Shown: piece by piece, positions 1-11,390 of the stretch
Layout: each line of letters begins with the position of its first letter
How positions within the stretch are numbered: position 1 is the stretch's first letter
Source of the DNA: a virus
Lineage: Duplodnaviria; Heunggongvirae; Uroviricota; Caudoviricetes
Reading direction: 5' to 3' (one strand)
IMG/VR virus record: IMGVR_UViG_3300032167_000073
DNA: 11,390 nucleotides
Made by a program: the position numbers and the translations under genes
Notes under the pieces: generated by a model
Told to the model about the DNA's origin: nothing
The model's input: only the letters and a program-made list of their open reading frames with translations
Databases searched by the model: none

Positions 1-109
1 GGCATCACTTCCGGCCATCCTCGCAGGCAGGGCAGCAGGGCGGGCGCTGGCCGGGTTGAGCGACAACGGCAGCACTTCCGGCCATCCTCGCAGGCAGGGC
101 AGCAGGGCG
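1..109. repeat. 42-bp direct repeat, two copies (1-42 and 68-109), period 67 bp; may continue left of the window
   Basis: GGCA[T/G]CACTTCCGGCCATCCTCGCAGGCAGGGCAGCAGGGCG twice with one mismatch; 37-bp exact core at 6-42 and 73-109. Confidence 0.9.
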
Positions 110-131
110 ACAAATGAATGAAAATTCTTTG

Positions 132-195
132 AAAGAAAATGCAGAAAAACTATTGACGTGCGTTAATGCTGGAGCTATAATACAACCATAGTCAA
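132..195 (+). promoter_or_regulatory. Repeat-promoter copy 1
   Basis: TTGACG 153-158, 17-bp spacer containing CTGGAG, TATAAT 176-181, AACCATAGTCAA downstream, A-tracts upstream. Confidence 0.9.
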
Positions 196-234
196 CGACA
201 ACAAACGGTAAACGTCAAAACAGGAGGTATTCAA

Positions 235-417
235 ATGTTCGGCATTAACGCTTGTCTGGAGTCCATCGAATTCGACGTGAAGGTTCTTCATAAAGACCCG
301 CTGCATATGCTCGGCAAATATACGCTGCGTGCAAAGCAAGATCCTAGCTTTAATAAGACGATGATTGACGCGCTGATGATTTACATTGAGCGTAACGGCA
401 TCCGCTGGGATGACTGA
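235..417 (+). CDS. Hypothetical protein, 60 aa
   Basis: AGGAGG RBS at 222-227; only gene of module 1. Confidence 0.85.
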   Translation: MFGINACLESIEFDVKVLHKDPLHMLGKYTLRAKQDPSFNKTMIDALMIYIERNGIRWDD

Positions 418-429
418 AAAGCAAGCCGC

Positions 430-451
430 GCCGGGACGGTAAAATCCCGGC
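430..451 (+). other. GC-rich hairpin, possible terminator or 3' stabiliser
   Basis: GCCGGGA/TCCCGGC 7-bp stem, 8-nt loop; followed by A6 then T5 rather than an immediate U-tract. Confidence 0.45.
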
Positions 452-464
452 AAAAAACTTTTTC

Positions 465-528
465 AAAAATAAATCAGAAAAAGTATTGACAACGGCGTAA
501 GCTGGAGTTACAATCTAACCGTAGTCAA
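465..528 (+). promoter_or_regulatory. Repeat-promoter copy 2
   Basis: TTGACA 486-491, 17 bp, TACAAT 509-514, CTGGAG and AACCGTAGTCAA boxes. Confidence 0.9.
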
Positions 529-566
529 GAAACACCAACACTTAAAGCTTGAAGGGAGTAAAAACC

Positions 567-875
567 ATGACTGAACACATCATTACCGTTGGCCTCTTTG
601 ATAAGGATAGCAAGCGTCAGGAGATCGGCACGCTTGACGCATACAAGGTTATCACGAACATCTTTTGCGGCGCTGGCCTGTGCGCTACGATCCTTGAGGC
701 GCAGGGCGTTTACCGCCACGAAAACGGTGAAGTCGTGGTTGAACCGTCGCTGCGTGTTGAGTGCGCAGGCGCTACGCGCGAACAGATCAAGCCGATCATC
801 ATGCAGATTAAGACGGTTCTTAATCAGGAGTCCGTCATGTATAAGATGGTCGAATCCTCTATCGACTTCCTGTAA
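567..875 (+). CDS. Putative SAM lyase (SAMase)-like / DUF3574-like protein, 102 aa
   Basis: AAGGGAG RBS before ATG 567; motifs G47-x-Y49-R, E59-x-S-L-R-V and Q87-E-S-V resemble the GxY...ExT/S...Q[DE]xV pattern I recall for T3-type SAM lyases; no search run. Confidence 0.55.
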   Translation: MTEHIITVGLFDKDSKRQEIGTLDAYKVITNIFCGAGLCATILEAQGVYRHENGEVVVEPSLRVECAGATREQIKPIIMQIKTVLNQESVMYKMVESSIDFL

Positions 876-941
876 TGCAGATGACGCGCCGCCCATACCG
901 GGCGACGTGTAATGCAGCCGACGGCGGTTCAAAGCCCGCGA
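876..941 (+). ncRNA. Twister self-cleaving ribozyme, circularly permuted (P5-type order)
   Basis: P2 TGCA 876-879/913-916; GA 880-881; pseudoknot TGA 882-884/TCA 929-931; P1 885-894/900-909; U910-A911-A912 cleavage strand; pseudoknot GC 917-918/934-935; P4 GCGG 924-927/CCGC 936-939 closing a T-TCA-AA-GC loop. Confidence 0.85.
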
Positions 942-973
942 TCCTGCTAGATTAAGAAATGGGAGTGTATCAT

Positions 974-1432
974 ATGGCAAGCATTACTAGGGCGCAGCTT
1001 AACAAGTACAATGAAGCGTGCAAGAACGGCTTCATGTTCGATCTGCAGTATTTTCTGACGCATGGCGAAAAGCAGGTGATCCGCATCGTCAAGCAGGCAG
1101 ACGGTTCCCAGCTTCACGCGGTTATCTGGTTCATGCCTGAATACGAGCAGCGCAAAAATGCGTATGGTCAGACGTTTCAGGTGCCTACTGGCCGTCATCA
1201 GCCTGAAGTGCATATTTCCCGTTACGTCGAAAGCCGCATCAATAGCAATATGCTTGTGTCGCATGGCATGGGCAAGTCTATTGTGCTCAATGATCTTGAA
1301 TTGGGCAAGCCCTGCGCCCGTCGCACGTTCTCCACGCTGCAAAAGCTGACGGCGGCGATTAATGACGCATGGATTGAAACGCAGTGGGCAGAAGCGCCCG
1401 CGCGATCCTATGGCGGCGTGATTGTCGGTTGA
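974..1432 (+). CDS. Hypothetical protein, 152 aa
   Basis: GGGAG RBS 961-965 favours ATG 974. Confidence 0.85.
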   Translation: MASITRAQLNKYNEACKNGFMFDLQYFLTHGEKQVIRIVKQADGSQLHAVIWFMPEYEQRKNAYGQTFQVPTGRHQPEVHISRYVESRINSNMLVSHGMGKSIVLNDLELGKPCARRTFSTLQKLTAAINDAWIETQWAEAPARSYGGVIVG

Positions 1433-1446
1433 AGGGAGGGCGCAGC

Positions 1447-1617
1447 ATGAAGGGCAATTGCAAGCGGTACGTCGTCGAATTTGCAGGCGAATTCCTGAAG
1501 AATCCGGCGCTGTCAGATGGCTATAAGGTTGAGATCCGGCGCATTCTTGAGCACTGCAAGCGCGGGCGAATTTCATCCGTTGAAGCCGTCGAATGTATCT
1601 TGAAGCTTGTCAAGTAA
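1447..1617 (+). CDS. Hypothetical protein, 56 aa
   Basis: GGGAGG RBS before ATG 1447. Confidence 0.8.
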   Translation: MKGNCKRYVVEFAGEFLKNPALSDGYKVEIRRILEHCKRGRISSVEAVECILKLVK

Positions 1618-1633
1618 GAGGAGGTAACATATT

Positions 1634-1717
1634 ATGCCTGATATCCTTTGGTTGTTGGCGATCCCGGTTTCCTGCGTGGCGACTTTCAAGCTTCTTGCAT
1701 GGGAACAGACGTTTTAA
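1634..1717 (+). CDS. Small hydrophobic peptide, 27 aa (MPDILWLLAIPVSCVATFKLLAWEQTF)
   Basis: GGAGGT RBS at 1620-1625; fills the gap up to repeat copy 3; below the ORF-track cutoff. Confidence 0.65.
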   Translation: MPDILWLLAIPVSCVATFKLLAWEQTF

Positions 1718-1724
1718 AAATCTG

Positions 1725-1788
1725 AAAAATAATGCAGAAAAACTATTGACAAGGCGGCGGGCTGGAGTTATACTCTAACCATAGTCAA
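1725..1788 (+). promoter_or_regulatory. Repeat-promoter copy 3
   Basis: TTGACA 1746-1751, 17 bp, TATACT 1769-1774, CTGGAG and AACCATAGTCAA boxes. Confidence 0.9.
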
Positions 1789-1822
1789 GGACATCAAACA
1801 GTGAAGCAAGGGAGGCAATCAA

Positions 1823-1996
1823 ATGTATACGCTACACATTATCCCGGTTAGCACCAAAAACCCGCCGCTTTTCGTCAGGCACCATGAACCGACAATTGCC
1901 CATGCAGCAGCCGCCGATTATGCAAAGTTTAGCGACGTGCTGGCCGTAGAGGTTACAAACAACGTAACCGGGGAAATTGAAGCGATTTACGAATAA
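1823..1996 (+). CDS. Hypothetical protein, 57 aa (MYTLHIIP...TGEIEAIYE)
   Basis: GGGAGG RBS, ATG 1823, TAA 1994-1996; not in the ORF track. Confidence 0.8.
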   Translation: MYTLHIIPVSTKNPPLFVRHHEPTIAHAAAADYAKFSDVLAVEVTNNVTGEIEAIYE

Positions 1997-1997
1997 A

Positions 1998-2053
1998 TCC
2001 CGTCTGATGATGGCTGGATGGCCTCCAGCCGAAACGCTGCAAGCGTCACGGGA
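1998..2053 (+). ncRNA. Hammerhead ribozyme, type I
   Basis: Stem I TCCCGT 1998-2003/ACGGGA 2048-2053; CTGATGA 2004-2010; extra T 2011; stem II GGCTGGA 2012-2018/TCCAGCC 2024-2030; GAAA 2031-2034; stem III ACGC 2034-2037/GCGT 2043-2046; GTC cleavage triplet 2045-2047. Confidence 0.9.
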
Positions 2054-2226
2054 AGCCGCCGACGGCACGTAACCGTCGTTAAACCGGGCAGGCAGGCCGA
2101 ACGGCCTGAAGATGAAAGTCGGGCAACCGGGCGGAAAAGAGACAGGTTGAAGCGGGCAAGGAAGCTGCACCCCATGTGATCCGCTGCACGGGCGCGGCAA
2201 ATTCAAAGAAAAGGGGATAACGGGAA

Positions 2227-2538
2227 ATGACTAGAGGGTATCAGGAACGCCGCTATAACATGCAGGCGCGTGAATTTGAGAAGGTTGCCGACTGGACGTT
2301 TACCGTGTATCCCGGCGATAACGAACACTTAACCGTCAGCCGGAACGGAGTCGTGAAAACCGTTCGCGTGGAGGATTGCAGCGAATTCGTTTTCAGTTTG
2401 AAGCGCACAAAAGTGCTTGCGCGTGGCGGCGCGTCCGGCCTCTTTGAATTCATCGACAAAGAGCTGTTCGGGGATGAATTCGCGTGCTTTGCGTGGAAAG
2501 TCCTGCGCCATTGCTTCTTTGATTGCAAGGCGGCTTGA
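2227..2538 (+). CDS. Hypothetical protein, up to 103 aa
   Basis: Co-oriented ORF; start is 2227 or 2260. Confidence 0.7.
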   Translation: MTRGYQERRYNMQAREFEKVADWTFTVYPGDNEHLTVSRNGVVKTVRVEDCSEFVFSLKRTKVLARGGASGLFEFIDKELFGDEFACFAWKVLRHCFFDCKAA

Positions 2539-2587
2539 CGCAGGCGGAACGATGGCCGGAACGATTAACAGAACGGAGGGCGGAACC

Positions 2588-2827
2588 ATGAAGAAGCGGA
2601 AAAGCTATGTTGGTATGAACTTTAAAAAGTGGTGCCAACTTGATCCCGACGATGAACGGAAAATCAATTACACCCTGACAGGCTATTGGGCGTGGGTGTA
2701 CCATGAGGAACATTTTACAAGCGATGACTATTGCGATCCGATGACGATGTTTCGTGTTCAGAATTCGACGATAATGGAAATCAGGCTGGAAAACGACGAA
2801 TGGTTTGTAACCCTGCGTTATAATTAA
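2588..2827 (+). CDS. Hypothetical protein, 79 aa
   Basis: GGAGGG RBS before ATG 2588; ends just before repeat copy 4. Confidence 0.8.
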   Translation: MKKRKSYVGMNFKKWCQLDPDDERKINYTLTGYWAWVYHEEHFTSDDYCDPMTMFRVQNSTIMEIRLENDEWFVTLRYN

Positions 2828-2830
2828 TTT

Positions 2831-2892
2831 AAAAATAAAGCGGAAAAAGTATTGACAAATACAACCGCTGGAGTTATAATAACCTTAGTCAA
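2831..2892 (+). promoter_or_regulatory. Repeat-promoter copy 4
   Basis: TTGACA 2852-2857, 17 bp, TATAAT 2875-2880, CTGGAG, AACCTTAGTCAA (2 bp closer to the -10). Confidence 0.9.
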
Positions 2893-2921
2893 GGAGATAC
2901 AACACTAGGAGGCGGAAAATC

Positions 2922-3182
2922 ATGATCATTGCATCGGAAGTTATGCCGGGGATCGTCTGGAACGTCAATCGCGTATACGACGGAAACGCGCCGGAAGCAA
3001 TCGAGATGGAAACGGAAAACGAATTCATCCGCAGATTTAACCCCGTGGTGCTTTCTAACGGCCTGACCGGAAAAAGCTTCTGCATGGATACATGGATGCC
3101 TACAGGCCGACTGCTGGAAAATATCGTGCCGACGTGGGGCGCGGATGGAACGGGCGTTTATCATGCGCTGATCGTGTACTGA
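2922..3182 (+). CDS. Hypothetical protein, 86 aa
   Basis: AGGAGG RBS; first gene of module 4. Confidence 0.85.
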   Translation: MIIASEVMPGIVWNVNRVYDGNAPEAIEMETENEFIRRFNPVVLSNGLTGKSFCMDTWMPTGRLLENIVPTWGADGTGVYHALIVY

Positions 3183-3203
3183 TGGCGGAACGGAGGAATG
3201 GAA

Positions 3204-3344
3204 GTGGAAAAGCTTTATAAGGGCGTGAAGTACGATCTGAAGCCGGAAGGATATTTCACGATCCGCCTGCCGGATGGCGGATGGACAAAGTTCTTTGGAA
3301 CGGAAACGGATTGCAAGACGTTTATCCGGTTCATGATCAAGTGA
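3204..3344 (+). CDS. Hypothetical protein, ~46 aa (start-EKLYKGVKY...FMIK)
   Basis: GGAGG 3192-3196 suits GTG 3204; ATG 3198 is in frame but too close to the RBS; TGA 3342-3344. Confidence 0.7.
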   Translation: MEKLYKGVKYDLKPEGYFTIRLPDGGWTKFFGTETDCKTFIRFMIK

Positions 3345-3376
3345 TAGACCGTTAGACGGAAGAGGAGGAACAACAC

Positions 3377-3739
3377 ATGAAAATCAAGCTGGATGAGCGT
3401 GTCATTACGCTGGCGGAAGTGCAGCAGGCAAATGAGCTTGCGGCGGAAAGCGATTGGATCGACGTGGATACCATTGAAGGAGTTGTGCGCGGAAACCTTG
3501 GCGGTCATATCATGTTTGATGAGCTGATCGGAACGCCGGAACTGACGGTTACAAAGAACGATTTCCGTCTGACGGTTTGGGTGGAATGTTGGGCGCGGTT
3601 CTTCCGGGATGGAAAGAGCCGGATTGCAAAGGTCAGCGCGGATGTGCTCAAGTGGACGCAGGGCATGGAAAAAGCGGCGTTTATCGTGGAGTATGAGGAG
3701 ACGCGCGACTATATCACAAGCGGAAAGCCGGAGGCTTAA
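3377..3739 (+). CDS. Hypothetical protein, 120 aa
   Basis: GAGGAGG RBS; co-oriented ORF. Confidence 0.85.
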   Translation: MKIKLDERVITLAEVQQANELAAESDWIDVDTIEGVVRGNLGGHIMFDELIGTPELTVTKNDFRLTVWVECWARFFRDGKSRIAKVSADVLKWTQGMEKAAFIVEYEETRDYITSGKPEA

Positions 3740-3741
3740 AG

Positions 3742-3921
3742 ATGGAATTTCTCATTGAGGTTTGCGAGTCCGTGCGCAAGATCGTGCGCGTTGAGGCGGA
3801 GGATGAGCAGGCCGCTTGCGCCAAAGCTGAAGTGATGTATGATAACGGAAAGATCGACATGGAAAAAGATGTGGTCGTGGAAACTGAATTCACATGCAGG
3901 AAGCGCGGAACGGAACTGTAA
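3742..3921 (+). CDS. DpnD/PcfM-like small protein, 59 aa
   Basis: GGAGG RBS 3730-3734; IEVCESVRKIVRVEAEDEQAA...MYDNGKI...EF resembles my recollection of the DpnD/PcfM pattern; not in the ORF track. Confidence 0.6.
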   Translation: MEFLIEVCESVRKIVRVEAEDEQAACAKAEVMYDNGKIDMEKDVVVETEFTCRKRGTEL

Positions 3922-3929
3922 AACTCTTT

Positions 3930-3993
3930 AAAAATAATACAGAATAAGTATTGACAAATGGGATGTCTGGAGTTATAATCTAACCATAGTCAG
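3930..3993 (+). promoter_or_regulatory. Repeat-promoter copy 5
   Basis: TTGACA 3951-3956, 17 bp, TATAAT 3974-3979, CTGGAG, AACCATAGTCAG. Confidence 0.9.
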
Positions 3994-4023
3994 AGACATA
4001 CAATAGTAACGGAGGGCGATCCA

Positions 4024-4263
4024 ATGGAAAAGAAGATGACATATGCTGAATTCATGGAATCGGAAGAATACCGGGGCGCAGGCATCATTGGGCTGTACGA
4101 TTCGGATGGAACGGAAATAGACTGTGATGTGCCGGATGAGGATCTTGCGGAATCGGAAGTTCTGGAAGTGGAAGCGCACGCAGGATATGTAAGCGTCGTC
4201 ATCGACTTTGATGTATCCAAATGTCCGAAAAATAAAGCGGCGTTTGCGGCAGCACGAAAATAA
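4024..4263 (+). CDS. Acidic hypothetical protein, 79 aa
   Basis: GGAGGG RBS; 19 D/E versus 8 K/R. Confidence 0.85.
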   Translation: MEKKMTYAEFMESEEYRGAGIIGLYDSDGTEIDCDVPDEDLAESEVLEVEAHAGYVSVVIDFDVSKCPKNKAAFAAARK

Positions 4264-4279
4264 CAGGGAGGATGATCCA

Positions 4280-4810
4280 ATGGAAAAGCGGATGACGCTG
4301 GCGCAGCTCAAGCGGGATGCAAATTCCGGCTGCTTGGTTCTTGAAATCATGGAACGCTTTGGCGACACGGGCGAGCAGATCCCGGAACGTCTGCGTGGAA
4401 AGCGCCCGGTCACGCGAAGCAATTCTGTCGGCATCTTCCTGCGCAACATGTCCGGCGAGGAAAGCGAGCTGCGATTGGATAACGCGAAGCTGACCGAGTA
4501 CACCGGAGACGAGCTTGTCATTTACAGCGCCGGATACCGTGACGTAACGCCGCAGGAGCAGGCTGTGCTGGATGGTATCAAACGGATCTTAGCAGAGCGT
4601 GCGGATGAGTATAACGGCGGATTCTGGCAAGCTAAACAGTTTGCTATGGAAAGTGATTGCCCGTGGATGTGGGTGTATGGAACCGGGGCGATTAATGGTA
4701 AAAGATACGATCTGTGTAGCGGAAGAGTGCTTGATCATGCCGTGCGCGGAGACGTAGAAATCCGCTATAAGGTGTACAGAAAGGAGCCGCAGAATGGAAA
4801 AGCTGTATAA
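4280..4810 (+). CDS. Hypothetical protein, 176 aa
   Basis: GGGAGG RBS favours ATG 4280. Confidence 0.85.
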   Translation: MEKRMTLAQLKRDANSGCLVLEIMERFGDTGEQIPERLRGKRPVTRSNSVGIFLRNMSGEESELRLDNAKLTEYTGDELVIYSAGYRDVTPQEQAVLDGIKRILAERADEYNGGFWQAKQFAMESDCPWMWVYGTGAINGKRYDLCSGRVLDHAVRGDVEIRYKVYRKEPQNGKAV

Positions 4811-4949
4811 CGTCTATTTCACGGATGCACCGGACGATCCCGTCAAGGTGCGCTGCGCCAATAAGACGCAGGCGCGGGCGGAAGGTCGCCTGTATATCAA
4901 ACAGTGGAACCTGAAAGCAAAGATTGACCGGATTGAGGAGGCCGCTTGA
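4794..4949 (+). CDS. Hypothetical protein, 51 aa (MEKLYNVYF...IEEAA)
   Basis: AAGGAG RBS 4781-4786; overlaps the upstream gene end; not in the ORF track. Confidence 0.75.
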   Translation: MEKLYNVYFTDAPDDPVKVRCANKTQARAEGRLYIKQWNLKAKIDRIEEAA

Positions 4950-4950
4950 T

Positions 4951-5190
4951 ATGGAAAACAAAAAGGAGTTTTACATTGATACGCCCATCGGAAAGCTGCA
5001 TGTGTATGAAAAAGCCGATCCTGACTATCCCGGCATCTTTGTGGATTTGATCAATCCGCAGTTACGCAATGATGATAATATGATCTGCTGCGTGGAATAC
5101 GAACAGCTTATGCAGCGGATTCAGACTGTCACATATAGGCCGGGAGAGGATGAACCCACCGACATCATCATCAATTATGAGGAGGGGTGA
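4951..5190 (+). CDS. Hypothetical protein, 79 aa
   Basis: GAGGAGG RBS before ATG 4951. Confidence 0.85.
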   Translation: MENKKEFYIDTPIGKLHVYEKADPDYPGIFVDLINPQLRNDDNMICCVEYEQLMQRIQTVTYRPGEDEPTDIIINYEEG

Positions 5191-5193
5191 CGG

Positions 5194-5394
5194 ATGGAAA
5201 GAAAGAAAATCAGGCAGCTCATCTGCAGCGCCGGAACCCGTGAAGCGCTGGAAACGATGATCAATGAGTTTTACTATTCGGATTCATACCGGATTCGGGA
5301 TGATGGAACCGTATTCAACGCGAAGAAAAACGCCGTGCTGGATAGCACGATGGTCGAGCAGCGCCGTGGCCGCTGGCGCTTTGGTCTGATTTGA
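5194..5394 (+). CDS. Hypothetical protein, 66 aa
   Basis: GGAGGGG RBS; tight packing with neighbours. Confidence 0.8.
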   Translation: MERKKIRQLICSAGTREALETMINEFYYSDSYRIRDDGTVFNAKKNAVLDSTMVEQRRGRWRFGLI

Positions 5395-5407
5395 CGGAGG
5401 GATGACG

Positions 5408-5611
5408 ATGAAATACTTCTATACGCATGATAGCGAGCTGCGCAAGCACAACGGCCTGAAGGTGGAAATTCTCAGGAAGTTGACTGCAAGCGAGTGTGAC
5501 GAGGAGGAAGTCGGCAGCATGTACGAAGTCCGCATGCCGGACGGCAAAGAGATTCATGCTTTTGATGATGAATTGTTTGACGAGCAGCAGGAGGGTTTTC
5601 CGTGCGCATGA
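5408..5611 (+). CDS. Hypothetical protein, 67 aa
   Basis: GGAGGG 5396-5401 favours ATG 5408. Confidence 0.85.
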   Translation: MKYFYTHDSELRKHNGLKVEILRKLTASECDEEEVGSMYEVRMPDGKEIHAFDDELFDEQQEGFPCA

Positions 5612-5829
5612 TCAAAGTGGATGGCAGGCCGACGCGCCTGCGCCGTTTCCGGGTGCGCCTGCTGGTCTTGTCGGAGGTTCCCGCACAGTATGCAAGCGTC
5701 ACCGTCGAGCTGCTGGCCGCGAATTATTTGGATGCTCAGGAGCGTGTGGCAGCGCTTTTCAAAAGCGAGCTGGTGGATGAGGATCGCGGCCTTGAAGTGA
5801 CCGAAGTCGAGCGCACGAAGTACGCATAA
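5602..5829 (+). CDS. Hypothetical protein, 75 aa
   Basis: GGAGG RBS with GTG start overlapping the upstream gene end. Confidence 0.7.
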   Translation: MRMIKVDGRPTRLRRFRVRLLVLSEVPAQYASVTVELLAANYLDAQERVAALFKSELVDEDRGLEVTEVERTKYA

Positions 5830-5845
5830 GCGGGAGGATGAGCAA

Positions 5846-6133
5846 ATGGAAATCACAAAGATGCTGACGATCTCCAATGGACACGTGTCCGATGAAACGT
5901 GGCAGAAGCTTGCAAGGGAGGCAAGCGCGGAGTTTGGCGTTGTCCTGCCCATGGCCGTCTACGCAAAGGGCGAGTATGGTTTTCTCATCTCCTGCGCGTG
6001 CATGTATAATGAGGAAAACGAGGGTATCCCCGACGATCTGCTTATGTGCATGAAGCTGGCGCATGAGTGCGGCTGTATGTGGCTTTGTCTGGACGATGAC
6101 GGCGAGCTGCTTTCCTGCCTGCCGCGATATTGA
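5846..6133 (+). CDS. Hypothetical protein, 95 aa, possibly DUF5983-like
   Basis: GGGAGG RBS; IS-x-x-H, GEYGFLI and WLCLDDDG...LP segments resemble a mobile-element family from memory; family call tentative. Confidence 0.75.
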   Translation: MEITKMLTISNGHVSDETWQKLAREASAEFGVVLPMAVYAKGEYGFLISCACMYNEENEGIPDDLLMCMKLAHECGCMWLCLDDDGELLSCLPRY

Positions 6134-6157
6134 CAAACGCTCAAAACCCGCTATAAT
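6130..6157 (+). promoter_or_regulatory. Stand-alone sigma70/sigmaA-type promoter, not a copy of the repeat
   Basis: TTGACA 6130-6135, 16 bp, TATAAT 6152-6157; no CTGGAG or TAGTCA box; overlaps the upstream stop codon. Confidence 0.7.
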
Positions 6158-6217
6158 GGGCTTGTAGAGGCCGGAAAACGACGATAAAACGCACATTTTA
6201 ACCATGGAGGGATGATC

Positions 6218-6442
6218 ATGGGAGACCTTGTAACTATGGCGGTTCTGTCCGCGCTTTGTGTTGTGCTGTATAAGTTCGGCAATTGGTGCGGCGCAAAGGT
6301 TCCTGTCAATGATACCTATGACTTCCGGGGCTATCGCAAAAAGCCGTTTACAAGGGAAGATTTGGACGAGCTGCACCGCCGCTGTATCGGAAAGCCACAG
6401 AAGGAACAGCAGTGGATCATCCGCAATTACAGAGGAAAGTGA
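6218..6442 (+). CDS. Putative membrane-anchored protein, 74 aa
   Basis: GGAGGG 6206-6211 favours ATG 6218; N-terminal hydrophobic stretch LVTMAVLSALCVVLY. Confidence 0.75.
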   Translation: MGDLVTMAVLSALCVVLYKFGNWCGAKVPVNDTYDFRGYRKKPFTREDLDELHRRCIGKPQKEQQWIIRNYRGK

Positions 6443-6452
6443 GCGCCCTATC

Positions 6453-6623
6453 ATGACACCAAAGGAATTCTATGAGCAGATGCAGCAGATTCGTGCAGAC
6501 GAGGATCTTTCAAATGACGATAAGCATGAGCGCATGGACGCGCTGATGTGCAAGTTGCTGGCCGAAATGGGATATACAGACGGCATTGAAGTTTTTAGAA
6601 GTACAGAAAAATGGTATTGGTGA
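6453..6623 (+). CDS. Hypothetical protein, 56 aa
   Basis: ATG 6453 in the long open frame; RBS weak; ends at the terminator. Confidence 0.75.
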   Translation: MTPKEFYEQMQQIRADEDLSNDDKHERMDALMCKLLAEMGYTDGIEVFRSTEKWYW

Positions 6624-6653
6624 TCCGGCCTGAAATGGTCGGATTTTTTCTTT
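6623..6653 (+). terminator. Intrinsic terminator
   Basis: ATCCGGCC/GGTCGGAT 8-bp stem (one G-U), 6-nt loop, then TTTTTCTTT. Confidence 0.8.
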
Positions 6654-6664
6654 GAAAATTTCTT

Positions 6665-6728
6665 AAAAATAATACCGAAAAAGTATTGACGCAAGATTGA
6701 ACTGGAGTTATAATCTAACCGTAGTCAA
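6665..6728 (+). promoter_or_regulatory. Repeat-promoter copy 6
   Basis: TTGACG 6686-6691, 17 bp, TATAAT 6709-6714, CTGGAG, AACCGTAGTCAA. Confidence 0.9.
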
Positions 6729-6766
6729 GGAACAGCAACGGTAAAACGAAACAGGAGGACGGAACG

Positions 6767-6940
6767 ATGAAGTGGAAAGTCGTGGTTGATATCTCCCCTA
6801 GAATGATCGAAGGAACCAACGGTTGTCATAAGTATGTGCATAGCTGGCACGACACGAAGAAGGAAGCGGACAACATCGCAGCGCAGATTAACGAAAACGG
6901 CAAGCTTGGCAAGGCGACGGTCGAAAGAGTAAAGCGATAA
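6767..6940 (+). CDS. Hypothetical protein, 57 aa (MKWKVVVD...ERVKR)
   Basis: AGGAGG RBS; first gene of module 6; not in the ORF track. Confidence 0.8.
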   Translation: MKWKVVVDISPRMIEGTNGCHKYVHSWHDTKKEADNIAAQINENGKLGKATVERVKR

Positions 6941-6954
6941 GGGAGGAAAACACG

Positions 6955-7266
6955 ATGAGACTTCATTATTACAGATTCCCGGAGAATACGCCGGAAGAAA
7001 CCAAATTGGCCGAGGGCTGCGCGGTGATCCTGAAGACTGGTAGAGAGATTTGCGTTGACCATATCCCGGATGACCGTAGGCCGCTGGTTGATCGTGTGGA
7101 TGATACGCTTGGCGGGCTGTCTATCACGCACGTCAAGAACCTGATCAAGACCTACGGCGGCACCGGATGGACGGAGCACTGCGAGCGAGACGGCAGCGTG
7201 TTTGAAGTCACCGAGATCAAGCTGGCCGGAAACAATAGCCGATTCAAATACAACCATCACCTGTAA
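6955..7266 (+). CDS. Hypothetical protein, 103 aa
   Basis: GGGAGG RBS; co-oriented ORF. Confidence 0.85.
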   Translation: MRLHYYRFPENTPEETKLAEGCAVILKTGREICVDHIPDDRRPLVDRVDDTLGGLSITHVKNLIKTYGGTGWTEHCERDGSVFEVTEIKLAGNNSRFKYNHHL

Positions 7267-7279
7267 GGAGGCGACGATC

Positions 7280-7498
7280 ATGGAAACCATCAAGGAAAAG
7301 ACCTTGACCTTTATGGATGTGGACGCTTGGAGCCGTCCGCTTTACAAGGATGAAAACGGCAGAATATGGGCAGATATATCGCCGATGAGCGGGTGGAAGC
7401 CGGAATTGTACACCGTCACAGACGAGGGCGAGCCGGATATGCCGATGAAGTCTGGCATCAAAGTCACGTTTGTACCGCATCGAATCGTGTGGAGATGA
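7280..7498 (+). CDS. Hypothetical protein, 72 aa
   Basis: AAGGAGG RBS favours ATG 7280. Confidence 0.85.
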   Translation: METIKEKTLTFMDVDAWSRPLYKDENGRIWADISPMSGWKPELYTVTDEGEPDMPMKSGIKVTFVPHRIVWR

Positions 7499-7511
7499 GG
7501 AGGAAGAAACC

Positions 7512-7739
7512 ATGATCAAGGCAGAGGGAAACAGGATGATCGAAGTGAGCAGAAAAGATTTGAAGCTCTACACGTTCGGCGCTAACCTCAATCCGATTTA
7601 TAACATCAAAGAGCCGGAACTGACCGAAATCAAGATCCCGGCCACGGATTACCAGCACGCACTTGACCGCCTTGAGGCGCTGGTTGGCCGCAGCAGAGTG
7701 TCTGAATTCTTCTGGCAGGATGAAGAAAAGTATGAATAA
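7512..7739 (+). CDS. Hypothetical protein, 75 aa
   Basis: GAGGAGG RBS favours ATG 7512. Confidence 0.8.
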   Translation: MIKAEGNRMIEVSRKDLKLYTFGANLNPIYNIKEPELTEIKIPATDYQHALDRLEALVGRSRVSEFFWQDEEKYE

Positions 7740-7752
7740 GGAGGGCGACAAA

Positions 7753-7959
7753 ATGAGTAGTAACGAACGAAACGAGCTTGTGCATGCACTGTCCGCAGCA
7801 TCCAATGCTTTTCATAGAGTTCTGAAAGAACATGGCTATGAAGTGAGCTATGGTCTGGATAATACAAACACCGGGATCATCATGAAATCTGATGTTCCTG
7901 TGTATGAAAACAATGATCTTGGAAAACTGACAATCCTTTGGAATCTGAAAAAGGAGTGA
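7753..7959 (+). CDS. Hypothetical protein, 68 aa
   Basis: AAGGAGG RBS favours ATG 7753. Confidence 0.8.
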   Translation: MSSNERNELVHALSAASNAFHRVLKEHGYEVSYGLDNTNTGIIMKSDVPVYENNDLGKLTILWNLKKE

Positions 7960-7964
7960 AGAAG

Positions 7965-8120
7965 ATGAAGCCTTGTGCAGAACTGGCGATAGAAAGAGCA
8001 AAGCGGGAAAAGCTTGAGCTTGCAAAGAAGTACGACGTGTCGCCGTCAGCGATTGTATGGCTGGGCGATAGCCGCTATATCGTCGTCAAAGGCGGTCAGG
8101 AAATCAAGGTGTGGAGGTAA
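7965..8120 (+). CDS. Hypothetical protein, 51 aa
   Basis: AAGGAG RBS before ATG 7965. Confidence 0.75.
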   Translation: MKPCAELAIERAKREKLELAKKYDVSPSAIVWLGDSRYIVVKGGQEIKVWR

Positions 8121-8124
8121 AACC

Positions 8125-8352
8125 ATGTGGATTGGCTTTGATACAAATAAGCATCATGGTATCGTTGAAGTGGGTACGGGACGGGTTATCGCGTATGAAA
8201 ATTCCCCGGCGATATCAAGACGAAAGTTTGAAACACATGTGAAAACGTCTGTGAATACCTTTCCGTATACGGATGAGGATTTGATTATCATCGGAGCGAG
8301 AAAAGCTCTGTTTGGATGTTCGCACGTGCTCAATGAGGTTGCGGGAGGTTAA
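8125..8352 (+). CDS. Hypothetical protein, 75 aa
   Basis: GGAGGT RBS before ATG 8125. Confidence 0.8.
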   Translation: MWIGFDTNKHHGIVEVGTGRVIAYENSPAISRRKFETHVKTSVNTFPYTDEDLIIIGARKALFGCSHVLNEVAGG

Positions 8353-8357
8353 AGAGA

Positions 8358-8525
8358 ATGTTTGTTGAAGATCATCGTCGATATTTCATCATGCAGCAGT
8401 ATTGGGATCTGTGGGGCATCGTCGAGGAAGAGGATGCGTATATCTGTCATGATGCGCTGGAGGAGTATGCGCAGGAATGGCATACGACGGTTGAAGAGCT
8501 TTTAAAACAGATGATCGAAGTGTAA
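8358..8525 (+). CDS. Acidic hypothetical protein, 55 aa (MFVEDHRRYF...QMIEV)
   Basis: GGGAGGT RBS; 14 D/E versus 3 K/R; not in the ORF track. Confidence 0.8.
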   Translation: MFVEDHRRYFIMQQYWDLWGIVEEEDAYICHDALEEYAQEWHTTVEELLKQMIEV

Positions 8526-8537
8526 CGGAGGAATAAC

Positions 8538-8729
8538 ATGGTCAGACACATGCCCGCGCCGAGGCTCAAGAACTATGTTTACCGCTATAAGACGGATAAA
8601 GCCCTGCTGGAAAAGCACCCGGAGCAGCGCGAGCTGCTGGAAAAGAGGATCGCGCGGCACGAAAAGGATATTGTCGCCTACGTGACGAGCGAGCATTTTG
8701 AAAATGCACTGAATAATCTTCATCTTTGA
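8538..8729 (+). CDS. Hypothetical protein, 63 aa
   Basis: GGAGG RBS; stop codon abuts repeat copy 7. Confidence 0.8.
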   Translation: MVRHMPAPRLKNYVYRYKTDKALLEKHPEQRELLEKRIARHEKDIVAYVTSEHFENALNNLHL

Positions 8730-8792
8730 AAAATAATACAGAAAAACTATTGACATATGCATACGCTGGAGTTATAATACAACCATAGTCAA
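8729..8792 (+). promoter_or_regulatory. Repeat-promoter copy 7
   Basis: TTGACA 8750-8755, 17 bp, TATAAT 8773-8778, CTGGAG, AACCATAGTCAA. Confidence 0.9.
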
Positions 8793-8823
8793 TGACATGC
8801 AATGGTAGATGGAGGGATACAGA

Positions 8824-9201
8824 ATGAAGAACGATCTGATGTTTGGTTGCCTTGGCAACGGAATCACGGTATGGGATAGAAGCCGGAATGAGGGTGGCAA
8901 CTATAAGACCGTCGCGCATATCAGCGAGTTCGGCGGCGTGCGTCTCTTTAAGAATCACGGTCTTTCCGATGAAAGTATTGCCCGGATTCACCAGCATGCG
9001 AGGCATCAGGCCGAGGCATTCCACGTTCATTTCCTGAATCTGCCGTATAGCAGGCAGCTTGAATACTATTACAACGTCATGACGCATGCGCAGTTCCTTG
9101 AGCGAGGGAAAAGCGGCGATAAGACGGCGCAGCAGCTCTATGAAGCGTATGTCAGTTGTGCATGCGCCAATCATGGTTACGAGATGAGGGAATCGCAATG
9201 A
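8824..9201 (+). CDS. Hypothetical protein, 125 aa
   Basis: GGAGGG 8811-8816 favours ATG 8824; GNGITVWDR...YKTVAHIS segment resembles a motif I associate with mobile elements. Confidence 0.85.
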   Translation: MKNDLMFGCLGNGITVWDRSRNEGGNYKTVAHISEFGGVRLFKNHGLSDESIARIHQHARHQAEAFHVHFLNLPYSRQLEYYYNVMTHAQFLERGKSGDKTAQQLYEAYVSCACANHGYEMRESQ

Positions 9202-9689
9202 ATGATGTAATGAGAATTGATTTTATATCCGGCATGTGTAATTCCGATGGCGAACTTGTAAAAGGAACGGAAAAAGAAGTTTGCATACTCTTTAATCAAA
9301 CGGTCATTTCCAAGGAAGAAGTGCATGAGCTGATAAAAGCGGGGATGTATGAATACGATAAACGTATTATCGTCACAACGCCCGTTCAGGCGGATAATCT
9401 GAAAGGTTGTAAAAAGGGGGGGGCTGAAATCATGGTGAAGCATGGCCTGTTTGATACAAACGATCTGCTTCTGAGCAAGGGGCAGAAGGATGTCAAGGAT
9501 TTTCTGATCTTTGAATCCGAAACGTCCGCTGTTTATCCTTTTGCCGTTGCGCCGGAGGATGTGACGTTTGCGCATGTTGCGCAGATCATCGACACGGCAA
9601 GCGCAGGTTCTTGGCATGCCGGGTTCAATGTCACGACGGATGATCTGTATGCAGCTTGTGAAAAGGTGCTTGGCATCAATCCAGCTTAA
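9198..9689 (+). CDS. Hypothetical protein, 163 aa; possibly two genes joined across a G8 tract
   Basis: ATGA overlap with the upstream stop; internal A5G8 at 9411-9423 sits 8 nt before in-frame ATG 9432. Confidence 0.75.
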   Translation: MNDVMRIDFISGMCNSDGELVKGTEKEVCILFNQTVISKEEVHELIKAGMYEYDKRIIVTTPVQADNLKGCKKGGAEIMVKHGLFDTNDLLLSKGQKDVKDFLIFESETSAVYPFAVAPEDVTFAHVAQIIDTASAGSWHAGFNVTTDDLYAACEKVLGINPA

Positions 9690-9706
9690 TAATACGGAGG
9701 TTGTTT

Positions 9707-9904
9707 ATGTTTGTGAGACAGCTTGTCAGAATGGCACATAATGATGAATATATCAGCGTTGAGGATGAAAGCTTTAATGTATTTGCAGAAGGAGAAGCAA
9801 GAAACGTGATGTCAAATCGCGTCATTCTTGGCCTGAAGGTAGATCATTTTTATACAGGGAACCGGAATAACCGCGAATGCACTGTGGTTGTTGCAAGTAA
9901 ATAA
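9707..9904 (+). CDS. Hypothetical protein, 65 aa
   Basis: GGAGGT RBS before ATG 9707. Confidence 0.8.
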   Translation: MFVRQLVRMAHNDEYISVEDESFNVFAEGEARNVMSNRVILGLKVDHFYTGNRNNRECTVVVASK

Positions 9905-9928
9905 GGATTGCAGACAGGAGGAAACACC

Positions 9929-10618
9929 ATGGAAGATCGTTGCAGGGATGTGCTTGGCGAGCGCGAGGATCACCCGTCGTATGCGATGATGAGTGTCAGT
10001 AAGATGTCGTCAAACGTCGGCATGCCGCTGTTTGGTTCGTCCATCAAGCACCGCGATACCATCAAGCTCACCATTAAGCGCGGACATGTGCGCCGCAGGC
10101 TCAATCAGGACTGGTATTATGGTAATGAGCGTTTGATCGAAGTGGAGATGTCGTATTCGCAGTTCGCCGAGATCATGACCTCTATGAACGTCGGAGACGG
10201 TATCCCGGTCACGCTCACCTATTTCAAGGGTGAAGGACGCATCCCGGAATGCCCGTTCGTAGATAAGGCGAGCGTGCATCTTGACGAGTTCCGCGAGAGC
10301 CTGAAGAAGACCTACGCCAATACGCAGGCGCTTATTGGGCGCGTGCGGGAGCTTTTCGCGGGTAAAAAGTCCTTTAATAAGGCAGAGCAGCATGAGATCC
10401 TGTGTGCGCTTAATTCCATCAGTGCCGATATCGGCACCAATCAGGATTTTCAGGTGTCGCAGTTTCATGAGCAGATGGAAAAGACTGTCCGCGAGGGTAA
10501 GGGCGAGATTGAGAGCTTCTTCCAGAGCAGGGCGAGCCATTATGCGGCGCATAAGCTTGTCGAGGCGGGCGAAGAGGCTATGCCGGAGCTTCCGCCCGTG
10601 GAAATTGATATGAAATAA
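9929..10618 (+). CDS. Hypothetical protein, 229 aa, longest in the window
   Basis: AGGAGG RBS before ATG 9929; HPSY...LFGS...IEVEMSYSQFAE pattern looks like a phage/plasmid family of unknown function (from memory). Confidence 0.9.
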   Translation: MEDRCRDVLGEREDHPSYAMMSVSKMSSNVGMPLFGSSIKHRDTIKLTIKRGHVRRRLNQDWYYGNERLIEVEMSYSQFAEIMTSMNVGDGIPVTLTYFKGEGRIPECPFVDKASVHLDEFRESLKKTYANTQALIGRVRELFAGKKSFNKAEQHEILCALNSISADIGTNQDFQVSQFHEQMEKTVREGKGEIESFFQSRASHYAAHKLVEAGEEAMPELPPVEIDMK

Positions 10619-10641
10619 TAACAATAAAGCGAGGATAAATC

Positions 10642-10791
10642 ATGATCATCACCATCAGGGACGGCCTTGGTTATGTCAGTCTGGAAATCGAAAACGACAT
10701 CACCTTCACGGATGGCTATGCCTTTTTCACTGCTGATAACAAAGAGTATAAGGTGCATGCGGAGCATGTCGTTGAGATCACCGGGAAATAA
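10642..10791 (+). CDS. Hypothetical protein, 49 aa (MIITIRDG...EITGK)
   Basis: GAGG RBS; ends just before repeat copy 8; not in the ORF track. Confidence 0.75.
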   Translation: MIITIRDGLGYVSLEIENDITFTDGYAFFTADNKEYKVHAEHVVEITGK

Positions 10792-10805
10792 GTTCAAAGA
10801 AATTT

Positions 10806-10867
10806 AAAAATAATGCAGAAAAGGTATTGACAAATGTGCCGTCTGGAGTTATACTAACCTTAGTCAG
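10806..10867 (+). promoter_or_regulatory. Repeat-promoter copy 8
   Basis: TTGACA 10827-10832, 17 bp, TATACT 10850-10855, CTGGAG, AACCTTAGTCAG. Confidence 0.9.
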
Positions 10868-10935
10868 AGAGATACTAAAGTTGATCTTTGAACTAGACGC
10901 CAATTCTCAAGTATGGTAAGATGGAGGGAGCCGAC

Positions 10936-11142
10936 ATGAATTCTACGCTATATAGCAAGGCTATCCGAACGCCGATCATCGGCGATTATCTGGAAAGCGC
11001 CTGCATTCCGAGGGACGATCAAAGCGTGCTGGCCGCAGCAAGGTATCTCAATGATACGAGGTACGACAGCGGACGCTTTGAATTCGCTTCCGCTTCCGAG
11101 CGTGGGGCGTTTACCCGGTTCTTTAATCGTTACTGTAAGTAA
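10936..11142 (+). CDS. Hypothetical protein, 68 aa
   Basis: GGAGGGAG RBS favours ATG 10936. Confidence 0.8.
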   Translation: MNSTLYSKAIRTPIIGDYLESACIPRDDQSVLAAARYLNDTRYDSGRFEFASASERGAFTRFFNRYCK

Positions 11143-11166
11143 ATAGAAATCATGGAGGAAATGAAA

Positions 11167-11382
11167 ATGGCAAAGCAGAAGAAGCAGGAACCCATGATCA
11201 CCTATACCGAAATCCTTTCCCGCGCGATCCGTCAGATGGAGGCGGAGCTTGAAAGCTGGGAAACGCGCATGGCCGGAAAGCCCGGTATGGAGGAGTATAT
11301 CGAGGCCAAGCGTGATGAGCTTTGCCCCAAGATCGAGGCCACGAAGACGCTGTACAAGATCGAAACCGGAACCGACTATTGA
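11167..11382 (+). CDS. Hypothetical helical protein, 71 aa
   Basis: GGAGG 11154-11158 favours ATG 11167. Confidence 0.8.
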   Translation: MAKQKKQEPMITYTEILSRAIRQMEAELESWETRMAGKPGMEEYIEAKRDELCPKIEATKTLYKIETGTDY

Positions 11383-11390
11383 TAGAAAGG

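Follow-up and report, generated by a model that had tools for sequence, protein, structure and literature searches.

A repeated promoter with two invariant boxes in the predicted early arm of an SPbeta-like phage of gut Clostridia

A stretch of viral DNA of 11,390 nucleotides, here called the window, carries eight copies of one promoter-containing repeat, and the question that it raises is what such a set of promoters does and in what kind of element. The initial annotation took the repeats for the organising elements of a regulon and left the choice between a phage and an ICE or plasmid to be made. The flanking DNA decides for a phage of SPbeta type, as it encodes a homologue of the YonO RNA polymerase (26% identity, E 1e-28, DxDGD motif kept), a terminase with 35% identity to SPbeta YonF (E 1e-107) and a portal protein matching YonE (E 3e-17), in the same gene order as in SPbeta. 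An ICE or plasmid was ruled out by this flanking phage terminase, portal and YonO polymerase, together with the lack of any plasmid match for the window. Two analogues proposed at the outset, the CUP repeats of IncN plasmids and the establishment sequences of pLS20 type, fall away with it, since the element does not lie on a conjugative plasmid or ICE. On this evidence, the window represents the early arm of a large phage of this SPbeta-like type, with gut Clostridia as hosts.

The promoter family and its gene array

The eight copies were recovered at the starts given by the initial annotation (Table 1) by alignment, by repeat-family detection and by a profile scan, in which per-copy E values ranged from 1e-17 to 2e-21. 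An exact 25-base pattern, TATTGAC-N11-CTGGAG-N-TA-NNN-T-N1-3-ACC-N-TAGTCA, matched eight times in the window versus not once in 200 dinucleotide shuffles. Similarly, TAGTCA occurs eight times in the window, every time inside a repeat, where 0.7 occurrences would be expected. As had been claimed, 17 bp separate the -35 from the -10 in every one of the eight copies, and each agrees with TTGACA/TATAAT at 11 or 12 of the 12 positions. By the sigma-70/sigma-A criterion of hexamers 16-18 bp apart, these class I copies are near-consensus promoters for the main sigma factor of the host. Every copy is followed on the + strand, 42-81 nt downstream, by a GGAGG-type ribosome site and an ATG gene. The linker between the -10 and AACC, described earlier as 2 nt, has that length in six copies; in the other two (2831 and 10806) it is 0 nt.

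Table 1. Promoters and gene array of the window
Feature	Position	Strand	Sequence features	Genes and context
Class I promoter copy 1	132..194	+	A-rich block, TTGACG, 10-nt spacer, CTGGAGC, TATAAT, AC, AACCATAGTCA	Predicted to drive gene 235-417
Class I promoter copy 2	465..527	+	-10 TACAAT	Predicted to drive SAM-lyase-like gene 567-875; terminator hairpin upstream (430-451)
Class I promoter copy 3	1725..1787	+	-10 TATACT	Predicted to drive gene 1823-1996 (another gene there in strain L003)
Class I promoter copy 4	2831..2891	+	Short form, without linker, AACCTTAGTCA	Predicted to drive gene 2922-3182
Class I promoter copy 5	3930..3992	+		Predicted to drive gene 4024-4263
Class I promoter copy 6	6665..6727	+		Predicted to drive gene 6767-6940 (another gene there in L003); terminator upstream (6622-6645)
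Class I promoter copy 7	8729..8791	+		Predicted to drive gene 8824-9201
Class I promoter copy 8	10806..10866	+	Short form	Predicted to drive gene 10936-11142; longer leader, 81 nt
Consensus promoter outside the repeat family	6130..6157	+	TTGACA-16-TATAAT, without the family boxes	Ahead of gene 6218-6442; segment replaced in strain L003
Array of about 38 small genes	235..11382	+	Nearly all behind a GGAGG-type ribosome site	Products of 27-229 aa

When the profile of the repeat was scanned beyond the window, the family proved not to be limited to 132-10867, for it has four further full copies downstream and, upstream, a variant in the opposite orientation. Full copies on the + strand number at least 12 and head successive blocks of small genes across the initial ~24 kb of the early arm, and the oppositely oriented variant precedes the operon that encodes the YonO-type polymerase. 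Neither full copies nor the variant occur in 10 kb of late-side DNA of L008.

Within the window, the eight promoters split the array, which was checked against genes called independently on the identical contig L001, into units of one to about ten genes. To this extent the proposed regulon stands, as a promoter family dividing a one-directional array into apparently co-regulated units; the anti-host or anti-defence content ascribed to it is only hinted at by a few products. These are a sub-threshold SAM-lyase-like match, DpnD/PcfM and DUF5983, joined downstream by DarA_C and an orphan DUF4942 methylase. About 30 array products have no match to anything.

The two boxes around the -10 region

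Each copy consists of five parts, in 5' to 3' order an A-rich, UP-element-like block that directly abuts the -35, TTGACA, a free spacer of 10 nt, CTGGAGT-TATAAT, and AACCNTAGTCA at the predicted start. Two of these positions are invariant boxes, CTGGAGT at about -19 to -13 and AACCNTAGTCA spanning the predicted start, and the -10 lies between them. Paralogous copies are 0.85-0.96 identical in the boxes versus 0.30 in the spacer. Furthermore, comparison of orthologous copies in two other strains revealed changes at 3 of 526 box positions, as opposed to 24 of 100 in the 10-nt spacer (Fisher p 1e-17). These comparisons indicate that the boxes are under strong purifying selection. Dyad symmetry was not found in them.

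The Firmicute -16 TRTG or extended -10 TG motif is missing from class I, which has CTGGAGT instead, with A at -15. TGTG, TATG or TGn is present both in the promoters of relatives and in the phage's own class II promoters, which lie further downstream (L027, positions 6039, 11501, 13849 and 19585). The upstream half of class II is near letter-for-letter that of class I, and on L027 it is followed by TG-type -10 regions with neither box. Since the same upstream half is used without boxes further downstream, the boxes mark a putative immediate-early subclass. They are not required for a consensus promoter.

The histories of the two boxes are separate. In relatives with a 70-72% identical recombinase, AACCNTAGTCAA directly follows the -10 in four to five promoters each, and in a complete 160-kb relative a homologous leader box, TAGTAAATGAGTTACT, is found at nine promoters, all within the first 25 kb of the early arm. 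On these alignments the TAGTCA box is old, being common to relatives at ~70% protein identity. CTGGAGT is, by the same kind of comparison, a recent substitute for TRTG that occurs in class I only, as orthologous promoters of the relatives have canonical TRTG at its place, and the replacement was concerted across about 13 promoters. Having evolved separately, the two boxes may serve two different functions.

The positions of the boxes also suit an explanation in which the boxes are intrinsic elements read by the host RNA polymerase, giving equally strong promoters with no phage regulator. CTGGAGT would then be a variant -16/extended -10 element, and AACC with TAGTCA would serve as discriminator and initially transcribed sequence, adapted to let the polymerase escape very quickly. 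Consistent with this, CTGGAGT sits at the relatives' TRTG position, has G at -14 and -16 in common with it and occurs together with weak -10 hexamers, among them TAAAAT and TAAACT, and a search for a regulator was negative (see below). We nevertheless regard such an explanation as unlikely, if deserving of serious attention. The phage keeps an ordinary TG-type -10 in its other promoters, and a shifted taste of the host polymerase cannot explain a change confined to one class. Additionally, eleven invariant bases over the start are far more than known discriminator and start-site preferences need. The start-site box is found only in the first ~25 kb of the early arm, both in the phage studied here and in the complete relative, which points to a temporal class.

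Because the start-site box lies at and after the predicted +1, it would be transcribed, and it could instead act in RNA. Class I messengers would begin (AU)AGUCAA, a possible tag for an RNA-binding protein, nuclease or stabiliser of phage or host origin. The homologous leader in a relative consists of an inverted repeat that could fold into a hairpin at the 5' end, and operons 2 and 3 contain self-cleaving RNA candidates, which suggests that RNA processing occurs here. However, the AACC part lies upstream of the start, a conserved leader fold is absent (0 predicted pairs in 11 sequences), and the leader dyad of the relatives has been lost in this lineage, with its left half invariant. A role as an RNA tag is thus improbable.

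A last alternative concerns the upstream block, GCAGAAAAAGTA, whose conservation exceeds mere A-richness and which also stands by itself at six places that have no -35, including one 12 nt ahead of a tRNA array. The repeat or this block might be the promoter of the phage's YonO-type polymerase, given that the promoter used by YonO itself is undefined (PMC5467207). We consider this very improbable indeed, because all copies are near-perfect sigma-A promoters with a fixed 17-bp spacing and the polymerase gene itself lies behind one of them. Moreover, the scanned DNA of the late region, which YonO transcribes in SPbeta, holds neither the repeat nor the lone upstream block, and the module is missing from the whole late block of the complete relative.

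A proposed immediate-early class

Taken together, the results make it likely, on sequence evidence, that the repeats constitute the immediate-early promoters of this large SPbeta-like phage and that the boxes are the shared control sites of the class. Upon entry of the DNA, the host polymerase would fire all class I promoters together and produce a burst of small early proteins, some of them probably anti-restriction. The same firing would also yield the phage polymerase, which would later transcribe the structural genes, as in SPbeta. The two invariant boxes probably give the set one common switch, and as shared control sites of class I they would most likely allow a phage-encoded DNA-binding factor to shut off or repress the whole set, in parallel to the action of MrpR on the SPBRE promoters of SPbeta. 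That a trans-acting protein reads the boxes is a more tentative proposal, which falls somewhat short of probable. Of about 50 early products that were scanned, none was recognised as DNA-binding; they come from the part of the phage genome covered, and a regulator gene may lie elsewhere in it. The linker of 0 or 2 nt alters the distance from box to box, which is awkward for one rigid dimer, and CTGGAGT lies exactly where RNA polymerase reads an extended -10, so that it could be a polymerase contact and not an operator.

CTGGAG is also the recognition word of the adenine-methylating type IIS/IIG enzymes BpmI and GsuI. Both lineages with CTGGAGT, the phage studied here and L040, have a class I promoter closely followed by the orphan DUF4942 adenine methylase, and this methylase is missing in relatives with TRTG promoters. 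The co-occurrence probably reflects a single evolutionary event, and the pairing of the methylase with CTGGAG is putative. If the two do belong together, the immediate-early class could be timed by the state of the DNA, methylated on entry and unmethylated once newly replicated. Another possibility is that a phage factor takes the place of the sigma contact at -16. It would be a long shot for CTGGAGT to act, in such a way, as a switch of a novel kind at the extended -10, beyond a passive operator.

The gut commonly harbours large SPbeta-like phages, about whose early genes next to nothing has been established. An immediate-early class would provide a list of the genes needed first, with candidate anti-defence and host-takeover proteins among them. 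Class I would also offer strong portable promoters for Clostridia, and the boxes a concrete cis-element for fishing out the regulator. An old box combined with a recent replacement of TRTG makes a good case for the rewiring of a whole promoter class by a phage.

Comparison with known systems

The initial annotation likened the repeats to PeSL elements of RB49-type T4-like phages, which consist of a promoter and a terminator stem-loop (PMC2839356, PMC4122927). Both are repeated strong sigma-70-like early promoters amid small strain-variable genes, with gene replacement beside the cassettes, and they differ in host group and sequence. The analogy fails on the defining terminator stem-loop, as a stable hairpin with a T run precedes only two of the eight copies (465 and 6665) and the other six fold no better than shuffles. 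The repeats could still be mobile promoter cassettes of the PeSL type, whose likeness would be kept by recombination and gene conversion and would reflect small-gene shuffling instead of common regulation. Between strains, whole genes are indeed replaced exactly at gene borders; about seven strain differences were found, three of which hit the first gene behind a copy (235-417, 1823-1996 and 6767-6940), and one left breakpoint lies no more than 10 nt from the end of a repeat. The region is also rich in genes without known relatives, like the hyperplastic regions of T4 (PMC2839356). Even so, mobile cassettes have little chance of being the right explanation, given the rarity of the stem-loop and the position of most right breakpoints at gene ends, away from repeats. 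Furthermore, conversion would homogenise the spacer too, and the spacer is the most divergent part. Gene shuffling and common regulation are compatible with each other.

[quoted passage not shown] It resembles the window in its dense small early genes, several strong sigma-A promoters and strong ribosome sites, and its products, mostly of unknown function, act on the host. In contrast, SPO1 is an unrelated lytic phage that switches via its own sigma factors, and extra boxes around the -10 are not reported for its early promoters. No gene homology to the SPO1 module was detected by Pfam or PHROGs.

The closest known system was missing from the analogues first listed. It is the SPbeta repeated element (SPBRE) of Bacillus phage SPbeta with its repressor MrpR/YopR (Lazarevic 1999; PMC10516654). 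SPBRE occurs in ten SPbeta promoter regions, including that of yonP upstream of yonO, and is bound by the master repressor MrpR (PMC10516654); in the SPbeta promoters that we inspected, it lies within or beside the -35/-10. The phage studied here shares with SPbeta the YonO polymerase, the YonG-YonF-YonE order and an HU-like gene. In both phages the early arm has a short element, placed inside or beside a sigma-A -35/-10, in about ten of its promoter regions, one of which heads the polymerase operon (yonP-yonO in SPbeta). However, SPBRE as extracted from the SPbeta promoters is one 15-bp motif with the core CAAATACAAAWAATATGTATA, which has no sequence resemblance to the boxes, whereas the phage studied here has two separate boxes flanking the -10. 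No homologue of MrpR (YopR) was found in four complete relatives, with positive controls for local tblastn in one of them. The sole recombinase-fold protein nearby, the 319-aa P0001, has no BLAST likeness to MrpR, and its generic Xer/Cre-like fold with all catalytic residues kept resembles Xer/Cre, not MrpR specifically. Since the sequence differs and an MrpR homologue was not found, the repeats are best seen as an analogue of the SPBRE/MrpR regulon and not as a member of it. SPbeta already exemplifies the principle, in which early promoters are repeated and have a control site in common; this type of control is known in phages, and what is new is the sequence, which the initial annotation was right not to recognise.

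Eight constrained promoter repeats

The ~63-bp repeat that occurs eight times in the window is built of the same series of blocks, namely an A-rich AAAAATAATGCAGAAAAAGTA, TTGAC(A/G), ten unconserved bases, CTGGAG(T/C), TA(T/C)A(A/C)T, a linker and AACC(A/G/T)TAGTCA. A promoter scan found 17 bp between -35 and -10 in all eight copies, in which 11-12 of the 12 hexamer positions agree with TTGACA/TATAAT, and a GGAGG-type ribosome site and an ATG follow 42-81 nt downstream of each copy. The initial annotation had given the copies, their positions and the 17-bp spacing correctly, but its fixed linker of 2 nt after the -10 holds for six copies only, the other two having 0 nt. The observation of eight repeats is solid. 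An exact 25-base pattern matched eight times in the window versus never in 200 shuffles, and TAGTCA, confined to the repeats, was observed 8 times versus 0.7 expected. CTGGAG is not avoided outside promoters in the window: the + strand has 2 occurrences and the - strand has 1, where ~3 would be expected on each. Promoters carrying both the CTGGAGT and the TAGTCA box are referred to here as class I.

Strains L003 and L004 (93-98% identity in flanking DNA) allowed ten comparisons of orthologous copies, in which 3 of 526 positions had changed in the conserved blocks versus 24 of 100 in the 10-nt spacer (Fisher p ~1e-17). Paralogous copies, compared with one another, are 0.85-0.96 identical over the blocks and 0.30 identical over the spacer. 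These figures show that the likeness of the repeats is kept base by base through selection and is not the leftover of recent duplication or conversion, because either process would carry the spacer along. A rival explanation, that the repeats are mobile cassettes, is to be weighed beside the same strain comparison. Relative to the window, L003 and L004 have whole genes replaced, together with one deletion and two insertions, all bounded by gene borders; three replaced genes are the first gene behind a repeat copy, and the lost segment, 4024-4263, sits between two copies of a ribosome-site/start repeat.

The window is occupied by ~38 genes of 27-229 aa on the + strand. The shortest, for a hydrophobic peptide, falls below the 40-aa threshold of the ORF list. 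The eight-G run is a possible slippage site that would split a 163-aa product. At the window edge, related contigs end or vary at the GC-rich direct repeat, which is therefore probably a repeat tract that breaks assemblies.

Coordinates of promoters and other features (positions in the window unless a related contig, L-numbered, is named)
Feature	Position	Details
~63-bp repeat, eight copies	132, 465, 1725, 2831, 3930, 6665, 8729, 10806	all + strand; repeat families and alignment
Further consensus promoter	6130-6157	unrelated to the repeat family; promoter scan
Strain-variable segments	235-417, 1823-1996, 2588-2827, 4024-4263, 6106-6182, 6767-6940, 7745-7753	versus L003/L004
Ribosome-site/start repeat	4004-4047, 4260-4303	
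Full repeat copy	~+12.6 kb (window scale)	ahead of a 379-aa gene and DUF4942 adenine methylase
Full repeat copy	~+16.2 kb (window scale)	ahead of DarA_C protein gene
Full repeat copy	~+20.0 kb (window scale)	ahead of LPD29 protein gene
Full repeat copy	~+23.9 kb (window scale)	ahead of 319-aa tyrosine recombinase gene
Tyrosine recombinase, 319 aa	L025 11469-12428	~24 kb downstream of window start; catalytic domain only, plus conserved 70-aa tail
Downstream promoters lacking CTGGAGT and AACC box	L027 6039, 11501, 13849, 19585	
Solo copies of the upstream block	L027 7141, 7567, 13935, 19917; L002 10893; L003 8734	
GC-rich direct repeat, 42 nt	1-109	two copies (1-42, 68-109)
Twister-P5 ribozyme match (Rfam)	876-939 (+)	full model; 41.5 bits versus gathering 37.6, E 5e-6; begins right after the stop of SAM-lyase-like gene 567-875, ahead of gene 974-1432
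Hydrophobic peptide gene, 27 aa	1634-1717	strong ribosome site; ends at A-tract of promoter copy 3
Gene-free stretch, 230 nt	1997-2226	GC-rich; behind first gene of promoter unit 3; no Rfam match at 1998-2058, even with E up to 5
Eight-G run	9416-9423	in ORF 9198-9689
Phage tRNA clusters	L027 14488-15608 and 19945-20377; L008 6587-6753	
Repeats in gene-free divergence zone	L003 7330-7440, 7680-7930	AT-rich TATATACGTA-type and several CAAAGTTTGAG-like
Iteron-like arrays at matching place in relatives	L014 9041-9345, L017 4600-6400	

The phage that carries the repeats

Plasmid and phage records gave no megablast match to the window. The exact pattern of the full repeat was not found in GTDB genomes, IMG/VR or the metagenome collection, nor did the class I boxes alone match in an exact-pattern scan of IMG/VR; the repeat is absent from the scanned collections because contigs of this phage are not in them. 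Related contigs were collected through exact protein identity, and the longest metagenome contig recovered with the gene array reaches 137 kb; contigs of 137 kb and 91 kb are present in ERZ27248446 and JGI 3300024303. The opposite strand upstream of the window carries an operon of genes for a YonO-type polymerase, a metallophosphoesterase, HU-like and YonG-like proteins, a terminase and a portal, in the gene order of SPbeta. The YonO-type protein (927 aa) has a Pfam RdRP match; aligned over 513 residues, it is 26% identical to SPbeta YonO (E 1e-28), and the DxDGD motif lines up in both. The terminase shares 35% identity with SPbeta YonF (E 1e-107), and the portal is related to YonE (E 3e-17). 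YonO itself is a single-chain RNA polymerase that transcribes the late genes of SPbeta (PMC5467207). Relatives of the YonO-type protein at 43-81% identity were located on IMG/VR contigs of 103-167 kb and on MAG contigs binned to Clostridia, Lachnospiraceae, Roseburia and Hungatella, among others. Together, these genes, their SPbeta order and the relatives show that the window is where the early arm begins in a large SPbeta-like phage of the gut. The initial annotation had asked whether the DNA was phage or ICE/plasmid; the polymerase, terminase and portal in SPbeta order rule out an ICE or plasmid origin and answer the question in favor of a phage.

Three clusters hold the tRNA genes of the phage, of which there are at least 12; two of these genes (Asn, Tyr) separate the YonO operon from the late genes. 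Between the divergent promoters of the YonO operon and the early arm lies a gene-free zone of ~1 kb that contains repeats and may be an origin or packaging region.

Promoter classes and the history of their boxes

A profile built from the eight window copies was scanned over contigs of the phage. Such a scan beyond the window had been proposed in the initial annotation, and it extended the family by four full copies downstream and by a minus-strand variant that directly heads the YonO operon, with CTGGAGT and AGTCAGAGG kept and a weaker -10. No copy was found by the scan in the 10 kb of available late-side DNA. The idea that the repeat is a promoter for the YonO-type polymerase is the weakest of those considered, since these sites form perfect sigma-A promoters, one of them precedes the polymerase gene itself, and the late region has none.

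Promoters beyond ~+25 kb retain the upstream half near letter for letter (TTTAAAAATAAAGCAGAAAAAGTATTGACA), followed by an ordinary TG-type extended -10, and in those listed in the table both CTGGAGT and the AACC box are missing (class II). One promoter near the divergence point (L003 8368) combines the TAGTCA box with a TG-type -10. The same upstream half joined to another -10 region shows that the phage has two modules, one for recruitment that is shared (A-rich block and -35) and one surrounding the -10 that is specific to the class, with the window repeat as class I. The upstream block also occurs alone at six places, with the prefix AAACCAA (AAACCAAWGCAGAAAAAGTA) and lacking a -35; one such solo copy precedes a tRNA-Leu/Ser/Met array by 12 nt and another is inside the LPD29 gene. 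These copies may be a binding site in their own right. In IMG/VR the solo motif gave only three chance matches, within unrelated coding DNA.

The conserved recombinase gene, always behind a promoter of the TAGTCAA/TAGTAAA class, served as the anchor for a graded series of relatives. At 86% recombinase identity the promoter keeps CTGGAGT and TAGTCAA. At 72% (contig L040), CTGGAGT is present in three of four TAGTCAA-box promoters and a TG-type -10 in the fourth. At 70-71% (L041 and L038), all of the approximately five promoters have AACCNTAGTCAA directly after the -10, with TGTGC, TGTAG or ATGC in place of CTGGAGT. Furthermore, the complete 160.7-kb relative G001 (YonO 69%) has ~25 + strand promoters with the upstream module and none in its late block; a homologous leader box, TAGTAAATGAGTTACT, is found in nine promoters, including that of the recombinase, all within the first 25 kb past the divergence point. 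Read as a series, these relatives show that the start-site box has long marked the part of the early arm that is expressed first across the phage group, and that CTGGAGT took the place of the Firmicute TRTG motif recently and in class I only. A class-specific trans-acting reader of the boxes would be the more economical explanation. A rival holds that the boxes are intrinsic polymerase contacts; the trans-acting reader is favored because a changed preference of the host polymerase would also alter class II promoters.

A proposed switch and its likeness to known systems

The class I promoters come close to the sigma-A consensus, have UP-like blocks and point the same way as the small-gene blocks and the operon of the phage polymerase; their extra boxes are strongly constrained and define the class. 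The proposal in the initial annotation, that the eight repeats organize a regulon, was largely right. We propose that on entry of the phage DNA the host polymerase would fire the class I promoters, whose products would include the YonO-type polymerase that serves the late genes and, probably, anti-restriction functions. The boxes would then be the handle by which one phage factor shuts the class off, or holds it off in a lysogen. As a rival, the boxes might act as an RNA-level leader tag, but class I leaders contain no conserved RNA fold.

Hints of anti-defence functions are a sub-threshold SAM-lyase match, DpnD/PcfM and DUF5983 in the window, and DarA_C and the orphan DUF4942 methylase downstream. 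About 30 products had no match at all, and atlas look-ups gave no function for two larger early proteins. A link between CTGGAG and the co-occurring methylase is speculative, and their co-occurrence is probably one evolutionary event. Methylase homologues in IMG/VR and GTDB were rejected as a clue to its target, as they belong to unrelated high-GC elements where CTGGAG is a Leu-Glu codon pair; PDB and NCBIfam gave no clue to its specificity.

In SPbeta, ten promoter regions contain the repeated element SPBRE, among them that of yonP, which lies upstream of yonO; the master repressor MrpR binds this element (PMC10516654). In the SPbeta sequence we located SPBRE in or next to the -35/-10. The class I repeat would work much as SPBRE does, but it is not a member, its sequence being unrelated. 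Searches of four complete relatives, in one of them also by local tblastn with positive controls, gave no MrpR homologue. The tyrosine recombinase, a core gene of the phage group (>500 homologues; 55-86% identity in relatives), was considered as an MrpR-like repressor, and nothing pointed to it as the regulator: it has no sequence likeness to YopR or YopP and no PDB sequence match. The catalytic residues R, K, H, R, H and Y do not vary across 25 homologues of the recombinase, and its model (pLDDT 73) gave weak matches to generic Xer/Cre/lambda integrases, with MrpR not among the top 50.

Similarly, the repeat is not a PeSL, as a terminator hairpin was found at only two of the eight class I copies, and its likeness to the SPO1 host-takeover module is in layout only (PMC6873191). 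A repeated promoter or control site is an already known kind of element; what is new here is the particular pair of boxes, the build from two modules, the exchange in concert of TRTG for CTGGAGT, and the solo copies.

Follow-up and report, generated by a model that had tools for sequence, protein, structure and literature searches.

Twister and hammerhead ribozymes predicted behind upstream stop codons in neighbouring early modules of a gut phage

The window, i.e., the whole stretch of 11,390 nt analysed here (IMG/VR record IMGVR_UViG_3300032167_000073), originates from a large gut phage and contains an early region with eight promoter-repeat modules on the + strand. Eight copies of the promoter pattern TATTGAC-N11-CTGGAGYTAYAMT have been located on this strand by pattern match in the window, against 0 expected. 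Ribozymes are found in only two of the eight modules (modules 2 and 3, Table 1), and in both of them a promoter copy (486-514 and 1746-1774, respectively) stands ahead of the first gene. No promoter-like site that could serve the downstream genes of module 2 was detected in 939-1607, and no terminator was found between modules 2 and 5. The 57-aa product of the first gene of module 3 belongs to no Pfam or PHROG family and the homologues found for it are near-identical ones only; likewise, Pfam/PHROG scans gave no family matches for the downstream genes of this module. Cultured phage records contain no match to the window, either as DNA or as protein. Relatives were obtained from IMG/VR by alignment-based search, single window proteins having given nothing as queries; among them, L007 carries homologues of the window genes 974-1432 and 1634-1717. 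The promoter repeat also occurs in two further IMG/VR contigs (L001-L006), and no ribozyme was found in the 53 kb of them that were examined.

Table 1. Features of modules 2 and 3, in window coordinates.
Feature	Position	Strand	Basis or details
Promoter repeat, module 2	465..540	+	Pattern match; 11/12 sigma-70 consensus positions; -35 TTGACA 486-491, -10 TACAAT 509-514, conserved leader TAGTCAAG
Putative SAM lyase gene, 102 aa, Svi3-3-like, first of module 2	567..875	+	Profile match to 6ZM9
Type-P5 twister ribozyme (predicted)	876..939	+	Rfam RF02684
Downstream genes, module 2 (974-1432, 1447-1617, 1634-1717)	974..1717	+	ORFs with ribosome-binding sites
Promoter repeat, module 3	1725..1800	+	-35 at 1746-1751, -10 TATACT at 1769-1774
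57-aa gene, first of module 3	1823..1996	+	ORF with ribosome-binding site; function unassigned
Type I hammerhead ribozyme (predicted), extra U between A9 and G10.1	1998..2053	+	Descriptor match and minimum-energy fold
Conserved non-coding structured leader travelling with the hammerhead	2054..2226	+	Comparison with L007
Downstream genes, module 3 (2227-2538, 2588-2827)	2227..2827	+	ORFs with ribosome-binding sites

Profile and residue comparisons assign the protein encoded by the opening gene of module 2 to the SAM lyases of the Svi3-3/T3 SAMase family. The window protein alone scores 20.9 bits against Pfam PF23780, under the gathering cutoff of 28; the same model is matched at E < 0.01 by 22 of the 24 family members, and a profile built from the 24 homologues retrieves the phage SAM lyase Svi3-3 (PDB 6ZM9) with an E value of 5e-08 over residues 6-97, i.e., nearly full length. 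In addition, the residues that are invariant in the family (G47, Y49, E59, Q87, and E88) correspond to G56, Y58, E69, Q104, and E105 of Svi3-3, which have been described as its strictly conserved SAM-binding residues (PMC7877911). The profile match and the invariant residues thus back the putative SAM lyase of the sequence-only reading. An anti-restriction enzyme of this kind is needed within minutes of DNA entry, and it offers a readable phenotype. In a bovine-gut metatranscriptome (one dataset), coverage of the window is confined to this gene and consists of two read-length contigs of 151 nt (577-727 and 720-870), which as contigs cannot show ends or transcription.

Directly after the stop codon of the SAM lyase gene, which ends at 875, begins a candidate type-P5 twister ribozyme (gap of 0 nt). 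It matches RF02684 over model positions 1-58 of 58 with 41.5 bits (E 5.4e-06), a margin of only 3.9 bits over the gathering cutoff of 37.6; the twister of L007 reaches 48.4 bits, and that of L010, in which the linker before P4 is absent, falls under the cutoff. The element shares P1, P2, P4, the U/AA step, and the GC and AAGC core with the twisters of this type (RF02684; Roth et al., 2014, per PMC6765202). Compared with the common type P5, the window copy, whose cleavage is a prediction, has a junction after P2 that is one base shorter (GAUGA vs the usual GAGUGA) and a UCA of the P4 loop that is displaced by one base relative to the common phage consensus, as would result from a shift in the pseudoknot register; by inspection, pseudoknots might form between UGA (884-886) and this UCA, and between GC (915-916) and the GC of AAGC. 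The helices P1, P2, and P4 are kept by covariation among four homologues, with 95.7% of cells paired and four compensatory pairs, against 23-47% in slid controls. From the conserved U/AA step, the cut is predicted between U910 and A911, which would leave the P1 hairpin at the end of the 5' product and AAUGCAGCC at the start of the 3' product, followed by the P4 hairpin.

The second candidate ribozyme, a hammerhead, begins one base past the stop codon of the 57-aa gene. Its parts follow in the order stem I (UCCCGU/ACGGGA), CUGAUGA, the extra U, a stem II of 7 bp, GAAA, a stem III of 4-5 bp, and GUC, and the minimum-energy fold of 1998-2053 is exactly the three-way junction with stem I open, as in type I. 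The predicted cut lies between C2047 and A2048, so that the 5' product would retain stems II and III. The descriptor used has a low background (two matches in 20 shuffles of 166 kb, i.e., about 0.007 expected for the window). On the other hand, the Rfam hammerhead models gave no match at 1998-2053 even at E ≤ 10, either in the whole window or in a 281-nt search, which is attributed to model coverage since the canonical-core hammerhead of L008 was likewise missed. The Rfam scan advocated by the sequence-only reading has therefore recovered one of the two ribozymes, the twister, the hammerhead being found by descriptor; at E ≤ 10 the whole-window scan revealed no further ones. Both had nevertheless been correctly located in that reading: RF02684 places the twister, expected 1-2 nt past the stop codon with a cut at 910/911, at 876, and descriptor, fold, and covariation agree on a hammerhead behind the stop codon in module 3 with a cut at 2047/2048.

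The CUGAUGA, GAAA, and GUC core, the closed stems II and III, and the open stem I are those of bacterial and phage type I hammerheads, and the departure from the canonical 7-nt core consists of the extra U. Sequence comparison assigns the window hammerhead to a widespread phage subfamily, in which 12 distinct phage members present 12 different stem III helices, all of them helical, and the same extra U is fixed. In the L007 homologue, two double changes have occurred in stem II and one in stem III. Insertion of one nucleotide between A9 and G10.1 has been reported before, as in the plus-strand hammerhead of CChMVd (PMC3705267, PMC4209133); it is tolerated there, with U as the most favourable base, and changing the extra A to U at the insertion position accelerated trans-cleavage 3-4 fold (PMC3705267). 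In contrast to this case, the extra U of the window is no isolated peculiarity but is fixed throughout a phage lineage. The hammerhead is followed by a leader of 173 nt whose window and L007 copies have 85% column identity, with flanking genes that differ on both sides. The comparison also revealed one compensatory pair and a 20-nt hairpin insertion, which is no multiple of three. An ORF across the leader (2018-2179) was ruled out, given that the indels relative to L007 would shift the reading frame and that the conservation is not codon-like. No Rfam family matches the leader at E ≤ 10, a viral scan for its motif gave none, and a metagenome scan gave only chance matches, which fall within coding sequences of phages that are unrelated (L025, L026).

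The position behind the SAM lyase stop codon has been compared, with a tree, among relatives that carry orthologous SAM lyase genes. A twister occupies this slot in five lineages (the window, L007, L010, L144, and the distant L186, in which the order promoter, SAM lyase, twister is kept at 43% protein identity), and a hammerhead does so in L008 and L145. In L009 and L023, the slot contains a structured element of 135 nt that is unclassified: two narrow searches gave no Rfam family at E ≤ 10, no tRNA-like gene was recognised, and IMG/VR yielded no more copies. Finally, L022, L012, L014, L016, and L019 have an intrinsic terminator at this place, with a new promoter behind it. Where the slot holds a terminator the next gene has a promoter of its own, and where it holds a ribozyme the next gene has none; the ribosome-binding site and start of the gene after the twister lie at 18-41 nt in the window clade and at 33 nt in L186. 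Two ribozyme classes and ordinary terminators thus replace each other at one spot, and the earlier argument for selection, drawn from the use of one position by two unrelated classes, is much strengthened by these exchanges.

The placement relative to the stop codon is not restricted to this locus. Among the type P5 twisters of phages, 18 of 36 start 0-2 nt past a stop codon, compared with 1.4% for random positions; within their own intergenic spacers in unrelated phages, the same holds for 17 of 28 (2.12 expected). Similarly, nine of 11 type I and II hammerheads lie within 3 nt of a stop codon, and 11 of the 12 members of the window subfamily adjoin the upstream one. All ribozymes are oriented like the genes on either side of them, which run in one direction, and the hammerhead core of L007 even includes the stop codon. 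The sequence-only reading had instead emphasised a position after the first gene of a module, a rule that several observations do not support. The homologous hammerhead of L007 sits after the fourth gene of its module, with no promoter upstream, and the SAM lyase gene of L008 is the second of its own unit. In unrelated viral contigs, the genes upstream of twisters are the first of their unit in 27 of 49 cases, as compared with 959 of 1851 (OR 1.14, p 0.67), and are thus not enriched for such genes. What holds generally is that the ribozymes are fused to the stop codon ahead of them, and not that they follow a first gene. No quantification of this fusion was found in the literature searched, outside which lie Roth 2014 and Weinberg 2015. 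With regard to the genes upstream of the other stop-fused twisters, almost all are without an assigned PHROG or Pfam family.

What has been observed directly is how the two modules are built, that this layout is conserved, and that relatives exchange one element for another. As for their role, the ribozymes probably constitute self-acting punctuation of host-transcribed early operons that cuts multi-gene transcripts. The host RNA polymerase would initiate at the repeated sigma-70-type promoters and transcribe through several genes, and each ribozyme would fold and cleave during its own transcription. The upstream message (the mRNA of the SAM lyase or of the 57-aa gene) would then end a few dozen bases past its stop codon with a 2',3'-cyclic phosphate and either one hairpin (P1 of the twister) or two (stems II and III of the hammerhead), which should slow 3' exonucleases, and the downstream genes would carry on as a separate RNA with a 5'-OH, an end that may raise or lower its stability according to the RNases of the host. 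The topologies of both ribozymes agree with these ends, which had been proposed previously. In this manner, the upstream gene would act as a single-gene unit with a terminator-like end, later genes sharing its promoter.

Going by the slot swaps and the placement at the stop codon, the function that may have been selected is the formation of a 3' end on the upstream message. The hammerhead moves with the downstream leader and not with the upstream gene, and at least partly a role for the downstream product is thereby suggested. The selected function could in fact be the downstream RNA itself, from which the ribozyme would trim the upstream part to provide a constant 5' end and fold whichever promoter is used, a natural counterpart of the synthetic ribozyme insulators. 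This explanation, which is considered doubtful, fits the conservation of hammerhead and leader as a unit among differing neighbours in the window and L007, the hammerhead of L008, which precedes a non-coding stretch of about 380 nt conserved in L009 and L023, and the short distance between the end of P5 twisters and the next start codon (median 34.5 nt). However, within spacers the ribozymes hug the upstream stop codon and not the downstream start, the same slot is filled by terminators in relatives, and in L221, L227, L230, and L232, all four from the hammerhead subfamily, the cut is followed, as seen by eye, by what looks like a hairpin and then a T-run, with no near start codon. A second alternative is that the ribozyme works as an attenuator: RNase J, if the host has it, would rapidly degrade the RNA that starts with the 5'-OH, as with glmS (PMC6765202), and the expression of the later genes would be lowered as by a leaky terminator. 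Terminators at the orthologous position and strong GGAGG-type ribosome-binding sites, suggestive of a Firmicute-like host, are compatible with it. Yet attenuation seems quite unlikely, since the downstream genes of module 2 have no other promoter and would be all but shut off by a strong loss of RNA stability, and the P4 hairpin near the start of the twister 3' product may block a 5' exonuclease. A reading of the motifs as dead remnants, or as selfish elements carried along by recombining cassettes, without benefit to the phage, is very unlikely: the early region is a mosaic whose repeated promoters could drive cassette shuffling, and the L010 twister is shortened and under the Rfam cutoff, but compensatory changes preserve all helices, stop-codon placement is exact in many unrelated phages, the classes are exchanged at one slot, and the order of promoter, SAM lyase, and twister persists down to the identity of L186. 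Finally, both cuts would lie on one possible read-through transcript with no terminator between them, but the excision of a 1137-nt RNA (911-2047), then circularised or rejoined by an RtcB-type host ligase or phage RNA repair enzymes, is extremely improbable, as the promoter 1746-1774 is inside the segment, L010, L144, and L186 have a lone ribozyme, and spliced or circular products of clustered hammerheads have been sought and none found (Perreault et al., PMC3088659).

With punctuation of the early operons as the preferred reading, fusion to the stop codon might be functional and not merely compact, the terminating ribosome covering and unwinding the first strand of the ribozyme (P2 of the twister, stem I of the hammerhead), although this is regarded as unlikely. 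The helix concerned would be the only one holding the cut downstream RNA; therefore, the first round of translation would free the downstream fragment, make the cut irreversible, and tie the separation of the mRNAs to translation. If this were true, the 135-nt element of L009 and L023 would represent a further self-cleaving or processing class. The single-base placement at stop codons across unrelated phages and the slot swaps lend themselves to simple experiments with swaps, mutations, and altered spacing.

The early polycistronic RNA of phages T7 and T3 is processed by RNase III, and the first early gene encodes Ocr in T7 and the SAMase in T3. By analogy, the window system works like this processing but is no member of it. 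In both, an early operon of the host polymerase opens with an anti-restriction gene, behind which the transcript is cut or would be cut to leave a 3' hairpin. Unlike the RNase III system, no host enzyme would be needed here, the element is no long double-stranded RNase III hairpin, and cleavage would be expected to leave a cyclic phosphate and a 5'-OH, where RNase III leaves a 3'-OH and a 5'-phosphate. Among bacterial self-cleaving ribozymes, glmS is the only one with an understood role, its 5'-OH product deciding the fate of the mRNA (PMC6765202); in contrast to glmS, which is located in a 5' UTR and is metabolite-dependent, the window ribozymes lie between cistrons, and nothing about them hints at a ligand. 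The roles of bacterial and phage twisters and hammerheads have been called largely elusive (PMC6765202). The locus leaves this question unanswered, but represents an unusually clean natural experiment, in which one gene end is served by four devices in close relatives.

The idea that early transcripts are cut by ribozymes is not new and dates from 2011 (PMC3088659; PMC6765202). In that year, it was proposed that long phage transcripts are divided into mRNAs the length of a gene (PMC3088659), and the cutting of polycistronic RNA into pieces of differing stability has also been proposed (PMC6765202). Clustered hammerheads of prophages, which cleave in vitro and in E. coli, flank short gene blocks or single genes, including the anti-restriction gene ardA (PMC3088659). 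As in the blocks of Perreault 2011, the window contains two ribozymes between co-directional + strand genes within a few kb, and small phage genes are flanked, among them an anti-restriction gene (ardA in Perreault 2011, the SAM lyase gene in the window, and an anti-restriction PHROG in L140). Unlike these blocks, a type P5 twister and a type I hammerhead serve neighbouring promoter-driven modules in the window, and relatives swap class for class, and ribozyme for terminator, at one orthologous slot.

The two self-cleaving ribozymes that the sequence-only reading had placed behind the first genes of modules 2 and 3 have both been borne out. The first is a complete type-P5 twister (41.5 bits in Rfam; cutoff, 37.6), whose first base directly adjoins the TAA of the upstream gene and whose cut is predicted from the conserved U/AA step; among the close-clade twisters (n = 4) pairing is found in 95.7% of cells, with 4 compensatory pairs. 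The second, beginning one base past the TAA of the 57-aa gene, has the layout of a type I hammerhead, in order stem I, CUGAUGA, an additional U, 7-bp stem II, GAAA, stem III, and GUC, and this junction is also its minimum-energy fold. An extra base at the same position is tolerated in the CChMVd hammerhead, U being the most active variant (PMC3705267). Rfam reports no hammerhead here, even at E ≤ 10, and also misses the canonical one of the viral contig L008, so a separate descriptor was written (background: 2 matches in 20 shuffles of 166 kb). With the hammerhead models of Rfam release 15 both sequences stayed unreported at any threshold tried, and phage type I hammerheads like these are undercounted by Rfam-only scans. 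The same subfamily has been detected in 12 viral contigs by a pattern scan of IMG/VR; its 12 distinct sequences, including those of the window and of the related contig L007, all carry the extra U, and their stems III have 12 different sequences, every one helical.

The first gene of module 2 is predicted to encode a SAM lyase. Its protein scores under the Pfam cutoff, and a profile of 24 homologues matches the solved phage SAM lyase Svi3-3 (6ZM9; E 5e-08), the invariant G47, Y49, E59, Q87, and E88 of the family corresponding to the conserved SAM binders G56, Y58, E69, Q104, and E105 of Svi3-3 (PMC7877911). The only metatranscriptome with the sequence yielded two read-length contigs, both inside this gene. 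Contigs with homologues were gathered, and the element directly behind the stop codon (the slot) was read in each (see table). All four element kinds occur within a single group of the protein tree, that of the seven closest genes, and the outgroups compared carry terminators. This distribution suggests that the ending of the SAM lyase message right behind the stop codon is the constant, and that the device alone varies. The ~135-nt element of L009 and L023 (partial in L024), with three compensatory pairs between the two sequences, has neither an Rfam match at E ≤ 10 nor a tRNA-like gene in it, and is a candidate processing signal or new kind of ribozyme. In L014, L016, L018, and L019, dense short-repeat arrays occupy the stretch from the SAM lyase terminator to the next promoter; they may serve as protein-binding sites, as an origin or as a decoy.

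Coordinates of features in the window and in related viral contigs (percentages with slot elements, protein identity of the SAM lyase homologue)
Sequence	Position	Strand	Feature	Remarks
Window	1-109		42-nt G+C-rich direct repeat, two copies	67 nt apart, 98% identical; immediately upstream of first promoter; poorly covered by the DNA sequencing runs compared
Window	567-875		putative SAM lyase gene	first of module 2
Window	876-939		type-P5 twister	predicted cut 910/911
Window	1823-1996		57-aa gene	first of module 3
Window	1998-2053		type I hammerhead	predicted cut 2047/2048, after GUC
Window	2054-2226		173-nt leader	non-coding, predicted structured, conserved with L007
Window	6130-6157		perfect-consensus promoter	outside the repeat family
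Window	6622-6645	+	intrinsic terminator	sole clear + strand terminator
L007			slot: twister P5	78%; 48.4 bits
L144			slot: twister P5	77%; read from sequence
L010			slot: shortened twister	83%; score under cutoff
L186			slot: twister P5	43%; promoter first, then SAM lyase, twister, and next gene, as in the window
L008	4310-4362		slot: type I hammerhead	76%; loop II of a kind common in phage hammerheads
L145			slot: type I hammerhead	75%; loop II as in L008
L009	4310-4450		slot: ~135-nt structured element	71%
L023	1843-1990		slot: ~135-nt structured element	68%
L022			slot: intrinsic terminator	70%
L012, L014, L016, L019			slot: intrinsic terminator	46-55%; then repeats and fresh promoter
L014	4330-5170		dense array	~25 copies of GGTATATTATACG-like short repeat
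L008; L009; L023	4363-4720; 4445-4828; 1985-2361		common ~380-nt non-coding stretch	from ribozyme slot to next gene; without called gene
L008; L009	1-1337; 1-1457	-	926-aa protein	Pfam PF05183 (RdRP family) match
L140	30-686		anti-restriction protein gene	PHROG match phrog_7245, E 7e-34
L140	691		P5 twister	one base past stop of the phrog_7245 gene

Fusion of the ribozyme to the upstream stop codon is a general feature. In IMG/VR, a core-pattern scan detected twisters at 117 loci (L027-L143). Of 36 non-redundant type-P5 copies, none of the window's clade, 18 start 0-2 nt and 23 start 0-5 nt past the stop of an upstream frame with ≥50 open codons (random positions, 1.4% and 2.9%). Conditioned on their own intergenic spacer, 17/28 lie at 0-2 nt vs. 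2.12 expected, and the median distance from twister end to next start codon is 34.5 nt. Of 11 credible type I and II hammerheads found in these loci, 9 lie ≤3 nt from a stop, as do 11/12 of the window's subfamily; in L007 the stop codon is inside the CUGAUGA core. In two P5 copies the upstream frame ends at a UGA inside the ribozyme. Type P1 twisters of these loci (a heuristic class that may include some P3) start mostly 5-30 nt past the stop. The 5.4-kb contig L049 holds six twister cores ~420-590 nt apart (mostly ~550), roughly one per small gene.

The further claim that the ribozymes cut modules after their first gene does not hold generally. In L007 the homologous hammerhead lies behind the fourth gene of its module, without a promoter upstream, and in L008 the SAM lyase gene is the second of its unit. 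Among unrelated contigs, with crude gene calls, genes upstream of twisters were first of their unit in 27/49 cases vs. 959/1851 for other genes (OR 1.14, p 0.67).

The window consists of early-region DNA from a large, uncultivated phage. The sequencing runs containing it are animal gut samples, and DNA and protein comparison found no similar phage among cultured phage records. Its genes are nearly all small and on the + strand, and eight copies of the promoter repeat TATTGAC-N11-CTGGAGYTAYAMT head gene groups (chance expectation, 0). Since only one clear + strand terminator is present, transcripts of modules 2 to 5 can continue into the next module; this terminator and the perfect-consensus promoter bracket two small genes. 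From this anatomy, which is conserved and in relatives is replaced by terminators, a mechanism can be proposed. Co-transcriptional self-cleavage would split off the upstream cistron, whose message would then carry a terminal cyclic phosphate and close with the P1 hairpin (twister) or with stems II and III (hammerhead), and the downstream genes would continue on a 5'-OH RNA with no need for their own promoter. The fate of the downstream RNA would depend on the RNases of the host; in Bacillus, the 5'-OH of the glmS product marks it for RNase J1 (PMC6765202). Alternatively, the ribozyme may act as an insulator that gives the downstream leader a defined 5' end, a reading compatible with upstream separation and with real support in the hammerhead case. 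There, the leader shows 85% identity to its L007 counterpart, the flanking genes differ, and the hammerhead travels with it; the leader has no Rfam match, and scans returned no further copy.

Ribozymes between phage genes have precedents. In prophages, clustered hammerheads have been described that flank individual genes, the anti-restriction gene ardA among them; they cleave in vitro and in E. coli, and were proposed to process long phage transcripts (Perreault et al., 2011; PMC3088659), and a 2019 review repeated the idea for twisters, calling the biology elusive (PMC6765202). The ribozyme-punctuated phage gene block as such is therefore already known. The locus adds the series of twister, hammerhead, unclassified element, and terminator in one orthologous slot, a quantified stop-codon fusion, and a ribozyme link to SAM lyase. 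This link parallels phage T3, in which the first early gene encodes SAMase and is followed by an RNase III site. The PF05183 protein of L008 and L009 is probably a single-subunit, YonO/crAss-type RNA polymerase encoded by the phage; its gene lies two genes and >1 kb away from the early promoters, on the opposite strand. Finally, the phrog_7245 gene of L140 joins ardA and SAM lyase as the third anti-restriction gene that a ribozyme serves.

Follow-up and report, generated by a model that had tools for sequence, protein, structure and literature searches.

A candidate type-P5 twister ribozyme directly behind a SAM-lyase-like phage gene, and the elements that stand at the same position in related contigs

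The SAM-lyase-like gene and its surroundings

The window analysed in this work, a stretch of 11,390 nt from an uncultivated phage of the class Caudoviricetes (IMG/VR record IMGVR_UViG_3300032167_000073), is a run of small open reading frames (ORFs) on the same strand without Pfam or PHROG matches. Strong, repeated sigma-70-type promoters are found at 153-181, 486-514, 1746-1774 and at further positions, and a search for tRNA genes returned none in the window. Comparison of its DNA with GenBank phages gave no match, and the same was true of a tblastn search of these phages with the SAM-lyase-like protein described below. A cassette (repeat families D1 and D2) recurs about eight times across 132-10867; each copy is some 60-110 nt long, contains a near-consensus TTGACA-17 nt-TATAAT promoter and stands ahead of a small gene. 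A 42-nt direct repeat (family D5), 98% identical between its two copies, lies at 1-42 and 68-109 with a spacing of 67 nt.

The features around the ribozyme are collected in Table 1. The gene ahead of it encodes a protein of 102 aa, which taken alone reaches 20.8 bits against Pfam S-AdoMet_lyase, below the cutoff of 28, and also stays below the cutoff against DUF3574. The protein has 48 homologues, and a profile of 34 homologues matches the phage SAM lyase Svi3-3 (PDB 6ZM9) with an E value of 1.3e-7 over residues 6-97, the GVY, E-x-S and QES motifs being aligned between the family profile and Svi3-3. Moreover, G47, Y49, E59, N86, Q87, E88 and S89 are invariant in the family. An earlier note on this DNA, made from the letters alone, had called the gene SAM-lyase-like; this name (Svi3-3 / Pfam PF23780) is supported and appears justified at the level of the family. 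The same note had described a ribozyme fused to the stop codon of this gene, which is literally the case: the first base of the ribozyme (876) directly follows the TAA, and the arrangement recurs in the related contigs L119, L136 and L124-126.

The promoter at 486-514, which belongs to one of the roughly eight cassettes, is on the same strand as the ribozyme, and the next promoter is that at 1746-1774. Between the two no convincing terminator was found, the only site being a weak one at 1251-1274. For the 152-aa protein encoded downstream of the ribozyme, no relatives were found in IMG/VR and no Pfam or PHROG family was matched.

Further along the same strand, 1.1 kb from the twister, a type I hammerhead-like motif (CUGAUGA, stem II, GAAA, stem III, GUC) was seen at 1998-2058. 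It begins 2 nt past the stop codon of the ORF at 1823-1996, which is the first gene behind the 1746-1774 promoter. An extra U separates its core from stem II; the predicted fold is a three-way junction, and Rfam gave no match to it at E values up to 1.

Table 1. Position of the promoter, genes and predicted ribozyme elements in the window
Feature	Position	Strand	Remarks
Sigma-70-like promoter, TTGACA-17 nt-TACAAT	486-514	+	11/12 hexamer matches
102-aa gene, Svi3-3-type phage SAM lyase family	567-875	+	Stop codon TAA at 873-875; family profile compared with PDB 6ZM9
Candidate type-P5 twister, whole motif	876-939	+	RF02684 match and parse of elements
P2, 3' strand, UGCA	876-879	+	4/4 bp with UGCA 913-916
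Conserved GA after P2 3' strand	880-881	+	G880 and A881 match the consensus
T1 pseudoknot, 5' strand, UGA	882-884	+	Complementary to UCA 929-931
P1 hairpin	885-909	+	9 pairs, C885-G909 to C894-G900; one mismatch, C889.A905; loop AUACC 895-899
Predicted scissile bond, U910^A911	910-911	+	Aligned to consensus UAA and to the U-A cleavage site of the family (PMC5408937)
P2, 5' strand, UGCA	913-916	+	Preceded by A911 and A912
T2 pseudoknot, GC	917-918	+	Pairs with G934 and C935 in loop L4
Linker, CGACG	919-923	+	5 nt, directly after T2 GC
P4, GCG/CGC	924-926 with 937-939	+	3/3 pairs; encloses loop L4
Loop L4, GU-UCA-AAGCC	927-936	+	GU 927-928, UCA 929-931, AAGCC 932-936
Shine-Dalgarno-like GGGAGU of next gene	961-966	+	Complementary to ACUUCC 865-870
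152-aa gene	974-1432	+	Start at 974 behind GGGAG; orthologue in L119 59% identical

The twister core and its variable parts

Scanning the window with Rfam (cmscan) gave a match to Twister-P5 (RF02684) at 876-939 on the plus strand. Its score of 41.5 bits (E 5.4e-6) exceeds the gathering threshold, 37.6, by only 3.9 bits, and the alignment spans the full model (positions 1-58). No second RNA-family match was obtained in the whole window, on both strands, even at E values up to 1. The twister class was reportedly described by Roth et al. in 2014. It is characterized by three essential stems, two pseudoknots, about ten conserved nucleotides in L1 and L4 and a U-A cut site, and three natural permutations of it have been described (PMC5408937). 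At 876-939, the elements follow each other in the order P2 3' strand, T1, P1 hairpin, UAA, P2 5' strand, T2 and P4/L4, with P1 closed by a loop and both ends of the chain in the P4-to-P2 junction, as in the type-P5 permutation. The three stems, both pseudoknots, the U-A cut site and the permutation are all found here, and only the optional P5 is missing.

In the RF02684 alignment the consensus is matched at 917-918, G934, C935, G880, A881, A911, A912, U928, A932 and A933, and T2 together with the strongly conserved L1/L4 columns is invariant in alignment A2. P1, P2 and P4 were all recovered in the MFE fold of 850-975. At highly conserved consensus positions, the sequence departs from the model in the T1 triplet, where the change is compensated on the other strand, and in one linker base. 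Since these departures are compensated, barring that linker base, the RF02684 match is more than chance. The assignment of 876-939 to the type-P5 twisters is confirmed at the level of family membership, which makes it a candidate ribozyme of this class.

The earlier note had placed every core element in this same order, and the sequence agrees with its parse base for base. Both of the pseudoknots it proposed, a 3-bp TGA/TCA and a GC/GC one, hold up, the former by complementarity of the two triplets and the latter in the RF02684 alignment (917-918 with 934-935). A cut between 910 and 911 stands as a predicted position, as it fits the consensus UAA of the model, and the covariance-model check that the note suggested is the one reported above, with a score over the gathering threshold. 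Its word 'permuted' is correct for the order of the elements but not as a sign of something unusual, type P5 being one of the three natural forms.

The T1 consensus GNG...CNC reads UGA...UCA in the window, with both strands changed, and the first T1 pair is U-A, in contrast to the G-C of most twisters. We matched a degenerate pattern of the twister 3' half in more than 113 IMG/VR phage contigs and parsed 74 type-P1, 34 type-P5 and 8 ambiguous copies. The T1 triplet was fully complementary in 72 of the 74 type-P1 and 33 of the 34 type-P5 phage twisters (105/108 together), and at least ten different triplet pairs were seen among them, which indicates that T1 covaries freely. A pattern specific for UGA:UCA added a single contig from IMG/VR, L118, and four from metagenomes; a fifth metagenome match, L140, is the L118 contig. 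The UGA:UCA version of T1 is carried by nine distinct twisters, whose P1 and P4 sequences are unrelated yet always paired. Scores of 45-56 bits are reached by the copies in L139, L141 (two) and L142. We consider this T1 variant to be modestly new.

P5 is an optional stem (PMC5408937), and its helix is not included in the Rfam model RF02684. In the flanks of the window copy (14 nt before and 16 nt after the ribozyme) the best helix has 3 bp, in agreement with the earlier remark that a convincing closing P5 stem is missing. For 41 phage type-P5 copies the mean best flank helix was 3.6 bp vs 3.9 bp in shuffled flanks. To judge from these flanks, phage 'type-P5' twisters are generally without P5, and its absence here is therefore not disqualifying. 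In the MFE fold of 850-975, ACUUCC 865-870 forms a 6-bp helix with the Shine-Dalgarno-like GGGAGU 961-966 and closes the ribozyme. This pairing was tried as a P5 and rejected: the fold is not better than those of shuffled sequences (z -0.87), the flanks of type-P5 copies behave like shuffled ones, and the register is not conserved in L119, which keeps only 4 pairs in the same register and needs a shifted one for 6 pairs.

The sequence TGTAATGCAG occurs at both 871-880 and 908-917. We rejected it as a trace of insertion or duplication. As had been noticed before, the repeat consists largely of the two self-complementary P2 strands, and the palindromic P2 (UGCA), which stands once after the stop codon TAA and once after the UAA of the cleavage site, explains both copies. 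The same pattern is seen in L138 and partly in L136.

What follows the gene in relatives, and where phage twisters lie

Contigs with homologues of the 102-aa gene were scanned with Rfam, and the sequence after each stop codon was read. In L124-126, where the protein is 99% identical to that of the window, an identical twister comes right after the stop codon. L119 (78% protein identity, 59% for the downstream protein) has a twister of 48.4 bits on the first base after TGA, with P1 wholly replaced and the core identical, and in L136 (77%) one of 36.6 bits stands directly after TAA, followed by an unrelated gene. A damaged twister (26.4 bits) with a 7-nt linker deletion and one P2 mismatch is present in L122 (83%), which indicates that the element can be lost. 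P1 reads CGCGCCGCCC/GGGCGACGUG in the window, CAGGCC/GGCCUG in L119 and CGCC/GGCG in L136 and is paired throughout; P4 passes from GCG/CGC in the window to ACG/CGU in L136, with both strands changed and the pairing kept. These compensatory changes in P1 and P4 reveal that selection acts on the structure of the RNA and not on the sequence of the DNA. The twister cores are nearly identical among the window and its close relatives, and the 3' flank is not alignable. Seen from this set of contigs, structural selection acts on the ribozyme in the close relatives of the window, and a change of the downstream gene leaves it with the upstream one.

L123, which encodes the same protein as L122, diverges at 1059-1080, in the middle of the P1 hairpin, into unrelated sequence with an opposite-strand ORF next. 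Either this junction was made by recombination within the ribozyme, or the contig is a chimera of the assembly.

In other relatives, the position behind the stop codon is taken by other elements. L120 (76%) carries a type I hammerhead (CUGAAGA core, GAAA, stem III, UC), and so does L137 (71%), with the same core as in L120. Their stem I differs, AACCC/GGGUU in L120 vs AGCCA/UGGCU in L137, as do their stems III. The hammerhead of L120 folds as a three-way junction and gave only a weak, partial Rfam match, to the RAGATH-1 hammerhead model (18.7 bits). In L121 (71%) and L128/L129 (68%) the stop codon is followed by the same conserved element of about 70 nt without an Rfam match, and in L127 (70%) and L130-134 (52-55%) by a hairpin and then a T-run, that is, an intrinsic terminator. 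Among the IMG/VR homologues L001-L004 (34-48%), no twister was found downstream; one weak, sub-threshold hammerhead match lies upstream of the SAM-lyase homologue in L001. Other devices that yield a hairpin-ended 3' terminus thus take the place of the ribozyme at the same position.

The element of about 70 nt lies directly after the SAM-lyase stop codon, at L121:2810-2885 and L128:1851-1925 (L129 is identical). RNAalifold, applied to two sequences only, predicts two hairpins, a long imperfect one and a small one, with 2 compensatory pairs. The element matched no Rfam family at E values up to 10, and a pattern search of IMG/VR gave nothing. We also tried it by hand as a hammerhead or pistol ribozyme, and the cores do not fit. 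An RNase III-type site is one possibility for it, a processing motif of a kind not yet described another.

A conserved non-coding stretch of about 400 nt lies between the SAM-lyase gene and the next gene in L120 (2870-3220), L121 (2900-3330) and L128 (1940-2360). It holds a promoter-like TTGAC box and blocks such as GATCCTTAAAAACTG and CGGCGGCGGCATATGGCAAAG, and it is missing from the window, where only GATCCT is left at 940-945. L128 has, in addition, a second type-P5 twister at 2799-2855 (42.7 bits), on the base after the stop codon of a different gene of 45 aa; in this copy P2 has covaried to CACA/UGUG, and T1 reads GCA:UGC. In L130, a contig of 111 kb, a 54-aa gene at 512-676, 2 kb upstream of the SAM-lyase homologue, has a weak match to Pfam AcrIC5 (anti-CRISPR), which fits an anti-defence gene neighbourhood.

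The position next to a stop codon is common among type-P5 copies. In the IMG/VR set, for which gene distances were taken from crude ORF calls (at least 50 aa) and not from curated genes, 25 of 40 type-P5 twisters start 0-9 nt after a stop codon, nine of them at 0 nt, vs 7 of 62 type-P1 twisters within 9 nt (Fisher p 1.3e-7). In 34/41 type-P5 copies, 16-59 nt separate the ribozyme from the next start codon, which is usually accompanied by a Shine-Dalgarno motif. For the predicted 5' product, the final 40 nt form a stable fold in both types (median z -1.65 for P1 and -1.76 for P5), and many type-P1 copies have a separate hairpin just upstream. This abutment to stop codons, specific to type P5, is modestly new. 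Arrays of type-P5 twisters at successive gene junctions were also observed, with six copies in 2.7 kb in L036 (2680-5405), three in L056 (518-3143) and two in L141 (167-1062).

Proposed role and comparison with known systems

The two predicted products differ in their structure. For the segment 840-910, which terminates in the P1 hairpin, the folding energy is -24.9 kcal/mol (z -2.95), and 911-1000 is less structured than shuffled sequences (z +2.1), so that the ribosome-binding site would be left open. As the predicted cut lies 35 nt past the stop codon, the upstream message would keep its stop. From family membership, position and conservation, we infer cleavage in vivo and an effect on expression, and we regard it as fairly probable, although not beyond reasonable doubt, that a functional twister cuts the early transcript and gives the SAM-lyase mRNA a hairpin 3' end while transcription continues. 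The early transcript from the 486-514 promoter would carry this twister at 876-939. Once the polymerase has passed 939, the RNA would fold via P1, P2, P4, T1 and T2 and cut itself co-transcriptionally between U910 and A911. The upstream piece would then be a short SAM-lyase message, closed at its 3' end by the stable P1 hairpin and a 2',3'-cyclic phosphate; the downstream piece, headed by the 152-aa gene, would start with a 5'-OH and a weakly structured leader and carry the next genes. The ribozyme might in this way stand in for a terminator hairpin or an RNase III site, defining and protecting the 3' end of the mRNA of the first gene while transcription goes on and no host enzyme is needed. 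The stability and yield of the anti-restriction gene would be uncoupled from the genes behind it. Terminators at the same site in relatives suggest that the shared function concerns the upstream 3' end. Indeed, the presence of alternative elements at the same base argues for selection of a first-gene mRNA with a hairpin at its 3' terminus.

The same cut might however matter through its downstream product. Its 5'-OH end might mark the downstream mRNA for decay by RNase J1, if the host belongs to the Firmicutes, or shield it from the 5'-monophosphate-dependent RNase E in Proteobacteria, and thereby set the ratio of the later genes to the first one. In the case of glmS, the 5'-OH end left by the ribozyme cut leads to decay by RNase J1 in Firmicutes. 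The open leader and strong Shine-Dalgarno sequence of the 3' product are consistent with such a role, as is the short distance to the next start codon in the 34 of 41 type-P5 cases given above, and strong Shine-Dalgarno motifs hint at a Firmicute host. Nevertheless, the ribozyme travels with the upstream gene, being found before an unrelated gene in L136 and L122, and terminators fill the same site in other relatives. We consider it rather unlikely that the downstream product is the one that counts; which of the two products is more important would depend on the RNases of the host.

A broader proposal, which we regard as doubtful in its full form, is that the site behind the SAM-lyase gene is an interchangeable slot for a '3'-end maker', be it a twister, a hammerhead, an intrinsic terminator or the element of about 70 nt (L121, L128). 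In a further twist, the two adenines of the stop codon stand where type-P1 twisters have their nearly invariant junction adenines, and the terminating ribosome would cover P2' and T1, so that cleavage could be translation-gated. Before type-P1 copies, A is found at -1, -2 and -3 in 56, 52 and 48 of 57. Of 42 type-P5 copies, 17 have A and 14 have G at -1 and 27 have A at -2, a pattern to which abutting stop codons alone would lead. If the logic of the slot were true, phage ribozymes would be host-independent substitutes for the formation of 3' ends by terminators or RNase III. For the L121/L128 element it would leave two options, a site of the RNase III type or a self-cleaving motif that has yet to be described.

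That the sequence is a decaying or inactive relic, twister-like but cutting at no useful rate, seems to us improbable. The marginal score, the C.A mismatch in P1, the weaker U-A as first T1 pair and the clearly damaged copy in L122 would all suit a relic and have to be counted against a functional ribozyme; the missing P5 may be added on the relic side, and the missing twister at 34-48% identity also counts against function. However, the core has stayed the same in relatives with no more than 59-78% protein identity, the changes in P1 and P4 are compensatory, UGA:UCA twisters reach their 45-56 bits in other contexts, and phage type-P5 twisters in general are without P5. A translational switch is still less credible. 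Here the pairing of 865-870, within the last codons of the upstream gene, with the Shine-Dalgarno sequence would serve as a surrogate P5, and cleavage with strand release, or a ribosome on these codons, would free the ribosome-binding site. The 6-bp helix of the MFE fold is compatible with it, as is the position of the first 9 nt of the ribozyme inside the footprint of a terminating ribosome, inferred from known footprints, but the shuffling results and the register in L119 that spoke against a P5 apply here as well, and L118 and L136 are without such pairing. Least probable of all is a module boundary or selfish passenger, in which a conserved gene-junction sequence promotes phage recombination and cleavage is incidental: the gene downstream of the SAM-lyase-plus-twister unit does differ among relatives, L123 diverges inside the ribozyme and ribozyme classes are swapped at one site, but 64 nt with a variable P1 leave little homology for recombination to act on, the compensatory changes point to the RNA structure, not the DNA sequence, as the target of selection, and L123 could have arisen by chimeric assembly.

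We thus keep to a twister that forms the 3' end of the SAM-lyase mRNA as the preferred reading, and its parts can be compared with known systems. The copy of the window shares with the type-P5 twister (RF02684, clan CL00120) the order of elements, the 4-bp P2, the 3-bp T1, the GC:GC T2, the L4 sequence GU-NNN-AAGCC, the GA and the U-A cut site. It differs by its T1, UGA:UCA in contrast to the common GUG:CAC, and by its P2. The combination of UGCA/UGCA and a 5-nt linker is one that many type-P1 phage twisters show, and among the parsed type-P5 copies P2 is CGCA/UGCG in 32 of 38. Its P1 is long, with one mismatch, and P5 is missing.

In the early transcripts of phages T7 and T3, RNase III sites are found between the early genes, and gene 0.3 of T3 encodes a SAM lyase (Dunn and Studier). 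There too, an early anti-restriction gene is cut from a polycistronic transcript and receives a protective 3' hairpin. In T7 and T3 a host enzyme cuts a long hairpin, in contrast to the self-cleavage predicted here, and the likeness is a functional analogy only, with no sequence relation. Bacterial 3'-UTR twisters were reportedly placed in reporters by Felletti et al. in 2017, and their effect on expression is said to depend on the structure at the new 3' end. Such twisters also stand downstream of a coding region; they were tested in reporters, whereas ours, behind an early gene of an uncultivated phage, is read from sequence. The review PMC6765202 (its ref. 148) places bacterial twister motifs in mRNA 3' UTRs and proposes a role in the processing of polycistronic mRNA. 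It is established that twisters lie near phage genes and within a few kb of hammerheads (PMC5408937), and the biological role of the thousands of bacterial and phage twisters and hammerheads is still called speculative in PMC5408937 and PMC6765202.

A parallel in setting is given by the prophage hammerheads, which flank genes including the anti-restriction gene ardA in Agrobacterium tumefaciens and have been proposed to turn long transcripts into gene-length mRNAs (Perreault et al. 2011, PMC3088659). The mechanism that we propose agrees with this suggestion and with the one made for bacterial 3'-UTR twisters. As here, a ribozyme lies at a gene boundary of a polycistronic phage transcript, beside an anti-restriction gene. 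The ribozyme belongs to another class there, and that work does not report that, at a given orthologous site, a ribozyme of one class gives way to another class or to a terminator. Our ribozyme copy represents a known class in a known setting, as twisters between phage genes were already known; modestly new is the series of twister, hammerhead, hairpin and terminator at one site behind one anti-restriction gene. While a single copy is one more example, this set of relatives amounts to a natural experiment, in which a twister, a hammerhead, a long hairpin or a terminator can each be found at the same base behind one and the same small anti-restriction gene, and it supplies matched natural variants for a reporter test.

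Follow-up and report, generated by a model that had tools for sequence, protein, structure and literature searches.

According to Perreault et al. (2011; PMC3088659), pseudoknots occur in all three types of hammerhead ribozyme, an estimated ~40% of all hammerheads possess one, and some hammerheads flank prophage genes. At 0.5 mM Mg2+, a type II example described there lost between 20-fold and more than 100-fold in k_obs when its pseudoknot was disrupted, and compensatory changes restored the rate. For a crystallised PK hammerhead, Zhan et al. (2024; PMC11300833) reported a rate more than 10x that of the extended form. Variation is also on record within the catalytic core. In the (+) hammerhead of CChMVd, one further residue (A10) intervenes between A9 and G10.1 (de la Pena and Flores 2001, relayed in PMC3705267); mutagenesis at this insertion, summarised in the same source, found A to be tolerated, C or G to be harmful and U to increase the rate 3-4 fold. 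At this point of the core, hammerheads of Penelope-like elements likewise have a conserved base (PMC4209133). The biological purpose of self-cleaving ribozymes in bacteria and phages is regarded as largely unexplained (PMC6765202), with one general hypothesis being that their cuts generate pieces of polycistronic RNA that differ in stability or translation (PMC6765202 and PMC3088659).

Here, we analysed an 11,390-nt stretch of DNA from a member of the Caudoviricetes (IMG/VR record IMGVR_UViG_3300032167_000073; hereafter, the window). With a probability of about 0.88, we consider positions 1998-2058 to be a functional type I hammerhead of a subclass common in phages, co-transcribed with a 57-aa gene and predicted to cut between positions 2047 and 2048.

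The pseudoknotted hammerheads described in the text of Perreault et al. (2011) have the same consensus core as the element and a similarly short stem I. In both, a Watson-Crick pseudoknot with at least 4 pairs stands in for loop-loop contacts and sets stems I and II parallel, and the ribozyme lies intergenically among phage genes that run in one direction, frequently as several copies. Its type I form is a circular permutation of their type II consensus, in which loop I pairs with the tail after stem II. Measured against the text of PMC3088659, nothing essential differs; the window's copy has the optional U, a 7-bp stem II, a 5-nt loop and an unusually long leader of 179 nt. As in the crystallised PK hammerhead (PMC11300833), a pseudoknot helix would stabilise the core; there, however, the pseudoknot replaces helix II and the connectivity is pistol-like, whereas the window's element keeps helix II and its loop would pair with the 3' tail of stem I. 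The ribozymes of CChMVd (+) and Penelope-like elements have one nucleotide inserted at the same core position as the window's, but they come from eukaryotes (type III from a viroid, type I from retroelements) and have loop-loop contacts or minimal forms, and so are not pseudoknotted phage type I hammerheads.

Anatomy of the element at 1998-2058

Searching both strands of the whole window with a loose type I descriptor returned a single site, a complete type I hammerhead at 1998-2058 on the plus strand. Its parts are as follows, with the support for each in brackets; A2 is an alignment of relatives introduced in the next section.

1998-2003, plus strand: 5' strand of stem I, UCCCGU (sequence, minimum free energy (MFE) fold, descriptor)
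2004-2010, plus strand: catalytic core C3 to A9, CUGAUGA (invariant in A2, position 7 excepted)
2011, plus strand: extra U between A9 and G10.1 (sequence)
2012-2018 with 2024-2030, plus strand: stem II, 7 bp, opening with G10.1-C11.1 (fold, descriptor)
2019-2023, plus strand: loop II, UGGCC (fold, descriptor)
2031-2033, plus strand: core G12 A13 A14, GAA (invariant in A2)
2034-2038 with 2042-2046, plus strand: stem III, 5 bp, opening with A15.1-U16.1, that is A2034-U2046 (fold, descriptor, alignment)
Between 2038 and 2042, plus strand: loop of stem III, GCA (fold, descriptor)
2047-2048, plus strand: predicted cleavage site between C17 (2047) and A1.1 (2048) (hammerhead consensus)
2048-2053, plus strand: 3' strand of stem I, ACGGGA, pairing with 1998-2003 over 6 bp (MFE fold, descriptor, alignment of relatives)
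2055-2058, plus strand: pseudoknot tail, GCCG (same-register covariation in relatives)

The junction is closed by G2012-C2030, A2034-U2046 and U2003-A2048, with no mispair adjacent to the core; stem I is open, and stems II and III are capped by loops. Since C17 is position 2047, the cleavage triplet is GUC and the predicted cut falls between 2047 and 2048. The MFE structure of 1995-2060 is exactly this three-stem junction, at -24.5 kcal/mol. Sequence, fold and descriptor thus place the CUGAUGA/GAAA core, the GUC triplet, the predicted cut and the three stems precisely where the preliminary description had put them.

Folded in isolation, the element has a z-score of -1.74. When applied to shuffled windows, the same loose descriptor gave 0.0027 hits per window, a rate that excludes chance as the origin of the motif at 1998-2058. 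In a 201-nt context, the MFE structure kept stems II and III and exchanged stem I for small alternative pairings, a calculation that ignores both the pseudoknot and the order of synthesis and co-transcriptional folding.

Relatives in phage genomes, covariation and model coverage

Scanning IMG/VR for the core with the extra U and a GG...CC stem II yielded at least 117 loci, most of which contain a complete extra-U type I hammerhead by descriptor, amounting to at least 69 distinct sequences with the window's included. From an alignment (A3) of 22 of these IMG/VR phage hammerheads, with the window left out, we built a covariance model (R2). The model matched positions 1998-2061 along its entire length with 69.6 bits (E about 1e-19), as high as its own members, and so upholds the type I identity that had been proposed from the letters of the window. 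No second hammerhead scored above 8.3 bits on either strand of the window (next best R2 match, 8.1 bits). Judging by these R2 scores, the window has exactly one hammerhead, a typical member of the phage subclass. A metagenome scan gave 0 matches to window-like hammerheads, and a blastn search with positions 500-4000 against plasmid and phage collections gave no match.

The preliminary description had also proposed a search with the Rfam hammerhead model, and this came out negative at 1998-2058, even at E ≤ 10. The hammerhead models of Rfam 15 gave no match at gathering threshold, nor at E ≤ 10 for the whole window or for a 96-nt slice of it. (The one genuine Rfam match in the window is the Twister-P5 ribozyme at 876-939; a lncRNA match was dismissed as meaningless.) The same silence extends to the relatives: across 18 phage loci, each with a textbook type I hammerhead, Rfam reported a hammerhead in 0/18, and RF00163, searched directly on three of those records, returned nothing at E ≤ 10. 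RF00163 (Hammerhead_1), the curated type I family with 45 positions and a gathering score of 34 bits, has the same ribozyme class and topology as the window's element, with an open stem I, but scores neither this site nor its clear phage relatives; it detected none of ~20 clear phage type I hammerheads (loci L005-L091). Because these clear relatives are missed too, we read the silence of Rfam on 1998-2058 as a gap in model coverage and do not count it against the hammerhead.

We examined covariation in alignment A2, which comprises 23 sequences, the window's included, that were chosen for having the same loop geometry; one sequence with a 2-nt spacer was excluded. Over the whole structure, 93.6% of cells pair and both sides change in 16/21 pairs, with stems I-III having been imposed by the descriptor when the relatives were collected. 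None of 500 shuffles (0/500) reached the observed pairing or covariation, and sliding the partners by 1-3 columns lowered pairing from 93.6% to 28-48%. Stem II is paired in 99.3% of cells, and its pairs covary.

For loop II, the preliminary description had suggested pairing of 2019-2022 with 2055-2058. The predicted pairs are G2055-C2022, C2056-G2021, C2057-G2020 and G2058-U2019, three Watson-Crick pairs and one U-G, and the helix lies in the register of the family, one spacer base after stem I. Among the matches listed, loop II and tail change together, as in UGGAU/AUCCA, CGACU/AGUCG, UUGCU/AGCAA and UGACU/AGUCA. Within A2, columns 22-26 and 69-73 form the pseudoknot helix, in which 89.6% of cells are paired and 5/5 pairs show changes on both sides. 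Its outermost pair is U-A in 11/23 and U-G in 7/23 sequences, the window's being U-G. The best loop II-tail helix scored 3.74 on average over 67 distinct sequences, unselected, among the matches listed; permuted tails averaged 2.92 +/- 0.08, with 0/2000 permutations reaching 3.74, and the upstream flanks of the same 67 sequences, taken as a control, scored 2.61. Both the covariation in a common register and the permutation test thus back the suggested pairing, and the loop II to 3'-tail pseudoknot of the window's hammerhead is supported as a prediction from sequence, although its 4 pairs, one of them U-G, place it at the short end of the class. Taken together with Perreault et al. (2011), the covariation argues that the window's pseudoknot is real and that the feature was already known.

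To assess the base at 2011, a second scan accepted hammerheads with or without a single inserted base (A, C, G or U) after A9 and retrieved 61 distinct full type I hammerheads from phages, a sample blind to the insertion. There was no insertion in 42/61 and a single base in 19/61, which was U in 19/19 cases. Copies with and without the extra U stand side by side in single phage contigs (for example, L024 and L096). The earlier claim that single-base insertions at this position have natural precedent is therefore borne out, both by these 19 phage hammerheads and by the literature variant (PMC3705267), and the restriction to U in phages fits the viroid mutagenesis.

Several features of the wider collection deserve mention in their own right. 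In one 68-kb phage contig (L118), five copies resembling hammerheads are crowded into 2.3 kb of a single strand (2559-4882, minus strand); this array includes decaying members, with G12 changed to A in one copy and part of CUGAUGA absent from another, and a decayed copy scores 28 bits. In four contigs that look unrelated (L011, L027, L047 and L075), the ~60 nt directly 3' of the hammerhead hold a conserved element, TCGGCAC ... GGGA ... ATCGCCGCC ... TTTTACATATATTGCAC, which is absent from the window and might represent an attachment site or a further RNA. A Twister-sister ribozyme (4894-4973, minus strand; Rfam, 75.6 bits) lies ~1.1 kb from the type I hammerhead of L091 on the same strand, making this contig a further example of differing ribozyme classes clustered in phages.

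Promoter modules and neighbouring genes

All plausible genes of the window lie on the plus strand, and few of them have family matches. The features that bear on the hammerhead, together with the remaining family matches, are the following.

549-875, plus strand: gene at the head of the twister module, with a weak S-adenosylmethionine-lyase-like match (PF23780; E 4e-4, which falls short of the Pfam threshold)
876-939, plus strand: Twister-P5 ribozyme, one promoter module before the hammerhead (RF02684; 41.5 bits, gathering score 37.6)
1746-1774, plus strand: near-consensus sigma-70-type promoter, TTGACA-17 nt-TATACT (11/12 consensus matches), inside a repeated element
1823-1996, plus strand: 57-aa open reading frame (ORF), first gene of its module, with a TAA stop at 1994-1996, 1 nt before stem I
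2227-2538, plus strand: 103-aa ORF, leading the predicted 3' product, its start codon confirmed by homologs
3742-3921, plus strand: gene for a DpnD/PcfM-like protein (family match)
5846-6133, plus strand: gene for a DUF5983 protein (family match)
9908-10618, plus strand: gene matching a PHROG of unknown function (family match)

Near-consensus promoters of the form TTGACA-17-TATAAT occur in a repeat family at 486-514, 1746-1774 and 2852-2880. The repeat spans ~60-110 nt, and further copies lie near 109, 3907, 6642, 8706 and 10792. These repeats divide the window into co-directional modules. The module starting at 1746 consists of the promoter, the 57-aa gene, the hammerhead, the 179-nt leader, the 103-aa gene, one more gene and then the next promoter. 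Its promoter lies 224 nt 5' of the hammerhead, which is intergenic and on the coding strand, with the stop codon at 1994-1996 and stem I from 1998, the usual placement in the subclass. In the preceding module, the Twister-P5 ribozyme follows the first gene directly, with no base between it and the TAA stop at 873-875; judging by its weak family match, that gene may be an anti-restriction gene.

Among the matches listed, the next start codon mostly follows the hammerhead by 20-50 nt; the window's is farther away, at 173 nt from stem I. Folding of the leader (2054-2226) revealed no notable structured RNA (z-score +1.15), no terminator was called at the hammerhead, and its hairpins are not followed by a U-tract.

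Homologs of the 103-aa gene were found in five IMG/VR contigs at 53-60% identity. These contigs have no other gene in common with the window. No hammerhead precedes any of the homologs, from which it follows that the 103-aa gene does not need the ribozyme. In the one contig inspected (L119), the homolog sits directly behind a promoter repeat of the window's type (3900-3960). Along with the lack of a hammerhead or other common genes around the homologs, this arrangement points to genes, promoters and ribozymes being shuffled separately. The genome contig collection contained no relatives of the 103-aa gene or of the 236-aa protein, the IMG/VR viral contigs none of orf157 or the 57-aa ORF, and the latter had no Pfam or PHROG match.

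Predicted cleavage products and possible roles

According to the mechanism that we propose, the promoter at 1746-1774 would transcribe the ribozyme together with the 57-aa gene (1823-1996). The pseudoknot, of 4-5 bp in the subclass, would hold stems I and II parallel, and once the tail has been made (to 2058), the RNA is predicted to fold and to cleave itself at the bond joining C2047 to A2048. The 5' product, ~270 nt long, would contain a single gene and terminate in stems II and III, bearing a 2',3'-cyclic phosphate, while the 3' product would start with a 5'-hydroxyl and comprise the 179-nt leader, the 103-aa gene (2227-2538) and the gene after it. The cut would uncouple the stability or translation of the 57-aa gene from that of the genes behind it. 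We hold to this uncoupling with moderate confidence, and the likely role of the hammerhead is to split the transcript of its module.

Two observations on the relatives bear on what else the cut might do. Among the matches listed, a hammerhead starts 0-5 nt after the stop of a same-strand ORF in 38/69 relatives (55%), as compared to 5% of random positions. Also among the matches listed, the first 6 nt of the predicted 3' product can pair (at least 4 pairs) with the next 16 nt in 28/49 relatives of the pseudoknot class, against 3.7 expected and a maximum of 9 in 1000 trials when tails were taken from sequences with a different stem I. The partner is a copy of the 5' strand of stem I right after the pseudoknot tail (for example, in L020, L001, L043 and L088), which suggests that a post-cleavage hairpin may sequester the new 5' end in these relatives. 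In the window, the corresponding hairpin is weak, formed by 2048-2051 with 2073-2076, that is 4 bp at +26 and outside the usual +8 to +14. Given the few pairs and the atypical distance, we do not claim a post-cleavage hairpin for this copy.

Both observations would suit an active ribozyme whose main purpose is regulation or RNA-end chemistry rather than simple splitting, a reading we consider distinctly unlikely. In its regulatory form, ribosomes terminating 1 nt 5' of stem I would cover that stem and thereby gate cleavage; in its end-chemistry form, the 5'-OH and cyclic-phosphate ends would be handled by RNA end-healing or sealing enzymes of the phage itself. The stop codon flush against stem I, here and in over half of the listed relatives, is consistent with such gating, as is the like placement of the twister at 876 after a stop, and the excess of re-pairing suggests refolding by design after the cut. 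Tight spacing may, however, merely reflect the compactness of phage genomes, and the window's own post-cleavage hairpin is weak.

Very unlikely, in our estimate, is that the element descends from hammerheads but cleaves slowly or not at all, as the leftover of a mobile spacer that contained a ribozyme, and that it now has no role. The decayed copies in the L118 array would accord with such a history, as would the short pseudoknot of the window with its wobble pair and the 103-aa homologs that manage without a ribozyme. Yet the window's copy has retained every core position, both pairs that close the junction and all three stems; its R2 score is at the level of the model's members, compared with the 28 bits of the decayed L118 copy; and the outer U-G pair is common among the relatives (7/23). 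Finally, a chance match to the consensus, or a cluster of DNA or terminator hairpins without ribozyme meaning, is effectively refuted: Rfam's lack of a hammerhead report and the isolated fold z-score of only -1.74 would be in line with it, but the descriptor frequency in shuffled windows, the class-model E-value of about 1e-19, the match to a family with covarying stems and pseudoknot, and the missing U-tract and terminator call all stand against it.

The preferred reading, a functional hammerhead that splits its transcript, has good support, and it makes the window's element an ordinary representative of a class already described, in which the extra U and the pseudoknot are both known and recurrent. 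By itself, the site changes little, adding one more well-formed hammerhead to the thousands known. Its value lies in being a clean example and in the results obtained at the level of the family, namely the Rfam gap, the U-only insertion, the abutment to stop codons and the re-pairing of the 3' product. As for the first of these, annotation pipelines relying on the curated Rfam type I model will overlook an abundant phage subclass.

Beyond the single site, the twister (876) and the hammerhead (1998) in successive modules might be interchangeable, translation-sensitive insulators: a ribosome at the end of the first gene would shield stem I and delay the cut, the products would then refold, their 5'-OH and cyclic-phosphate ends would give the first gene and those behind it differing lifetimes, and end-healing or ligase enzymes of the phage might act on those ends. 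We regard this scheme as unlikely. Two neighbouring modules, each with a promoter, a first gene and a ribozyme of a different class, would offer a compact test system.
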